A stretch of 64,000 bases of DNA, taken from the sequence record MK373775.1; one strand, given 5' to 3'. Each line of letters starts with the position of its first letter. Position 1 is the stretch's first letter. Positions 1-64,000 of this stretch are shown piece by piece. The notes beneath the pieces were generated by a model. That model did not search any database and was not told where the DNA came from. It was given only the letters and a program-made list of their open reading frames with translations. This stretch comes from Escherichia phage vB_EcoM_WFK. The translations under genes and the position numbers were made by a program.

Positions 1-1
1 C

Positions 2-463
2 GTTTTGGAAAAAGCAGTAAGTGACTATATTAAAGAACAAGTCGCAACCAAACAAGCCCTTGGAGAATTAAACCATCCACCTCGTGCAAATGTTGACCCT
101 ATGCAAGCCGCTATCATTATTGAAGATATGTGGTGGAAAGGAAACGATGTATATGGACGTGCTAGAATTATTGAAGGAGACCATGGTCCCGGTGATAAAT
201 TAGCTGCTAATATACGAGCTGGTTGGATTCCAGGTGTTTCCTCTCGTGGTCTTGGTTCTTTAACCGACACCAATAAAGGGTACCGTATCGTGAACGAAGG
301 ATTTAAATTAACCGTCGGCGTAGATGCCGTATGGGGACCTTCTGCTCCAGATGCTTGGGTTACTCCTAAACAAATATCAGAATCAGAAAATTCGGTGGAA
401 ATCACCAAAAACAGTGCTGACGAAGCATTTAAAGCTCTCGCAGAGAGTTTAAAAGCATTATAA
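2..463 (+). CDS. 21: Prohead core protease gp21, C-terminal part (5' end lies outside the window; the track start at 5 is a TTG artefact)
   Basis: 152 aa in frame with no real start; strong similarity to the T4 gp21 C-terminal region; sits immediately upstream of 22-23 as in T4. Confidence 0.85.
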   Translation, partial: VLEKAVSDYIKEQVATKQALGELNHPPRANVDPMQAAIIIEDMWWKGNDVYGRARIIEGDHGPGDKLAANIRAGWIPGVSSRGLGSLTDTNKGYRIVNEGFKLTVGVDAVWGPSAPDAWVTPKQISESENSVEITKNSADEAFKALAESLKAL

Positions 464-466
464 ATA
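459..466 (+). promoter_or_regulatory. T4-type late promoter (TATAAATA) upstream of gene 22
   Basis: Exact TATAAATA octamer 31 nt upstream of the gene 22 ATG, overlapping the gene 21 stop. Confidence 0.5.
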
Positions 467-496
467 ATAATGTAATCTAAACCACAGGACACTAAA

Positions 497-1309
497 ATGA
501 TCAAAGAACAACTTTTGAAAGAAGCTCAGAACATCGAGACTTCAGTTGCTCTTAATAGTGTTTTCGAATCAGTAGAACTGTCTCCGGACGTTAAAGCTAA
601 TTTCAGCACTGTATTCGAAGCCACCGTTAAGCAGGAAGCAGTCAAACTTGCTGAATCTCATATCAAAGCCATCGCCGAAAAGGCCGAAGAAGAAGTTGAA
701 AAGGCTAAAGAAGATGCTGAAGAGAAAGCTGATAAAAAATTGGCTGAACAAGCTTCTAAATTCCTAGACCATCTTGCAAAAGAATGGCTCGCAGAAAACC
801 AAATCGCAGTTGATAAAGGCATTAAAGCTGATTTGTTCGAATCCATGCTTGGTGGTCTGAAAGAACTGTTTGTTGAACATAACGTTGTTGTTCCAGAAGA
901 ATCTGTAGATGTTGTAGCAGAAATGGAAGAAGAGCTGGCCGAACATAAAGAAGAAACCGCTCGTTTGTTCGAAGAAGTTACCAAACGTGATGCATATATC
1001 AATTACGTTCAGCGTGAAACCGCTATTAATGAAAGCGTAAAAGACCTGACTGAATCTCAGAAAGAAAAAGTTATTGGCCTGGTTGAAGGTATGGATTATT
1101 CTGACGCATTTGGTACTAAGTTAACTGCTATTGTAGAAATGGTTAAAGGTTCTACTAAAGAAGAAGCCGCTATTACCGAAAGTATAAATACAGTTGACAA
1201 TGACGCTGCCGGTCTTAATTTTGTTGCCGAAGCAGTTGACACTACCACAACTCAGGTAGAACAGAATTCTAATGTAAGTTTATATGCGAAAGTCGCATCT
1301 CGTTTCTAA
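497..1309 (+). CDS. 22: Prohead core scaffold protein gp22
   Basis: 270 aa, acidic and Ala/Glu/Lys-rich coiled-coil-like protein between 21 and 23; size matches T4 gp22. Confidence 0.85.
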   Translation: MIKEQLLKEAQNIETSVALNSVFESVELSPDVKANFSTVFEATVKQEAVKLAESHIKAIAEKAEEEVEKAKEDAEEKADKKLAEQASKFLDHLAKEWLAENQIAVDKGIKADLFESMLGGLKELFVEHNVVVPEESVDVVAEMEEELAEHKEETARLFEEVTKRDAYINYVQRETAINESVKDLTESQKEKVIGLVEGMDYSDAFGTKLTAIVEMVKGSTKEEAAITESINTVDNDAAGLNFVAEAVDTTTTQVEQNSNVSLYAKVASRF

Positions 1310-1326
1310 TTTAAAGGTTAACACAA

Positions 1327-2895
1327 ATGACTACTATCAAAACTAAAGCTCAGCTCGTAGACAAATGGAAAGAACTGCTGGAAGGTGAAGGCCTGCCGGA
1401 AATCGCTAATAGCAAGCAGGCTATTATCGCTAAAATCTTCGAAAACCAGGAAAAAGATTTCGAAGTATCCCCTGAATATAAAGACGAGAAAATCGCTCAG
1501 GCATTTGGTTCTTTCTTGACCGAAGCTGAAATTGGCGGTGACCACGGTTATAACGCTCAGAACATCGCAGCAGGTCAAACCTCTGGTGCAGTAACCCAAA
1601 TTGGGCCGGCAGTTATGGGTATGGTTCGTCGTGCTATTCCTAATCTGATCGCTTTTGATATTTGTGGTGTTCAGCCTATGAACAGCCCTACCGGTCAGGT
1701 ATTTGCTCTCCGTGCAGTATATGGTAAAGACCCTATCGCTGCCGGCGCTAAAGAAGCTTTCCATCCGATGTATGCTCCAGATGCGATGTTCTCTGGTCAG
1801 GGTGCTGCTAAGAAATTCCCAGCTCTGGCTGCTAGCACACAAACCACAGTAGGTGATATCTATACTCACTTCTTCCAAGAAACTGGTACTGTATATCTGC
1901 AAGCTTCTGCTGTCGTAACACTTGATTCTGGTGCAACTGATGCAGCTAAATTAGATGCAGAAGTTAAGAAACAAATGGAAGCTGGTGCACTGGTAGAAAT
2001 CGCTGAAGGTATGGCTACTTCTATCGCTGAACTCCAGGAAGGTTTCAACGGTTCTACCGATAACCCATGGAATGAAATGGGCTTCCGTATCGATAAACAA
2101 GTTATCGAAGCTAAATCTCGCCAGCTGAAAGCTGCTTACTCTATCGAATTAGCACAAGACCTCCGTGCAGTACACGGTATGGATGCTGATGCTGAATTGA
2201 GTGGTATTCTGGCTACAGAAATTATGCTAGAAATCAACCGTGAAGTTGTTGATTGGATTAACTACTCTGCACAGGTTGGTAAATCTGGTATGACCCTGAC
2301 TCCGGGTTCTAAAGCTGGTGTATTTGACTTCCAGGACCCGATTGATATCCGTGGTGCTCGTTGGGCCGGTGAAAGCTTTAAATCTCTGTTGTTCCAGATT
2401 GATAAAGAAGCAGTTGAAATTGCTCGTCAAACCGGTCGCGGTGAAGGTAACTTCATTATCGCTTCCCGTAACGTAGTTAACGTACTGGCTTCAGTTGATA
2501 CTGGTATTTCTTACGCTGCACAGGGTCTGGCTTCTGGTTTTAATACCGACACTACTAAGTCTGTATTTGCCGGTGTCCTTGGTGGTAAATACCGCGTATA
2601 CATCGACCAGTATGCTAAACAGGATTACTTCACCGTTGGTTACAAAGGCGCTAACGAAATGGATGCAGGTATCTACTATGCTCCTTACGTTGCACTTACC
2701 CCGCTGCGTGGTTCCGATCCTAAGAACTTCCAGCCGGTAATGGGCTTTAAAACTCGTTACGGTATCGGTGTTAACCCGTTTGCTGAAAGTTCCCTGCAGG
2801 CTCCAGGTGCTCGCATCCAGTCCGGTATGCCGTCTATCCTGAACAGCCTTGGTAAGAACGCTTACTTTAGACGCGTCTACGTTAAAGGAATTTAA
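1327..2895 (+). CDS. 23: Major capsid protein gp23
   Basis: 522 aa; near-identity to the T4 gp23 sequence as recalled; ATG start preceded by a Shine-Dalgarno sequence. Confidence 0.97.
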   Translation: MTTIKTKAQLVDKWKELLEGEGLPEIANSKQAIIAKIFENQEKDFEVSPEYKDEKIAQAFGSFLTEAEIGGDHGYNAQNIAAGQTSGAVTQIGPAVMGMVRRAIPNLIAFDICGVQPMNSPTGQVFALRAVYGKDPIAAGAKEAFHPMYAPDAMFSGQGAAKKFPALAASTQTTVGDIYTHFFQETGTVYLQASAVVTLDSGATDAAKLDAEVKKQMEAGALVEIAEGMATSIAELQEGFNGSTDNPWNEMGFRIDKQVIEAKSRQLKAAYSIELAQDLRAVHGMDADAELSGILATEIMLEINREVVDWINYSAQVGKSGMTLTPGSKAGVFDFQDPIDIRGARWAGESFKSLLFQIDKEAVEIARQTGRGEGNFIIASRNVVNVLASVDTGISYAAQGLASGFNTDTTKSVFAGVLGGKYRVYIDQYAKQDYFTVGYKGANEMDAGIYYAPYVALTPLRGSDPKNFQPVMGFKTRYGIGVNPFAESSLQAPGARIQSGMPSILNSLGKNAYFRRVYVKGI

Positions 2896-2924
2896 TGCTT
2901 TAACGTTAAAATACATAACCTTAT

Positions 2925-2954
2925 GGGAGACTTCGGTCTCCCATTTTTGGTTTT
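2925..2954 (+). terminator. Rho-independent terminator after gene 23 (GGGAGAC-UUCG-GUCUCCC hairpin followed by a T-run)
   Basis: Perfect 7-bp stem with a UUCG tetraloop followed by ATTTTTGGTTTT. Confidence 0.6.
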
Positions 2955-3222
2955 ATTTCTGTGCAATTTCGATGTAAGTTTTCAAAATATTTTGCCAATT
3001 AGGCATACCTTCTTGGGCATATGCCGGAGAACCATCTTTGTTTTTGAATGATGCAAGTTTATCAGTGGCCCAATAACCTTTAGCTCGAGCTTCAGAATCA
3101 ACTTTCATCCATACTTTGTTGAAGGCATTACCATTAACTTTTGCACCATATTTTTCTACTAACTTAACTGCTTCAGCTTCCAGAACTTTTAAAGTATCTC
3201 GTAAGAAACGTGCTTTAGTCAT
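2953..3222 (-). CDS. Hypothetical 89-aa protein on the opposite strand between genes 23 and 24 (the position T4 uses for segD)
   Basis: ORF with its own upstream early-type promoter (3251..3283); no recognisable motif. Confidence 0.4.
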   Translation of the reverse strand: MTKARFLRDTLKVLEAEAVKLVEKYGAKVNGNAFNKVWMKVDSEARAKGYWATDKLASFKNKDGSPAYAQEGMPNWQNILKTYIEIAQK

Positions 3223-3250
3223 TTTGTTTACTCCTCTGTAGTTGATAAGT

Positions 3251-3283
3251 CTATAGTATCACATACCAAATACGTTGTAAACA
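3251..3283 (-). promoter_or_regulatory. T4 early-type sigma70 promoter (GTTTACA-N17-TACTAT) reading into the 89-aa ORF
   Basis: Minus strand reads TGTTTACA, a 17-nt spacer, then TACTATAG. Confidence 0.45.
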
Positions 3284-3288
3284 ATCTT

Positions 3289-3296
3289 TATAAATA
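3289..3296 (+). promoter_or_regulatory. T4-type late promoter (TATAAATA) upstream of gene 24
   Basis: Exact TATAAATA 28 nt upstream of the gene 24 ATG. Confidence 0.5.
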
Positions 3297-3323
3297 ATCT
3301 ATATCACATAAGGAAAAAATGCA

Positions 3324-4607
3324 ATGAGTAAAATCCAAAAATTATTGCGTGAATCTACAACGTCTACTAGCAACTCAATTGGTCGCCCAAATCTCGTTGC
3401 TTTGACTCGCGCTACGACTAAATTAATATATTCTGACATTGTAGCAACACAAAGAACTAATCAACCTGTTGCTGCTTTTTATGGTATCAAATATCTTAAC
3501 CCAGATAACGAATTCACATTTAAAACTGGCGCTACTTATGCTGGTGAAGCTGGATACGTAGACCGAGAAAAAATTACTGAGCTCACAGAAGAATCAAAAG
3601 TCACACTAAATAAAGGCGATTTTTTCAAATATAATAATATCGTCTATAAAGTGTTAGAAGATACACCATTTGCAGATATTCAAGAAAGTGATCTAGAATT
3701 AGCTCTTCAGATTGCAGTCGTTCATTTAAAGGTACGGTTATTTTCAGATGCAGCGGTAACAAGCAAATTTGAAAGCTCTGATAGCGAAATTTCTGATGCA
3801 AGATTCCAGATTAATAAATGGCAAACTTCAGTCAAATCTCGTAAACTTAAAACTGGTCTCACGGTTGAATTAGCGCAAGATTTGGAAGCGAATGGATTTG
3901 ATGCCCCTAACTTCTTAGAAGATTTGCTTGCTACTGAAATGGCAGATGAAATTAATAAAGATATTCTTCAGTCTTTAATTACTGTATCGAAACGTTATAA
4001 AGTTACTGGAATTACTGACACCGGATTTATTGACTTGAGCTATGCATCCGCTCCAGAAGCAGGTCGTTCGTTATATCGAATGGTGTGTGAAATGGTATCA
4101 CACATCCAAAAAGAGACAACTTATACTGCAACGTTTTGTGTAGCCTCAGCTCGTGCAGCTGCTATTCTTGCTGCTTCCGGTTGGTTAAAACATAAGCCAG
4201 AAGATGACAAGTATCTTTCACAAAATGCTTATGGATTCTTGGCAAATGGATTACCTCTTTACTGCGATACCAACAGCCCGTTAGATTATGTTATTGTGGG
4301 TGTTGTAGAAAATCTCGGCGAAAAAGAAATTGTAGGGTCCATCTTTTATGCTCCATACACTGAAGGAGTGGATTTAGATGACCCGGAACATGTCGGTGCA
4401 TTTAAAGTTGTAGTTGATCCGGAAAGCTTGCAACCGTCTATTGGATTATTGGTTAGATATGCTTTATCAGCAAATCCTTACACAGTAGCAAAAGATGAAA
4501 AAGAAGCGAGAGTAATTGATGGCGGGGACATGGATAAAATGGCGGGACGTTCAGACTTGTCTGTTTTACTCGGTGTTAAATTGCCTAAAATTATTATAGA
4601 TGAATAA
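3324..4607 (+). CDS. 24: Capsid vertex protein gp24
   Basis: 427 aa; strong similarity to T4 gp24 and paralogous to gp23. Confidence 0.95.
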   Translation: MSKIQKLLRESTTSTSNSIGRPNLVALTRATTKLIYSDIVATQRTNQPVAAFYGIKYLNPDNEFTFKTGATYAGEAGYVDREKITELTEESKVTLNKGDFFKYNNIVYKVLEDTPFADIQESDLELALQIAVVHLKVRLFSDAAVTSKFESSDSEISDARFQINKWQTSVKSRKLKTGLTVELAQDLEANGFDAPNFLEDLLATEMADEINKDILQSLITVSKRYKVTGITDTGFIDLSYASAPEAGRSLYRMVCEMVSHIQKETTYTATFCVASARAAAILAASGWLKHKPEDDKYLSQNAYGFLANGLPLYCDTNSPLDYVIVGVVENLGEKEIVGSIFYAPYTEGVDLDDPEHVGAFKVVVDPESLQPSIGLLVRYALSANPYTVAKDEKEARVIDGGDMDKMAGRSDLSVLLGVKLPKIIIDE

Positions 4608-4643
4608 ACAAAAAAAAAGGGACCGTAAGGTCCCTTTTTTTCG
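4608..4643. terminator. Bidirectional terminator between convergent genes 24 and rnlB (A-run, GGGACC-GUAA-GGUCCC hairpin, T-run)
   Basis: AAAAAAAAA, a perfect 6-bp hairpin, then TTTTTTT; works as hairpin plus U-run on both strands. Confidence 0.65.
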
Positions 4644-5642
4644 TTATGATACTAATTCAATCCATGCAGGACGCAGAACATCTTGCACCATTCGGACTAA
4701 TTCTTTCTTAACAAGATTCGGATTATCAGATGATGTTAATACAATACCTTCACGAGAAGTTTCTTCCAGAATATCTTGAACAGTCAATCCCATCACTTTG
4801 CCAAAAGATTTTGGCGTTACAGCCCCAATCTTAGAAATAACATTATTAACACGATTTAATGTAACATAACAAGCTAGAACATCAAGCAAGTTTTTGTCAA
4901 TTTCGGTTAATGGAACCTGAGTTTTAATAGGCTTATCAGACTTTTTCTTTTCACTGAATTTAGAGTTCTTGCACTTAATAGCTACACGAGTACCGTTTGG
5001 CAGCCATTTAGGGAAACAAGGCTTCAGAACATAACCTTCTGCCGTATTATCGCCAATAACATTAGCATCAAATACACAATTATTTGCTTCGACAAGGTCT
5101 TCTGACGCAGTAGCATTATAAGCGGCTAAGACGGAATCAAGGTCATTTGGAATCATGATAAGAGAATCAAATGTTCCACGACCAAGCATTGGTGCCATTT
5201 TAAAACCGAATTCATTACAGAAATCTTGCATTTCGTAATCGGTCAAATACGTATTATCACCACTTTCTGTATTGATAAGGATATCGAACACATAAAAATC
5301 TTTTTCACCGTAGTCAACACCTTTCTGGATTCCACCACCAGCAAATTCACCGAATACTTGATATGATACGGCTCGAGCTGTGTACATGAATTCCTGAACG
5401 GCTTTAATAGCTTTATCATACTTCTTGAGTACGATTTCATAACCATAAAAATCTTCTGCTGGAAGAATAGGGCCTGTGCGCTTGGCGCATGTGACGTTGC
5501 CACGTTCAATTATTAACGAGAAGTTGGTCCCATGGATTTTCTCACGTGCTACCCAAACACCAGTAGTCAAACCATTAGTGTAGAGTTTTTCAATAAACTT
5601 AGAGTTGTAGTGGTTTTCAAGACTGCTGTATTTCTTAAACAT
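4644..5642 (-). CDS. rnlB: RNA ligase 2 (Rnl2)
   Basis: 332 aa; KIHGTN nucleotidyltransferase lysine motif near the N-terminus; collinear similarity to T4 Rnl2. Confidence 0.95.
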
Positions 5643-5761
5643 AAATCACCATTATAAATAATAATATCAAAATAATTAGCAGAGACTCTATCTCTGACCG
5701 GATGTTTAATTTGAATGGATAGAACCTAGATTCATTATACCATCAAAAAATGTAAAGCATA

Positions 5762-6013
5762 CTAGAACTTGATTTCTATCCAGTGCCCATCACGCTGGTC
5801 GTGATTAATTTTGTACTGAAAGCCGTTATCACGAAGCCATTGACCGACTTGTTCAGTTATAGTTAAATCGTTCTTTGACGGGTAGTACGTGAATTGTGTC
5901 TGGCCTTTATCAGCGGCTTTCTCTGCTATCACAGAGAAGTTAGTAATAAAATCACTCAACAAATTAGCTTTAGCGGCCAGAGCCCTTTCTCTTAATTCCT
6001 GTGCAAAACTCAT
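5762..6013 (-). CDS. Hypothetical protein (position of T4 24.2)
   Basis: 83-aa ORF, synteny only. Confidence 0.45.
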   Translation of the reverse strand: MSFAQELRERALAAKANLLSDFITNFSVIAEKAADKGQTQFTYYPSKNDLTITEQVGQWLRDNGFQYKINHDQRDGHWIEIKF

Positions 6014-6210
6014 TTCTTCACCTTTTTGTTAATCAAACGTTTACGGTATACAACTTTTTCTTTTGCTTTAAACTTTGACCGAGCTGTCTCGGCTTTAGTC
6101 CATAGTAATCCAACTTCTTTAGGTTGTAAACCAATTTTTTGAGCAATTTCTACGAATGAAAATCCCGCCTCATGTAATGTATAAACTTCAACTTCAGCTC
6201 TCATAATCAA
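6010..6210 (-). CDS. Hypothetical small basic protein (position of T4 24.3)
   Basis: 66-aa ORF with a 4-nt overlap to the downstream gene; Lys/Arg-rich C-terminus. Confidence 0.45.
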   Translation of the reverse strand: MIMRAEVEVYTLHEAGFSFVEIAQKIGLQPKEVGLLWTKAETARSKFKAKEKVVYRKRLINKKVKK

Positions 6211-6284
6211 TCCCGTATTATTTGGTTTGTGCCATTATATACATCAATCTCAAGATGTGTTTTGTATGCTTTAAAAACGAAGAA

Positions 6285-6300
6285 AGGGGCCGAAGCCCCT
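6285..6300 (-). terminator. UUCG-tetraloop hairpin with T-run downstream of hoc (minus strand)
   Basis: Minus strand reads AGGGGC-UUCG-GCCCCU followed by TTCTTCGTTTTT. Confidence 0.5.
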
Positions 6301-6303
6301 TGA

Positions 6304-6798
6304 TTATGGATATGTATAGATGATACCAGTTTCCAAAGCAGTTTTATGGATGATGTATCCATTACGTGATTCTTGAACATCAACTTCTGGATAGTCTTTC
6401 ATCATCTTCTGAAGCGTATAACGATGCAAGTAATACTTACTATCTGGATCTTCAGTTTTCCAATCTTTACCTTCTTCAGTCATTTTTTGGATTTCATCCA
6501 TAACCCACCAACCGCACCAGATGTAAGCTGAAGTACGATGTGGAAGAGGATGAACATAAGGTAATTCACCTTCTGGAACTGTATTTGTTGCAACTACTTT
6601 AATAGTCTTTTGACCGGCAGGTCCTTTTAGTACATAACTAAAAGTTGCTTCAGCTCCATCTTGCGGAACATCATCTACAGACCAAGCATATGTAATAGTT
6701 CCACCTCCAGTTTCACCACCGGGAGTAGCAGTAAACTGCTTAGTCTCATCTATAACTCCAGTAGGTGTTTTAGGAGTTATATCAACTGTAAAAGCCAT
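6304..6798 (-). CDS. hoc: Head outer capsid protein Hoc, short form (one Ig-like domain plus the capsid-binding domain)
   Basis: 164 aa; the N-terminal ~75 aa and C-terminal ~85 aa match T4 Hoc domain 1 and the capsid-binding domain; the middle Ig domains are missing. Confidence 0.8.
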   Translation of the reverse strand: MAFTVDITPKTPTGVIDETKQFTATPGGETGGGTITYAWSVDDVPQDGAEATFSYVLKGPAGQKTIKVVATNTVPEGELPYVHPLPHRTSAYIWCGWWVMDEIQKMTEEGKDWKTEDPDSKYYLHRYTLQKMMKDYPEVDVQESRNGYIIHKTALETGIIYTYP

Positions 6799-6807
6799 AA
6801 GTTATCC

Positions 6808-7476
6808 TTATTTTAATGTTACGAAAGAAGAATTACGAGTTTCACGAATTAGAACTGATCCATCGCGATTAATATAATAAATTAAGCTAAATAATGTTTG
6901 GTGAGCAGAAGCGTGCACAAAACTGGTTGGGCGAGATTTCCAATCTGGGGTTTCGGCTATCCATTGATAAATCCACCAAGGAACAGTAACATATCCTGGG
7001 CCTTTGCCTAATTTAATGAGTGTAGGACTAAAATTTTCAGGCAGAACAAATTTTACTTCTTTATTTACCTCTGGATCAGGCTCTTTTTCAGATTCAACAA
7101 CCTGAGTAATTGCTTCTTCGAATTTATCATGGTCGAATTCTTTTTCTTGTTCGACAACTTCTAATACTTCAACTTGTTCTGTTGGAGAATCAAACAACAG
7201 AATAGCTTCTTCTTTAACTTCTTCGTTGGTGAAATTAACACCGTCCACATCATCTGCGGCAGTAATTAAATCGGTGATAGATAATCCATCGGTTTCAGGT
7301 AATGGTTCATCAGCCAGTGCGTTAAGAGCTTCTTCGATATCAATAACAATATTATCGAATGATTTTGTTTTCTTAACACTAATGCCAAATTGTTTCGCAT
7401 ATTCGAACAGTTTAGCTTTGGCTTCCTTTTTATCAGAAAGAGCACGTAACTCTTCAATATAGTCTTTATCGATCAT
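6808..7476 (-). CDS. inh: Inh-like protein (inhibitor of prohead protease), acidic
   Basis: 222 aa, highly acidic, in the hoc-inh position; T4 Inh is of similar size. Confidence 0.5.
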   Translation of the reverse strand: MIDKDYIEELRALSDKKEAKAKLFEYAKQFGISVKKTKSFDNIVIDIEEALNALADEPLPETDGLSITDLITAADDVDGVNFTNEEVKEEAILLFDSPTEQVEVLEVVEQEKEFDHDKFEEAITQVVESEKEPDPEVNKEVKFVLPENFSPTLIKLGKGPGYVTVPWWIYQWIAETPDWKSRPTSFVHASAHQTLFSLIYYINRDGSVLIRETRNSSFVTLK

Positions 7477-7489
7477 GGTATTTCCTCAT

Positions 7490-7497
7490 TATAAATA
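7490..7497 (+). promoter_or_regulatory. T4-type late promoter (TATAAATA) upstream of uvsW
   Basis: Exact TATAAATA about 30 nt upstream of the uvsW ATG. Confidence 0.45.
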
Positions 7498-7526
7498 TAA
7501 CTATATTTATTACATGGTAATTTGAC

Positions 7527-9041
7527 ATGACTGACATTAAAGTACATTTTTATGATTTTAGTCACGTGCGCATTGAATGCGACGAAAGTACGTTTTACGA
7601 ACTTCGTGACTTTTTTAGCTTTGAAGCTGACGGGTATAAATTTAACCCAAAATATCGCTATGGGAACTGGGATGGTAGAATTCGACTTTTAGATTACAAC
7701 CGTTTGTTACCATATGGACTTGTAGGACAAATAAAAAAGTTCTGTAGCAATATGAGTTATTCTGTATGGATTGACCCTAAAATCTTTGAGACCGAAGACC
7801 TTACCAGAGAAGATTTTGACGCATGGCTTTCTAAACAAGAAATTTATTCAGGCAACGCCAAAATCGAACCACATTGGTATCAAAAAGATGCAGTATATGA
7901 AGGACTAGTTAATCGTCGTCGAATTTTAAACCTTCCGACATCAGCAGGTAAATCACTAATCCAAGCACTTTTAGCTCGATATTATCTAGAGAATTATGAA
8001 GGTAAAATTCTCATTATCGTCCCTACAACAGCATTGACAACCCAGATGGCTAATGATTTTGTTGATTATCGCTTGTTTAGTCATTCGATGATTAAGAAAA
8101 TTGGCGGTGGTGCTGATAAAGCAGACAAATCTAAAAACGACGCTCCAATTATTGTTGGCACATGGCAAACAGTAGTTAAGCAGCCTAAAGAATGGTTCTC
8201 TCAGTTCGGTATGATGATGAACGATGAATGCCACTTAGCAACAGGCAAAAGTATTTCTTCAATCATCGCAGGATTAAATAATTGTATGTTTAAATTCGGT
8301 TTATCTGGCTCATTAAGAGACGGAAAAGCCAATGTAATGCAGTACGTAGGTATGTTCGGCGAAATCTTCCGTCCTGTTAGCACGTCTAAATTAATGGAAG
8401 ACGGACAGGTAACTGAGCTTAAGATTAACAGTATTTTCCTTCGTTATCCGGACGAATTCACCGTTAAATTAAAAGGTAAAACATACCAAGAAGAAGTTAA
8501 AATTATTACCGGACTAAAACGACGTACAAAGTGGATTGCTCAACTTTCAGTCAAATTGGCTAAGAAAGACGAGAACGCCTTTGTAATGTTTAAACACGTT
8601 ACACATGGTAAAGAAATATTTGAAGCTATTAAAGAGCTTGGATACGAAAAAGTTTATTACGTATCGGGTGAAGTTGATACTGAAACACGTAACGCGCTTA
8701 AAGTCATGGCAGAAAATGGTAAAGGCATTATTATTGTCGCATCATATGGAGTATTCTCTACTGGTATTTCAGTCAAGAATCTTCATCATGTTATTTTCGC
8801 TCATGGTGTTAAATCAAAAATTATCGTACTTCAAACCGTAGGTCGCGTACTTCGTAAGCATGGTTCTAAAGCTGTTGCTACAGTTTGGGATCTCATCGAT
8901 GACGCAGGTGTAAAACCTAAATCATTAAATACTAAAAAGAAGTATACTCATCTTAATTACTTGTTAAAACACGGTATTGATCGTATCCAACGTTACGCTG
9001 ATGAGAAATTTAACTATGTAATGAAAACAATTAATTTATAA
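7527..9041 (+). CDS. uvsW: UvsW DNA/RNA helicase (SF2, recombination-repair)
   Basis: 504 aa; N-terminus nearly identical to T4 UvsW; Walker A LPTSAGKS and a DECH box. Confidence 0.95.
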   Translation: MTDIKVHFYDFSHVRIECDESTFYELRDFFSFEADGYKFNPKYRYGNWDGRIRLLDYNRLLPYGLVGQIKKFCSNMSYSVWIDPKIFETEDLTREDFDAWLSKQEIYSGNAKIEPHWYQKDAVYEGLVNRRRILNLPTSAGKSLIQALLARYYLENYEGKILIIVPTTALTTQMANDFVDYRLFSHSMIKKIGGGADKADKSKNDAPIIVGTWQTVVKQPKEWFSQFGMMMNDECHLATGKSISSIIAGLNNCMFKFGLSGSLRDGKANVMQYVGMFGEIFRPVSTSKLMEDGQVTELKINSIFLRYPDEFTVKLKGKTYQEEVKIITGLKRRTKWIAQLSVKLAKKDENAFVMFKHVTHGKEIFEAIKELGYEKVYYVSGEVDTETRNALKVMAENGKGIIIVASYGVFSTGISVKNLHHVIFAHGVKSKIIVLQTVGRVLRKHGSKAVATVWDLIDDAGVKPKSLNTKKKYTHLNYLLKHGIDRIQRYADEKFNYVMKTINL

Positions 9042-9066
9042 GGGCTTCGGCCCTTAGGAGATAAAA

Positions 9067-9300
9067 ATGGTACTTGAATTTAAACAATTTTTATACGAAG
9101 CATCTATTGACGAATTCATGGGTAAAATTGCTAGTTGTCATACCTTAGAAGGGCTTGAAGAATTGGAAGCTTATTATAAGAAACGTATAAAAGAAACGGA
9201 ATTAAAAGATACAGATGATATTTCTGTCAGGGATGCCTTAGCAGGTAAGCGTGCCGAACTTGAAGGCGACGATGATGAGGATGAGGAAGAAGACTTCTAA
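9067..9300 (+). CDS. uvsW.1: UvsW.1 small acidic protein
   Basis: 77 aa directly downstream of uvsW, acidic C-terminal tail; size and position as in T4. Confidence 0.75.
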   Translation: MVLEFKQFLYEASIDEFMGKIASCHTLEGLEELEAYYKKRIKETELKDTDDISVRDALAGKRAELEGDDDEDEEEDF

Positions 9301-9357
9301 TTAAAAAAAGGCCCTTCCAAAAAGGTCGGGCCAAAACCATAGGCAAAAAAGGTAACA

Positions 9358-9525
9358 CTATAGTAAAAGTTTGGTTTCGTTCAATTGCTCTTCTGAACTT
9401 TCTGAAACCGGCATTTGTTGGACATAATTATAACAAGGCCCAGGATGTGCTGGACCTTTGTCTGTTTCAACAACCAATACAGAATCGATTGGAGTTTTAC
9501 AGACAACACAAATCTTATCTGACAT
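9358..9525 (-). CDS. Hypothetical small protein (uvsY.-2 position); start set to the internal ATG
   Basis: The track ORF begins at a non-ATG codon; the internal ATG is preceded by AAAGGAGA. Confidence 0.45.
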   Translation of the reverse strand: MSDKICVVCKTPIDSVLVVETDKGPAHPGPCYNYVQQMPVSESSEEQLNETKLLL

Positions 9526-9648
9526 GATTGTCTCCTTTTGAATATAGTAATATTTATAAACCCATTTTAATCCGCATTTCTTGTACACGGATTAAGCAAG
9601 CTTCCATCTCTGCTAATAGTCGAAATACTTCTTTATAATCTGTCATAT

Positions 9649-9876
9649 TTACCCCATATCTCTCATATGCATATCAATGCCCATATCTTTTGTATAAAAA
9701 TACTCGTCGATGTACCCAGCAAACTTCCCTTTAATATAAAGGACGTCTTCACCACAGGGGTGGTCTGCCAGGATACGAATATCCTGACGTCGTAGACGAT
9801 ACTTTTCCATTAAGAATTTAATTTCAGTTTCAAATTCTTCATCATTATTAAAGGCATCTTCAATTGAATAACGCAT
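9649..9876 (-). CDS. Hypothetical protein (uvsY.-1 position)
   Basis: 75-aa ORF whose start overlaps the uvsY stop. Confidence 0.5.
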   Translation of the reverse strand: MRYSIEDAFNNDEEFETEIKFLMEKYRLRRQDIRILADHPCGEDVLYIKGKFAGYIDEYFYTKDMGIDMHMRDMG

Positions 9877-10289
9877 TATTGTCCCGCTTCAAATTCTCGC
9901 ATATCTTGAATATGTTTAAGTGCAAAACTACGAGACTTGACTGCATCAAGTGCACCACTACAGAACTCAAGTAAAATTCCCCAGTATTGTAAAGTAGTCT
10001 CTATTTTAAGCACATCTTTATCTGCGGCCAGGACAGTTTTCATTTCAGATTTCTCATATCGGTCCATACTGAATTCATCACCGTCACCTCGTCCCGAGTA
10101 GTAGTCTAATCTTGCTTTTAGAGCAGTTTTCTTCTGAGTCTCTATACGCAACATTTCTTTACGAATAAATGAGTGCTTACGTAGCCATTTGCTGTATAAC
10201 TTAACATTATTCGCCGTCTCGTATTGCAACTTTGTCGTATCAATAGCTAAGTCTGCGTCTAACTCTTCCTGTAAATCTTCCAGCTTCAT
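9876..10289 (-). CDS. uvsY: UvsY recombination mediator protein
   Basis: 137 aa from the internal ATG (MKLEDLQEEL...), near-identical to T4 UvsY; the track's 27-aa N-terminal extension is not supported. Confidence 0.9.
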   Translation of the reverse strand: MKLEDLQEELDADLAIDTTKLQYETANNVKLYSKWLRKHSFIRKEMLRIETQKKTALKARLDYYSGRGDGDEFSMDRYEKSEMKTVLAADKDVLKIETTLQYWGILLEFCSGALDAVKSRSFALKHIQDMREFEAGQ

Positions 10290-10369
10290 AATGTTCTCTC
10301 TTTTAACTAATAATCTCCCGGCTGTATCGGAAGGACCTAAAACCATTATACATAGGTTGCCTTGAAGCA

Positions 10370-10768
10370 TTACACTCTATTGCTTGAAGCCAACTGAAGT
10401 TTAATTTGTTCAATATCGTCAGGGTTGTCTACGACCGAAAATCTAATCTCTACTATAACCGTATAGTCATCATATACTGGCGTTACACTTACAGAAAGTT
10501 TGTCGATGCGTGGCTCATAGTTACGAACAGCTGCCTGGATATTACGCTCAATCGTATCGGCTGTAAGTGGTGTCATGTTCTCGAAAAGTTCATCGACCAA
10601 ATCACATCCAAATTCAGGGTCGAAGGGGCGTGAGCCTTTTCTAGTTGTCACTATGCCAAGAAGACTATTTTTAATAGAACGAAGTCCTACAGAACGAGCA
10701 ACGTCCTTGTTCCAATCCATACGCATTTCTGGGTCGATATCTGAATAAAGTTTATTGATATTAGACAT
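10370..10768 (-). CDS. 25: Baseplate wedge protein gp25
   Basis: 132 aa, near-identical to T4 gp25. Confidence 0.95.
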   Translation of the reverse strand: MSNINKLYSDIDPEMRMDWNKDVARSVGLRSIKNSLLGIVTTRKGSRPFDPEFGCDLVDELFENMTPLTADTIERNIQAAVRNYEPRIDKLSVSVTPVYDDYTVIVEIRFSVVDNPDDIEQIKLQLASSNRV

Positions 10769-11394
10769 TATAGTAACTCAAAGAATTCTTTGAGGCCTCG
10801 TATTGTGTGAACGTGTGACGCCCCACATTTGGGACATTTAATAGGGGTTGCTAGATAAATTGACGGTGATACTAAAAGATTTTTAATATTGATCATGTCA
10901 TCTTCCGTTATAAGGCCATAAAGGTCGTTTATTTCTGCTTCAGTTAAATCTTCAACAGGGATGGACTCTCCATTGACAAAAACGGCCTCAATACATGAAG
11001 CAATCATTAATGCGATATTTTTATCGTCAAATAATTTAGGTTGACGGAACTTAATTTTAATACCACTGAACGAATACCAGGGATCGGCCTGTTCATCTAA
11101 TTGAGTGTGCAATAAATTCATATAGACTTGAAATGAATGCCCACAGGAACAATTCCAGGTGTGTTCTTGATTCACTTCACCTAATGAATGGGCCCACAGA
11201 TTTACCAACAATAACTCGGCTTCTTGTTTAGTCAAGTTTTTAGCGTTAGAACAATTAGTGATAATATTGTTCACTGCGGATTCAATAGTACCGGTAGCCC
11301 GCGCACCTATGAGTCCTAAATATTCTTTTAAAGTAAAGGCTCTACAATTCACTTCTTTATCGCCTAAACGTACGGTAAACGTATATTTGTACAT
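10768..11394 (-). CDS. 26: Baseplate hub protein gp26
   Basis: 208 aa, same length and position as T4 gp26, divergent from 51. Confidence 0.8.
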   Translation of the reverse strand: MYKYTFTVRLGDKEVNCRAFTLKEYLGLIGARATGTIESAVNNIITNCSNAKNLTKQEAELLLVNLWAHSLGEVNQEHTWNCSCGHSFQVYMNLLHTQLDEQADPWYSFSGIKIKFRQPKLFDDKNIALMIASCIEAVFVNGESIPVEDLTEAEINDLYGLITEDDMINIKNLLVSPSIYLATPIKCPKCGASHVHTIRGLKEFFELL

Positions 11395-11412
11395 GTTAAC
11401 TCCTTTATTGTG

Positions 11413-11424
11413 TATTTATAAATA
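11413..11424. promoter_or_regulatory. Overlapping divergent late promoters (TATTTATAAATA) between genes 26 and 51
   Basis: TATAAATA on the plus strand (11417..11424) overlaps its reverse complement (11413..11420) in the 47-bp divergent intergenic region. Confidence 0.5.
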
Positions 11425-11441
11425 ATAGAAAAGGAGTAATT

Positions 11442-12194
11442 ATGGCTAATATAATTCGTTGTAAATTACCGGATGGTGTTCATCGTTTTAAGCCGTTCAC
11501 CGTGGCGGATTATAGAGACTTTTTACTAGTTAGAAATGATATCGAACATCGTTCGCCACAAGAACAAAAAGAAATAATTGCCGATCTGATTGATGATTAT
11601 TTTGGCGAGTACCCTAAAACATGGCAACCATTTATATTCCTGCAAGTTTTTGCAGGCTCTATAGGCAAAACAAAAGTTCCCGTTATTTTCACTTGCCCTA
11701 AATGCTCTAAAGAAAAAACTGCGCCATTTGAGATATATCAAAAAGAACTAGTCGAACCTGAACTTGATGTTGCTGGTATAAAAATACGTTTTTCTTTCCC
11801 TGAAAAGTTTTATGACAACAAAGCATTAATGATAAGTGAAAACATAAAAGAAATATATTATAATGATGAATGGTACCCATGGAATGATTTGACTGAAGAG
11901 AACCAAATCCAAGTAATAGAAGCAATAGACATTGACTCACTCGAGAAGGTTATTGCTTCTATGAACCCTATTAATTTGACCCTTAGATTAGGTTGTTGTG
12001 AACGTCATGTTAAAACATATACTGATATCTTAGAGGTTTTTAAATTGTTAGTTAACCCTGATGAGATTTTTACATTCTATCAGATAAACCATTCACTAGT
12101 AAAGAGTCAATACACATTGGATTCTATTATGCAAATGATTCCTGTTGAACGTGGTATTGCTTTAACATTAGTAGAAAAGGACCATAAAAAATGA
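11442..12194 (+). CDS. 51: Baseplate hub assembly catalyst gp51
   Basis: 250 aa; position and size as T4 gp51. Confidence 0.8.
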
Positions 12195-13363
12195 CAGTAT
12201 TCCAACGTCCAGGATATCCTAACTTAAGCGTTAAATTATACCAAGATTATTCAGCTTGGCAAGAAAATAGATACGTTGAACTCGCGGCAACAATAACAAC
12301 TTTAACCATGCGAGATTCGTTATATGGAAGAAATGAAGGGATTCTTCAATTTTATGACACTAAAAACATCCACACTAAAATGGATGGTAGACAGATAGTC
12401 CAAATCTCTGTTTCAAATTCAAACACACCTCTCCAAGTTAGAACTCGAATTTACGGATGCAGACATTATTCTGTGTCTGTGGACTCAAAAGGTGACAATA
12501 TTATTGCAATTGAGCTTGGAACAATACATTCTATAGAGAACCTTAAATTTGGGCGTCCATTCTTCCCGGATGCAGGCGAATCTATACGTGAAATGTTAGG
12601 TGTCATATACAAAGACCGTGCGTTAATTACTCCGCCAATAAACACTATTAATGCTTATGTTCCTGATATCCCTTGGACAAGCACATTTGATGATTATTTG
12701 GCATATGTCAGAGAATTAGGACTTGCTACAGCGAGTGATAAGTTCGTATTCGTATGGCAAGATATTTTAGGCGTAAACATGATTGACTACGATACTCTTA
12801 TTGGTCAGGAAGGCATTAAGATGATTGTAGGTGAGCCAAATACTGTAGGTCAGTATATTCAAGAGCTTGAGTATCCATTAGTATGGGATTTTACCTGGAT
12901 GACTAAAGCCAACCAATTTACAAGAGACCCTATTAAAAACGCCACGATATTCGCTCATTCATTTTTAGATACATCTATTCCGGTTATTGTTACAGGCGAT
13001 GGTGATAATGCTATTCTTGTGTCAAGATCCGGTGGATATTCCGAAATGACCTATCGTAATGGATTTGAAGAAGCAAGTCGTCTTCAGACAATGGCTCAAT
13101 ATGACGGATATGCTAAATGCACTACTACAGGCAATTTTAACATAACGCCTGCTACTAAAATTATATTTGTTGACCAAAAGAACCAATTCAAATCCGAATT
13201 TTACGTAGATGAAGTTATTCATGAGTTATCAAATAACAACTCACAAACTCATCTGTACATGTTTACCAACTCAATGGTGTTAGAACCTGTTAACCCAGTT
13301 AAGGTTAAAAATGAACTTAAATCTGATTCTACCTCTAAAGAAAATAATTCTACCACAGTCTAA
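12191..13363 (+). CDS. 27: Baseplate hub protein gp27
   Basis: 390 aa; ATGA start/stop overlap with 51; size as T4 gp27. Confidence 0.88.
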
Positions 13364-13844
13364 TAAAAAGGTAATGATTCCTAAATTAGGGCTCAAACAT
13401 TATAATCTTTTAAAGGACGTTAAAGGCCCTGATGAAAACATGAAAATCTTAGCTGATTCTATTTGTAAAAATATGAGTCCCGCAGATTTTGATTTTGCAT
13501 GTCTACACATATTGGAATTTAATAACAAACTTAAGTCTGAAGTTGAAAAAGATGGATTCACTTATAAACTAGATGACGTCTATGTATGCCAACGAACAGA
13601 ATTCCAATTCCAAGGTAATACTTTTTATTTTAGACCCCCAGGCAAATTTGAACAATTCGCTACAATCAGTGAAATGCTATCAAATTGCTTAATAAAAGTT
13701 AATGACGAAGAGAAAGAAATTTCTTTCCTTGAGATGCCTGCTTTTGTAATCAAATGGGCAGAAGACCTTTCGACAACTATTGCTATTCCAGGCCCTAATG
13801 GTCCTATTAAGGGTATAGCAGAAATTATTGGATTGCTTGAATGA
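13311..13844 (+). CDS. 28: Baseplate hub distal subunit gp28
   Basis: 177 aa, same length as T4 gp28; overlaps the 3' end of gene 27. Confidence 0.75.
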
Positions 13845-15613
13845 AACCTGAAGAAATGAAATCCATGCGTAGAAATAAGGTCATTGCCGATAATAAACCA
13901 CAAAAAGTAGCTGCAACAGCAGCTACCGATTCATTAGAAGCATTGAATGACATTTCATCAAAACTAGACGATGTCCAAGCCGCGTCTGAACTCACATCAC
14001 AAAGTGTAGAAGATAAAGGCAATGGAATTATTGAATCAATTGGAGACTTAAAGAATTCGACAGATAATACTGCTGAAGGCACAGAGCTTATCGCAGAAGT
14101 TATTGAAAAACAAACTGAAGTCACTAAAAGTATAAACGAAGTTTCTAGTGCAATAAGCTCTAAGTTAGACCGATTAGCTACATTATTAGAGCAAAAATTA
14201 CAAACATCTACCGCTATTCAAAATACAGGAGGCACCTCTCTTGAAGTAATTGAGAACGCAATACCTGTTAAAGTTGTTGAGAATGAAACTTCTGATGAGC
14301 TGTTTAAAGCATTCCCTACACCTGAAAAGATTGATAATAAGCCAGACGAAGATTTCTTCCCAGCACCGGTTCAAGAAAGTGCTAATTCTACTTCTGATTC
14401 TAAAGGCGGAATTAGCTTTAAATTGAGCGATAAAATTGCAATGCTCACCAAAACAGTTCAAGCCGGGTTTAATAAATCAATATCAATTTCAGACAGAATT
14501 GCTGGAATGCTTTTCAAATACACTATAACGGCTGCTATTGAAGCAGCAAAAATGGCCGCACTTATTCTTGGTATTGTTATCGGTATTGATTTATTGATAG
14601 TCCATTTCAAATATTGGACAGACAAGTTCACTTCTGCCTGGGATTTATTTGATGAAAACTTTACTAAATTCTCTGATGAAGCTAAAGAGTGGGGTAAATT
14701 CTTAAGTGATATATTCACTTCTATTGACTCTATAAAACAATTGTGGGAAGCTGGAGACTGGGGTGGTTTAACCGTTGCTATTGTCAAAGGTGTAGGAACA
14801 GCATTAATGAACTTAGGTGAACTAATTCAATTAGGAATGGCTAAACTCTCTGCGTCTATATTGCGTGCTATAGGTTTTGGCGATACCGCGGACGAAATAG
14901 AAGGACGTGCTTTAGAAGGATTCCAAGAAACTACTGGGAACAAATTAAAGAAAGAAGACCAAGAGAAAGTCGCTAAATATCAAATGAAACGTGACGATGG
15001 GGAATTAGGAACCGTTTCTAAAGGTCTTGATATGTTACAACGCGGCAAAACATTCGTTACTAACTGGGTTCGTGGTAATGACAATAAAGAAGAGTTTAGT
15101 ACAAGCGATGAGCGTGCTGCGGAATCAGCAAAATTAAAAGAGTTACCTGAAGAGGAGCGTAAAGAGGCGTATATAAAAGCTAATGAAACTCGTGCGGCAC
15201 TGGTTAGATTTGAGGATTATATCGATAAAATCGATATGACTAACCCAGAAAATGCTAAAAACGTCGAGAAGTCTTATGCTGATTTAAGTAAACTTATTAA
15301 AGACCCTGAACTTAATAAAACTCCTGCTGTTAAAAAGGAAATAGATGCTAGATTTGAAAAGCTAAATAATAAAATGGCTGAAGCCAAAAAGGCTCAGACA
15401 ACAGTTAAGCCTGAATCTTCGTCTAAATCTCCGGAAGCAAAACAAGTTCAGTCAATAGAGAAAGGACGTGCTTCTGAATCTAAACAACAGCAACCGGTAG
15501 CGGCGATTAGTAACACAAATAATGTCGTCAAAAAGAATACCGTAGTCCAGAATATGACCCCTGTAACAAGTACAACGGCTCCTGGAATTTTCCATGCCAC
15601 CGGTGTTAATTAA
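13841..15613 (+). CDS. 29: Tail tube length determinant (tape measure) gp29
   Basis: 590 aa, same length as T4 gp29; long helical, low-complexity protein. Confidence 0.85.
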   Translation: MKPEEMKSMRRNKVIADNKPQKVAATAATDSLEALNDISSKLDDVQAASELTSQSVEDKGNGIIESIGDLKNSTDNTAEGTELIAEVIEKQTEVTKSINEVSSAISSKLDRLATLLEQKLQTSTAIQNTGGTSLEVIENAIPVKVVENETSDELFKAFPTPEKIDNKPDEDFFPAPVQESANSTSDSKGGISFKLSDKIAMLTKTVQAGFNKSISISDRIAGMLFKYTITAAIEAAKMAALILGIVIGIDLLIVHFKYWTDKFTSAWDLFDENFTKFSDEAKEWGKFLSDIFTSIDSIKQLWEAGDWGGLTVAIVKGVGTALMNLGELIQLGMAKLSASILRAIGFGDTADEIEGRALEGFQETTGNKLKKEDQEKVAKYQMKRDDGELGTVSKGLDMLQRGKTFVTNWVRGNDNKEEFSTSDERAAESAKLKELPEEERKEAYIKANETRAALVRFEDYIDKIDMTNPENAKNVEKSYADLSKLIKDPELNKTPAVKKEIDARFEKLNNKMAEAKKAQTTVKPESSSKSPEAKQVQSIEKGRASESKQQQPVAAISNTNNVVKKNTVVQNMTPVTSTTAPGIFHATGVN

Positions 15614-15621
15614 GGATTATT

Positions 15622-16731
15622 ATGATTAGTGTAAAAGAAATAGTAGTAGATGCAAAGGATTTAAATAAAGCGATACCAGTCACAGAAAGTGCTGGGCAAA
15701 GCACTAAAACCGAAACAACTACTAAAACTTATGTTGCTCAATTTCCTACAGGAAGAGCAGCCGGAAATGACTCCACAGGAGACTTCCAGGTAACAGACCT
15801 TTATAAGAATGGATTATTATTTACCGCGTACAATATGTCTGCACGCGATTCAGGATCCCTCAGGAATTTACGTCCGGCGTATGCCGGGACTTCATCTAAT
15901 GGTATCATATCAGATTTAACTGATAACGTGAAAGATGCAGTGACTAAATTCTCAAATGGCTTGCTTCCTGCCGGAGCTAATAAGTCTACTATAAACAAAA
16001 CTCCTGTTGCTAATATACTTTTGCCACGTTCCAAATCTGATGTTGATACAACTTCACATCGTTTTAATGATATCGGTGATAGCCTTATTACTAAAGGTGG
16101 AGGTACTGCTACGGGTGTTTTAAGTAACATTGCTTCTACTGCAGTTTTTGGTGCATTAGATTCTATTACTCAAGGGCTTATGGCTGATAATAACGAACAG
16201 ATTTATACGACTTCTCGTAGTATGTATGGCGGTGCTGAGAACCGTACTAAAGTCTTTACATGGGATTTAACTCCACGTTCAACTGAAGACCTTATGGCTA
16301 TTATAAACATTTACCAGTATTTTAACTATTTCTCATATGGTGAGACCGGTAAATCACAGTACGCCCAAGAGATTAAAAGTTATTTAGACGAATGGTACCG
16401 TTCAACGTTTATTGAGCCTATGACGCCAGATGATGCAGTAAAAAATAAGACATTGTTTGAAAAGATTACTGCGTCATTAACAAATGTATTAGTTGTAAGC
16501 AACCCTACAATTTGGATGGTTAAAAACTTTGGTTATACGTCTAAATTTGATGGATTAACTGACGTATTTGGTCCATGCCAAATTCAAAGCGTACGTTTTG
16601 ATAAAACTCCAAATGGACAATTTAATGGTCTTGCTGTTGCTCCTAACTTACCATCAACATTTACGTTAGAGATAACAATGCGAGAAATTATTACATTAAA
16701 CCGTTCTTCACTTTATGCGGGGACTTTCTAA
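15622..16731 (+). CDS. 48: Baseplate-tail tube junction protein gp48
   Basis: 369 aa, in the T4 gp48 position. Confidence 0.85.
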   Translation: MISVKEIVVDAKDLNKAIPVTESAGQSTKTETTTKTYVAQFPTGRAAGNDSTGDFQVTDLYKNGLLFTAYNMSARDSGSLRNLRPAYAGTSSNGIISDLTDNVKDAVTKFSNGLLPAGANKSTINKTPVANILLPRSKSDVDTTSHRFNDIGDSLITKGGGTATGVLSNIASTAVFGALDSITQGLMADNNEQIYTTSRSMYGGAENRTKVFTWDLTPRSTEDLMAIINIYQYFNYFSYGETGKSQYAQEIKSYLDEWYRSTFIEPMTPDDAVKNKTLFEKITASLTNVLVVSNPTIWMVKNFGYTSKFDGLTDVFGPCQIQSVRFDKTPNGQFNGLAVAPNLPSTFTLEITMREIITLNRSSLYAGTF

Positions 16732-17693
16732 TGTACTCTTTAGAAGAATTTAATAACCAAGCTATAAATGCAGATTTCCAACGAAACAATATGTTTAGTT
16801 GTGTATTTGCTACTACACCATCAACCAAATCGTCTTCACTAATTTCGTCAATTGGTAGTTTTGCTTATAATAACTTAGGGTTGGATTCAGATTGGCTAGG
16901 ATTGTCTCAAGGTGATATCAATCAGGGCGTAACAACCCTGATTACAGCAGGAACACAGAAATTAATTCGAAAATCAGGTATAAGTAAATATCTGATTGGA
17001 GCAATGAGTCAACGTACGGTACAAAGCTTGTTAGGTGAGTTCACAGTAGGAGCTTATCTGATAGACTTCTTCAATATGGCATATAATAATACAGGTTTAA
17101 TGATTTATTCTGTAAAAATGCCTGAGAACCGATTATCTTATGAAACGGATTTCAACTATAACTCACCGAACATCCGAATTACCGGCCGTGAAATGGACCC
17201 GTTAGTAATAAGCTTTAGAATGGATTCCGAAGCATCTAACTTTAGAGCAATGCAAGACTGGGTAAACTCAGTCCAAGACCCTGTAACAGGTCTTCGCGCT
17301 TTACCACAAGACGTCGAAGCAGATATTCAGGTTAATTTACATGCACGAAATGGTTTACCACATACCGCTGTCATGTTCACTGGATGTATTCCTGTTAGTG
17401 TCTCTTCTCCTGAGTTAACGTATGATGGTGATAATCAGATAACAGTTTTTGACGTAACATTTGCCTATCGCGTTATGCAATCAGGTGCTGTAAATAGACA
17501 GGCTGCTTTAGAATGGCTGGAATCAGGACTTATTAGTAGTGTTTCAGGAATGTTTGGAAATAATCAGAATGATTCTGGACTAGGAAGTGCAGTATCAAGA
17601 CTTTCTAGATTAGGTGGGACTGCTGGTGGTGTGTCTAATATAAACACATTGACAGGTGTGGTGAATTCTGCGTCAAGAGTTTTAGGACTATAA
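16731..17693 (+). CDS. 54: Baseplate-tail tube initiator gp54
   Basis: 320 aa, same length as T4 gp54. Confidence 0.85.
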   Translation: MYSLEEFNNQAINADFQRNNMFSCVFATTPSTKSSSLISSIGSFAYNNLGLDSDWLGLSQGDINQGVTTLITAGTQKLIRKSGISKYLIGAMSQRTVQSLLGEFTVGAYLIDFFNMAYNNTGLMIYSVKMPENRLSYETDFNYNSPNIRITGREMDPLVISFRMDSEASNFRAMQDWVNSVQDPVTGLRALPQDVEADIQVNLHARNGLPHTAVMFTGCIPVSVSSPELTYDGDNQITVFDVTFAYRVMQSGAVNRQAALEWLESGLISSVSGMFGNNQNDSGLGSAVSRLSRLGGTAGGVSNINTLTGVVNSASRVLGL

Positions 17694-17699
17694 GAAAAA

Positions 17700-17725
17700 G
17701 GGAGACGTTGTCTCCCTTTAGGGGT
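17700..17725. terminator. Bidirectional hairpin terminator between gene 54 and the convergent minus-strand ORF
   Basis: GGGAGAC-GUUG-GUCUCCC stem flanked by T-runs on both strands. Confidence 0.55.
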
Positions 17726-18019
17726 TTATTTACGGAATGAAAGGAATGCTGGTGCTCGGAATGGAGTATCATCTTTAGAGTATTTAACTAATACGACCAT
17801 TGGTACCTCTGTTTCTAAATGACCTGTCACTACACCGACAAAAATTTGATCAGTGTGCTCAGGGTCACGAAAGTTTTTAAGAGGTTCCATAGCAATATGG
17901 AATGCACCTGGGAATACTCGATTCAATTCGTCAATCACAGCTTCGTTAAAAACATCATCTGCCGGGATAGCATCTTCAACTACTAGTTCTTGACCATTAA
18001 AGCGAAGCATAGATTTCAT
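17726..18019 (-). CDS. Hypothetical 97-aa early protein downstream of alt; start set to the internal ATG
   Basis: Internal ATG preceded by GAGGAAA and by an early promoter at 18049..18078; the track start at 18091 lies upstream of that promoter. Confidence 0.5.
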   Translation of the reverse strand: MKSMLRFNGQELVVEDAIPADDVFNEAVIDELNRVFPGAFHIAMEPLKNFRDPEHTDQIFVGVVTGHLETEVPMVVLVKYSKDDTPFRAPAFLSFRK

Positions 18020-18048
18020 AACGTTTTCCTCATGTTGTTGATAGGATA

Positions 18049-18078
18049 ATAGTATCACACATCCATGTGTTTGTAAAC
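18049..18078 (-). promoter_or_regulatory. T4 early-type promoter (GTTTACA-N17-TACTAT) with a conserved leader
   Basis: Minus strand reads GTTTACA, 17 nt, TACTAT, then ATCAACAACATGAGGAAA before the ATG. Confidence 0.45.
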
Positions 18079-20165
18079 TATCCTTGGACAAATTTAAACG
18101 GAACTGATTCTAAATCCATTAAAGATGCTAACAATTTCAAACCTTTAGGTGCACTAGTTTTTTCTACAAATGAAGAGAACGATACCGGCTCATCCGATTC
18201 GATTTCACCCGTCATAGCAACCACCTCGCCTGTTTCCATGAGAACATCACCATCGTAAATGACAGCTTCATCCAACTGGTCTGAGGACATGACTTCAGCT
18301 TGAATAAATTTAAGGTTAGATTCTAAACCTGCACCAGTGTCAGATGACGCATCTGTAATTTTATTTATCTGCAAGAGAATGCCTCTAGGCAAAATAATTT
18401 CTTGCTCATTAGGGTGATTACTCAACTGTCCTGGATAAATCACGTTAACTTTATGGGCGCCGTCAATAGCCCATCCAACGTTAACACGGATTTGTTCTGG
18501 CGCATGCATAGCGGTACGCACCAGACTAGGAGAAATAGTAACACCTTCATCATTATTGTCAATGTTAAGCTCTTTGCGAACTTCTTCAGGAGCAAGTCCA
18601 AGGGCAACGTTCTCTTTAAACCCACCGAAAATAATAGGAGCTAGTGAAGTGGAAACATAGTTTCTGAAGTAGAATACCTTATTTTTAACCATTGCTTCGT
18701 AAATAGGCATTCTGATAGACTGAGCTCTATATAACGTTAGTCCTTCAGGTAAACGGTCTCCATTTAAAAACGCCGAATCAAGACCATCAATAGCGCGTTT
18801 AACTTCATCTTCATCTGCAACATCGTAAAAATCTGGTTTATAACGACCTAACAACATATTATTGATATCGGTATACGCAGAAGAGGCATATTCACGAATA
18901 GCTCGTTTTTCAGCAACAGAGTATTGTTTAGGGTCCCGATTCATTGTTATATTAAAGGTGCCTCTAGCCGATTCTCGTGCATAAGTATACATCACACTAG
19001 ACAAGAACGCTGATTTACGTTGTTTCCAAGTTTTTTCAGATACTTCAGCTAAAACATCGTCGGCCAGTTGGAAATTATCACGTCTAAAATCTTCAAACCA
19101 TTCGTCTTTAATAGAGTCCGCAATTTCGTTTGCAGCTTCAACAAAAGCAGCTAATGCTTTAACAGATGTTGTTTTTTCAGTTTTAATTTTCTTAGCAAAC
19201 TTTTCTAAAGTTGGCTTAATAACACTACCATAAGAAACTTCATCAGCAAATCTAAAGGATTCATCAATACGATTATAAATCTTATTTTCGATATCAGCAA
19301 CTAAAGTGCCTTTTGCTGTGGATGATGCTTGGGCTAGTACGATTTCATATGCTTCAGGAAGTAATTCGGCTGTAGCCGGGCCACTAACTTCTTTAGCAGA
19401 ATTTTCGTATTTCTGGAATAACTCACCTTCTTGGCGGTCAGCTTCTAAAGATTGGCTTGCGGCAATAGCACGACGAGAAATTTTAGTACGAGCAATAACA
19501 GGCTTATCTTTACGTTTTTCTTCTACAGCAGCAATAGAACCGGCGATAGCCGTTTCTTTGGTGACCTTTTCGCCAGTCTTTTTACTCACATAAACTTCGC
19601 CAACATCAGAATCTACTTTCGCGTACAACTCTGTGTTAATGTTAGGGATGCCTTTAATATCTTCAATGTTGGCATTTTTACGAACCATCATCACATAGGT
19701 GTGTTTACCTGTGAATTGATACATTGCCGACAATACTTTAAAACGACCACCGGTTTTAGTAGAAACTAAACGAGCAAGAAGAGTTTGAAGCTGCTGTCCA
19801 CGTCCTTTCAATTTCTTGGTAGGGAATCGGAATAGAACCGCATCCATACGAAGAGCTTTAACCTGTTCATATACTGTATTGAAAATGGTGTTGATTGCAT
19901 CAATAGGAGCAGGACCAAGGCCATTTTTCAATTCAGCGAGATTACCCTTTTCAGACAGACTCATAATAACAACATGAGCGTATTTGTCGCCAAGTTTAAC
20001 TTGTTTTACAGCGTCGCCTTCGGAAAGGTAAGAGAATAAACGAACTACGATGTTTGTATCAACATCACCAATTTTCCAGACTTGTGGAACTTTAGCTTTA
20101 GGGTTCAAATTGACGACAGGAAGACTGCCTTCAGATTCAAACACTTCATTTAATTGTTCAGACAT
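18078..20165 (-). CDS. alt: Alt ADP-ribosyltransferase (injected with the virion, modifies host RNA polymerase)
   Basis: 695 aa; position next to gene 30 and size as T4 Alt. Confidence 0.9.
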   Translation of the reverse strand: MSEQLNEVFESEGSLPVVNLNPKAKVPQVWKIGDVDTNIVVRLFSYLSEGDAVKQVKLGDKYAHVVIMSLSEKGNLAELKNGLGPAPIDAINTIFNTVYEQVKALRMDAVLFRFPTKKLKGRGQQLQTLLARLVSTKTGGRFKVLSAMYQFTGKHTYVMMVRKNANIEDIKGIPNINTELYAKVDSDVGEVYVSKKTGEKVTKETAIAGSIAAVEEKRKDKPVIARTKISRRAIAASQSLEADRQEGELFQKYENSAKEVSGPATAELLPEAYEIVLAQASSTAKGTLVADIENKIYNRIDESFRFADEVSYGSVIKPTLEKFAKKIKTEKTTSVKALAAFVEAANEIADSIKDEWFEDFRRDNFQLADDVLAEVSEKTWKQRKSAFLSSVMYTYARESARGTFNITMNRDPKQYSVAEKRAIREYASSAYTDINNMLLGRYKPDFYDVADEDEVKRAIDGLDSAFLNGDRLPEGLTLYRAQSIRMPIYEAMVKNKVFYFRNYVSTSLAPIIFGGFKENVALGLAPEEVRKELNIDNNDEGVTISPSLVRTAMHAPEQIRVNVGWAIDGAHKVNVIYPGQLSNHPNEQEIILPRGILLQINKITDASSDTGAGLESNLKFIQAEVMSSDQLDEAVIYDGDVLMETGEVVAMTGEIESDEPVSFSSFVEKTSAPKGLKLLASLMDLESVPFKFVQG

Positions 20166-20199
20166 AGTGTTTTCCTTTTAGTAATAATTTATATTTATG

Positions 20200-20220
20200 C
20201 CAAAAAGAGCCCGAAGGCTC
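20200..20220 (-). terminator. Hairpin terminator (GAGCC-UUCG-GGCUC plus T-run) upstream of alt
   Basis: Minus strand: stem with UUCG loop followed by TTTTTGG. Confidence 0.5.
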
Positions 20221-20409
20221 TTAATCCACAATCGGAAGCAAAGTACGATAAACTTCAAAATTAGAGCCTTTTTCGTACTTATCGAAATTGTCCATAAAAA
20301 TATGATAGGAATCGTTATTAGGAAAATCTAATATAATCTGAGAGCAAGAGGTGGAAACATCTCCACCATCCTTCTTAGCTACAATAACTGTTTCTAAATA
20401 AGCTTTCAT
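20221..20409 (-). CDS. Hypothetical 62-aa protein; start set to the ATG that overlaps the gene 30 stop
   Basis: TAATG stop-start overlap with gene 30. Confidence 0.4.
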   Translation of the reverse strand: MKAYLETVIVAKKDGGDVSTSCSQIILDFPNNDSYHIFMDNFDKYEKGSNFEVYRTLLPIVD

Positions 20410-21902
20410 TATAAACCTGTCTGGGACCACGGTCCAAATACGTCTTCAAACGAATCCGCTTCTGTTTTATCAAAACGGAACCCTTTAATAATTGGGAGGA
20501 AAATACCTACAGTGCCTTCACGTCCTTTAGAATGAACCCAACCATTGCATTCACAATCAGCAATACGTCCAATCAATTTACCTTCACGAGCTTCGGTCAT
20601 TAATCGTTCACGGTCCAAATCATGTCGCTCATCTAAAGGAATAAGAACCTTTACACCATCAACTGTTTTATGAGTTGTATCTTTAAACCCTGAACCACAA
20701 TCGGTTGTAATACGACGACAACGTGATACGAGTTCGACACCACCTAATTTGTTAGGGTCTTTAGAGTGTTCATAGTATCCTACAACTTCTAAAGCGATAT
20801 CAATAACTTCTTTAAATTTAATTAGGTTCTTAGAACGTTTGTTTTCCCAATATGAATCACGGTTTTTAAGGATAATACCTTCAAGACCTTGGTCAACATA
20901 TTTTTTATAAACCACTTTAGCTTCGTCAAGATTACGAACTAACTGATTTTCAATTGGCTCAATTCGTTTAAAGCCTTCAGCCATATTTTCAAGAGCAGCA
21001 AAACGAACATCGTATTTCTGACCTTTAATTTTGCCATCAGAATAGACTTCATCTAAAGGAACATAGTCCCAGGCTTGAAGAACCATACCTTCAGCTTCTT
21101 TAGGAGAAATAGTCCCTTGAAGAGATTTATTTGCTAAACCGTTTGAAGTGCTACGGTCCGCAACTTGTACTTCTTCGGATTCTTCATTATCACCAAATAA
21201 GAACGACAGGTCATTTCCTGAGCTCACAGCCTTTTTAATATCAAATGAATGGTAAACTAATTCACCGTCGATTAAAACCCCATTAGGGTGTCTTTCACGA
21301 GCTTCTTTAGTCATTTCCATTAGTTCATCCGCTAATAGAGTAAGACCATGATATTCGTTGCCGGCACGAGAAAAGAATTGAACACCATCATCGCGAACTT
21401 CAGCGAAACAACGAGCACCATCTGCTTTTAATTGGGCAAATGCGGGCCATTTAATATTTTTAGTAATCAATTTCTCGTCATATGCAGATGCTAACATCTG
21501 TGGTTGCAATTGAATAAGTCCAGGCCACACCTTATTCGCGATAGACACTGAAGCACCTACTTCAAGATCGCGCATCATTACACGACGAAGGACTTCTACA
21601 TCATCAGGTTTACCATCAGCGATATAACCCATGAGCTCTTTAATTGCAGCATTACCAGTGAGTTTACGAGTGGCTAATGTGAACTCAATAAAATCCAACA
21701 TGTCATCTAATTCAAGAAGACCATACGCTTGAGACCTTTCACCTGGTCCTGGCCATTTCTTAATATAATACTGGATACCACGTGCATATGTTAAACGATA
21801 CACACGTTCAAGTAATTTGTTGTCCTTATTTTTCTTAAGGATTTCCTGTTTTGTTTTAGTAGAACCAATCGCAGCTATTTGGTTTAAAATATCTAAAATC
21901 AT
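20409..21902 (-). CDS. 30: ATP-dependent DNA ligase gp30
   Basis: 497 aa; adenylation motif KADGAR; collinear with T4 DNA ligase. Confidence 0.95.
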   Translation of the reverse strand: MILDILNQIAAIGSTKTKQEILKKNKDNKLLERVYRLTYARGIQYYIKKWPGPGERSQAYGLLELDDMLDFIEFTLATRKLTGNAAIKELMGYIADGKPDDVEVLRRVMMRDLEVGASVSIANKVWPGLIQLQPQMLASAYDEKLITKNIKWPAFAQLKADGARCFAEVRDDGVQFFSRAGNEYHGLTLLADELMEMTKEARERHPNGVLIDGELVYHSFDIKKAVSSGNDLSFLFGDNEESEEVQVADRSTSNGLANKSLQGTISPKEAEGMVLQAWDYVPLDEVYSDGKIKGQKYDVRFAALENMAEGFKRIEPIENQLVRNLDEAKVVYKKYVDQGLEGIILKNRDSYWENKRSKNLIKFKEVIDIALEVVGYYEHSKDPNKLGGVELVSRCRRITTDCGSGFKDTTHKTVDGVKVLIPLDERHDLDRERLMTEAREGKLIGRIADCECNGWVHSKGREGTVGIFLPIIKGFRFDKTEADSFEDVFGPWSQTGL

Positions 21903-22168
21903 TTGATGTCCTCGATTTTGGTTACGGTTCTATTATAAGCCACTTCATCTAGAAGCGATTTCAGCGTTTTCTGATAAGTTGTAATCCATTTACCGAGTCC
22001 TTCAACATAGTATTCTGAAATGTAGATGAACCCTTGTTCAACACACTCTTTAAATATTTCTGCGTCTTTTACTGAACGAAACAATGGCCAGTCTCGAAAG
22101 AACATGTTAACGTGACCGTAGTCACGTGTGGTATTTTTGCCATCTGTAATATCATGAACTACAAACAT
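21899..22168 (-). CDS. Hypothetical protein (30.1-like)
   Basis: 89 aa; 4-nt overlap with gene 30; synteny. Confidence 0.5.
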   Translation of the reverse strand: MFVVHDITDGKNTTRDYGHVNMFFRDWPLFRSVKDAEIFKECVEQGFIYISEYYVEGLGKWITTYQKTLKSLLDEVAYNRTVTKIEDIK

Positions 22169-22177
22169 AATTAACCC

Positions 22178-23002
22178 TTAACAATTTATAGACCAAGTCC
22201 ATTTAGACGAATCTAAAGGAAAGTTTTGAATCGTCCACCACGGCTGCATATCAGTTGGTCCTGGGGTTCGCCAGGTATATGGAGTACGTGTTGTCGAGGG
22301 GCCACCAATTTGATTAGGCCATGCACCTGGACTTGTTGCACCAGATTCTTTAAGCAAATCCGCCAATCGTTTTAAAAGGTCTTCACGATCTGAATCTGAA
22401 TTATTCTTAGGCAGAACCAAACGAGATTCAATATCATCCCACGTGTGTACACGTTGTGCAGTACGAGGAATGGCATCACGTTCACCACGAGCCAACCAAT
22501 AAATCGGTACATTAAGAATTTCTGCCGCATGGTCACAATGATGAGCTAAATCGTCAACGTAACAAATTACGTTATATTTTGTTTTAGCTAGTTCGAATAA
22601 TTGTTCCTTTGAAGAATCATGACCACACATCATTACTTCAGAGAAAGCGCCTGGGAACAAAGCATTCAAATTAAATTGTCTATTCAATCGAGCATCAATT
22701 GAATCACCTAGCGCCGTCACGGCTACAAAATTATAGTCTTCTTTTAGTTTATTGATAACTCGAAGAGCATCAGAATAAGGCGCTAAGTAACGAATAAAAT
22801 CAGAGCTATTATATTTTTCTATTAATTGTTTACCAAGGTTATCGTCGGTGTTGAACAGTTTACCAGGAGAAATAAATTTTTCGTCCTGAATCATTTTTAA
22901 AATATGTTCTAATGGAAGGTTATATTTTTGGGCAAAATAAGGAAGTCCAGATTGCCAGCTTAAACATACACCATCAATATCAGTCAAAATAGTAGGCTTC
23001 AT
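22178..23002 (-). CDS. Hypothetical protein (30.2-like) with an N-terminal HAD-like DxDG motif
   Basis: 274 aa; N-terminal LTDIDGV resembles HAD phosphatase motif I; size as T4 30.2. Confidence 0.5.
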   Translation of the reverse strand: MKPTILTDIDGVCLSWQSGLPYFAQKYNLPLEHILKMIQDEKFISPGKLFNTDDNLGKQLIEKYNSSDFIRYLAPYSDALRVINKLKEDYNFVAVTALGDSIDARLNRQFNLNALFPGAFSEVMMCGHDSSKEQLFELAKTKYNVICYVDDLAHHCDHAAEILNVPIYWLARGERDAIPRTAQRVHTWDDIESRLVLPKNNSDSDREDLLKRLADLLKESGATSPGAWPNQIGGPSTTRTPYTWRTPGPTDMQPWWTIQNFPLDSSKWTWSINC

Positions 23003-23466
23003 AAAGAGTCTCTTAATAGGTTTAACACGTCAATAAATTCATCTTCAGTTAGTATTGTATCATCTTTTGTTAGGTGGCTGGCCATGCTGTGCTTCAAAAT
23101 TTTTCCTTTAGAGGCTTGTAAGGCATCACGAAACCCCTTGTTTTGGATCGCGGCTTCAAAATATGCATTTGTGTATAATTCTTTCCATGCTTCGGAGTAT
23201 CTTGAAAATGGAACTCCTAACCAGAAGAGAGTCCCACGGTCCTGAGCTCTTGCGTAAGACCTTCCAGCTTGCTGTGCAGCCAATCCAGACAACCAAAATA
23301 TACGTCTTTGTTGTTCAACATTTTTCACCTTACATCCTTGGAGAAATCCTTCAAGACCTCCGAATTGAATACCATCCATAACAAAAGGCCATTGAGCAAA
23401 GTTACTTAATGCACATGACGGCCATTTGAAATTACTTCTTATTTCTAATTCAGACATCTTTAACAC
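22999..23466 (-). CDS. Hypothetical protein (30.3-like)
   Basis: 155 aa; synteny and size. Confidence 0.5.
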   Translation of the reverse strand: MLKMSELEIRSNFKWPSCALSNFAQWPFVMDGIQFGGLEGFLQGCKVKNVEQQRRIFWLSGLAAQQAGRSYARAQDRGTLFWLGVPFSRYSEAWKELYTNAYFEAAIQNKGFRDALQASKGKILKHSMASHLTKDDTILTEDEFIDVLNLLRDSL

Positions 23467-23668
23467 TTATAATTTCAACATCAGCCCAATGTCCGTATCC
23501 AGGTATACGGTCTTCGATAGATAAATTTCTGTCATTTTTAGGCATTTTAATTGACGTAACGTATGGTTCTAAACGGTTTTCCGCGTAATATGGAAAAACG
23601 TCGGTTACACGATAAGTAACTTCAATCATTTCCGTACCAAACAATTTCTGGATTAATTTATTCAACAT
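23450..23668 (-). CDS. Hypothetical protein (30.3'-like)
   Basis: 72-aa ORF, synteny. Confidence 0.4.
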   Translation of the reverse strand: MLNKLIQKLFGTEMIEVTYRVTDVFPYYAENRLEPYVTSIKMPKNDRNLSIEDRIPGYGHWADVEIISVKDV

Positions 23669-23855
23669 GTTTCAACCCTTTAATAGGAGATAACTCTTTA
23701 CCCATACGTATGTCAGAAGTCCCATCAACCCATTGAACAGCATACGCTTCATTGATAATTCCAGCGGCAGTTTTAAATTCGTTGAGAACTTTAAAAATCA
23801 TCCCAGGGATTCCAACACCTTTTAATTGGACTGTTTGTGCTATTAAAAATTTCAT
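23658..23855 (-). CDS. Hypothetical protein (30.4-like)
   Basis: 65-aa ORF, synteny. Confidence 0.4.
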   Translation of the reverse strand: MKFLIAQTVQLKGVGIPGMIFKVLNEFKTAAGIINEAYAVQWVDGTSDIRMGKELSPIKGLKHVE

Positions 23856-23909
23856 ATTTTTCCACTTACTAAAGAAATCATTATACTCTAATCCGTCCTT
23901 GGATGTACA

Positions 23910-24524
23910 CTACTTAATGAAATTAATTTCTACCGGATGAACAACAGGTTGAGCAGTGATATATTGAGTAATTGCTTTCATGACTAGAGCTTCAGAACCA
24001 GGATTTTTCTCAACGAATTCACGTGCTAGGTTATGAGCTTCGAGTTCACTCAATAAACCGGAACGCTGGCATCCACGGTCTTGAGTACCCTGTTCAGATA
24101 AAAGGACTACTACATATTTTTCATCGTCGTAGGGCTTAGCCAGTTGAGCAAATGTTCCTTTACTTCCAAAAGGAGAGTTATGTCGCCACATCACGCCGTG
24201 AGGAGTTTCAACCTTCGTATATTCGTGCGGTCCATTTTTCTTAGTTTCTTGATGTGGAACTTCATAGACTTTAGGGTTAGGACATTCAATAAAATGCTCA
24301 TCTAAATCGGTCGAGAATATTAAAGTAAAACAATTACTGAATTTACCAACACCGGCCTGATAAATTTTACCTTCAGAAGTTCTAATTTCACAAACTGAGC
24401 CGGCATCAGTAACTTCTAAAACTTCAAAAGGCTCAATAAGGTCATATGAGAACATGTTTTTAAGGCGTGGAGTAATATCCCCATTTTTAAAATTCATTTT
24501 ATAAAAAGTATTAACTTTAAACAT
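23910..24524 (-). CDS. Hypothetical 204-aa protein (sits where T4 has 30.5/30.6); start set to the internal ATG
   Basis: Internal ATG preceded by GAGGAAA; the track's N-terminal extension would include the upstream RNA hairpin. Confidence 0.5.
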   Translation of the reverse strand: MFKVNTFYKMNFKNGDITPRLKNMFSYDLIEPFEVLEVTDAGSVCEIRTSEGKIYQAGVGKFSNCFTLIFSTDLDEHFIECPNPKVYEVPHQETKKNGPHEYTKVETPHGVMWRHNSPFGSKGTFAQLAKPYDDEKYVVVLLSEQGTQDRGCQRSGLLSELEAHNLAREFVEKNPGSEALVMKAITQYITAQPVVHPVEINFIK

Positions 24525-24559
24525 AATTTCCTCAGTGGGAGCCGAAGCTCCCAATTAAT

Positions 24560-24925
24560 TTAGATATCAAATTCGTTAAGAACTACATCAAAGATTGCTT
24601 CGAGATGTTCAGGTTTAGCTCGGTTACTCAGGATATGACGAATCCAAGTTTTAACCAGAAGTTTACGATTAACACCATTCCAGCAAGGATGAGTACCTAA
24701 ATCACGCTGACGGAAATCATCATCTAATGCAATTTTAAAATTTGAACCTTCCATCGTGATTGAAACCGTGATACCATTTTCAAATCGCATATAAACGTAA
24801 TTAGGAGTCATGCACTGTTCGATTTCACAAACTGTACCGTTTTCGTGTTTCCATAAGCAAATAACTTCAGAAGAACCAGCAATACCGTTAGAAACATATT
24901 TACGTTCGAAGTTGGTGTAGTTCAT
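24560..24925 (-). CDS. Hypothetical protein (30.7-like)
   Basis: 121 aa, same length as T4 30.7; early promoter upstream. Confidence 0.5.
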   Translation of the reverse strand: MNYTNFERKYVSNGIAGSSEVICLWKHENGTVCEIEQCMTPNYVYMRFENGITVSITMEGSNFKIALDDDFRQRDLGTHPCWNGVNRKLLVKTWIRHILSNRAKPEHLEAIFDVVLNEFDI

Positions 24926-24999
24926 TTTATTCTCCAGATGTTTAAGTTGTTTGTTGGTACAGGTCTATAATAACATAACCTGTACCAAAGTAAACTGTT

Positions 25000-25368
25000 T
25001 TATGCAACTTTAATCCAATTGTCTAAATTTAAAACACCTTTGGCTTTCATTTTTTCTATCAGGTTATCTGCTGTAATGCGTCCATTTTGATACCATGTAA
25101 CATCTTCAGAGTAACCAGTTTCTTCGTCAACATATGTTTCTGAACGAATTTTACCGGTAATAATAGTTTTTAATTCGTATGTGTCACCTGTGAAAAAGTT
25201 TGCTAACACAATTTTCCAAGAGAAATCATCAGAAGGACCTTCAGGGGTCATACAACCTACGAACTCAAATTGCTCTTTGTATAACATCCACTGGAATTCT
25301 TTAATTTCGATAGCTTTATAACCATCGTGGTCTTTACATTTGATGTATGAGTTCAGATTGATTTTCAT
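25000..25368 (-). CDS. Hypothetical protein (30.8-like)
   Basis: 122 aa, same length as T4 30.8; early promoter upstream. Confidence 0.5.
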   Translation of the reverse strand: MKINLNSYIKCKDHDGYKAIEIKEFQWMLYKEQFEFVGCMTPEGPSDDFSWKIVLANFFTGDTYELKTIITGKIRSETYVDEETGYSEDVTWYQNGRITADNLIEKMKAKGVLNLDNWIKVA

Positions 25369-25461
25369 TTTGTTCTCCAGGTTGTTTTATTGATTAGATG
25401 GTACAAGTCTATAGTAACACATCCTACAGGAGAGTAAACATCTTTTTAAACTTTTTCTGCC

Positions 25462-25493
25462 CTAAACGCACAAAAGGGAGACCGAAGTCTCCC
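25462..25493 (-). terminator. Rho-independent terminator (GGGAGAC-UUCG-GUCUCCC plus T-run) after the 59-aa ORF
   Basis: Minus strand: perfect 7-bp stem, UUCG loop, then TTTTGTGCGTTT. Confidence 0.6.
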
Positions 25494-25498
25494 TAAAA

Positions 25499-25678
25499 TT
25501 ATGCAACAACCTTTCCAAAACGAGAAGCATCATCTCGAAGAACTGCACGTGCTCTGCGCATGATCTTCTCAACTGTTTGATTAATACGAGAGTTCGACCC
25601 ACGCTTGTATCCAGCGCGTTTAGAGGTACCATCAACTTTCTTTTCAACTGCTTTCTTTGCTTTAGCTTGTTTTGCCAT
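25499..25678 (-). CDS. Small basic 59-aa protein (30.9-like), below the ORF-track size cutoff
   Basis: ATG ORF MAKQAKAKKAVEKK...; preferred over the overlapping 61-aa track ORF in another frame. Confidence 0.4.
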   Translation of the reverse strand: MAKQAKAKKAVEKKVDGTSKRAGYKRGSNSRINQTVEKIMRRARAVLRDDASRFGKVVA

Positions 25679-25973
25679 TATAAATTCTCTTTAAATGAAA
25701 ATGCAGGACTTATTGACATTGCCTGCGCAAGCCCTCAAGGGGAACATAGGTTTTGGATATTTAACGACAGGATAACCATAAACCCGTCATCATACCAACC
25801 ACGACTTAGACAGATAACCTTTTTCTGACGCGTGATAGTACAAAATACATTCAAGAGGTACACCGTAAAACTGCCGGGGCCTTAAAACTATAATGATTCG
25901 CAAATCATTAATCAGACAGTTCGACGGCTCCTCGATTTTCTAGCCGCACTTAAGGTAGCGAATCACCTAAAAC

Positions 25974-26222
25974 TTATTTAAGGGTAATAACAAAATGACG
26001 TACTGCTTTACGAGCTGCAGAAGCCAAAGGCTTAGCATATTTCAGTTCATCTTTTGCTTCCAGTTCAGAGGCCAAAGCTGCCTGTACCGGGTTCAGATGT
26101 TTGAAATAATGCAGGATTTCCAGTGCTTCGGCTTCAACATCAATCGACGCGCCGTAGTTTTCGTGACCGTTATTCCATGCGTTTCGTTGCAGTTCAAGAG
26201 CGTGTTGTAATTGTTTAATCAT
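25974..26222 (-). CDS. rIII: rIII lysis inhibition accessory protein
   Basis: 82 aa, near-identical to T4 RIII. Confidence 0.9.
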   Translation of the reverse strand: MIKQLQHALELQRNAWNNGHENYGASIDVEAEALEILHYFKHLNPVQAALASELEAKDELKYAKPLASAARKAVRHFVITLK

Positions 26223-26338
26223 TTTAAATTCTCAATTCGAGATAATATTTAGTAGCCACGTTCGTCTGAATTTCACCTTCTTTCGACAAGTCTCTCAGTT
26301 GTAGGCTACCGCTTAGAAGAGTGTTCTCTTCATATAGT

Positions 26339-26346
26339 TATTTATA
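26339..26346 (-). promoter_or_regulatory. Possible late promoter (TATAAATA on the minus strand) between 31 and rIII
   Basis: Plus-strand TATTTATA immediately after the gene 31 stop. Confidence 0.3.
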
Positions 26347-26679
26347 TCACTTATAAAGACACGGAATAGCTTTATAGTGGCATGTTACGAATTTCTGTTT
26401 AATTTCTTTAGGTTGTTTAAGTCCCAAAGCCACAAATGGATGTGGAACATTTCGAATTTGTCCAACTGGTAGTGGAGTCAAATCACCGACTTCAACAAAA
26501 CCTTCAGGAACATCAGGACCTACAGAATGAACTACACATAGTTCAGGAACTTCACCTTGAACACGTTTACCAATCACAAGTCCTGATTCGGTAACTTCTT
26601 CATCACCTGCTTGAGCGGGTTCAGAAACCAGAATGACATATTCACCAACAGCACGAATTGGGAGTTGTACTTCAGACAT
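26347..26679 (-). CDS. 31: Head assembly co-chaperonin gp31 (GroES analogue)
   Basis: 110 aa, near-identical to T4 gp31. Confidence 0.95.
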
Positions 26680-26709
26680 CTTATTTCCTTGTTGTTTGAC
26701 GATAGATTA

Positions 26710-26734
26710 ATAATACCATACTATTCGTAAAGCA
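26710..26734 (-). promoter_or_regulatory. MotA-dependent middle promoter of gene 31 (MotA box TGCTTTA, 12 nt, TATTAT)
   Basis: Minus strand reads ATATGCTTTAC, a 12-nt spacer, then TATTAT about 30 nt upstream of the ATG. Confidence 0.5.
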
Positions 26735-26736
26735 TA

Positions 26737-27045
26737 TTACATAAGAAGCAAACGTTCTACCGGAGTACCATCAACCGAAATTACTTTATCAAGGCGGAAA
26801 GAACGCCACTGACCTAACTTGGTATCGAATGCTCGAACTGATTCACGAGGTTCAGAACGAACTTCTGATGCCGGATTGTTATTTTCATATTTGACTTCAA
26901 GTTCATCGCGAGAAGCAAACATAGTGCGTACCTCACCGTTAGCCTTTTCAAATACAACACAATGAACGCCTACAGACAGAATAGTTTTAATACGTTCACG
27001 AAGAACCATAGTTTCTTGTTCAGTTAAAATCATATTATTCACCAC
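26737..27045 (-). CDS. Hypothetical 102-aa protein between cd and 31
   Basis: ORF overlapping the cd 3' end by 11 nt; no motif recognised. Confidence 0.45.
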   Translation of the reverse strand: MVNNMILTEQETMVLRERIKTILSVGVHCVVFEKANGEVRTMFASRDELEVKYENNNPASEVRSEPRESVRAFDTKLGQWRSFRLDKVISVDGTPVERLLLM

Positions 27046-27616
27046 AAAAGTTTCGGATTTGTTCCCAATTCAGAGAACGAAGATTATTACGAGAGTACTG
27101 AATTACTTCAATACCGGCTTGTTTTAGAATGTCTGCCCAATTTTCAGGAGATCGGTCGTATAATTCTGCATATACAACCTTTTTAATACCTGACTGTGTA
27201 ATAGCTTTAGTGCAATCAGGACACGGAGAAAGCGTCGTATATAACGTAGCACCTTCAATAGAATTACCTTTACGAGCTGCAAATAAAATTGCATTCAGTT
27301 CAGCATGGATTTCATTATTAGCAGACCATGCACTATGAGCGGCCCGATGTTCTTTAGCCAAAACAAAATTATCCACCCGTCCAAATGCTGTAGTGCCTTC
27401 TTTATGCCCAGCAACGATGACCGGGCTTGGTTTATTCTTCAACCAACCGTTTTCGGATGCATGTTCGCAACAGTTTGTACCACCTGAAGGAGAGCCATTA
27501 TAACCTGTAGAAATAATGCGTCCATCTTTTTCAATGACGGCGCCAACTTTCCATGAACAACATTTTGATTCTTGAGAAATCAGATATGCAATCTGAAGGT
27601 ATGTGCTAGCTTTCAT
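27035..27616 (-). CDS. cd: dCMP deaminase
   Basis: 193 aa; zinc-binding HAE...PCxxC deaminase signature (HAELNAI, PCPDC); T4 Cd is the same size. Confidence 0.92.
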   Translation of the reverse strand: MKASTYLQIAYLISQESKCCSWKVGAVIEKDGRIISTGYNGSPSGGTNCCEHASENGWLKNKPSPVIVAGHKEGTTAFGRVDNFVLAKEHRAAHSAWSANNEIHAELNAILFAARKGNSIEGATLYTTLSPCPDCTKAITQSGIKKVVYAELYDRSPENWADILKQAGIEVIQYSRNNLRSLNWEQIRNFCGE

Positions 27617-28608
27617 TATTGAACCTTATTAATATAAGTTAACAGCTCTTTAGTTTGTTCCCAACTGATGCACGCATCGGTAACGGAAACGCCATAGGAC
27701 ATATTATCAGAAATTTTTTGATTTCCTTCATGTAGGAACGATTCTATCATAATTCCTTTGACCAAATCATTAGCTGCTAAATTTTTACCAATACCAATTT
27801 GATTGCTATAATGCCCATCAGCGTTTGCATGGCTACAGTCAACCATTACATAATGATTCAGACCTACTGCCCTTGCTTTGTTAGAAGCTTCTTGAATATC
27901 AGAAGAATGATAGTTCGGGCCGTTGGTCCCGCCACGCAATACGATATGCGTATTCTGATTACCTTCAGCTTCAACAATGCCTACAGTACCATCGACGTCC
28001 ATACCCATATACCGATGAGGCCAGGCGGCACTATACATCGCGTCTATAGCTACTTTAATAGAACCATTGGTTGCGTTCTTGAAGCCTACGCACATCGGTA
28101 GACCTGAAGCAATTTCACGATGTGTCTGACTTTCAGTCGTACGGGCGCCAATAGCAACCCATGAGAAAATACCAGAAAGATACTTAATCGTGAATGGGTC
28201 TAATACTTCAGTTGCTAATGGAAGTCCCATACGTAGAAGTTTACGACACAATGTTCGTGCAACTATAAGACCGTGGTTCATATCAAAACTTCCGTCAAGA
28301 TATGGATCATTTACAAGACCTTTCCAACCTACGGTAGTTCGAGGCTTTTCAAAATAAACGCGCATCACTAACAGAACATTAGGAAGACGAGTTTGAAGTT
28401 CAGCCAGACGTTTGCCGTATTCAACAGCAGCAATAGGGTCATGAATTGAACAAGGACCTACAACGATAAGTTTGCGTGGGTCTTCACCATTCATAATCGA
28501 ATTAACTTGTTCGCGATGAGAAGCCACTTGTGATGCGTAAGCTTCCGACAAAGGAATAATCTCAGCCAGTTCTTTTGGAGAAATAAGTTTTCCGACGACA
28601 GGTAACAT
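27616..28608 (-). CDS. 3-deoxy-D-arabino-heptulosonate 7-phosphate (DAHP) synthase, class I (AroG/AroF/AroH-like)
   Basis: 330 aa; KPRTTVGWKGL motif; metal ligands in conserved context (GPCSIHD, DCSHAN, IESFLHEGNQ, TDAC); collinear with E. coli AroG over almost the full length. Confidence 0.9.
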   Translation of the reverse strand: MLPVVGKLISPKELAEIIPLSEAYASQVASHREQVNSIMNGEDPRKLIVVGPCSIHDPIAAVEYGKRLAELQTRLPNVLLVMRVYFEKPRTTVGWKGLVNDPYLDGSFDMNHGLIVARTLCRKLLRMGLPLATEVLDPFTIKYLSGIFSWVAIGARTTESQTHREIASGLPMCVGFKNATNGSIKVAIDAMYSAAWPHRYMGMDVDGTVGIVEAEGNQNTHIVLRGGTNGPNYHSSDIQEASNKARAVGLNHYVMVDCSHANADGHYSNQIGIGKNLAANDLVKGIMIESFLHEGNQKISDNMSYGVSVTDACISWEQTKELLTYINKVQ

Positions 28609-28616
28609 AACAATCC

Positions 28617-28805
28617 TTAGGAGATATAAACAGATTCTGATTCAACAATACCTTTAACCGGATTAGACAGGCTAAGTTGGTAGTGCTCAGATTTATGACC
28701 ATTCTCGATAGTAATGAGATAGCTCTCATTATAGTGTTCCATATACTCGAGTTGCTTCAACAAGACCATCACTGCATAATTTAAGATTAGTAATTTGGTC
28801 ACCAT
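28617..28805 (-). CDS. Hypothetical small protein
   Basis: 62-aa ORF; the start is uncertain and an internal ATG is possible. Confidence 0.3.
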   Translation of the reverse strand: MVTKLLILNYAVMVLLKQLEYMEHYNESYLITIENGHKSEHYQLSLSNPVKGIVESESVYIS

Positions 28806-28965
28806 CTTTAGGATTAACGATTATGAGAAAAGAACGTGGAGATTCTTGAATAACTCGTAATGTTGCATCTTGGAAACGTTCAGACACTTTATTGATGAGT
28901 GCTTGAGCAAATTCTTTTACTTTAATCTGAAATTCGTGTACTGTAATTGGGTTTTCACTTAGCAT
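28729..28965 (-). CDS. Hypothetical small protein
   Basis: 78-aa ORF with an early promoter upstream. Confidence 0.35.
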   Translation of the reverse strand: MLSENPITVHEFQIKVKEFAQALINKVSERFQDATLRVIQESPRSFLIIVNPKDGDQITNLKLCSDGLVEATRVYGTL

Positions 28966-29025
28966 TTCTATTTCCTCATTTGTTGGTAGAGTTATAGTAT
29001 CACAACTCCACCATGTTGTAAACCA

Positions 29026-29301
29026 TTAAATTGCTTTGCATTCAATTTTTTGTGTACCGAAATTGATATCACATTGGATAACTAAATCGCCGTCAAGATC
29101 AAATACCACGATGACGTGTGCAGACCCAGGGAGAAGAGTAATAGCAATAGAATCTACTTGGTCTGGGAGCAAAGCATTGAGTACATGAGTTACTTGAGCA
29201 TGAACTCTGAGTTCGGCTGCATTATCAAGCACTTCAAACATATTATTAGCAATAATCTGACTGAAGACTACCTTTACAATTTCAGAATAAGTTGGGAACA
29301 T
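29026..29301 (-). CDS. Hypothetical protein
   Basis: 91-aa ORF. Confidence 0.4.
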   Translation of the reverse strand: MFPTYSEIVKVVFSQIIANNMFEVLDNAAELRVHAQVTHVLNALLPDQVDSIAITLLPGSAHVIVVFDLDGDLVIQCDINFGTQKIECKAI

Positions 29302-29308
29302 AATTACC

Positions 29309-29533
29309 TCAGTGCACAGTATTTACTTTAACTCGAACAACAAATCGCTCGGTTGGTTCACCTACAGGAACAAACTCTACATGATATTCACCTTTGTAAC
29401 GAGTATTCAGATCATTACGAATTCCTGCGAGTTTGTTGATTAATGTAGGACTCATATTAAGTCCCACTAGTTTACGAAGCATTTTGTATGCTTCATCTTC
29501 GATTTCATGATGTTTATCGTACATAGTTTTCAT
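29309..29533 (-). CDS. Hypothetical protein
   Basis: 74-aa ORF. Confidence 0.4.
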   Translation of the reverse strand: MKTMYDKHHEIEDEAYKMLRKLVGLNMSPTLINKLAGIRNDLNTRYKGEYHVEFVPVGEPTERFVVRVKVNTVH

Positions 29534-29705
29534 TTAACCATTCAATTGCCTGGTCGACGTTATCAAATATACCGCCGTCCAAACGTTCTTCATGCTCATA
29601 GTCCAGCACATCAATACCGAACTGTCCATTTACTAAAGGCCAGGCAACAAACAAATATTCTTTATGCTGTTCGATGGCCTCAATCACTTCATATAATCGT
29701 TTCAT
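29514..29705 (-). CDS. Hypothetical protein
   Basis: 63-aa ORF; its stop overlaps the next gene's start. Confidence 0.35.
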   Translation of the reverse strand: MKRLYEVIEAIEQHKEYLFVAWPLVNGQFGIDVLDYEHEERLDGGIFDNVDQAIEWLNENYVR

Positions 29706-30792
<1,087 letters not shown>

Positions 30793-30793
<1 letters not shown>

Positions 30794-31092
30794 TATTTGA
30801 TTCCTAAGAAAGCTTCAAGAATACGAATGTTGAGTTCGCGCCGGTCTTTATTAATTTCAGCAACGTTTTTATTAATTGACGTACTTCTAACGTTTGAAGA
30901 AATAAATTTAATCATATGACTTTTGAGTTGTTGCAAATCCAACCCTTTTTCTTTAGCAGCTTTACGAAGAGCTTTACCTGCTTCATCTAGTGCCTTTGCT
31001 GCATCTTTGTCATAATCTACAAGTGTCATTCCACGGCAGATATCAATATACTCATCAGACCGTTTGATGTAATTCTCTAGTAATGTTTTCAT
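30793..31092 (-). CDS. Hypothetical protein
   Basis: 99-aa ORF. Confidence 0.4.
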
Positions 31093-31149
31093 TTAGATTT
31101 CCTCAATTATCCATAGGAGCATTATACTCTGCTCCCGAGAGTTTGTAAA

Positions 31150-31374
31150 CTATTTTACTAAAGATTCAATATACTCATGAAGAGCTTTAGTCGCTACTGC
31201 CCACTTATTCTGATATTCATTTTTCAGATTAGCACGAGACTGAACTAACAAGCGGTCATTAGTCGGAGGCAAAGATTCTAATCGTTGAATCTGGCGTCCA
31301 TAAATCATAGCCGCCATTTCAGATTCATAGATAAGCCCTTTAATGTATTCATGCTGTTCTTTAGTCATTGGCAT
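31150..31374 (-). CDS. Hypothetical protein (pseT.1 position)
   Basis: 74-aa ORF. Confidence 0.4.
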   Translation of the reverse strand: MPMTKEQHEYIKGLIYESEMAAMIYGRQIQRLESLPPTNDRLLVQSRANLKNEYQNKWAVATKALHEYIESLVK

Positions 31375-31655
31375 TTTTCCTCTTTTAAACCACTACGATA
31401 ATAACATAACATAGTCTTCTGGTCATGTATATATCTTTTTACGTCGTTTAACCAGATACGAAATTCTTGAGAGTCTTCAAATGGCATTCCAACCCACGGA
31501 TTACCATCAATAACCTTTACTTGCCATTTCTGGTTGTATTCGGAAATAGGCGTAGGCCATGAAGGATGTAAAGTTTCTTTAGGGCTTACTGGCACATCCT
31601 GAGTACATCCAACTAGGAGACCAATAGATAATACAGCCACAGTTAATTTAATCAT
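31365..31655 (-). CDS. Outer-membrane spanin (o-spanin, Rz1-like lipoprotein; T4 pseT.2 equivalent)
   Basis: 96 aa; signal peptide with lipobox LVGC; adjacent to and overlapping the i-spanin by 4 nt. Confidence 0.6.
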   Translation of the reverse strand: MIKLTVAVLSIGLLVGCTQDVPVSPKETLHPSWPTPISEYNQKWQVKVIDGNPWVGMPFEDSQEFRIWLNDVKRYIHDQKTMLCYYRSGLKEEKCQ

Positions 31656-32008
31656 TCTGAGAGCTTCCTGAGGTCTTCTGCAAAGGAATCGAAGGACCTG
31701 TTGATTTGTTTTTCGACCAATCCTGGCTTACTTGCCACCACGTTCTTCTTCTTCGAATCCTTACGGAGCTTTTCATTTTCAGCCTTAAGTTGGTCAACTA
31801 AAACACGGTTCTTATAAGTCATTTCTTCGATTGACTGATATTGAATCTTGAAGTCGTCTAATACTTTAGCATTGTTTTTAGCAGTCTCTTTAACAGAAGC
31901 CAATTCAGTATTCAGCGAATCGACTTTATGGTTCAGAAATGCTATTGTTACAGTAGCAACAACTGCAAAAGCTGCCACTACAATATATGATGCATTTACT
32001 TTAAGCAT
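31652..32008 (-). CDS. Inner-membrane spanin (i-spanin, Rz-like; T4 pseT.3 equivalent)
   Basis: 118 aa; N-terminal transmembrane helix followed by a coiled-coil-rich periplasmic domain. Confidence 0.6.
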   Translation of the reverse strand: MLKVNASYIVVAAFAVVATVTIAFLNHKVDSLNTELASVKETAKNNAKVLDDFKIQYQSIEEMTYKNRVLVDQLKAENEKLRKDSKKKNVVASKPGLVEKQINRSFDSFAEDLRKLSE

Positions 32009-32496
32009 GTTTGAATAATCTCAATGATTTCGTCTCGGGATAATCCATTGATAAGAACTGTTTTAGGCCCGTCAGTTTGGATTTTGTATGATTCAAACAA
32101 TACACACAACTCTTCTGCTGTATGATATGGGCTTGAGATTCCGAGACGGTTGAATTTGTCGGTAAGAGGGTCGCAAATAATATAGAATTTGATACCTGCG
32201 ATATGTACGTTTGGTTGACTAATATTAATGAACACATTAGCGTCATATTTAGTCAAATTGTTTTGAAGAAATTCTACCATAGAATTAACTGCTTCTGGCA
32301 TCGCTTCGCGTTTCTCTTCAGCGTATCGGGTTGAATACTCTTTTTGTTTTACTTTCTTTTTAAGATTTTTGGCCAGTGTAACACGTAGGTCAGTAAGATA
32401 ACCAACTGGACGTCCTTTCTTAAAGACCCGGATTCCGTCAGTTGTGTCTCCAAAAGCGTTTACGACCATATCGTTAGTAATCAATTGCATATTCAT
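31996..32496 (-). CDS. alc: Alc-like protein (T4 alc position: inhibitor of host transcription on cytosine DNA); start set to the internal ATG
   Basis: 166 aa from the ATG preceded by GAGGAGAAA and an early promoter; assigned by position between rnlA and the spanins, not by sequence recall. Confidence 0.45.
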   Translation of the reverse strand: MNMQLITNDMVVNAFGDTTDGIRVFKKGRPVGYLTDLRVTLAKNLKKKVKQKEYSTRYAEEKREAMPEAVNSMVEFLQNNLTKYDANVFINISQPNVHIAGIKFYIICDPLTDKFNRLGISSPYHTAEELCVLFESYKIQTDGPKTVLINGLSRDEIIEIIQTCLK

Positions 32497-32525
32497 AATT
32501 TTCTCCTCGTGTTGTTGATAAACCC

Positions 32526-32555
32526 ATAGTATCACCATCCTTGGTGTTTGTAAAC
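32526..32555 (-). promoter_or_regulatory. T4 early-type promoter (GTTTACA-N17-TACTAT) for the alc-like gene
   Basis: Minus strand reads GTTTACA, 17 nt, TACTAT, then a leader with GAGGAG. Confidence 0.45.
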
Positions 32556-32557
32556 CG

Positions 32558-33691
<1,134 letters not shown>

Positions 33692-33737
33692 TCAGTTAGT
33701 TTTTTTAAATTGTACCACAATCCTTGTGGTATGTAAA

Positions 33738-34148
33738 CTACTTTTTCTTATGTTGGATATTCCAAGGCGGGTTGAACTTTTTGATAAAAAGTGGTTCTTC
33801 AAGGTCCATTGTTGCGATGGTCATTGAACCAAGTTCGTTGGTGACTGAAAGGTCAAAACATTGGCGGGCCCAGAATTCAACCTTTTTGCCTTGCATTAAG
33901 GCATCCAAAATCATAAGTGATTTTCTTGAATCTGAAGTCTGGTCTTTTCGATTTATGGCTGTTCGATAATAGTTAATGCGTTTCTTTAAATTCTTGGTTT
34001 TACCAATATACACGAGTTCGTCATCTATAGCAATAGCATATATGACATTTTTCTTATTAGGGACATCAACTGTTTTAATTGTTGCATCTTCTAATAGCTC
34101 CAATTCTGTATATTTAATAAAGGAATATTCGGCGGCGATATCTTTCAT
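33738..34148 (-). CDS. denA: Endonuclease II (GIY-YIG family)
   Basis: 136 aa; GIY-YIG-type motif VYIGKT...KRINYY; near-identical to T4 DenA. Confidence 0.92.
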   Translation of the reverse strand: MKDIAAEYSFIKYTELELLEDATIKTVDVPNKKNVIYAIAIDDELVYIGKTKNLKKRINYYRTAINRKDQTSDSRKSLMILDALMQGKKVEFWARQCFDLSVTNELGSMTIATMDLEEPLFIKKFNPPWNIQHKKK

Positions 34149-34174
34149 AATAAAGTGGGACCGAAGTCCCGTCC

Positions 34175-34677
34175 TTAGAAATATTTTTTGTATGAATTGA
34201 TTACATTTTGGTCTACATCATTATCAATTTGTGCGACAAGATAAGAACTGATTTCAACTTCCTGAGGAGCTGCTTGAACTAAATCAGAGTTCAGATATTC
34301 ACGAATCCAAGGATACGGATGCTTGGTCGGAGCATCCGTAATTGGACATGGCAAACCACACTGTTTCATACGAGACACAGTCAAGTAATCAACAAAAGCA
34401 CACATACTCTGCGTATTGATACCTGGACATGTACCATCTTTAAAGAGGTGTGCAGCCCATTCCTTCTCTTGACTATTTACTTCCATAAAAATGTCAACTG
34501 CTTCTTGTTCACATTCTTTAGCAATTTGAACCCACTCATCACCGTCAGTACCAGATTGAAGTTGACGGATAATGTACTGAGTACCCTTGAGATGGAGTTG
34601 TTCGTCACGAGCAATGAACTTCATAATCTTTGCATTGCCTTCCATAATTTCCATATTCTTGTGGAAGTTAAAGGTAC
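34175..34677 (-). CDS. nrdB: Ribonucleotide reductase beta subunit NrdB, exon 2
   Basis: Reading frame continues the NrdB sequence (...TFNFHKNMEIMEGNAKI...); 3' splice site inferred after the intron-terminal G. Confidence 0.8.
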
Positions 34678-35768
34678 CGTTATGTTCGATTGAGCTCGCT
34701 AATTCTCAACCCGTTCTCTTATGAACTGCTACATATTACTATGCAGACCAGACTATATCACAATCCCAGAGGGATTCTCCCCATTTCGAGTCGCTTGACC
34801 CTACGTCCGAAGACTAGTCGTTGAACCTTGCTTTGCAATTGTCGCCGTGCCATCGTTTATATGTTGATGGTGATAAATCTTTCTTATCACAATATGGACA
34901 ATTCAATTGAATTCTATTTGGATTTAATTTACATCTGTCATTATGTTTTAGATAAAATCCAGGACCTTTACCAATGTGACCACAAAAATCACACGTGATT
35001 TCTTTTTGTGCAGGATGGGTCCCGTTCTTAACCATTTCTAATGTTTTTGCTGATGTTCTTTTCTTATGGTCTTCTGATAAGAAATGATGTGAACCGTCAT
35101 TTACCCGTTTTGATTGAGTTTCTGACTGCATTTTACCACCGCAAAATACATGAGTACCTTCTTTTATAGCTGCAATATTGCGTTCTTTAACTTTTGCAAT
35201 ATGCTCAGCTTGTTGAAAATTATGTATACCTAATGCAACTCTATTTAAATTAGATTTACGCTGTATTTCACCGTCTAAAAGATGAAATGTACCATTTTCT
35301 ATCTTAGATTTAATAGAGGCAATATTTTTAGCTCGTACTTCAGGGATATTAAAAATCTGGATTTCTCTAGATTTTGCGGCTTTAGAAGCTAATTCAGAAA
35401 TTTCTTCAGGAGAATATTTCATTCTAAGCTTTATAGCATGACAAGCCTGGTAATCTTTTTGAGCTAAATGTATATCATAATGTTCCTGTATAGAAAGGCA
35501 CATCAAATTATCTAAATCATTATTTTCACGGTTACCGTCTTTATGATGGATTTCATATGTTCTTCCATCAGAATCTTTAGGTATAGGTCCGTTAGCATCT
35601 ATCCAAATTTTTCTATAGTTCAATTGTGCATCCTCTTAAAAGTATAATCATATTTATATTATACTAATTAAAGGTGCAAGCAAAACCTTGGCTGCTAGTT
35701 TTCCTATAAAGGACTTTCCAGCAATTAAAGGAGTTTTCGATAAACGTTACCGTTTAAAGGCGCATTTT
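34678..35768 (-). mobile_element. Group I self-splicing intron in nrdB (about 1.09 kb) carrying a homing endonuclease ORF
   Basis: NrdB frame is interrupted by a stop directly after FYVSFA; joining exon 1 (ends in U) to exon 2 restores ...SFACTFNF..., which aligns without gaps to bacterial NrdB; boundaries are approximate. Confidence 0.7.
34814..35623 (-). CDS. Intron-encoded HNH homing endonuclease, I-TevIII-like, full length
   Basis: 269 aa inside the nrdB intron; HNH motif EIHHKDGNRENNDLDNL; C-terminal zinc-finger-like CxxC pairs. Confidence 0.8.
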   Translation of the reverse strand: MNYRKIWIDANGPIPKDSDGRTYEIHHKDGNRENNDLDNLMCLSIQEHYDIHLAQKDYQACHAIKLRMKYSPEEISELASKAAKSREIQIFNIPEVRAKNIASIKSKIENGTFHLLDGEIQRKSNLNRVALGIHNFQQAEHIAKVKERNIAAIKEGTHVFCGGKMQSETQSKRVNDGSHHFLSEDHKKRTSAKTLEMVKNGTHPAQKEITCDFCGHIGKGPGFYLKHNDRCKLNPNRIQLNCPYCDKKDLSPSTYKRWHGDNCKARFND

Positions 35769-36444
35769 ACGCAAAAGATACATAAAAACGAATAGCTTCT
35801 AAGGCATTAATAACGTGCAAACAGAGGTAAAGAGATTTCATTAGCTCACGCTTCCAATATGTCTCATGCTCAATAGCATCTTCAATAACGTCTTCGTCTG
35901 CATTAATTTCTTTTTGGTATTCGATATCGGCTTTAGCGTTTTCCCAATAACGAGTTTTAACCAGAACATCATCGTAATATTTACCTATTGATTCAGCTCG
36001 TTTCATGATTGCTTCGTCTAATACAATCTCATCAAATACCTTAGATGGGTCTGTATAAAGATTTCGCATAATATGAGTGTACGAACGAGAGTGAATAGTT
36101 TCACTGAATGTCCATGTTGCAACCCATGTATCTAATGAAGGGTCGGAAATCAGTGCCATAAGTACCGCAGATGGGGCCCTGCCTTGGATAGAATCTAATA
36201 ATGATTGATACTTAAGATTGTTTGTAAAGATGTCCTGTTGGAACTGAGGAAGCTTATTGAACTGCGCAGAGTCCAACATCAAGTTTACCTCTTCTGGGCG
36301 CCAGAAAAATGACAATTGCTTTTCAATAAGTTCTTCAAAAACTTTATGTCGCTGAATATCATAACGTGCGAGGCCAAGACCAGAACCAAAGAACATTGGT
36401 TCATTCAAAACATCGACTTGTTGTGTGTTAAAAACTGTACTCAT
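35769..36444 (-). CDS. nrdB: Ribonucleotide reductase beta subunit NrdB, exon 1
   Basis: 225 aa of N-terminal NrdB including the diiron/tyrosyl-radical region; 5' splice site inferred after the U following FYVSFA. Confidence 0.8.
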
Positions 36445-36499
36445 TATATTTTCTCACTTAGTTATTAACTCATCCATGAGTAAATTATAATCAAAAGTC

Positions 36500-38764
36500 T
36501 TAAAGCTTACAAGCAGAACAATCTTCAGCTTTAGGTGTTTCTAATTCATAGTCATCTGTACCTGACCCATCACGAGTGTTATGATAGTAGAGGTTTTTTC
36601 CGCCAAAGTACCAGAAGTAAAGCAGATCGTCAAGCATTACCGACATTGGCACTTTACCTTTCTCAAATACTGCAGGGTCATAGTAAGTATTAGCAGAAGC
36701 AGATTGGCACACCCATTTCAACATGATAGCAACTTGGGTCAAATAAGGTTTATTACCTTTCTTAGCAAGTTTCCACGCGTAGTCGTAAAGACTCATGTTA
36801 TGTTCTATATTAGGAACAACCTGTCGGAAGTTGCCTTCTTTAGATTCTTTAATACTTACTGGACCGCGTGGGGGCTCAATCCCGTTTGTAGAGTTCGATA
36901 CTTGACTGCTTGACTCACAAGGCATGAGTGCAGACAACGTTGAGTTACGAATTCCATGTTCTTTGAGTTCAGCTCGAAGTTCTTCCCAATCACATACGTA
37001 GTTCGGGGCTGCGATTTGGTCAATCTTTTTATTGTACCAGTCGATAGGTAATTCGCCTCTAGACCATTTAGTGTCTGAATAATACTCGCAACATCCTTTT
37101 TCTTTGGCGAGTTTGATTGAAGCTTTGATAAGGCCATATTGCAATCTCTCAAACAATTCATGAGTCAAATCGTTAGCGTCTTCATATGAAGCGAAGTTAG
37201 AAGCTAACCATGCAGCATAGTTCGTAACACCAACACCAAGATTACGACGCTTTTTGGCTTTTAAAGCTTCTGGAACCGGATAATCTTGATAGTCTAACAG
37301 GTTATCAAGTGCACGTACTTGTACTTCAGCAAGTTCATTAATTTTATCTTGGTCTTGCCAATCAAATTTATCTAACACGAATGCAGATAACGTGCATAAA
37401 CCAATTTCAGCATCAGGACCATTCACATCATTAGTTGGAATAGCGATTTCACAACATAAGTTACTCTGACGAATTGGAGCTTTTTCACGAATAAACGGAG
37501 TGTAGTTATTCGTGTTATCAACAAACTGTGGATAAATTCGAGCAGTACCAGAGCGTTCAGTCATGAACAATTCAAAGAGTTCTAGTGCTTTGATTCTTTT
37601 CTTTCTGATTGTTGGGTCTTTTTCAGCTTTCTCATAAAGCTCACGGAATTTATCTTGATCTTCAAAGAACGAGTAGTATAGTTCGCCTGACATTTCGTGA
37701 GGGCTAAATAAAGTAATATAATCATTTTTACCAAGGCGTTCCATCATAAGGTCATTAATCTGAATTCCGTAGTCCATATGTCGAATACGGTTTTCATCCA
37801 CGCCTTTGTTATTTTTCAGAACTAATAGGTTCTCTACTTCTAAGTGCCACATCGGATAATACGCTGTAGCAGCACCACCACGAATACCACCTTGAGAACA
37901 AGATTTTACTGCAGTTTGGAAATGTTTCCAGAATGGAATAACACCCGTATGTCGAACTTCACCCATACCGATCTTAGAACCTTCTGCACGAAGCATACCA
38001 ACGTTGATACCAATACCAGCTCGTTTAGAAATATATTCAATAATTGATGCTGAAGTTTTGTTAATAGATTTTAACGAATCACCGGCTTCAATAACTACAC
38101 AACTAGAGAACTGGCGAGTTGGAGTACGAGCACCTGCCATAATTGGGGTTGGCAATGAAACTTGATGAGTAGAAACGGCATTATAAAAACGAATAATATG
38201 TTTCAAACGGTCATGAGTTTCGTCTTGGTGTAAGGCCATGCCAATAGCCATGATAGCAAACTGGGGAGTTTCATAAATCTTCCCAGTTGTTTTATCTTTA
38301 ACTAGATATTTTTCTTTAAGCTGCATAGCACCAGCATAAGTCAGGTCAAAGTCTCGTTCATGTTTAATCTGTGAATCGAGATAAATGATTTCTTCTGCTG
38401 AATATTGAGACAACAGCTCAGGGTCATATTTGCCTTCATTAACACAATAAGAAATATGGTCGATAAAAGCAGGCGGTTCAAACTGCCCATATACATCTTT
38501 ACGAAGTGCAAACATTAGCCCTTTGGCGGCGACATACTGATAATCAGGTTCTTCGACAGAAATCGAGTTAGCTGCAACTTTAATACAAATCTTCTGGATA
38601 TCTTTGGTGCTCATCCCGTCGACAAGATGGGTCTTAATTTCTTCATACAATTCATATGGGTCAATTTGTGTTCCTTCACATTGCCAAGTTAAGACTTGAA
38701 TAATTTTCTGTGCATCAAAATTTTGGGATACACCTGAATTTTTCACTACTTTAAAATTATACAT
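36500..38764 (-). CDS. nrdA: Ribonucleotide reductase alpha subunit NrdA
   Basis: 754 aa, same length as T4 NrdA; class I RNR large subunit with a C-terminal cysteine pair. Confidence 0.97.
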   Translation of the reverse strand: MYNFKVVKNSGVSQNFDAQKIIQVLTWQCEGTQIDPYELYEEIKTHLVDGMSTKDIQKICIKVAANSISVEEPDYQYVAAKGLMFALRKDVYGQFEPPAFIDHISYCVNEGKYDPELLSQYSAEEIIYLDSQIKHERDFDLTYAGAMQLKEKYLVKDKTTGKIYETPQFAIMAIGMALHQDETHDRLKHIIRFYNAVSTHQVSLPTPIMAGARTPTRQFSSCVVIEAGDSLKSINKTSASIIEYISKRAGIGINVGMLRAEGSKIGMGEVRHTGVIPFWKHFQTAVKSCSQGGIRGGAATAYYPMWHLEVENLLVLKNNKGVDENRIRHMDYGIQINDLMMERLGKNDYITLFSPHEMSGELYYSFFEDQDKFRELYEKAEKDPTIRKKRIKALELFELFMTERSGTARIYPQFVDNTNNYTPFIREKAPIRQSNLCCEIAIPTNDVNGPDAEIGLCTLSAFVLDKFDWQDQDKINELAEVQVRALDNLLDYQDYPVPEALKAKKRRNLGVGVTNYAAWLASNFASYEDANDLTHELFERLQYGLIKASIKLAKEKGCCEYYSDTKWSRGELPIDWYNKKIDQIAAPNYVCDWEELRAELKEHGIRNSTLSALMPCESSSQVSNSTNGIEPPRGPVSIKESKEGNFRQVVPNIEHNMSLYDYAWKLAKKGNKPYLTQVAIMLKWVCQSASANTYYDPAVFEKGKVPMSVMLDDLLYFWYFGGKNLYYHNTRDGSGTDDYELETPKAEDCSACKL

Positions 38765-39404
38765 AATAATTCCATGTTGGATAATTTGATGATTTTAGCC
38801 GGCGTCTAACCGTTTGGGTGCTCATAGATAAAACTATTGACGCTTCATTTAATGTATCATATATTACGTCGTTTATAATTACTTTCTTTGCAAATGGATT
38901 CTTGGCTCCTATCATAGCATTAGAAATAGCTTGCTTAGTTGATTCTTTTAATGGGACTCCTTTAGAAATTTTTGTTTTAATTTTTATATTGTATTGTCCG
39001 CGTTTTTTACCTAATAAAGAATTTCGTATCTTTTCTTTAGTCTCTTCAGATTTAACATGTCCTAGTTTGGAACGAGATATTTTATCTTTTGTTTTTTGGT
39101 CTAATTTTCGCCCTTTAAGCAAATCAACCATTTTTGCTCTAGCCCATCCAAATTCTTTATTATTTCTAGAACTCATTAAATTAACCGCGGTTGCTAAACC
39201 TAAATTGTTCGGATATATTTTTAATAAAAGAAGATGAGCCAAATAATGTTCTGAATATGTTAATTTAACTAGATTGTATGACTCATTGGTGCCACCTAAA
39301 CATTTTGGGATTATATGATGCCATTCACCATCTATATCTTCAAAATTTCTTTCTTTATTTACCAAGTTTTTATATATTTTTAAATAATCCATAGTATAAT
39401 CCAC
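38757..39404 (-). CDS. Free-standing HNH homing endonuclease (Mob/I-HmuI-like) with C-terminal NUMOD-like repeats
   Basis: 215 aa; HNH motif EWHHIIPKCLGGTNESYNLV...HYLAH; repeated K-x-K-I-S/R-x-S-L-xGK motifs; 3' end overlaps the nrdA start by 8 nt. Confidence 0.75.
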   Translation of the reverse strand: MDYTMDYLKIYKNLVNKERNFEDIDGEWHHIIPKCLGGTNESYNLVKLTYSEHYLAHLLLLKIYPNNLGLATAVNLMSSRNNKEFGWARAKMVDLLKGRKLDQKTKDKISRSKLGHVKSEETKEKIRNSLLGKKRGQYNIKIKTKISKGVPLKESTKQAISNAMIGAKNPFAKKVIINDVIYDTLNEASIVLSMSTQTVRRRLKSSNYPTWNYYV

Positions 39405-39467
39405 TTTGTAGTATCAACGGGATAGTATTTATCCCGTTAATTTATTATACACTTTTAAACTGAAGCG

Positions 39468-39722
39468 TTAATTATCCACAGCAATAATTTCTTCATATTC
39501 TTTAGGTGTCAAGACTGTGATATTGAAATAAACCAACGGTTCTTTTTCTATACCGAATCCACCACAAAATTCACGATATTCATAAATTCGTTCATGTGAA
39601 TAGCAAATGAATCGTTCACCTTTAACTGTGATTTCACTATTCGGTGAAGGGATATCTAGTTCGGTAGGATTTTTCATTTCAAAAATTGTGGTGCCATATG
39701 AATTAATAAAACGTAAAATCAT
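39468..39722 (-). CDS. Hypothetical protein (nrdA.1 position)
   Basis: 84-aa ORF immediately downstream of td. Confidence 0.4.
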   Translation of the reverse strand: MILRFINSYGTTIFEMKNPTELDIPSPNSEITVKGERFICYSHERIYEYREFCGGFGIEKEPLVYFNITVLTPKEYEEIIAVDN

Positions 39723-40583
39723 TTATACCGCCATTTTAGCTTTGATAGTTGGATGAGATTCATAATTTTTAAGAACGAAATCAGAATGTGTCATAGTTCC
39801 AGTAACCCAGTCCATTTGGATTTTTGTAGGCCAATTCTCAAAATTACTAGGCCAATTAATTTCAAGAGAACATAACTCTTTAGGTTCACGACGAAGAACT
39901 TCTTTGCATTGTTCTATATGATTGCTGTAGATATGCGTGTTGCCGCCTGAGAACACTAAATCACCTGGGATAAGATTACACATCTTAGCCACAATATGCG
40001 TCAAGGCAGCGTACGAGGCAATGTTGAATGGCAATCCCAAGAAAACATCTACACTGCGTTGATACCATTGTAAATCAAGATGCCCATTACGCACATTAAA
40101 TTGATAGAACATATGACAAGGAGGAAGAGCCATTTGGTCAATTTCGGCCGGGTTCCATGCAGAAACTATTTGACGACGATCATTAGGAAGAGCTTTAATA
40201 CGGTCGATAGTTTTGTCCAATTGGTCTACACCACCAAAATCACGCCATTGCTTACCATAAATAGGACCAAGTTCGCCGCTATGATACCCAAGGTCTTTTG
40301 CCTGATTTTCATAGTTGTCGTCCCAAATAGTTTTACCTTGAATAAGACTACCATGAGTACGAATACGCAAATCATTAACATTGGTAGAACCAGACATGAA
40401 CCACAGTAACTCGGCAATACAAGCTTTCCACGCTAATTTCTTAGTTGTTACCGCAGGGAATCCTTTAGTCAGATCCCAACGTAATTTAGTTCCGAACAGG
40501 GCAATTGTTCCTGTGCCTGTACGGTCGTCTGTTTCGTAGCCATTTTCTAGGATATCATTAATCAGGTATTGGTATTGTTTCAT
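39723..40583 (-). CDS. td: Thymidylate synthase, uninterrupted (no td intron)
   Basis: 286 aa continuous ORF, same length as the spliced T4 Td protein. Confidence 0.96.
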   Translation of the reverse strand: MKQYQYLINDILENGYETDDRTGTGTIALFGTKLRWDLTKGFPAVTTKKLAWKACIAELLWFMSGSTNVNDLRIRTHGSLIQGKTIWDDNYENQAKDLGYHSGELGPIYGKQWRDFGGVDQLDKTIDRIKALPNDRRQIVSAWNPAEIDQMALPPCHMFYQFNVRNGHLDLQWYQRSVDVFLGLPFNIASYAALTHIVAKMCNLIPGDLVFSGGNTHIYSNHIEQCKEVLRREPKELCSLEINWPSNFENWPTKIQMDWVTGTMTHSDFVLKNYESHPTIKAKMAV

Positions 40584-41167
40584 TTATATACGCTCTCAGT
40601 AATTTCGGTGAGTTCATCGATTCTGTAGTAATGAGATTCTACCATAGAACGTTGAAGCATAATATCTTGGACGAAATCTTTATCAAGTTGAACATCGGAA
40701 TTAACACGACATTTCTTAATGATTTTAGTCATCACGATTTCATCGGCATAAGGCAGTGCTTGTTTTAATAGAGCAGGACCGCCGATAACAGATACATTAA
40801 CATGTTCAGTAGAAAGTTTAAACGGTACATCAGTTGCAGGGCTAAACAGGTTAATTTCACCACCTGTTACCAAGGTAATAAATTCAGATTGGGTGATATA
40901 GAACCGTGCAAGTTCATCAGTTTTAGTCCTAGGCAGTTTTCTGGCCATATCAGTGACAACCACATGAGTACGATCTGGGAGTAGACGAGGTAATGATGCA
41001 AAAGTCTTAGCACCCATAACCATTACAGTGTTTTTAGTGCGAGCAACAAAGTTACTCATATCTTGTTTGATATGCTTCCATGGAAGTCCATCACCTAATC
41101 CAAAAGCATATTCCAGTTTATCATCAACTGTTTTAGATGGTGCGCATGCGAATACTAATTTAAGCAT
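40580..41167 (-). CDS. frd: Dihydrofolate reductase
   Basis: 195 aa; 4-nt overlap with td; size and position as T4 Frd. Confidence 0.88.
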   Translation of the reverse strand: MLKLVFACAPSKTVDDKLEYAFGLGDGLPWKHIKQDMSNFVARTKNTVMVMGAKTFASLPRLLPDRTHVVVTDMARKLPRTKTDELARFYITQSEFITLVTGGEINLFSPATDVPFKLSTEHVNVSVIGGPALLKQALPYADEIVMTKIIKKCRVNSDVQLDKDFVQDIMLQRSMVESHYYRIDELTEITESVYK

Positions 41168-41410
41168 TTTTAAGTCCTTTAATAACTTTTTGGATTTGTG
41201 ATTTAGACGAAACTAGTTCTGTCTGAATTTCCAAACCATCGGTTTGGTCAAATGTTGTAACACAAACACGAGGTTTTGTTGTGTATCATCCAGACAAATC
41301 AAATGCATCACCAATGAATTCGGCCAAATCCGGATGGTCTAAATTAACTGAAGTATAAACTTCATATCCGACATCAGCGCCTTGAGAGTATTCAACAACA
41401 ACATTCATAA

Positions 41411-41659
41411 TTATTTCCTCAGATTTTTCTTAACAACTTTCCAATCGGCTTTGAACATTTCAACATCAGAGTGGCAAATCCAGAATCCTGCACTTTCACC
41501 ATCTTCGTAGAGTGGACATCCATCACATTCTTCGTTCCAACCCATTTCGCGTAAAGCTTCTTCAGCTTGTTCAAGGAGTTCAGCATCTTTACCAACGATG
41601 TTGAAGTACCATTTACCTCTAACTTCAGAATCTTTGATGCTCTGTCGTTGCAATCTCAT
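41411..41659 (-). CDS. Hypothetical protein (frd.x position); start set to the internal ATG
   Basis: The track ORF begins with GTG; the internal ATG gives 82 aa. Confidence 0.4.
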   Translation of the reverse strand: MRLQRQSIKDSEVRGKWYFNIVGKDAELLEQAEEALREMGWNEECDGCPLYEDGESAGFWICHSDVEMFKADWKVVKKNLRK

Positions 41660-41721
41660 TTTATTCTCCTTCACTTTTGATTTGATAGGGCTACTATAAC
41701 ATAACCCTATCTGATTGTACA

Positions 41722-42114
41722 CTACTTTTTAAAAGTTTTTTGCAAAAGTTCGATGATTTCGTCGACGTTGGTTTCATCTACGATACAATGGATTTTTGTT
41801 ACACCTAAAGCTATACCTTCGTTAGTAGGTTGAGGCTTTACTATATCTACCTCAGTAAAGTATTTGAACTCGTCAGGATAAATCTCAAAATAAGTTTCAA
41901 TTTCACCACCGGCAGAACATACAGTACCATCTTCCATAGTTACACTTACTACGTTTGACGTATCGCTATCATAATCAGGTTCCATTCCGTTTACAACAAA
42001 ACTAGGCCCGTGAAGTTCAATCAATTTTAACATCTTAGCGTTATTGTGTGGTGCTTCTTGAACAAAGTCATCTTTAAATAAAGGGTTAATGATATAAGAT
42101 TTTCCGATTTCCAT
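41722..42114 (-). CDS. Hypothetical protein (frd.x position)
   Basis: 130 aa; early promoter and conserved leader upstream. Confidence 0.45.
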   Translation of the reverse strand: MEIGKSYIINPLFKDDFVQEAPHNNAKMLKLIELHGPSFVVNGMEPDYDSDTSNVVSVTMEDGTVCSAGGEIETYFEIYPDEFKYFTEVDIVKPQPTNEGIALGVTKIHCIVDETNVDEIIELLQKTFKK

Positions 42115-42143
42115 TTTGATTTCCTCATGTTGTTGATAGGTCT

Positions 42144-42173
42144 ATACTAACACATCCAGGGAAGAAGTAAACA
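42144..42173 (-). promoter_or_regulatory. T4 early-type promoter with a conserved leader upstream of the 130-aa ORF
   Basis: Minus strand reads GTTTAC, 17 nt, TAGTAT, then ATCAACAACATGAGGAAA. Confidence 0.45.
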
Positions 42174-42195
42174 ACTTTTTCGGCAATTTACAGAT

Positions 42196-42222
42196 ACTCA
42201 AAAGGGAGACCGAAGTCTCCCA
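42196..42222 (-). terminator. Rho-independent terminator after gene 32 (GGGAGAC-UUCG-GUCUCCC plus T-run)
   Basis: Perfect hairpin then TTTTGAGTAT on the minus strand. Confidence 0.6.
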
Positions 42223-42227
42223 ATTTA

Positions 42228-43130
42228 TTATAAACCAGCTAACAGGTCATCGAGGTCGCCATCATCAGAGGATGAGGTAGAGCTCATGAAGTCATCTTCA
42301 GTTTTTGCAGAACTAAAGGCTTCCATGTCTTTATCAAAATCGTCAAGGTCAGAAGCAACTTTATCTGCAACAGAAGCTGCTGCGGCTGCTGCACCACCAA
42401 GAGCGGCAGTACCAAGAACCTTAGCGAAAGATTCATTTAATTTTTCAAAGGATTTGAACTGGTCTTTAGCCGTCAAAGTAGTAAGGTCTACCATCTGGTC
42501 ATATAGTTCTTTCTGGAATGCTTCATCATTAATACGAGGAATTTCAGATTGACCCAAGAATTTAGATTCGTCATAGTTGCTAAAACCGGAAACCTGCTTA
42601 GCTTTCAGAACGAAGTTGGCACCTTCAAACGGACAAGTAACATCAACTGGAGTTTCACCCATTTCGGTATCAACAGCAATCATTGCATTGATTTTGTCCC
42701 AAATCTTTTTACCGAAACGATATTTAAATACTTTACCTTCGTTATCTGGAGCTTGAGGGTCTTTAACAACCAGAATATTAGCCCAATAAGAAGTTTTACG
42801 TTTCAGTTGAGAATATTCATTTTTGTTGGTATTGTACAGGTCATTTTTACTAATGTACTGACATACAGGACAAGAGTCATAATCACCATGTGTAGAAGAG
42901 CAATTTTCAATATACCATTTACCATTTTTCTTGAAACCGTGGTTAACAAGAATTGCAAATGGTAGTGCATCATCAGTTTTTGCTGGCAAGAAACGAATTA
43001 CCGCTTGACCATTACCGGATGCATCTAGCTTCAGCTTCCATTCGCCTTTATCTTCTGAAGAGAAACCTTTGTTACCATTCAGTTTAGCCATTTGAGCAGC
43101 GAGGTCAGCAGTAGATTTACGTTTAAACAT
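42228..43130 (-). CDS. 32: Single-stranded DNA-binding protein gp32
   Basis: 300 aa, collinear with T4 gp32, acidic C-terminal tail. Confidence 0.95.
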
Positions 43131-43248
43131 GGATTATTACCTTTTATTTAGATTATTTAATTTATTTACAGTTGGTTGCTACGACACTTATACCTCGTAG
43201 CTGGTATGTTTTATTTATACGGTAATTCTAACACAGATAAAATAAAGC

Positions 43249-43902
43249 TTAATACTTACATGATTTGATTGTTTCTATGAACAATTTCTTAGCAGCATTT
43301 CCATCGATTTGAAGTATTTTTCGATATGCCTTTAATTTGATAGAATAATTTTGCCAGACTAAGTTATCGGTGAGTTCGTCGTGCTTATTTATAATATTCA
43401 AAAACGAGTCCAACAATAAGAAAGTCTCAAATGAAATTATATTGCTTTGTAGCAATTTGAATATGTAGCTCGACTGAACGTTGTTATTATAATCAAATAT
43501 CTCTTGAAGCGCACTAACTTCAACTTTCTTACTGAAATAGTAGATGTTGCGTACGTCTTCAGCAAACGTCTCTTTAGCTTGTTTGAGACGTCCAATATAT
43601 TCCCTATAGAAAACTAATGCATCAGCGTCTGATATCTCACCAATCCATGCGTCTTGGTTAGCAACTAAGTTGCTTATGAATATCAAGGTGAGTTCCTTCA
43701 ATTTATATTTCTCTGCTAGTTTTTCAAAGAAATATTTATCTCGGCGTTTTTGATACGCATTATCCGAAACACGCATGCACCAGTTATATTTGATTACGTC
43801 ATACCGACCATTAAAATGTTGTTTGCACATCAAGTATAGTTTGTATACCGATTTTCCGTTAATATAACGTTCTCCATCAGGAGGCATGCGTATTTTAATC
43901 AT
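43249..43902 (-). CDS. 59: Helicase loader gp59
   Basis: 217 aa, same length as and near-identical to T4 gp59. Confidence 0.93.
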   Translation of the reverse strand: MIKIRMPPDGERYINGKSVYKLYLMCKQHFNGRYDVIKYNWCMRVSDNAYQKRRDKYFFEKLAEKYKLKELTLIFISNLVANQDAWIGEISDADALVFYREYIGRLKQAKETFAEDVRNIYYFSKKVEVSALQEIFDYNNNVQSSYIFKLLQSNIISFETFLLLDSFLNIINKHDELTDNLVWQNYSIKLKAYRKILQIDGNAAKKLFIETIKSCKY

Positions 43903-44237
43903 AATAAGAAATCTAACGTATTAGTTTTTTCACCACGAGCAACTGATGGGCGAAGCATGTTTTCGTCAATTGCTTCGCTTGTAATTTTTTCAACAATTCC
44001 TGTAGGAATAAATTTAGCAAATTGTGTTTCTGGAATAGAATTTTCTTCCAAGAAAGCAGTTGTTGCTTCTAAATAAGACATACCAAATTGTTCAACCATG
44101 GATTCGATAATGAATCCGTTTTCTTGTCGGTCAAGCAATTTAGCGATATCATCTTTATCGTGTTTTACTGCTAATTCTTGTTCAGATAAACCGGCCTCAT
44201 CAACCGGTTTAATATCACTTAGTGAAAACTGTGTCAT
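43899..44237 (-). CDS. 33: Late transcription co-activator gp33
   Basis: 112 aa, same length as T4 gp33; 4-nt overlap with 59. Confidence 0.8.
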   Translation of the reverse strand: MTQFSLSDIKPVDEAGLSEQELAVKHDKDDIAKLLDRQENGFIIESMVEQFGMSYLEATTAFLEENSIPETQFAKFIPTGIVEKITSEAIDENMLRPSVARGEKTNTLDFLL

Positions 44238-44484
44238 AAAGCTCGACTACCTCTTCATTTTCAGCTTCAAATTGATCACGAGCGTCTTTATGATAAAGAG
44301 CTAACAAACGATTAAACATTTTTCCATCGACACCAAGCTCTTCTTTAGCACGAGTACGAATGTCTTTAATCAGTTCATTATAACCAGAAATTTTAAGTTT
44401 GTTATCGGAAGCTTCCTTGACTAGTTTAGCCAGTTCTTCACCGTGCACATCTTGATTAAATTCAACTGCTTCTTTCTTAGCCAT
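44215..44484 (-). CDS. dsbA: DsbA double-stranded DNA-binding protein; start set to the internal ATG
   Basis: 89 aa from MAKKEAVEF, matching the T4 DsbA length. Confidence 0.65.
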   Translation of the reverse strand: MAKKEAVEFNQDVHGEELAKLVKEASDNKLKISGYNELIKDIRTRAKEELGVDGKMFNRLLALYHKDARDQFEAENEEVVELYDTVFTK

Positions 44485-44491
44485 GTTTACC

Positions 44492-45409
44492 TCAGAATTC
44501 ATTAATTACACTTGTTAATTTAGAAAGACCAGATTTTACAAAGTATGAATAAATCTTGCCTTTAGGTTGTTGTTTATATGAGTTATAATACTCTATAATG
44601 GTTGAAGCAATATTATCAGGGATATAATCAAAATCAATGAGAACCAAATTTTCTTGATACCGTTTATATTCTTCAGCACTTAATAATACTTCAGCTTGAG
44701 AACGGTCATTGGCAATTGCTTCAATAATCGATGTTTTCATACTCGGAGTTCGTTCACCATCAACTCTGGTAAACCAGAAGTCGCCACGAACTCGAACAGA
44801 TGCAACACCATCCTTACGGTCACCTTTAAGAATTTTAGTCATGCAATCAATTTCAGCAGAACCATTCTTAATTTTAACCCATTTTTTCTGTGGTGGCGAC
44901 CACTGTTTAACGTTAGGATATTTGTGTAATTGTGTAAAGTCACCATCTGATGCAACAATACATACTTTATGTCCAGCTAATGACAAATATTTAGTTAATA
45001 CACCGATATGGTCATCCGCTTCATACTTGTCAATATCCATTACAACGTATGGCATGTATTTCTTAATCTCATCAACAACTTGATGGAGTGCAGTAAAATA
45101 TCCTTCCCAATCCCACTTTGAAGCTTCACGATCGGTTTTACGATTTTTCTTGTAATAGTAAGCAAAGTCACGACGCCAATAACCCGAAGTAGCATTATCC
45201 ATACACAATACAAATTTTGTATAGCCTTGCTTACGGAACATCACTACGTTTTTACGAATTGAATTCAAGATTACATGGCGAACCATCGGAACGGTAATTT
45301 TATCGCCGTCTTCAAAGTTGTTTAATGCGGCTGCCAATGCAATGTTACTAAAGTCAGCAAGTGCAATACCTTCTTTGTAATCTTCATCCAACATCATTTC
45401 TAAATCCAT
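44492..45409 (-). CDS. rnh: RNase H (5'-3' exonuclease, FEN-1 family)
   Basis: 305 aa, same length as T4 RNase H. Confidence 0.93.
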   Translation of the reverse strand: MDLEMMLDEDYKEGIALADFSNIALAAALNNFEDGDKITVPMVRHVILNSIRKNVVMFRKQGYTKFVLCMDNATSGYWRRDFAYYYKKNRKTDREASKWDWEGYFTALHQVVDEIKKYMPYVVMDIDKYEADDHIGVLTKYLSLAGHKVCIVASDGDFTQLHKYPNVKQWSPPQKKWVKIKNGSAEIDCMTKILKGDRKDGVASVRVRGDFWFTRVDGERTPSMKTSIIEAIANDRSQAEVLLSAEEYKRYQENLVLIDFDYIPDNIASTIIEYYNSYKQQPKGKIYSYFVKSGLSKLTSVINEF

Positions 45410-45486
45410 ATGAACCTCTTGTTCAGTTAGTCAACTTGTCTATAGTAACACACTCATTTGAAAGCGTAAATAGTCTTTTACTCATT

Positions 45487-45494
45487 TATAAATA
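45487..45494 (+). promoter_or_regulatory. T4-type late promoter (TATAAATA) upstream of gene 34
   Basis: Exact TATAAATA 35 nt upstream of the gene 34 ATG. Confidence 0.5.
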
Positions 45495-45528
45495 GTAAAA
45501 TAGAACACATAATGATAAGAGGACTACC

Positions 45529-48500
45529 ATGGTTGACATCAAACGTAAGTTCAGGGCCGAAGATGGTCTTGATGCAGGCGGTGATAAGATAGTTAACGTT
45601 GCGCTTGCCGACCGCACAGTTGGCACCGATGGCGTGAACGTTGACTTTTTGGTGCAAGAAAACACCGTACAGAATTATGACGATACGCGCGCGTATACAA
45701 AAGATTTTATTGTTCTTTATAATAATCGTTTTTATCAAGCTTTAAGCGATATTCCAGCTCCGGCAGGCCCTTTCTCTTTGGTTAAATGGAAGGCAACTCG
45801 TGCAGATGCAGAATGGATTACAGTTCAAGGCGGAGATTTCCAATTATCAGTAGGTAACTCTATTGCGGTTGATACTTCAGCTGGCACTGATATTAATTTC
45901 ACTTTGCCTCAAAATCCTTTAGATGGCGATACAGTTATTTTGTCTGATATTGGCGGTAGAGTAGGCTATGTAAAAGTTCAAATTACGGCAGAGGCTCAAA
46001 GTATTGTAAACTTTAGAGGACAACAGGTTCGTTCAGTTTTAATGACGCACCCAAAATCTAAAATGGTCTTCATTTTTAGCAACCGCCTATGGCAAATGTA
46101 TGTTTCTGATTACGAACGTAATGCAGTCACAGTAACTCCTGCTACGCCATATCAAGCACAACCTAATGATTTTATCATTCGACGTTTTACATCAGCCGCT
46201 CCTATTAATATTACATTGCCTCGTAATGCTAATAATGGCGATATTATTAATTTAGTGGATTTAGACAAATTAAACCCATTATATCACACAATTGTCAAAA
46301 CTTACGATGATACAACTTCTATACGAGAAGCTGGTGTTCATGTAGCAGAAGGACGTAATTTTGCTGATGCTCTTTTTATTTTTGATGCAGCATCTAGTTT
46401 GTGGAGAGTTTGGGAAGGTGACCAGAAATCTCGTTTACGTATAGTTCGTAATGATACTGATTTACGCCCTAATGAAGAAGTTCTTGTTTTTGGAACTGAT
46501 AATAATACAATCTCGACGGTAAATCTTACTTTGCCTACAGATATTTTGTCTGGCGATACTGTTAAAATATCGTTGAATTATATGCGTAAAGGGCAAACTG
46601 TAAAAATTAAAGCTGCTGAAGGCGATACAATTGCTAGCAGTATTTCTTTATTACAGTTCCCAAAACGTTCGGAGTATCCACCTGATGCACAATGGGTTTC
46701 TGTTAGTGAGCTGGAATTTAATGGCGATACTTCGTATGTACCTGTACTTGAGTTAGCTTATATAGAAGATTATTCATCTGAAACAAAATATTGGGTAGTT
46801 CAACAAAACACTGTAACCGTCGAACGAGTCGATGCATCGAGCAATACAACTCGAGCTCGTTTAGGTGTTATTGCTCTTGCTTCTCAAGCGCAAGCAAATG
46901 TTGATTTAGAAAATGCTCCTGGTAAAGAACTGGCTATTACTCCGGAAACATTAGCAAATCGTACAGCAACTGAAACTCGTCGTGGTATTGCTCGTATTGC
47001 AACAACTGCACAAGTTAACCAGAATACCGATTTTGCATTCCAAGACGACTTGATTATTTCTCCTAAGAAATTGAACGAACGTACAGCAACTGAAACCCGT
47101 AGAGGTGTTGCTGAAGTTGCAACTCAGGCTGAAACTAATGCTGGAACAGATGATACCACTATTATTACTCCTAAGAAATTGGATGCCCGTCAAGGTTCTG
47201 AAGTTTTATCTGGTATTGTAAAATACACATCTACGACTGGTACTACAGCTGCTACTATTCGTGGTAATGCTGGGACTAACGTTTATAACAAAGCCGTAGA
47301 TAATTTAACTATTTCTCCAAAGGCCCTTGACCAATATAAAGCTACCCCTACTCAGCAGGGTGCAGTAATTCTTGCTATTGAAAGCGAAGTTATCGCTGGC
47401 GAATCACAAGCTGGTTGGGCTAATGCTGTAGTGACCCCTGAAACTCTGCATAAGAAAACTTCTACTGATGGACGTATTGGTTTAATTGAAATTGCTACGC
47501 AAGCAGAAACTAACACTGGAACTGATTATACTAGAGCAGTAACGCCTAAGACGTTAAATGATAGGAAAGCTACGGAAGGATTATCTGGCATAGCCGAAAT
47601 TGCTACGCAAGTTGAATTTGATACTGGAACTGACGATACTCGTATCTCGTCTCCACTGAAAATTAAAACTCATTTTGATTCTTCTGACCGTACCAGTGTT
47701 AATTCTGATTCCGGACTTATTGAAGAAGGAACCTTGTGGAACCATTATACTCTTGATATTTCTAAAGCAAATGAAACACAACGTGGTACACTTCGTGTAG
47801 CGACCCAAGCTGAATCTAATGCAGGAACTTTAGATGACGTTCTTATTACTCCTAAAAAGCTTTTAGGGACTAAGTCCACTGAAACGTCTGAAGGCGTAAT
47901 TAAGGTTGCTACTCAGGCTGAAACTGTAACAGGAACTTCTGCTAATACTGCTGTATCTCCTAAGAATTTAAAATGGATTGTTCAATCAGAACCATCATGG
48001 ACTGCTACTACGGCAATTCGTGGATTCGTTAAAACTTCATCTGGTTCTATTACATTTGTTGGTAATGATACAGTTGGTTCAACACAATCTTTAGAATCAT
48101 ATGAGAAAAATAGCTATGCGGTATCACCATATGAATTAAACCGTGTACTTGCTAACTACTTACCGTTGAAAGCTAAAGCAGCTGATAGTAATTTGTTAGA
48201 TGGTCTAGATTCTCTTCAGTTCATCCGTAGAGACATCGACCAGACGGTTAATGGTTCTTTAAGTCTTACTAAACAGACCAACCTGAGTGCTCCTTTAGTA
48301 TCTACAAGCACTGCTTCTTTTGGTTCCGAAGCATCTGTTACTCGTAGATTAACTCTTAATGACTCTAGCGGTTCCGAAATATTTTTCACTAAAGGAACCC
48401 AATCTCTTAGTAATAAAGAGAATTTCGTTGTTAGAGCATGGGGCAATAGCGCTACAGATGGTGCCCGTGATACAGTATTTGAAGCGGGTGACGAAACCGG

Positions 48501-49158
48501 ATACCATTTCTATTCTCAGCGCGCTGCTGATAATAAAGTATCATTTAATATTAATGGAACACTTTATTCAACAGGTATTGTTTCTACAAATGGATTAAAT
48601 GTTACAGGTGTTTCTACCTTTACAGGGCCTATTAGTGCTACAGGCGAAATTGTTTCTAGTTCTCCTATTGCATTCAGAGCTATTAATGGTAACTATGGTG
48701 TTATGCTTTATAATGCTGGTAACAGTTCTTATATTGCATTAACTAACTCAGGTGACCAGACCGGGACGTTTAATAACTTACGCCCGATCACGATTAACAA
48801 CGCCACAGGCTTAGTTCGTCTTGACAATGGTGTTCAAATCACGAGTGGTGCAACAATAACTACCGGTGGGTTAACTGTAAATAACAGAATTATTTCTAAC
48901 GGCGTTAAAACCGCCACTGTTTATACCGATAAACCAACAGCTTCTACTGTAGGTTTTTGGTCTATTGACATTAACGATTCTGCTGTATATAGCCAATTCC
49001 CTGGATACTGGACGCGTGATAACAAAGGTAACCGTGACCAAGAAATTAAATATCCTGGTACTTTGACTCAATTCGGCAATAGCTTAGATTCGCTTTATCA
49101 GGATTGGATTTGTTATCCTACAGGTGCAAATGGCGGTAGCATTCGATATACTCGTACC
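45529..49158 (+). CDS. 34: Long tail fibre proximal subunit gp34, 5' portion; the frame then runs into a non-phage insert
   Basis: First 1210 aa are collinear with T4 gp34; after ...GGSIRYTRT the frame enters an adapter sequence and stops at 49179. Confidence 0.9.
49104..49158 (+). repeat. 55-bp direct repeat, copy 1 (left junction of the insert in gene 34)
   Basis: Identical 55-mer TTGGATTTGTTATCC...CGTACC recurs at 49417..49471. Confidence 0.9.
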
Positions 49159-49416
49159 CTGTCTCTTATACACATCTGACGCTGCCGACGACCGATCTAG
49201 TGTAGATCCCGCTGGTCGCCGTATCATTAAAAAAAAAAAAGGGTATGAAGCGGTCACACTAAATATAACTTCGGCTGAAACAGATCATAAGCTGCATACG
49301 ATCGAACGTTGTCACAGAACGTAGTGGTGTACGTAGTATCAAAACTCGAAGCTACCACCACAACAACCTGCGCGACTAGTACACAGAACCACCTGCAAGA
49401 CACGGACGAGCGTAGT
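49159..49416. other. Non-phage insert: Illumina Nextera adapter read-through (Tn5 mosaic end, Read-1 adapter, index-like 8-mer, P5 complement, poly-A) plus about 176 bp of unassigned sequence
   Basis: 49159..49177 is CTGTCTCTTATACACATCT, then GACGCTGCCGACGA, CCGATCTA, a P5 reverse complement with 2 mismatches, and A12; removing 313 bp restores the gp34 frame. Confidence 0.9.
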
Positions 49417-49471
49417 TTGGATTTGTTATCCTACAGGTGCAAATGGCGGTAGCATTCGATATACTCGTACC
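49417..49471 (+). repeat. 55-bp direct repeat, copy 2 (right junction of the insert)
   Basis: Identical to 49104..49158. Confidence 0.9.
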
Positions 49472-49675
49472 TGGCAGAAAAATAAAGATGCTTGGACTTC
49501 ATTTGCAATGGTATTTGATAGTGGCAACCCACCTTCACCTAGCGATGTCGGTGCTATCCCATCTGATAATGCTGTTATTGGAAACCTTACTATTCGAGAC
49601 TTCTTACAATTAGGAAATGTGAGAATTGTTCCAGACCCGGTTAACAAAACAGTTAAATTTATATGGGTTGAATAA
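49418..49675 (+). CDS. 34: gp34 C-terminal portion, resuming in a shifted frame after the insert
   Basis: Translation ...RYTRTWQKNKDAWTSFAMVFDSGNPPSPSDVGAIPSDNAVIGNLTIRDFLQLGNVRIVPDPVNKTVKFIWVE* matches the gp34 C-terminus; no start codon of its own. Confidence 0.85.
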   Translation, partial: WICYPTGANGGSIRYTRTWQKNKDAWTSFAMVFDSGNPPSPSDVGAIPSDNAVIGNLTIRDFLQLGNVRIVPDPVNKTVKFIWVE

Positions 49676-49683
49676 GAGGTTAT

Positions 49684-50808
49684 ATGGAAAAATTTATGGC
49701 AAGGTTTGGACAGGGATACGTCCAAACGCCGTTTTTATCGGAAAGCAATTCAGTTAGATTTAAGCTAAGTATAGCGGGTTCATGCCCGCTTTCAACAACT
49801 AATCCGTATATTTTATTCCAAAATGAGCCTTTAGGGTTGCAGTCTTTTGGTATTGGACTAAATGTTAGGGTGATAAATCCGGAAAATGGAACTATAGTTG
49901 ATAGTAAATTATACAATTTTGCGCCTACAAATAATGCAACTTCAGCTGCATTTATTTCGTTTGTTAATACATACGCAGATAATTTCATTTTCGCATTTAT
50001 TTCCAATAACAAATTTAATTTGCCACCAGAAATAATTGAATGGTTTAAAGCTGCTGGGAGTTCAGTTATACCGTCAATTGAAGTTGCTAGTCTTGTTGAT
50101 ATTTCATATTCAGCGTTTTATGTTTCAGGTAAAAATACTATTGCATTAGAACACATAAAATACAGTAATAAGAAAACAATTTCTGATTACGCAACTCCAT
50201 TAGATATTGTATATGACTCTATTGCTGATATAGGTGCTACCGGCTATCCTAGACGTACATATGAAGCTCTAGAAACGTTTTTATCTCCTGTTGGAGGAAC
50301 TAACAATGAAATAAAAAGGATGCCTACATCATCCCTTGTTACTCCTATCGCAAACTATGGATTAAAGCCTACAGATTTTCTTTATTTGAAATTTCAATTA
50401 ATGGCTGATGAAGCATTACTAGAGGAAGGAACCGCAAGACTTTCAATTCGTTTCTTTAAGACTCCATCTAGCTCTCCTATATCATCTAAAGATATAAACT
50501 TTGATGGAACTGCTGGTGAATGGAAGTTATACGAAGAATATGTTGAAATACCAGCCGAAGCCGATGGCTTTACGGTATATTGTTACCGTACGGCCCCAGT
50601 CGGTCAAGGTGGACTAAGAAATGTTATTTTCACTGAAGTATCATGTAACGGAAGTATAGCAAAACCTGCTGAGTTTGGTATAAACGGTATTCGTGTTAAT
50701 TACATTGATGAATCATTAACCGGTAATGATATAATGGACTTGCCTACTCAGTTATCTAACGACACAGGTAAGGTATTTGGGCAGGAATTTAAAGAGTACA
50801 CAGAATAA
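49684..50808 (+). CDS. 35: Long tail fibre hinge connector gp35
   Basis: 374 aa; size and position as T4 gp35. Confidence 0.9.
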   Translation: MEKFMARFGQGYVQTPFLSESNSVRFKLSIAGSCPLSTTNPYILFQNEPLGLQSFGIGLNVRVINPENGTIVDSKLYNFAPTNNATSAAFISFVNTYADNFIFAFISNNKFNLPPEIIEWFKAAGSSVIPSIEVASLVDISYSAFYVSGKNTIALEHIKYSNKKTISDYATPLDIVYDSIADIGATGYPRRTYEALETFLSPVGGTNNEIKRMPTSSLVTPIANYGLKPTDFLYLKFQLMADEALLEEGTARLSIRFFKTPSSSPISSKDINFDGTAGEWKLYEEYVEIPAEADGFTVYCYRTAPVGQGGLRNVIFTEVSCNGSIAKPAEFGINGIRVNYIDESLTGNDIMDLPTQLSNDTGKVFGQEFKEYTE

Positions 50809-50830
50809 AGGAGACTTCGGTCTCCTTTTC
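50808..50830 (+). terminator. Hairpin terminator after gene 35 (GGAGAC-UUCG-GUCUCC plus T-run)
   Basis: Perfect stem with a UUCG loop followed by TTTT. Confidence 0.55.
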
Positions 50831-50833
50831 GCG

Positions 50834-50841
50834 TATAAATA
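50834..50841 (+). promoter_or_regulatory. T4-type late promoter (TATAAATA) upstream of gene 36
   Basis: Exact TATAAATA 27 nt upstream of the gene 36 ATG. Confidence 0.5.
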
Positions 50842-50867
50842 CTTTAATATTAATAAGGAGACACGAA

Positions 50868-51524
50868 ATGGCCGATTTAAAAGCCGGAAGTACAGTTGGT
50901 GGTTCCGTCATATGGCATCAAGGCAATTTTCCTTTAATGCCAGCTGGCGATGACATCCTATATAAAACATTTAAATTATACACCGAATATAACAAGCCAA
51001 AAGCGGCTGATAACGATTTCGTATCTAAAGCAAATGGTGGGACATATCTCAAAAAGGTAATCTTTAACGAAGGTGTTGCAGTCAAAACAGCAGATGACCA
51101 AACGAATGGCATTTTTTCTGGCGGTGGTGACGCCGCGACATTCGACCAAACAAACATGGATATTGTTTCGTGGTATGGTATTGGGTTTAAATCATCTCAA
51201 GGTACAGGTGAAAGAACTGTTGTAATTGATACTCGCACCGGTAATATAAGTTCTAAAGGCGTTATTGAAGCATCTCAATTCAGAGCCACAACGTTAGCAC
51301 CTTTAAATAATTACGACCTTACTCGCAAAGATTATGTTGATAGTCAAATAAATACAGTTAATGCTAATGCAAACAGTCGTGTACTCCGTTCAGGAGATAC
51401 GATGACCGGCGCGCTAACCGCCCCAAACTTTTTCTCACAGAATCCTGCATCTCAACCCTCGCATGTTCCACGATTTGACCAAATTGTTATTAAGGATTCT
51501 GTTCAAGATTTCGGCTATTATTAA
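50868..51524 (+). CDS. 36: Long tail fibre distal subunit gp36
   Basis: 218 aa; size and position as T4 gp36. Confidence 0.85.
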   Translation: MADLKAGSTVGGSVIWHQGNFPLMPAGDDILYKTFKLYTEYNKPKAADNDFVSKANGGTYLKKVIFNEGVAVKTADDQTNGIFSGGGDAATFDQTNMDIVSWYGIGFKSSQGTGERTVVIDTRTGNISSKGVIEASQFRATTLAPLNNYDLTRKDYVDSQINTVNANANSRVLRSGDTMTGALTAPNFFSQNPASQPSHVPRFDQIVIKDSVQDFGYY

Positions 51525-51532
51525 GAGGACTT

Positions 51533-54500
51533 ATGGCTACTTTAAAACAAATACAATTTAAAAGAAGCAAAACTGCAGGAGCACGTCCTGCCGCTTCAGT
51601 ATTAGCCGAAGGTGAATTGGCTATAAACTTAAAAGACCGTGTACTTTTTACTAAAGATGACCAAGGAAATATTATTGATCTGGGTTTTGCTAAAGGTGGT
51701 AGTATTGACGGGAATGTTATTCATACTGGCAATTATAACCAAACTGGCGATTATACTTTAAATGGCACCTTCACTCAGACAGGTAATTTTAATTTAACCG
51801 GTATTGCTCGAGTAACACGTGATATTATTGCCGCTGGGCAGATTACGACTGAAGGCGGAGAACTTATTACAAAAAGTTCAGGTACAGCACATGTTCGTTT
51901 TCATGATTCGGCTGATCGTGAACGTGGCATTATTTATTCACCGGCTAATGATGGATTAACTACGCAAGTAGTTAATATCCGCGTTAAAGACTACGCCGCT
52001 GGTGATGAAAGCACCTATGCATTTTCGGGCAGTGGACTATTTACTTCACCTGAAGTATCAGCATGGAAATCTATGTCAACTCCTCAGATTTTGACAAATA
52101 GAGTTATTACTAATAATAAATCTACGAGCGATTATGACATTTATTCTATGGCAGACAACGTTCCATTGTCTGAAAGCACTACTGCTATTAATCATCTCCG
52201 TGTTATGCGCAATGCTGTAGGCGCTGGTGTATTCCATGAAGTTAAAGATAATGATGGAATAACTTGGTATACTGGAGATGGCTTAGACACTTATCTTTGG
52301 TCGTTTACCTGGTCCGGTGGATTGAAAGCAGGCCATTCTATTTCTGTTGGTACTCCTGGTGGCAATAAAGGATACTCTGAATTAGGGACTGCTTCAATTT
52401 CTCTTGGTGATAATGATACTGGATTTAAATGGCATCAGGATGGATATTTCCATACAGTAAACAACGGAACAAGAACTTTCATTTACGGTCCTGCGGAAAC
52501 ACAAAGCCTTAGAAAAATGGTTATGGGTTATTCTCCGGATGGTGTTCTTATGACAACGCCACCGACAGAAAACTATGCTTTGGCTACTGTTGTTACTTAC
52601 CATGATAATAATGCATACGGCGATGGTCAAACACTTTTAGGATATTATCAAGGTGGTAATTACCACCACTATTTCCGTGGTAAAGGCACTACAAATATTA
52701 ACACTGCAGGCGGATTGTTAGTTACTCCAGGCAATATTGACGTTATTGGTGGTTCTGTTAATATCGATGGTAGAAATAATTCTTCTACGCTGATGTTTAG
52801 AGGTAACACAACAGGATACAGCTCAGTTGATAATATGGATATTAAAGTTTGGGGTAATACGTTTGTTGATCCAAGCGGAGGTATCCGTAAAAACATTATG
52901 GAAATTTCTGATGCAACTAGCTGGATGAGCTATATTCAAAGACTTACTACTGGCGAAGTAGAAATGAACGTTAATGGTTCATTTGAATCATCTGGTGTTA
53001 CTGCTGGAGATAGAGGAGTTCACACAACAGGTGAAATTTCATCTGGAGCAGTGAATGCTCTTCGTATTTGGAACGCAGATTATGGAGCCATTTTTAGACG
53101 TTCAGAAGGAAGTCTTCATATTATTCCAACTGCTTATGGCGAAGGCAAAGATGGCGATATTGGTCCACTTCGCCCGTTTAGTATGGCTTTAGATACCGGT
53201 AAAGTTACTATTCCAGATTTACAATCAAGTTACAATACGTTTGCTGCTAACGGTTATATTAAATTTGTTGGTCATGGAGCGGGTGCCGGCGGTTATGACA
53301 TTCAATATGCTCAAGCGGCTCCTATTTTCCAGGAAATTGATGATGATGCTGTAAGCAAATATTATCCTATTGTTAAACAGAAGTTTTTAAATGGTAAAGC
53401 TGTTTGGTCTTTAGGTACTGAAATTAGTTCAGGTACATTCGTTATTCATCATCTGAAAGAAGATGGTTCACAAGGCCATACGTCTCGTTTTAATCAAGAC
53501 GGTACTGTTAACTTCCCAGATAACGTTTCTGTCGGCGGCGGTGAAGCTACTATTGCTCGCAATGGTAATATCTGGTCTGATATCTGGAAAACGTTTACTT
53601 CAGCAGGCGACGTAACTAATATTCGCGATGCAATAGCTACTCGTGTTGCTAAAGAAGGTGATACGATGACCGGTAGGTTGACTTTATCTGCTGGAAATGA
53701 TGCCCTTGTTTTAACTGCAGGCACGGGCGCTTCATCGCACATCCGTAGTGATGTAGGTGGTACAAATAATTGGTTTATAGGCAAAGGCGGCGGTGACAAT
53801 AGTATAAGTTTTTACAGTTACATTACACAAGGCGGTGTAAACATAACAAATAACGGCGAAATAGCGCTTTCTCCTCAAGGACAAGGAACATTTAATTTTA
53901 ATAGAGACCGCCTTCATATAAACGGTACACAATGGACCGCACACCAGGCTGGCGATTGGGGAAATCAATGGCGCCAGGAAGCTCCTGTATTTGTGGATTT
54001 TGGTAATGTCGGTAATGATAGTTATTATCCTATTATTAAAGGAAAATCTGGTATTACTAATGAAGGGTATATATCTGGTGTAGATTTTGGTATGCGACGC
54101 ATTCCTAATAACTGGGCACAAGGTATTATTCGTGTAGGTAATCAGGAAAACGGTTCCGACCCACAAGCTATCTTCGAATTCCACCATAATGGAAACATGT
54201 ACGTTCCTGACATGGTTAAAGCTGGAGTAAGAATATCAGCTGGTGGAGGTGACCCTGCATGGACAGGCGCATGTGTTGTTATTGGTGATAATGACACCGG
54301 ATTAGTTCATGGTGGTGACGGCCGAATCAATATGGTTGCCAATGGTATACATATTGCAAACTGGGGAGCAGGCTATCAATCTCATCCTGGGCTTTGGGAT
54401 TCAACCGGTGCTTTTTGGACAGAAGTTGGAAGAGCTATCGTTTCTCATGGGCATCTCGTTCAGGCAAATGATAGTTATTCAACGTTTGTCCGTGATGTTT

Positions 54501-54844
54501 ATGTCCGTTCTGATATTCGTGTTAAAAAAGACCTTGTTAAATTTGAAAATGCTTCTGAGAAGCTTTCAAAAATTAATGGTTACACTTATATGCAGAAGCG
54601 AGGCCTAGATGAAGAAGGTAATCAAAAATGGGAACCTAATGCCGGTTTAATTGCCCAAGAAGTTCAAGCTATTTTACCTGAATTAGTTGAAGGCGATCAG
54701 GATAGTGAAGCTTTACTTCGTTTGAACTATAACGGTGTAATTGGTTTAAATACAGCTGCAATCAATGAGCATACTGCAGAAATTGCAGAACTTAAATCAG
54801 AAATTGAAGAACTTAAAGCATTAGTTAAATCATTGTTAAAATAA
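51533..54844 (+). CDS. 37: Long tail fibre distal subunit gp37 with a C-terminal intramolecular chaperone (Peptidase S74-like) domain
   Basis: 1103 aa; the C-terminal ~110 aa (from SDIRVKKD...) carry the endosialidase-chaperone-type motif pattern (S-D-x-R-x-[17 protein letters not shown]) and a terminal coiled coil. Confidence 0.9.
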
Positions 54845-54848
54845 TAAG

Positions 54849-54864
54849 AGGGGCTTCGGCCCCT
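54849..54864 (+). other. UUCG-tetraloop RNA hairpin between 37 and 38 (no U-run; Shine-Dalgarno sequence immediately downstream)
   Basis: AGGGGC-UUCG-GCCCCU followed by TGGAGG and the gene 38 ATG. Confidence 0.5.
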
Positions 54865-54875
54865 TGGAGGTTTAT

Positions 54876-55670
54876 ATGGCAGTAACAGGACCGTGGGTAG
54901 GATCGTCTGCAGTAGTTAATACAGGACAAAATTGGATGGGCGGCGCGGCCCAACGATTAAGAATGGGTGCTCCATTTTGGATGAGTAATATGATAGGTCG
55001 ATCTGTTGAAGTAATTCACACGCTTGGAGCAGACCATAACTTCAATGGTCAATGGTTCCGAGATAGATGTTTTGAGGCAGGTAGTGCACCTATAGTGTTT
55101 AATATTACTGGAGATTTAGTATCATATTCTAGAGATGTGCCACTTTTCTTTATGTATGGGGATACGCCTAATGAATATGTTGTTCTTAATATTCATGGTG
55201 GTGTTCATATGTGGGGTCGTGGTGGTAATGGTGGATACACTCACTCAGGAGGCGACGGTAACGGTACACAAGGCGGTCATGTTATTCAAAATGATATCGG
55301 TGGACGGCTTCGTATTTGGAACTACGGTGTTATAGCTGCTGGTGGTGGCGGTGGTGGTGGTATTGCATATCGTCCACACTCAGGGGCAAACTGGCAAGAT
55401 ATCGGTGGCGGTGGTGGTCGACCTTTCGGTGGCGCTGGCGGCGGCGGCTATTCTGGCGGTGGAGCTTCTTATGAAGGTCCGGGTGGTGGATATAACTATG
55501 GTAACGCTCACTCTGGGCAGGGTGGCAATGCTGGTGCAGCCGGACAAAACGCGTGGTCTGACGGCGGTAAAGTTCTAAAAGTTGGAGCAGGTGGTGCGTC
55601 TGGTCATGCAGTGTTTGGATCTTCTCCAACTTGGGGTGCTGTTGGAACAATTTACGGACCAAGAGTATAA
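54876..55670 (+). CDS. 38: T2-type receptor-binding adhesin gp38 (glycine-rich motifs with interspersed variable segments)
   Basis: 264 aa from the ATG (the track start is TTG); conserved N-terminal gp37-binding region; C-terminal half has poly-Gly motifs separated by short variable blocks. Confidence 0.85.
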
Positions 55671-55700
55671 TTTGAATAAATATCCTTAAAAGGAGGGTCT

Positions 55701-56357
55701 ATGGCAGCACCTAGAATATCATTTTCGCCCTCTGATATTCTGTTGGGTGTTCTAGATCGCTTGTTCAAAGATAATGCTACCGGGAAAGTTCTTGCTTCCC
55801 GGGTAGCTGTCGTAATTCTTTTGTTTATAATGGCGATTGTTTGGTATAGGGGAGATAGTTTCTTTGAGTACTATAAGCAATCAAAGTATGAAACATACCG
55901 TGAAATTATTGAAAAGGAAAGAAATGCACGCTTTGAATCTGTCGCCCTGGAACAACTCCAGATAGTTCATATATCATCTGAGGCAGACTTTAGTGCGGTG
56001 TATTCTTTCCGCCCTAAAAACTTAAACTATTTTGTTAATATTATAGCATACGAAGGAAAATTACCTTCAACAATAAGTGAAAAATCACTTGGAGGATATC
56101 CTGTTGATAAAACTATGGATGAATATACAGTTCATTTAAATGGACGTCATTATTATTCCAACTCAAAATTTGCTTTTTTACCAACTAAAAAGCCTACTCC
56201 CGAAATAAACTACATGTACAGTTGTCCATATTTTAATTTGGATAATATCTATGCTGGAACAATAACTATGTACTGGTATAGAAATGATCATATAAGTAAT
56301 GACCGCCTTGAATCAATATGTGCTCAGGCGGCCAGAATATTAGGAAGGGCTAAATAA
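55701..56357 (+). CDS. t: Holin T
   Basis: 218 aa, same length as T4 holin; N-terminal transmembrane segment and large periplasmic domain. Confidence 0.93.
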   Translation: MAAPRISFSPSDILLGVLDRLFKDNATGKVLASRVAVVILLFIMAIVWYRGDSFFEYYKQSKYETYREIIEKERNARFESVALEQLQIVHISSEADFSAVYSFRPKNLNYFVNIIAYEGKLPSTISEKSLGGYPVDKTMDEYTVHLNGRHYYSNSKFAFLPTKKPTPEINYMYSCPYFNLDNIYAGTITMYWYRNDHISNDRLESICAQAARILGRAK

Positions 56358-56630
56358 TTATTTGTTCGTATACATCTCTAGATATCGATATACACTCTCA
56401 AACCCCTCGTTGAATTCGTCGATGAGGGTTTTCTTATCTTCTTGAGTTAATTCAGAAACAATTTTACGGAATGAATTCTGATTTAATTTTCTACCTTCAT
56501 GCGTTACTCCAATCTCATTCAGAAATGCAATAAAATTAGCACGATTTTCAACAATATCTTCTCTGGAAAATTTAATCAAAATAGATGCAACAGTAATAAT
56601 TTCACGAACTGTATCAATGTTTTTATTCAT
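56358..56630 (-). CDS. asiA: Anti-sigma70 factor AsiA
   Basis: 90 aa, near-identical to T4 AsiA. Confidence 0.92.
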   Translation of the reverse strand: MNKNIDTVREIITVASILIKFSREDIVENRANFIAFLNEIGVTHEGRKLNQNSFRKIVSELTQEDKKTLIDEFNEGFESVYRYLEMYTNK

Positions 56631-56791
56631 TAACTATACCACTCAATTAGTTGACTTTGTTATAATATCATCAGACACTTGATTTGTAAACTGGTCTGTG
56701 TTATTTTCTTCAAAAATTTTTTCTACGAATTCCTTGAACGACTCACGTTCCTGAGCTGCATTATGCTCGATTACCATTTCAAGATTATGAC

Positions 56792-57070
56792 TCATTCGAA
56801 ATAATCTTCAATTTCGTAATCATGGACATAAATCATTATAGTTTTTAATACATCATCAATACTTTTTCCTGGAGCTGGAATTACGTAAAAATATCCTGCT
56901 TTTGAGAGGTCTTTATAAGTTCCAACCAAGAAATCATTATTCTCGAGATGTAGTTCTTCAACTAATTCATTAACAATTGAGTGGTATAAATTTGGTAGAA
57001 ACTTATATAGCTTTTCTAGAATATCAATTTTGATTGTGTATTGAACCACAGACTGAGAATCAATAATCAT
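56792..57070 (-). CDS. arn: Arn anti-restriction protein (McrBC inhibitor)
   Basis: 92 aa, near-identical to T4 Arn; acidic DNA-mimic-like composition. Confidence 0.85.
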   Translation of the reverse strand: MIIDSQSVVQYTIKIDILEKLYKFLPNLYHSIVNELVEELHLENNDFLVGTYKDLSKAGYFYVIPAPGKSIDDVLKTIMIYVHDYEIEDYFE

Positions 57071-57153
57071 AGACCTTCCCCTTATGTTTCTGTTTGCGAT
57101 TAGATTCTTTAAACGCTTTCTTCTTATCTTTATGAACAGAAGCTTTATTAAAA

Positions 57154-57372
57154 TTATGTTTTGCGACTAAATTGTTCATAGTGCTGAATTACCTCTCTCA
57201 AACATTTGCATGTGAATGAAAACTTTTTAGCTACACCACATTCAAATATATGTTCTCTTAAATCACATGTATCGGTATATCCCATCTCAACAATAAAATG
57301 CCGTATTAGATTTTTATCTTTATCATTGAGAGAATTAAAATAATCAGATTTTGAATTAATTTCCCTGGCCAA
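57154..57372 (-). CDS. Hypothetical protein (arn.x/motA.x region)
   Basis: 72-aa ORF. Confidence 0.35.
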   Translation of the reverse strand: MAREINSKSDYFNSLNDKDKNLIRHFIVEMGYTDTCDLREHIFECGVAKKFSFTCKCLREVIQHYEQFSRKT

Positions 57373-57652
57373 ATTGAATCACCTTCAGTTGACGTTTTAG
57401 TTCTTTTATCATTTCTTCGTTCATCGCAATATAAAGATCGCGTAAAGCAGGTTTTAGCATTCCATTTACCGGAGAACTAAATGGGCATACATAATCTTTT
57501 CCTACGAGCTTTTTAGTGAATTCCATATCACAGAACTGAAATGCCGGTTCATTGGCATAAATTCCCCAATTAGTTGACATCATTTTATTGGCATATTCCA
57601 ACGCCTGGATTTGATTCATAATTCCATCAATTTGAAACTTTTTAATATTCAT
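57356..57652 (-). CDS. Hypothetical protein
   Basis: 98-aa ORF, translationally coupled. Confidence 0.4.
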   Translation of the reverse strand: MNIKKFQIDGIMNQIQALEYANKMMSTNWGIYANEPAFQFCDMEFTKKLVGKDYVCPFSSPVNGMLKPALRDLYIAMNEEMIKELKRQLKVIQFGQGN

Positions 57653-58113
57653 TAATAAAGGTCCTCTGAATAAAGTTCTTTCTCACTTCCACCACGTTCA
57701 ATACGTACCTGTCCAGCATATGTTGCAATAATCATTGCTTCTTCACGCGTCCAGTAATTAGAGTATTGGTCAATAAAACCTTGGTCGTCACCACAAACTT
57801 GTTGCGAGACTAATTGAGGACCAACTATATCAAGTACTTCAGCCATATCTTTAGAGTAATGACGAACTCCAGGAATAATCAGAGTTCCGCCGCTCTTCAA
57901 TTTAAACCTATTAGCTGCACATACTATAACACGTTGAACTTTTTGGTCATTGTTCCAATAGCACGTTTGCCAACAGATTTCAGGAACTTCATTCATTATA
58001 TCATCAGCAGAATAATTATAACCGTAGGACTGGAATTTTTCTGCTAGACTTTCAGGAGTCTCACGAGACAAGGCCAAATCTAATAGCTCTAAACGTTCTT
58101 TAAATGATTTCAT
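57652..58113 (-). CDS. Hypothetical protein
   Basis: 153-aa ORF with a 1-nt overlap on each side. Confidence 0.45.
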
Positions 58114-58439
58114 TTAAACCATTCCTTAATACGTTGCCAAATAGATTTTTGTGCTTGTTTATTTACACCAATCGAACGAATAACCGGTTGTGATTGCTGA
58201 TATTCTTTATAATCTTCTTTATAGATTTCGTAAGCCGCATCAACAAATGAACTGATCGCTGCCATGTAGTTTTTACGAAGGCCAAATGGCGCATCATTAT
58301 TTTCACGAATAACCATATATTGGCCTGCTTTAATCTTTACAATTGTCCCTAAATAAGCCCCGTGGTACCAAATATCCCATCCTTCCTGAGTAGGTTCTGC
58401 ACATTTACGAAGTTCGTTAATAATATTCAGCTTATTCAT
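58110..58439 (-). CDS. Hypothetical protein (motA.1 position)
   Basis: 109-aa ORF. Confidence 0.45.
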
Positions 58440-58449
58440 TATGTATTCC

Positions 58450-59082
58450 TCACAGTACGTTAGTTACAAGGGTAATGATTTCTTTGGACACATTAGGGAA
58501 GTCAATGTAAGTATATTTACCACCGATCTTAATCTTAACATCATTTTCAAGAGAAGTAAACAGCTTTGATTCAGTTTCTGACATGTTGTATGCAAAGATT
58601 CTAAGAGCGCCATCTCGACGAATTTCGATCTGACGAATACCTAGAACTCGTTTTGCAAATCGAACTTCCAAGTTACTACGGTTTTCACCAATTTCCTTAA
58701 CTTCAACTTTATCTTTAATATTTTCAAAAACAAAGTTTGCTAGTTCATGCATTTCAGGAGTAACTCCACGTGCTTTTCTAGTGTTACGTTTCTGAAGAAG
58801 TTCTGGAGCATTTTCTTGAGCAAATAGGTCTGCAGCTTTTTGGATAATATCCATTGCTTCGCCTGTTGCTACAAGTCCATCACCAGATTTTTCGACTAAA
58901 CCTTTCTTAATCAATACACCAATGTTAGAGTTAACAACCGATGCATTGTATTCTGCTTCCAGAGCTTCACGGACATTGGCAGCAGTGGTGAAGTTGTTCT
59001 TAATGATATAAACCATTATTGCAGCAGTTTTTTCATTCAGAACGTTTTCAGAAGCTTTGATGATGTAAGTAACTTTAGACAT
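58450..59082 (-). CDS. motA: MotA activator of middle-mode transcription
   Basis: 210 aa; N-terminus as T4 MotA; early promoter and leader upstream. Confidence 0.9.
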   Translation of the reverse strand: MSKVTYIIKASENVLNEKTAAIMVYIIKNNFTTAANVREALEAEYNASVVNSNIGVLIKKGLVEKSGDGLVATGEAMDIIQKAADLFAQENAPELLQKRNTRKARGVTPEMHELANFVFENIKDKVEVKEIGENRSNLEVRFAKRVLGIRQIEIRRDGALRIFAYNMSETESKLFTSLENDVKIKIGGKYTYIDFPNVSKEIITLVTNVL

Positions 59083-59159
59083 TTTATTTCTCCAATTTGG
59101 TTGTTTTGTTTTGATAGGTCTATAATATCATGTTTTAAGCACATGTAAACTGTTTTGTG

Positions 59160-59186
59160 AGAAAAATGCACAAAAGGGAGCCGAAG
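59160..59186 (-). terminator. Hairpin terminator after gene 52 (GGGAGC-UUCG-GCUCCC plus T-run)
   Basis: Minus-strand hairpin followed by TTTTGTGCATTTTT. Confidence 0.55.
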
Positions 59187-59267
59187 CTCCCTAATCATGC
59201 TTGTCCAACCAATACAGCCAAATCACTAGTGCAGCTATTGCACCGAGAAATCCTAAGGCTAGGGCAC

Positions 59268-60593
59268 TCAAAGTGCCTCCAAGTCTTTAGTGTACTCTGT
59301 CACAACATCAGTAGACTTCCAATACTCATTTTCTTCTTTCTTAGCTTTAGCTTCTTCTGCTAGTTTACGTGCTTCATCGGAAGTGATATGGAAGATGTTA
59401 AGTCCTACCAGTTTATCGACATGTTCTTTATACATTTCGATTTGTGCTAGCTCTTCAGTCAAAGCTTTACGGGTCTTGCCCTGAATCACAATTTCGCCAC
59501 TGATAACTTTTTTGATGAAGTGTGCCTTAGCAAAAGCAAGTTTAAATGCTTTTTCAGATTCAAGGATTTTGTTATCAATACGTTTCTGAACGTAAGTCTT
59601 ACGGACTTCAACAAAATCTTTGATTAAGTCCACTACGTTATCGTAGACCGCTAATTTACCCTTTTCATTAATCACTGTGATGTTTTGTGAACGACGTTCG
59701 ATGAGACTAAAATCTTTCATGATTTTTTCATGACGTAGCTCTTCATCGTCAGGAAGCGAGTACTCTTTACGGAACTTCACCTTAAATCCAAAGCCGTGTT
59801 CACCACAATCATCTTCCCATGAGATTAGACCTTTGTCTTCCAACGGGTCAAGAACCTTACTCACATACGTTTCACGGTCGAATTTATATGGGATTTCAGT
59901 TATCTGCATTTGAGTGCGAGATGTGAACTTATATGTTCCGTGAATCTCATAACGCCCATCAACTTCATGCACTTCACCACGGAATTCCGGGAATTCAACT
60001 TTTGGTTTAGTGACATTTTTACCTTGAAGAGCTTGTAATACAGCCTTTTTGACTGATTTAAAACTATGAGGCAGAATATTTGTTGCGTAACCGGTTGCAA
60101 TACCAGAGACGCCATTCAAAAGAACTGTCGGAATAATAGGAAGATAGAATTTTGGTGGAATGTGTTCTTTATCTTCATGAGCTGGAGCATATTCAGTATC
60201 TTTATATACGTTATAGAAATTTTTACTTACACGAGCAAAAATATAACGAGATGCTGCAGCTTTTTGGACTGTTCGAGAACCAAAGTTGCCTTGGCCATCT
60301 AACAGTGGATAGTTGTTGTTCCATGTGTTAGCCATCAATGCACCTGCATCTTGTGCAGAAGATTCACCATGGTGATAACCTAAATCTGCAACACCGCCTG
60401 CAATTGACGCAAGTTTATGAAATTTTTCTTTATTACCACGAGCCAAATCTAACGCACGATGAACAACAAAACGTTGAACCGGCTTAAATCCATCAATCAT
60501 GTTTGGGATTGCACGGTTTTCAACGGTGTACATCGCATATGCTAAGGCTTCGTTATCAATAATACTTTTTAGATTACGAGAATTCAATTGCAT
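59268..60593 (-). CDS. 52: DNA topoisomerase II medium subunit gp52 (GyrA-like breakage-reunion domain)
   Basis: 441 aa, collinear with T4 gp52. Confidence 0.93.
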   Translation of the reverse strand: MQLNSRNLKSIIDNEALAYAMYTVENRAIPNMIDGFKPVQRFVVHRALDLARGNKEKFHKLASIAGGVADLGYHHGESSAQDAGALMANTWNNNYPLLDGQGNFGSRTVQKAAASRYIFARVSKNFYNVYKDTEYAPAHEDKEHIPPKFYLPIIPTVLLNGVSGIATGYATNILPHSFKSVKKAVLQALQGKNVTKPKVEFPEFRGEVHEVDGRYEIHGTYKFTSRTQMQITEIPYKFDRETYVSKVLDPLEDKGLISWEDDCGEHGFGFKVKFRKEYSLPDDEELRHEKIMKDFSLIERRSQNITVINEKGKLAVYDNVVDLIKDFVEVRKTYVQKRIDNKILESEKAFKLAFAKAHFIKKVISGEIVIQGKTRKALTEELAQIEMYKEHVDKLVGLNIFHITSDEARKLAEEAKAKKEENEYWKSTDVVTEYTKDLEAL

Positions 60594-60597
60594 ATTT

Positions 60598-60738
60598 TCA
60601 CCATATTAATGAACGAATAACCATTATAACATCTGAAATGAAAAGCACTACTTGGATTAGCCCAAACATCACACCGTAGTACAGAACCGTAAGCAACAAC
60701 AAGAGCCCGAAGGCTCCTGCTAAGATTTTCTTAATCAT
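60598..60738 (-). CDS. Small hydrophobic 46-aa protein, below the track cutoff (region where T4 has 52.1/ac/stp)
   Basis: ATG ORF MIKKILAGAFGLLLLLTVLYYGVMFGLIQVVLF..., one or two predicted transmembrane helices; hand-translated. Confidence 0.3.
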   Translation of the reverse strand: MIKKILAGAFGLLLLLTVLYYGVMFGLIQVVLFISDVIMVIRSLIW

Positions 60739-60884
60739 TACTCGCCTTTTAACACGTTAAGAAGAGCTAAGACCGCTAAGGTACCTTGTGATACGGCCTG
60801 TTGAAATACTGTTGTTTCGCCTGTAACTAAAGTGCTAACGAATAAAAACGACCAACACAGCAATGCAATAATCCATGCTACCAT
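60738..60884 (-). CDS. Small hydrophobic 48-aa protein, below the track cutoff
   Basis: ATG ORF MVAWIIALLCWSFLFVSTLV...; stop overlaps the next ATG (TAATG); hand-translated. Confidence 0.3.
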   Translation of the reverse strand: MVAWIIALLCWSFLFVSTLVTGETTVFQQAVSQGTLAVLALLNVLKGE

Positions 60885-60936
60885 TTTAATTACCTCAAAA
60901 ATAAATTAAAGGCCCAACTTAATAGGCCCGTATAAA

Positions 60937-61383
60937 TTAGTAACTCTGCAGAATGAATTTGAAATTATCAGCCAGAAGACGGTTCATTTCAGTGAGTGTT
61001 TGATATTCTGATGTATGGTTGCGAGTGAATGCCAGAGCCAATTGACCTTTACCATAACCAGTGGTCAGTGGTTTCATGTTCTTAGCTGCAACAAAGATTA
61101 CATCATATTCAATATTGTTAGTGCCCATGGTACGGGCTAGTTGCGAACGGCCTTGACGAATGTGAGAAAGAATTGCATCCAACCCTTGTTTAGAACGTTG
61201 ACGTCCTACAAAGAACCGTGCTGCTACTTGTCGCCAATCAGATGAACCTTTAACAAAGAAGTAAAAACCTTCACGAGAACGAAACTCTTTAGAAACTTCG
61301 GAACCGTATTCGCCATTACGAACTACTGCAACAACTTCACCACCAACTGCCAGAAGGTCTTTACGAGTTAAATATTTGGACAT
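60937..61383 (-). CDS. ndd: Ndd nucleoid disruption protein
   Basis: 148 aa; strong similarity to T4 Ndd as recalled (…GFYFxVK…RFxVGxQRSKQG…LSHIRQxRSQLART…). Confidence 0.8.
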
Positions 61384-61459
61384 GCTAATTTCCTCAATTG
61401 ATTAATGTTTTTGTAATCCATGAGAGCATTATACTCTGCTCTCAAGAGTTTGTACAATT

Positions 61460-61660
61460 TTATTCGGCCATATCAGAACGTTCAAAAAGCTCTTCAACAG
61501 TTAAACATTCAGTGTCATCTTCAATAAAGAATCGAGTCCAACACGTTGGGGCGATGCAGTTATGAGTTTGTCCGGCGATAGAAGCTACACGAATAAGCTG
61601 CTGGCCATTATTCAGGACAAATTTTTCACCAATTTCAACATCTTTAAAAAGCTTAGCCAT
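61460..61660 (-). CDS. Hypothetical protein (ndd.x region)
   Basis: 66-aa ORF with an early promoter upstream. Confidence 0.4.
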   Translation of the reverse strand: MAKLFKDVEIGEKFVLNNGQQLIRVASIAGQTHNCIAPTCWTRFFIEDDTECLTVEELFERSDMAE

Positions 61661-61910
61661 TTTGTGTTCCTCGTGTTTTGATAGGACTACTATACCATAA
61701 TCCTACTGTGTTGTAAACAATTAAATTACATTAAAATATGTTAAAGCCAACCATGTTCCAGTGAACGAACATGCGATGTAAAAACCCGTATCACAAATTG
61801 TTCTTAGTACAATAAGAAGTGCATTTTTCATAAGTACCTCAATGCAATTGAAAATATTATACAAATCATAGGGATACTAAGCAACCATATTCCGATCCAC
61901 ATTTTAGAGC

Positions 61911-62174
61911 TCATATCTCAACTTCCACGAGTTCCATATATCCTTTGTTGATAACCTCTTTAAGGTCTTTAGAAAGAATGACATTAAAATGGTCATTCAT
62001 ATGTCCATTAACCAGACGAGTTATTTCGGCTTCAGATGACATATAAGGCACGTCTGAGTCCCAATGAGATAGTCCCAAATGGGTATAAATCATCCCTTCG
62101 TCGTCTGCAGTGTTGTACATTGAAACAAATTCGCCTGTTACTTTATGTTTTGCGTAGAAAAATTTAAATTTCAT
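61911..62174 (-). CDS. Hypothetical protein (ndd.x region)
   Basis: 87-aa ORF with an early promoter upstream. Confidence 0.4.
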   Translation of the reverse strand: MKFKFFYAKHKVTGEFVSMYNTADDEGMIYTHLGLSHWDSDVPYMSSEAEITRLVNGHMNDHFNVILSKDLKEVINKGYMELVEVEI

Positions 62175-62242
62175 AATGTTATCCTCTTTTAGATAGGACT
62201 ACTATATCATAGTCCTACTTAGTTGTAAACACTTTTATGAAA

Positions 62243-62800
62243 TTAAAGATGAAGATACCACCCGTTGTAGTTGCTCTTGCGGACGATTTTCTTTAGGTCT
62301 TCATGGTCTCCCACGAACTTTATAGAATAAGAGAAGACGTCAGGTGAGGTTTCTTTGACATTCAATATAATAATACAGTCAGCGACTCGATGATTAAGGA
62401 AGGGCCCTATGTTGATTCCGTTGCCACCCGGATAATCACCACCGTATCCTGTGGTAACCGAAATCCATTTCGAATCCATCTGATGGGTCTTTACTTCTAC
62501 GCGTAGACCACAGTACTTAGGATGAGCTAACACGTCCCATGCATACGTGTACGGGTCTTCTACATCTTCAATACCTTTATTAACATATCCATCTAGCCAA
62601 TTTGCTACTACATACTCTGCAAAGACTGCAACCTTACAACGTCGAACAACGTCTTCTTTTATTTGACCTGGATCTTGTTTCAACGAGTACCGAGCAGTAT
62701 CAGCAATCTTAACCTTCATTTCGCTAGTCAAAAACTCATTCGACAGGATAAATGTCGGAAGACTCTTCAGCCTCAACAGCCCCAAGTTCGTCTTTACCAT
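62243..62800 (-). CDS. denB: Endonuclease IV (DenB), start set to the internal ATG with AGAGG Shine-Dalgarno
   Basis: 185 aa from MVKTNLG..., matching the T4 DenB length and its position next to rIIB; the start remains ambiguous. Confidence 0.6.
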   Translation of the reverse strand: MVKTNLGLLRLKSLPTFILSNEFLTSEMKVKIADTARYSLKQDPGQIKEDVVRRCKVAVFAEYVVANWLDGYVNKGIEDVEDPYTYAWDVLAHPKYCGLRVEVKTHQMDSKWISVTTGYGGDYPGGNGINIGPFLNHRVADCIIILNVKETSPDVFSYSIKFVGDHEDLKKIVRKSNYNGWYLHL

Positions 62801-63023
62801 AGATACCTCTGATGTGTAGTTCGCCAAAATAAATGCGGTCACCTTCTTCAAGATATTCTGCATCTACCGGTGGGATTTCAATAACAACTTCGTCGCATTC
62901 TAACCAGCCGTAGTGTGCATCACCAGGATGTTTTACCAATTTAGCGCAATAAACTGATTTACACTTATGATGACCACGAAGATTAGCAATTTTGGATTCT
63001 GATACGTCAAATGGATGAATCAT
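62736..63023 (-). CDS. Hypothetical 95-aa protein between rIIB and denB, overlapping the denB 5' end
   Basis: ATG with AGGGG Shine-Dalgarno right after the rIIB terminator; overlaps the denB start in another frame. Confidence 0.4.
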   Translation of the reverse strand: MIHPFDVSESKIANLRGHHKCKSVYCAKLVKHPGDAHYGWLECDEVVIEIPPVDAEYLEEGDRIYFGELHIRGIYGKDELGAVEAEESSDIYPVE

Positions 63024-63029
63024 AATTAC

Positions 63030-63060
63030 CCCTAAAGAAAAAAGGGGACCGAAGTCCCCA
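63030..63060 (-). terminator. Rho-independent terminator after rIIB (GGGGAC-UUCG-GUCCCC plus T-run)
   Basis: Minus-strand hairpin followed by TTTTTTCTTT. Confidence 0.6.
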
Positions 63061-63064
63061 ATTA

Positions 63065-63991
63065 TTATTCTGCAAATAATTCAGTAACGTCTGAAATTAC
63101 TTCGTAACGACAAGTACGCATCTTAGCATCGCCATAGTCAACTGGGATAGATACAACATCACGTGGATGAACTTTAACTTTCACAACTTTATCTGAGCTT
63201 GAACCAAAGTGGCGAATATAAGATTTAGCACAAACGTGGAGACCGCGAGAACAGGTTTGAGTATCATCGTCGTTAACTCGAGTACGAGGCATTGAAACAA
63301 CTTTACCTGGGGAGTTATCAAATGTACCACTATAGCAGTCTAAATAGTCCTTACGAACTACTTTCCACGCATAGAAATGACCATCTTCAGTGATTTCAAT
63401 ATCGTTTGCAACCAAGAAGTCGAATAAACGTTGTACAGCTTTTTCGCTTGGGTTTTCTAACAGGTTTTCAAGGAATGGCAGATAGAATTTAAAGTCTTCA
63501 CCTTTTTCCATAGAATCAATAATACGATTAACCAGGCCAGAACGAATCTCTATACCTTGATAAAATAAACTACCACCTTCAATAACAACATTACCGTCAA
63601 CAAACTTACTAATAGCTTTCTTGATGTTAATAAGTTCGACAGCTTTACTAAGGTTTCCTGCGACCAGATTAGCTTTAATTTCTTCAAAATTTGCATGACT
63701 TGATGGAGTCGCATTGTATGCTACGCGTCCTTCAATAATTGAAATAAATTTAGATGACGCATTCCATACGATTTCAGGACGATGGCCGCCGATAATAGGT
63801 TCATCATTTTCTGGAACTTCTTCAACTTTCGAAGTCTCATCTTCGGCTTTAAAATTCTTAACAATCTTACGAAGAGTATCTGTTGAAATGTAGAAGTAAT
63901 CAGCAATTTCCCGACGGGTCCATTGACCTGATTCAACCAGTCTGTAAGCTTCTAACTGTTCTTCTTTGGACAAGCATTTGATATTGTACAT
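63065..63991 (-). CDS. rIIB: rIIB membrane-associated rapid-lysis protein
   Basis: 308 aa; collinear with T4 RIIB (312 aa). Confidence 0.9.
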   Translation of the reverse strand: MYNIKCLSKEEQLEAYRLVESGQWTRREIADYFYISTDTLRKIVKNFKAEDETSKVEEVPENDEPIIGGHRPEIVWNASSKFISIIEGRVAYNATPSSHANFEEIKANLVAGNLSKAVELINIKKAISKFVDGNVVIEGGSLFYQGIEIRSGLVNRIIDSMEKGEDFKFYLPFLENLLENPSEKAVQRLFDFLVANDIEITEDGHFYAWKVVRKDYLDCYSGTFDNSPGKVVSMPRTRVNDDDTQTCSRGLHVCAKSYIRHFGSSSDKVVKVKVHPRDVVSIPVDYGDAKMRTCRYEVISDVTELFAE

Positions 63992-64000
63992 AATGTTTCC

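Follow-up and report, generated by a model that had tools for sequence, protein, structure and literature searches.

Genes 37 and 38 of the Mosigvirus coliphage vB_EcoM_WFK, found within a window of 64,000 nt of sequence record MK373775.1, can be assigned with high confidence to the distal module with which long tail fibres of the T2/S16 type recognise the receptor. WFK (MK373775) and its close relative WFL6982 (MK373774) are both Mosigvirus (Korf et al. 2019, PMC6563267). The tail-fibre tip module is of a standard, already well-known type with nothing new in it, so its significance goes little beyond annotation and its value is practical. The two gene products are residue-for-residue identical to QBQ77268.1 (gp37) and QBQ77269.1 (gp38) of the same phage, and the family matches of both are far beyond chance. 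All features described below lie on the plus strand unless otherwise noted, with coordinates counted along the window.

Gene 38 (54876–55670) encodes a tail-fibre adhesin of 264 amino acids plus the stop codon, as identified by the Pfam families Gp38_N and GP38. The true start is ATG 54876, with a GGAGG Shine-Dalgarno sequence 5 nt upstream. The TTG at 54864 given in the ORF list was ruled out by the homologues, all of which start with MAV(T/V/Q)G, by the annotation of WFL6982 and by the GGAGG sequence. Gp38_N matches residues 1–40 (74.9 bits, E 5e-21) and GP38 matches residues 45–264 (226.6 bits, E 4e-67), with a Pfam cut-off of 25 bits for each family. At E 1.8e-107 the protein also matches PHROG 2056, which is labelled "tail fiber protein; host specificity", and it matches two solved adhesins, those of PP01 (PDB 9V85, E 4e-67) and Salmonella phage S16 (6F45_D, E 3e-46). 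By analogy with these homologues, gp38 would be present in the WFK virion.

The N-terminal attachment domain delimited by Gp38_N (residues 1–40, 54876–54995) carries three docking tryptophans, W7, W20 and W35, which are near-invariant across the adhesin alignment. In the S16 structure, three gp38 tryptophans are the prongs inserted in gp37 pockets (PMC6851490). The receptor-binding part (residues 41–264, 54996–55667) was delimited by full-length alignment with the receptor-binding domains of PP01 and S16, and its homology to 6F45_D and 9V85 points to a beta-helix followed by a polyglycine-II (PGII) sandwich. S16 gp38, which is monomeric, has the same architecture of three Trp prongs, beta-helix and polyglycine-II sandwich.

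Glycine makes up 70 of the 264 residues of gp38, and 52 of the 132 residues between positions 114 and 245, with runs at 156–162, 177–181, 188–191, 194–196 and 203–205. The original prediction described a conserved N-terminus followed by poly-glycine motifs that frame variable segments, and this description was borne out both by the Gp38_N match and by the column entropy of a nine-adhesin alignment, which is 0.1–0.3 bits in the glycine motifs vs. 1.05–1.8 bits in the segments between them. The longest motif, G156–G162 (GGGGGGG, 55341–55361), has an entropy of 0.11 bits and corresponds to PGII helix 3 of S16, 151-GGGGGGGG-158 (PMC6851490). The DNA homology with FL31 ends inside this motif, where the megablast/blastn match stops at 55359.

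Five distal receptor loops are seen in the S16 and PP01 structures, and by analogy only some of the inter-glycine segments of gp38 would be distal receptor loops. Loop definitions A–E were mapped from PP01 (PMC12892980) through the adhesin alignment, and the boundaries are approximate since the alignment runs through low-complexity glycine sequence. Predicted loop A covers about residues 120–131 (55233–55268; from PP01 W119–I124; 1.05 bits) and predicted loop B about residues 163–176 (55362–55403; from PP01 Q161–V170), the segment of highest entropy in the protein at 1.80 bits. Predicted loop C, at about residues 189–193 (GGGYS, 55440–55454), derives from PP01 N184–W189, and predicted loop D, at about residues 206–212 (YNYGNAH, 55491–55511; 1.68 bits), from PP01 N204–Y209. 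Finally, predicted loop E spans about residues 225–238 (55548–55589; from PP01 N225–S231; 1.47 bits). The suggestion that host range maps to the variable blocks of gp38 agrees with the established model (PMC3157838, PMC6851490, PMC12892980, PMC12032242) and fits the entropy profile. With this mapping, the gp38 loops to be targeted for host-range retargeting are now located.

Aligning gp38 with adhesins of known receptor, as had been proposed, placed it close to the OmpA-assigned group formed by Ox2, FL08 and AV119 ("type 1" of Lutz et al. 2025). Over residues 41–264, it is 95.5% identical to gp38 of the OmpA-specific phage Ox2 and 86.2% identical to those of FL08 and AV119. Ox2 binds OmpA loops, and the OmpA dependence of FL08 and AV119 is experimental (PMC12032242). 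Since the receptor-binding part is so close to that of an OmpA phage, OmpA is the probable receptor of WFK. The assignment is probable rather than certain because exchanging only a few hypervariable residues has been reported to alter or broaden receptor use (PMC3157838, PMC12892980). WFK gp38 differs from that of Ox2 at 10 positions, of which N172K, G191R and N207D lie within or beside the predicted loops B, C and D.

It is thus conceivable, but unlikely, that the architecture is as described and the receptor is OmpC, another porin or LPS, as in host-range derivatives of Ox2. The ten substitutions, of which three fall within or beside predicted loops, are compatible with such a shift, as is the altered receptor specificity obtained when the hypervariable regions of Ox2 gp38 were mutated (PMC12892980); furthermore, Ox2 is listed as fully infective only when it has more than one receptor (PMC3157838). 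Against this, the 95.5% identity extends over the whole receptor-binding part, and loop B carries the R-x-HSGA motif of type-1 OmpA binders, which is common to the OmpA-dependent FL08 and AV119 and whose region R165–A170 is predicted to contact OmpA in these two phages (PMC12032242). In addition, the published phylogeny of gp38 is a reliable predictor of the receptor (PMC12032242). OmpA as the probable receptor is a proposal that helps in choosing phages for cocktails or engineering.

The resemblance to Ox2, whose gp38 (X05675) is the classical OmpA-specific adhesin, is confined to part of the module. DNA identity to WFK is 97–100% over codons 101–180, whereas residues 1–40 of WFK gp38 are only 57.5% identical to Ox2 and 97.5% identical to FL08 and FL31. 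The N-terminus of WFK gp38 is of the GPWVGSS type, while those of Ox2, T2 and T6 are of the GVPGWIGSS type, and the chaperone domain of Ox2 gp37 is only about 31% identical to that of WFK. Because the receptor-binding part is Ox2-like while the gp38 N-terminal type and the gp37 chaperone domain differ from Ox2, gene 38 of WFK is, as judged from these alignments, a mosaic of an Ox2-like receptor-binding part and an attachment domain of a different lineage.

PP01 gp38 (PDB 9V85; PMC12892980) belongs to the same fold family as WFK gp38 and is 94.5% identical to WFK over the beta-helix (residues 41–113), but only 49% identical over residues 114–264, with other loops, and the receptor of PP01 is OmpC of E. 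coli O157. S16 gp38 shows about 49% identity to WFK gp38 overall and 41.5% over residues 41–264, all loops being different, and S16 uses Salmonella OmpC. Like WFK, T2 has an S74 domain at the gp37 C-terminus and the Gp38_N plus GP38 combination in its adhesin (Pfam), with a gp38 that is 45% identical to that of WFK and a gp37 of 1341 amino acids vs. 1103 amino acids. The receptors of T2 are FadL and OmpF.

Gene 37 (51533–54844), an ORF directly upstream of gene 38, encodes the precursor of the long tail fibre distal subunit, with 1103 amino acids. Its full-length product matches PHROG 1699, "long tail fiber protein distal subunit" (E 0). Residues 911–1103 match S16 gp37 (6F45_A, E 1.1e-43), the closest solved relative, and by alignment with the S16 tip in this entry residues 911–992 (54263–54508) make up the distal tip of the mature fibre. 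This tip is predicted to be the gp38 docking region, a role taken from the S16 structure (PMC6851490).

The last 111 of the 1103 residues, at the extreme C-terminus (residues 993–1103 plus the stop codon, 54509–54844), form a Peptidase S74 intramolecular chaperone domain. Such a domain had been predicted for the last ~110 residues of gp37 together with an S-D-x-R-x-K context, an NYNGVIGL motif and a terminal coiled coil, and each of these elements was recovered in the sequence. The Pfam Peptidase_S74 profile (PF13884) matches residues 993–1052 over profile positions 1–57 of 58 (E 1.1e-12, 48.5 bits, against a curated cut-off of 22 bits), with profile position 1 on S993, whose codon starts at nt 54509. 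The catalytic-type residues are Ser993 and Lys998 (codon 54524–54526), at a spacing of +5, and the motif reads LNYNGVIGL in its extended form. The S, D, R and K residues, the G-x-x-AQ motif and LPE are invariant in the S74 domains of Ox2, T2, T6, AV119 and FL31, and six T-even gp37 proteins all have the Ser together with the Lys at +5. The terminal helix, delimited by its heptad pattern at roughly residues 1069–1103 (54737–54841), shows I/I/I/I/V at positions a and N/H/L/L/L at positions d of the last five heptads, a sequence-level test suggesting that it could form a trimeric coiled coil.

When the PDB was searched by phmmer, the S74 domain matched 6F45_A (E 5e-34) and the S74-type domain of MYRF (7dc3, E 0.019). 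The 118-residue C-terminus of gp37 gave no phmmer match to endosialidase or T5 structures in the PDB. Since this search reached only S16 and MYRF, the link between the gp37 domain and the endosialidase and T5 chaperones runs through the Pfam profile, and the likeness of K1F endosialidase and T5 pb1 to gp37 is seen at the profile level only. At that level, the three proteins have in common a C-terminal self-cleaving trimerising domain with a Ser nucleophile, a Lys five residues downstream and a terminal coiled coil, cleavage being predicted in the case of WFK. They differ in the cargo of the chaperone, which in K1F and T5 is either an enzyme or a domain that itself binds the receptor, and in WFK a fibre tip later given a separate adhesin. 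In the K1F endosialidase, the dyad is Ser911/Lys916. The dyad of T5 pb1, Ser1264/Lys1269, has the same spacing as S993/K998 of gp37 (PMC4690869).

The predicted scissile bond, R992|S993 (54506–54511), was located by alignment with the S16 and fPS sites, and a cut at this position would release 111 residues. The gp37 segment DVYVR^SDIRVKK aligns with the published S16 cut, DLNVS^SDRRIKK, while fPS phages have DVYIR^SDGRLKI (PMC7917993). In S16, which like WFK combines a beta-helical gp37 tip with an S74 chaperone and an aligned cleavage site (PDB 6F45; Dunne et al. 2018), the last 113 residues of gp37 are reported to autocleave at S^SD, exposing the gp38 docking surface (PMC7917993). The gp37 proteins of T2 and T6 are also proteolytically cleaved and capped by gp38 (PMC3157838). 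The residue preceding the scissile Ser is Arg in WFK and Ser in S16. On the processing of T2 gp37, PMC3157838 refers to Drexler et al. 1986. Judging from these homologues, gp37 is probably cleaved in WFK too.

Alternatively, the S74-like domain might be a relic that aids trimerisation, is left uncleaved and stays on the fibre, with gp38 binding elsewhere or nowhere. Uncleaved C-terminal auto-chaperones do exist, such as the fin of the P22 tailspike (PMC4690869). This reading is nevertheless very improbable, as WFK retains an intact Ser, Lys at +5 and S-D-x-R-x-K context, all of them invariant in T-even homologues, among these T2, where processing has been reported. Moreover, S16, the closest relative of known structure, undergoes autocleavage at the corresponding bond, and docking of its gp38 needs the surface exposed by cleavage (PMC7917993). 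In a T4-type arrangement, gp38 would act solely in folding and be missing from the virion, and receptor binding would fall to the gp37 C-terminus. Such an arrangement draws only on the gene names and positions 34-35-36-37-38-t and on the 34% identity of gp37 residues 1–640 to T4 gp37, and its probability is practically negligible: gp37 of the window departs from T4 gp37 past about residue 640, T4 gp37 has Collar and Phage_fiber His-x-His repeats at its end and no S74, whereas gp37 of the window matches neither family, and T4 gp38 matches no Pfam family and has no similarity to gp38 of the window (best BLASTP E 3.5), which matches adhesin families. The original prediction of a T2-type rather than T4-type tip therefore held, the Pfam architecture being identical to that of T2.

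The tip would most likely be assembled and work as follows. Genes 36, 37 and 38 would be expressed late in infection, and the C-terminal 111-residue S74 chaperone would align three gp37 chains, with their terminal helices forming a trimeric coiled coil. Once the triple beta-helical tip has folded, Ser993, activated by Lys998, would cut R992–S993 in each chain, and the departing chaperone would uncover the hydrophobic gp37 tip. One gp38 would then dock on this tip through its N-terminal three-helix domain and the prongs W7, W20 and W35, giving a gp37:gp38 stoichiometry of 3:1 by analogy with the homologues. The remainder of gp38 would form the beta-helix and ten or so polyglycine-II helices packed as a sandwich, whose variable turns at the far end (loops A–E) would touch the outer-membrane receptor, most probably OmpA.

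The comparison with WFL6982 gives further information on the same genes. The window corresponds to WFL6982 positions 100591–164279 except for a 2-nt indel, a SNP in gene 37 at nt 53873, a 5-nt block in gene 38 and an adapter insertion. Across the compared 64 kb, the sole coding differences from WFK to WFL6982 are P781T in gp37 and Y192V/S193R in gp38; that is, gp37 has P781 here and T781 in WFL6982, and gp38 has Y192/S193 here and V192/R193 in WFL6982. The sole gp38 difference, which comes from nt 55449–55453 (TATTC here, GTACG in WFL6982), falls at the edge of predicted loop C, next to the position of the Ox2 difference G191R. Both phages come from one sewage sample and were obtained on one and the same host strain. 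It can be speculated, with considerable doubt, that they are a natural near-isogenic pair in which loop C and a gp37 shaft residue tune the recognition of OmpA variants or the host range. This would hold only if the differences are true variants rather than consensus errors. In GenBank, gp37 of both WFK and WFL6982 is labelled "hypothetical protein"; both can be annotated as long tail fibre distal subunits that carry an S74 chaperone domain and for which a cut at R992|S993 is predicted. A sequencing-adapter artefact at 49159–49416 interrupts gene 34 of WFK, a data-quality warning to users of this genome.

The gene order, 34-35-36-37-38-t, is that of T2, T6 and WFL6982. Gene 38 lies directly downstream of the end of gene 37 (54844) and upstream of the holin gene t (55701–56357; Phage_holin_T, E 3e-117). 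An exact match to the T4-type late promoter consensus, TATAAATA, is located at 50834–50841, 27 nt before the start codon of gene 36 (ATG 50868); from what is known of T4, it is likely to be the start of a 36-37-38 late transcript. Between genes 37 and 38, a hairpin with a UUCG loop (54848–54865) is followed by the Shine-Dalgarno sequence GGAGG of gene 38 (54866–54870), the whole element spanning 54848–54870. The predicted fold of the hairpin has an energy of −14.1 kcal/mol, and its z-score is only −1.5. The annotation of WFL6982 gives it as a putative terminator, but a strong terminator was discarded in view of that z-score and the lack of a T-run after the hairpin, and because of the latter a role in stability or processing is more likely. 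Open reading frames that overlap gene 38 in another frame or lie opposite it, such as 55330–55662 (minus strand, 110 amino acids), were taken to be stop-free by-products of GGN-rich coding, a reading that fits the local GC skew of +0.31 at gene 38.

Genes 37 (51533..54844, 1103 aa) and 38 (54876..55670, 264 aa), followed by the holin gene t (55701..56357; Phage_holin_T, E 3e-117), encode the long tail fibre distal subunit and the adhesin, which are identical in sequence to QBQ77268.1 and QBQ77269.1 of vB_EcoM_WFK, respectively. The T2-type receptor-recognition module of the original prediction, 54509-55670, runs from the first base of the gp37 S993 codon to the gene 38 stop. The observation was confirmed and its interpretation supported: this is a tail-fibre tip of the textbook T2/S16 type, with structure and genetics worked out in close relatives. 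Its sequence is already deposited. By megablast, the region is present in 638 phage records, the top one being Escherichia phage vB_EcoM_WFL6982 (MK373774, Mosigvirus) at 99.9%.

The profile search of the gp37 C-terminus matched the Pfam family Peptidase_S74 ("chaperone of endosialidase") at residues 993-1052 (profile positions 1-57 of 58, E 1.1e-12, 48.5 bits, cut-off 22), starting on the very serine proposed for cleavage. Among solved structures, the best match is a gp37 fragment from Salmonella phage S16 (PDB 6F45), with E 1.1e-43 over residues 911-1103 and 5e-34 when only the final 118 are considered; myelin regulatory factor, through its S74-type domain (E 0.019), was the sole further structure match. 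S16 gp37 is reported to cleave off its own last 113 residues once it has trimerised; the cut falls between the two serines in DLNVS^SDRRIKK and uncovers the gp38 docking surface (PMC7917993). This site aligns to DVYVR992^S993DIRVKK, so that cleavage at R992^S993, releasing a fragment of 111 residues, is predicted from the alignment. No variation occurs at the motif's S, D, R and K, or in G-x-x-AQ and LPE, among the gp37 proteins of Ox2, T2, T6, AV119 and FL31. Identity of the chaperone domain to its Ox2, T2 and T6 counterparts is only about 30%, yet the motif residues are unchanged; tip plus chaperone show 95% identity to AV119 and FL31, against about 31% to Ox2. The five-residue spacing from serine to lysine is shared with T5 pb1 (Ser1264/Lys1269), where the mutation Ser1264Ala abolishes cleavage and the chaperone domain terminates in a trimeric coiled coil (PMC4690869). 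In the last five heptads of gp37, position a is I/I/I/I/V and position d is N/H/L/L/L.

Upstream in gp37, residues 453-550 (52889..53182) matched Gp34_trimer (Pfam) and structures of the gp34 C-terminus (4UXE and 5NXH, E about 1e-12). This segment also occurs in T4 and T2 gp37, and its sequence similarity indicates a module common to the proximal and distal half-fibres.

The anatomy of gp38 agreed with the proposed conserved N-terminus followed by glycine motifs framing variable segments. Gp38_N (residues 1-40, E 5e-21) and GP38 (45-264, E 4e-67) were found with Pfam, and the protein falls in PHROG 2056 ("tail fiber protein; host specificity", E 1.8e-107). Two solved adhesins, the receptor-binding domain of PP01 gp38 (9V85, E 4e-67) and S16 gp38 (6F45_D, E 3e-46), matched it from end to end of their own sequences. 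Three tryptophans of S16 gp38 plug into gp37 pockets (PMC6851490), and their counterparts W7, W20 and W35 are nearly invariant in the alignment. Glycine accounts for 70 of the 264 residues and 52 of the 132 in residues 114-245, with runs at 156-162, 177-181, 188-191, 194-196 and 203-205. Among nine distinct adhesins, column entropy was 0.1-0.3 bits in the glycine motifs and 1.05-1.8 bits in the intervening segments, against 0.76 bits in the N-terminal domain and 0.64 bits in the beta-helix part. The same layout of conserved motifs and hypervariable segments has been known in published adhesins since Henning's work, and from Trojet et al. (PMC3157838; PMC12892980). Taking the PP01 receptor loops as reference (A W119-I124, B Q161-V170, C N184-W189, D N204-Y209, E N225-S231), loops A-E are predicted at about residues 120-131, 163-176, 189-193, 206-212 and 225-238, with approximate boundaries because the alignment crosses low-complexity sequence.

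T2 has the same Pfam architecture, with S74 at gp37 residues 1243-1300 and Gp38_N plus GP38 in gp38. In contrast, T4 gp37 ends in Collar and Phage_fiber repeats and lacks an S74 domain, while T4 gp38 had no Pfam family match and no similarity to gp38 here was found by BLASTP (E 3.5). Homology to T4 gp37 is confined to residues 1-640 (34% identity). The module is thus of T2 rather than T4 type, as proposed.

OmpA is the probable receptor, given the identity of gp38 residues 41-264 to the adhesins of Ox2 (95.5%), which binds OmpA loops, and of FL08 and AV119 (86.2%), for which OmpA dependence was shown by experiment (PMC12032242). Identity to adhesins using OmpF, Tsx, OmpC or FadL is at most 70%. 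The loop-B motif R-x-HSGA, shared with the "type 1" group and predicted there to contact OmpA, also argues for this receptor. The assignment stays at probable because of ten substitutions relative to Ox2, with N172K, G191R and N207D within or adjoining predicted loops.

DNA identity of gene 38 to Ox2 rises from 65% at codons 1-40 to 95-100% at codons 61-180, and FL31 homology ends at 55359, the edge of the longest glycine run. Judged by these shifts, gene 38 is a recombinant that pairs an Ox2-like specificity module with a locally matched attachment module, in agreement with the published view that gp38 exchanges take place at conserved motifs (PMC3157838).

WFK and its sister isolate WFL6982 came from one sewage sample and one host strain (PMC6563267 supplements), and the window equals WFL6982 positions 100591-164279 apart from four places. 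One is a 2-nt (CT) indel near 24967 in an inverted-repeat loop, GGTACAGGTCT[CT]ATAATAACATAACCTGTACC. Aside from an insertion in gene 34, the only coding differences in the 64 kb are C53873A in gene 37 (gp37 P781T) and 55449-55453 in gene 38, where gp38 residues 192-193 are YS here and VR in WFL6982 (Y192V/S193R), at the edge of predicted loop C. At both, the window has the relatives' state (YS in Ox2, FL08 and AV119; P in FL31). They may be real receptor-gene microdiversity or consensus errors in one record.

The fourth place is a 258-nt insertion at 49159..49416 in gene 34, absent from WFL6982. It opens with Nextera adapter read-through (CTGTCTCTTATACACATCTGACGCTGCCGACGA), continues with a P5-like stretch, poly-A and some 175 nt of junk, is flanked by a 54-nt duplication (49105-49158 and 49417-49470), and falsely truncates the gp34 ORF at 49179. 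Since it explains nearly all of the 311-nt length gap between the two records, the artefact appears to be part of the deposited WFK genome. In the neighbouring gene 35 (49684..50808), residues 58-131 of the gp35 hinge protein weakly matched ILEI (interleukin-like EMT inducer; Pfam, E 6e-7, 30.3 bits, cut-off 27).

T4-type late promoter consensus sequences were matched at 45487, ahead of gene 34, and at 50834, ahead of gene 36. For gene 38, a TTG start at 54864 from the ORF listing was rejected in favour of ATG 54876, because homologues all open with MAV(T/V/Q)G, WFL6982 annotates the equivalent ATG, and GGAGG lies 5 nt upstream. The double stop of gene 37 (TAATAA) and this Shine-Dalgarno site are separated by a GC-rich hairpin (54848..54865), capped by a UUCG tetraloop, which the WFL6982 record annotates as a terminator; its fold z-score is just −1.5 and no T-run follows it, and it may serve in mRNA stability or processing. 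Owing to its GGN codons, the glycine-rich stretch of gene 38 (55000..55500) has the peak values of GC content (0.47) and GC skew (+0.31), and the same composition accounts for several long spurious ORFs over the gene, in alternative frames as well as on the minus strand.
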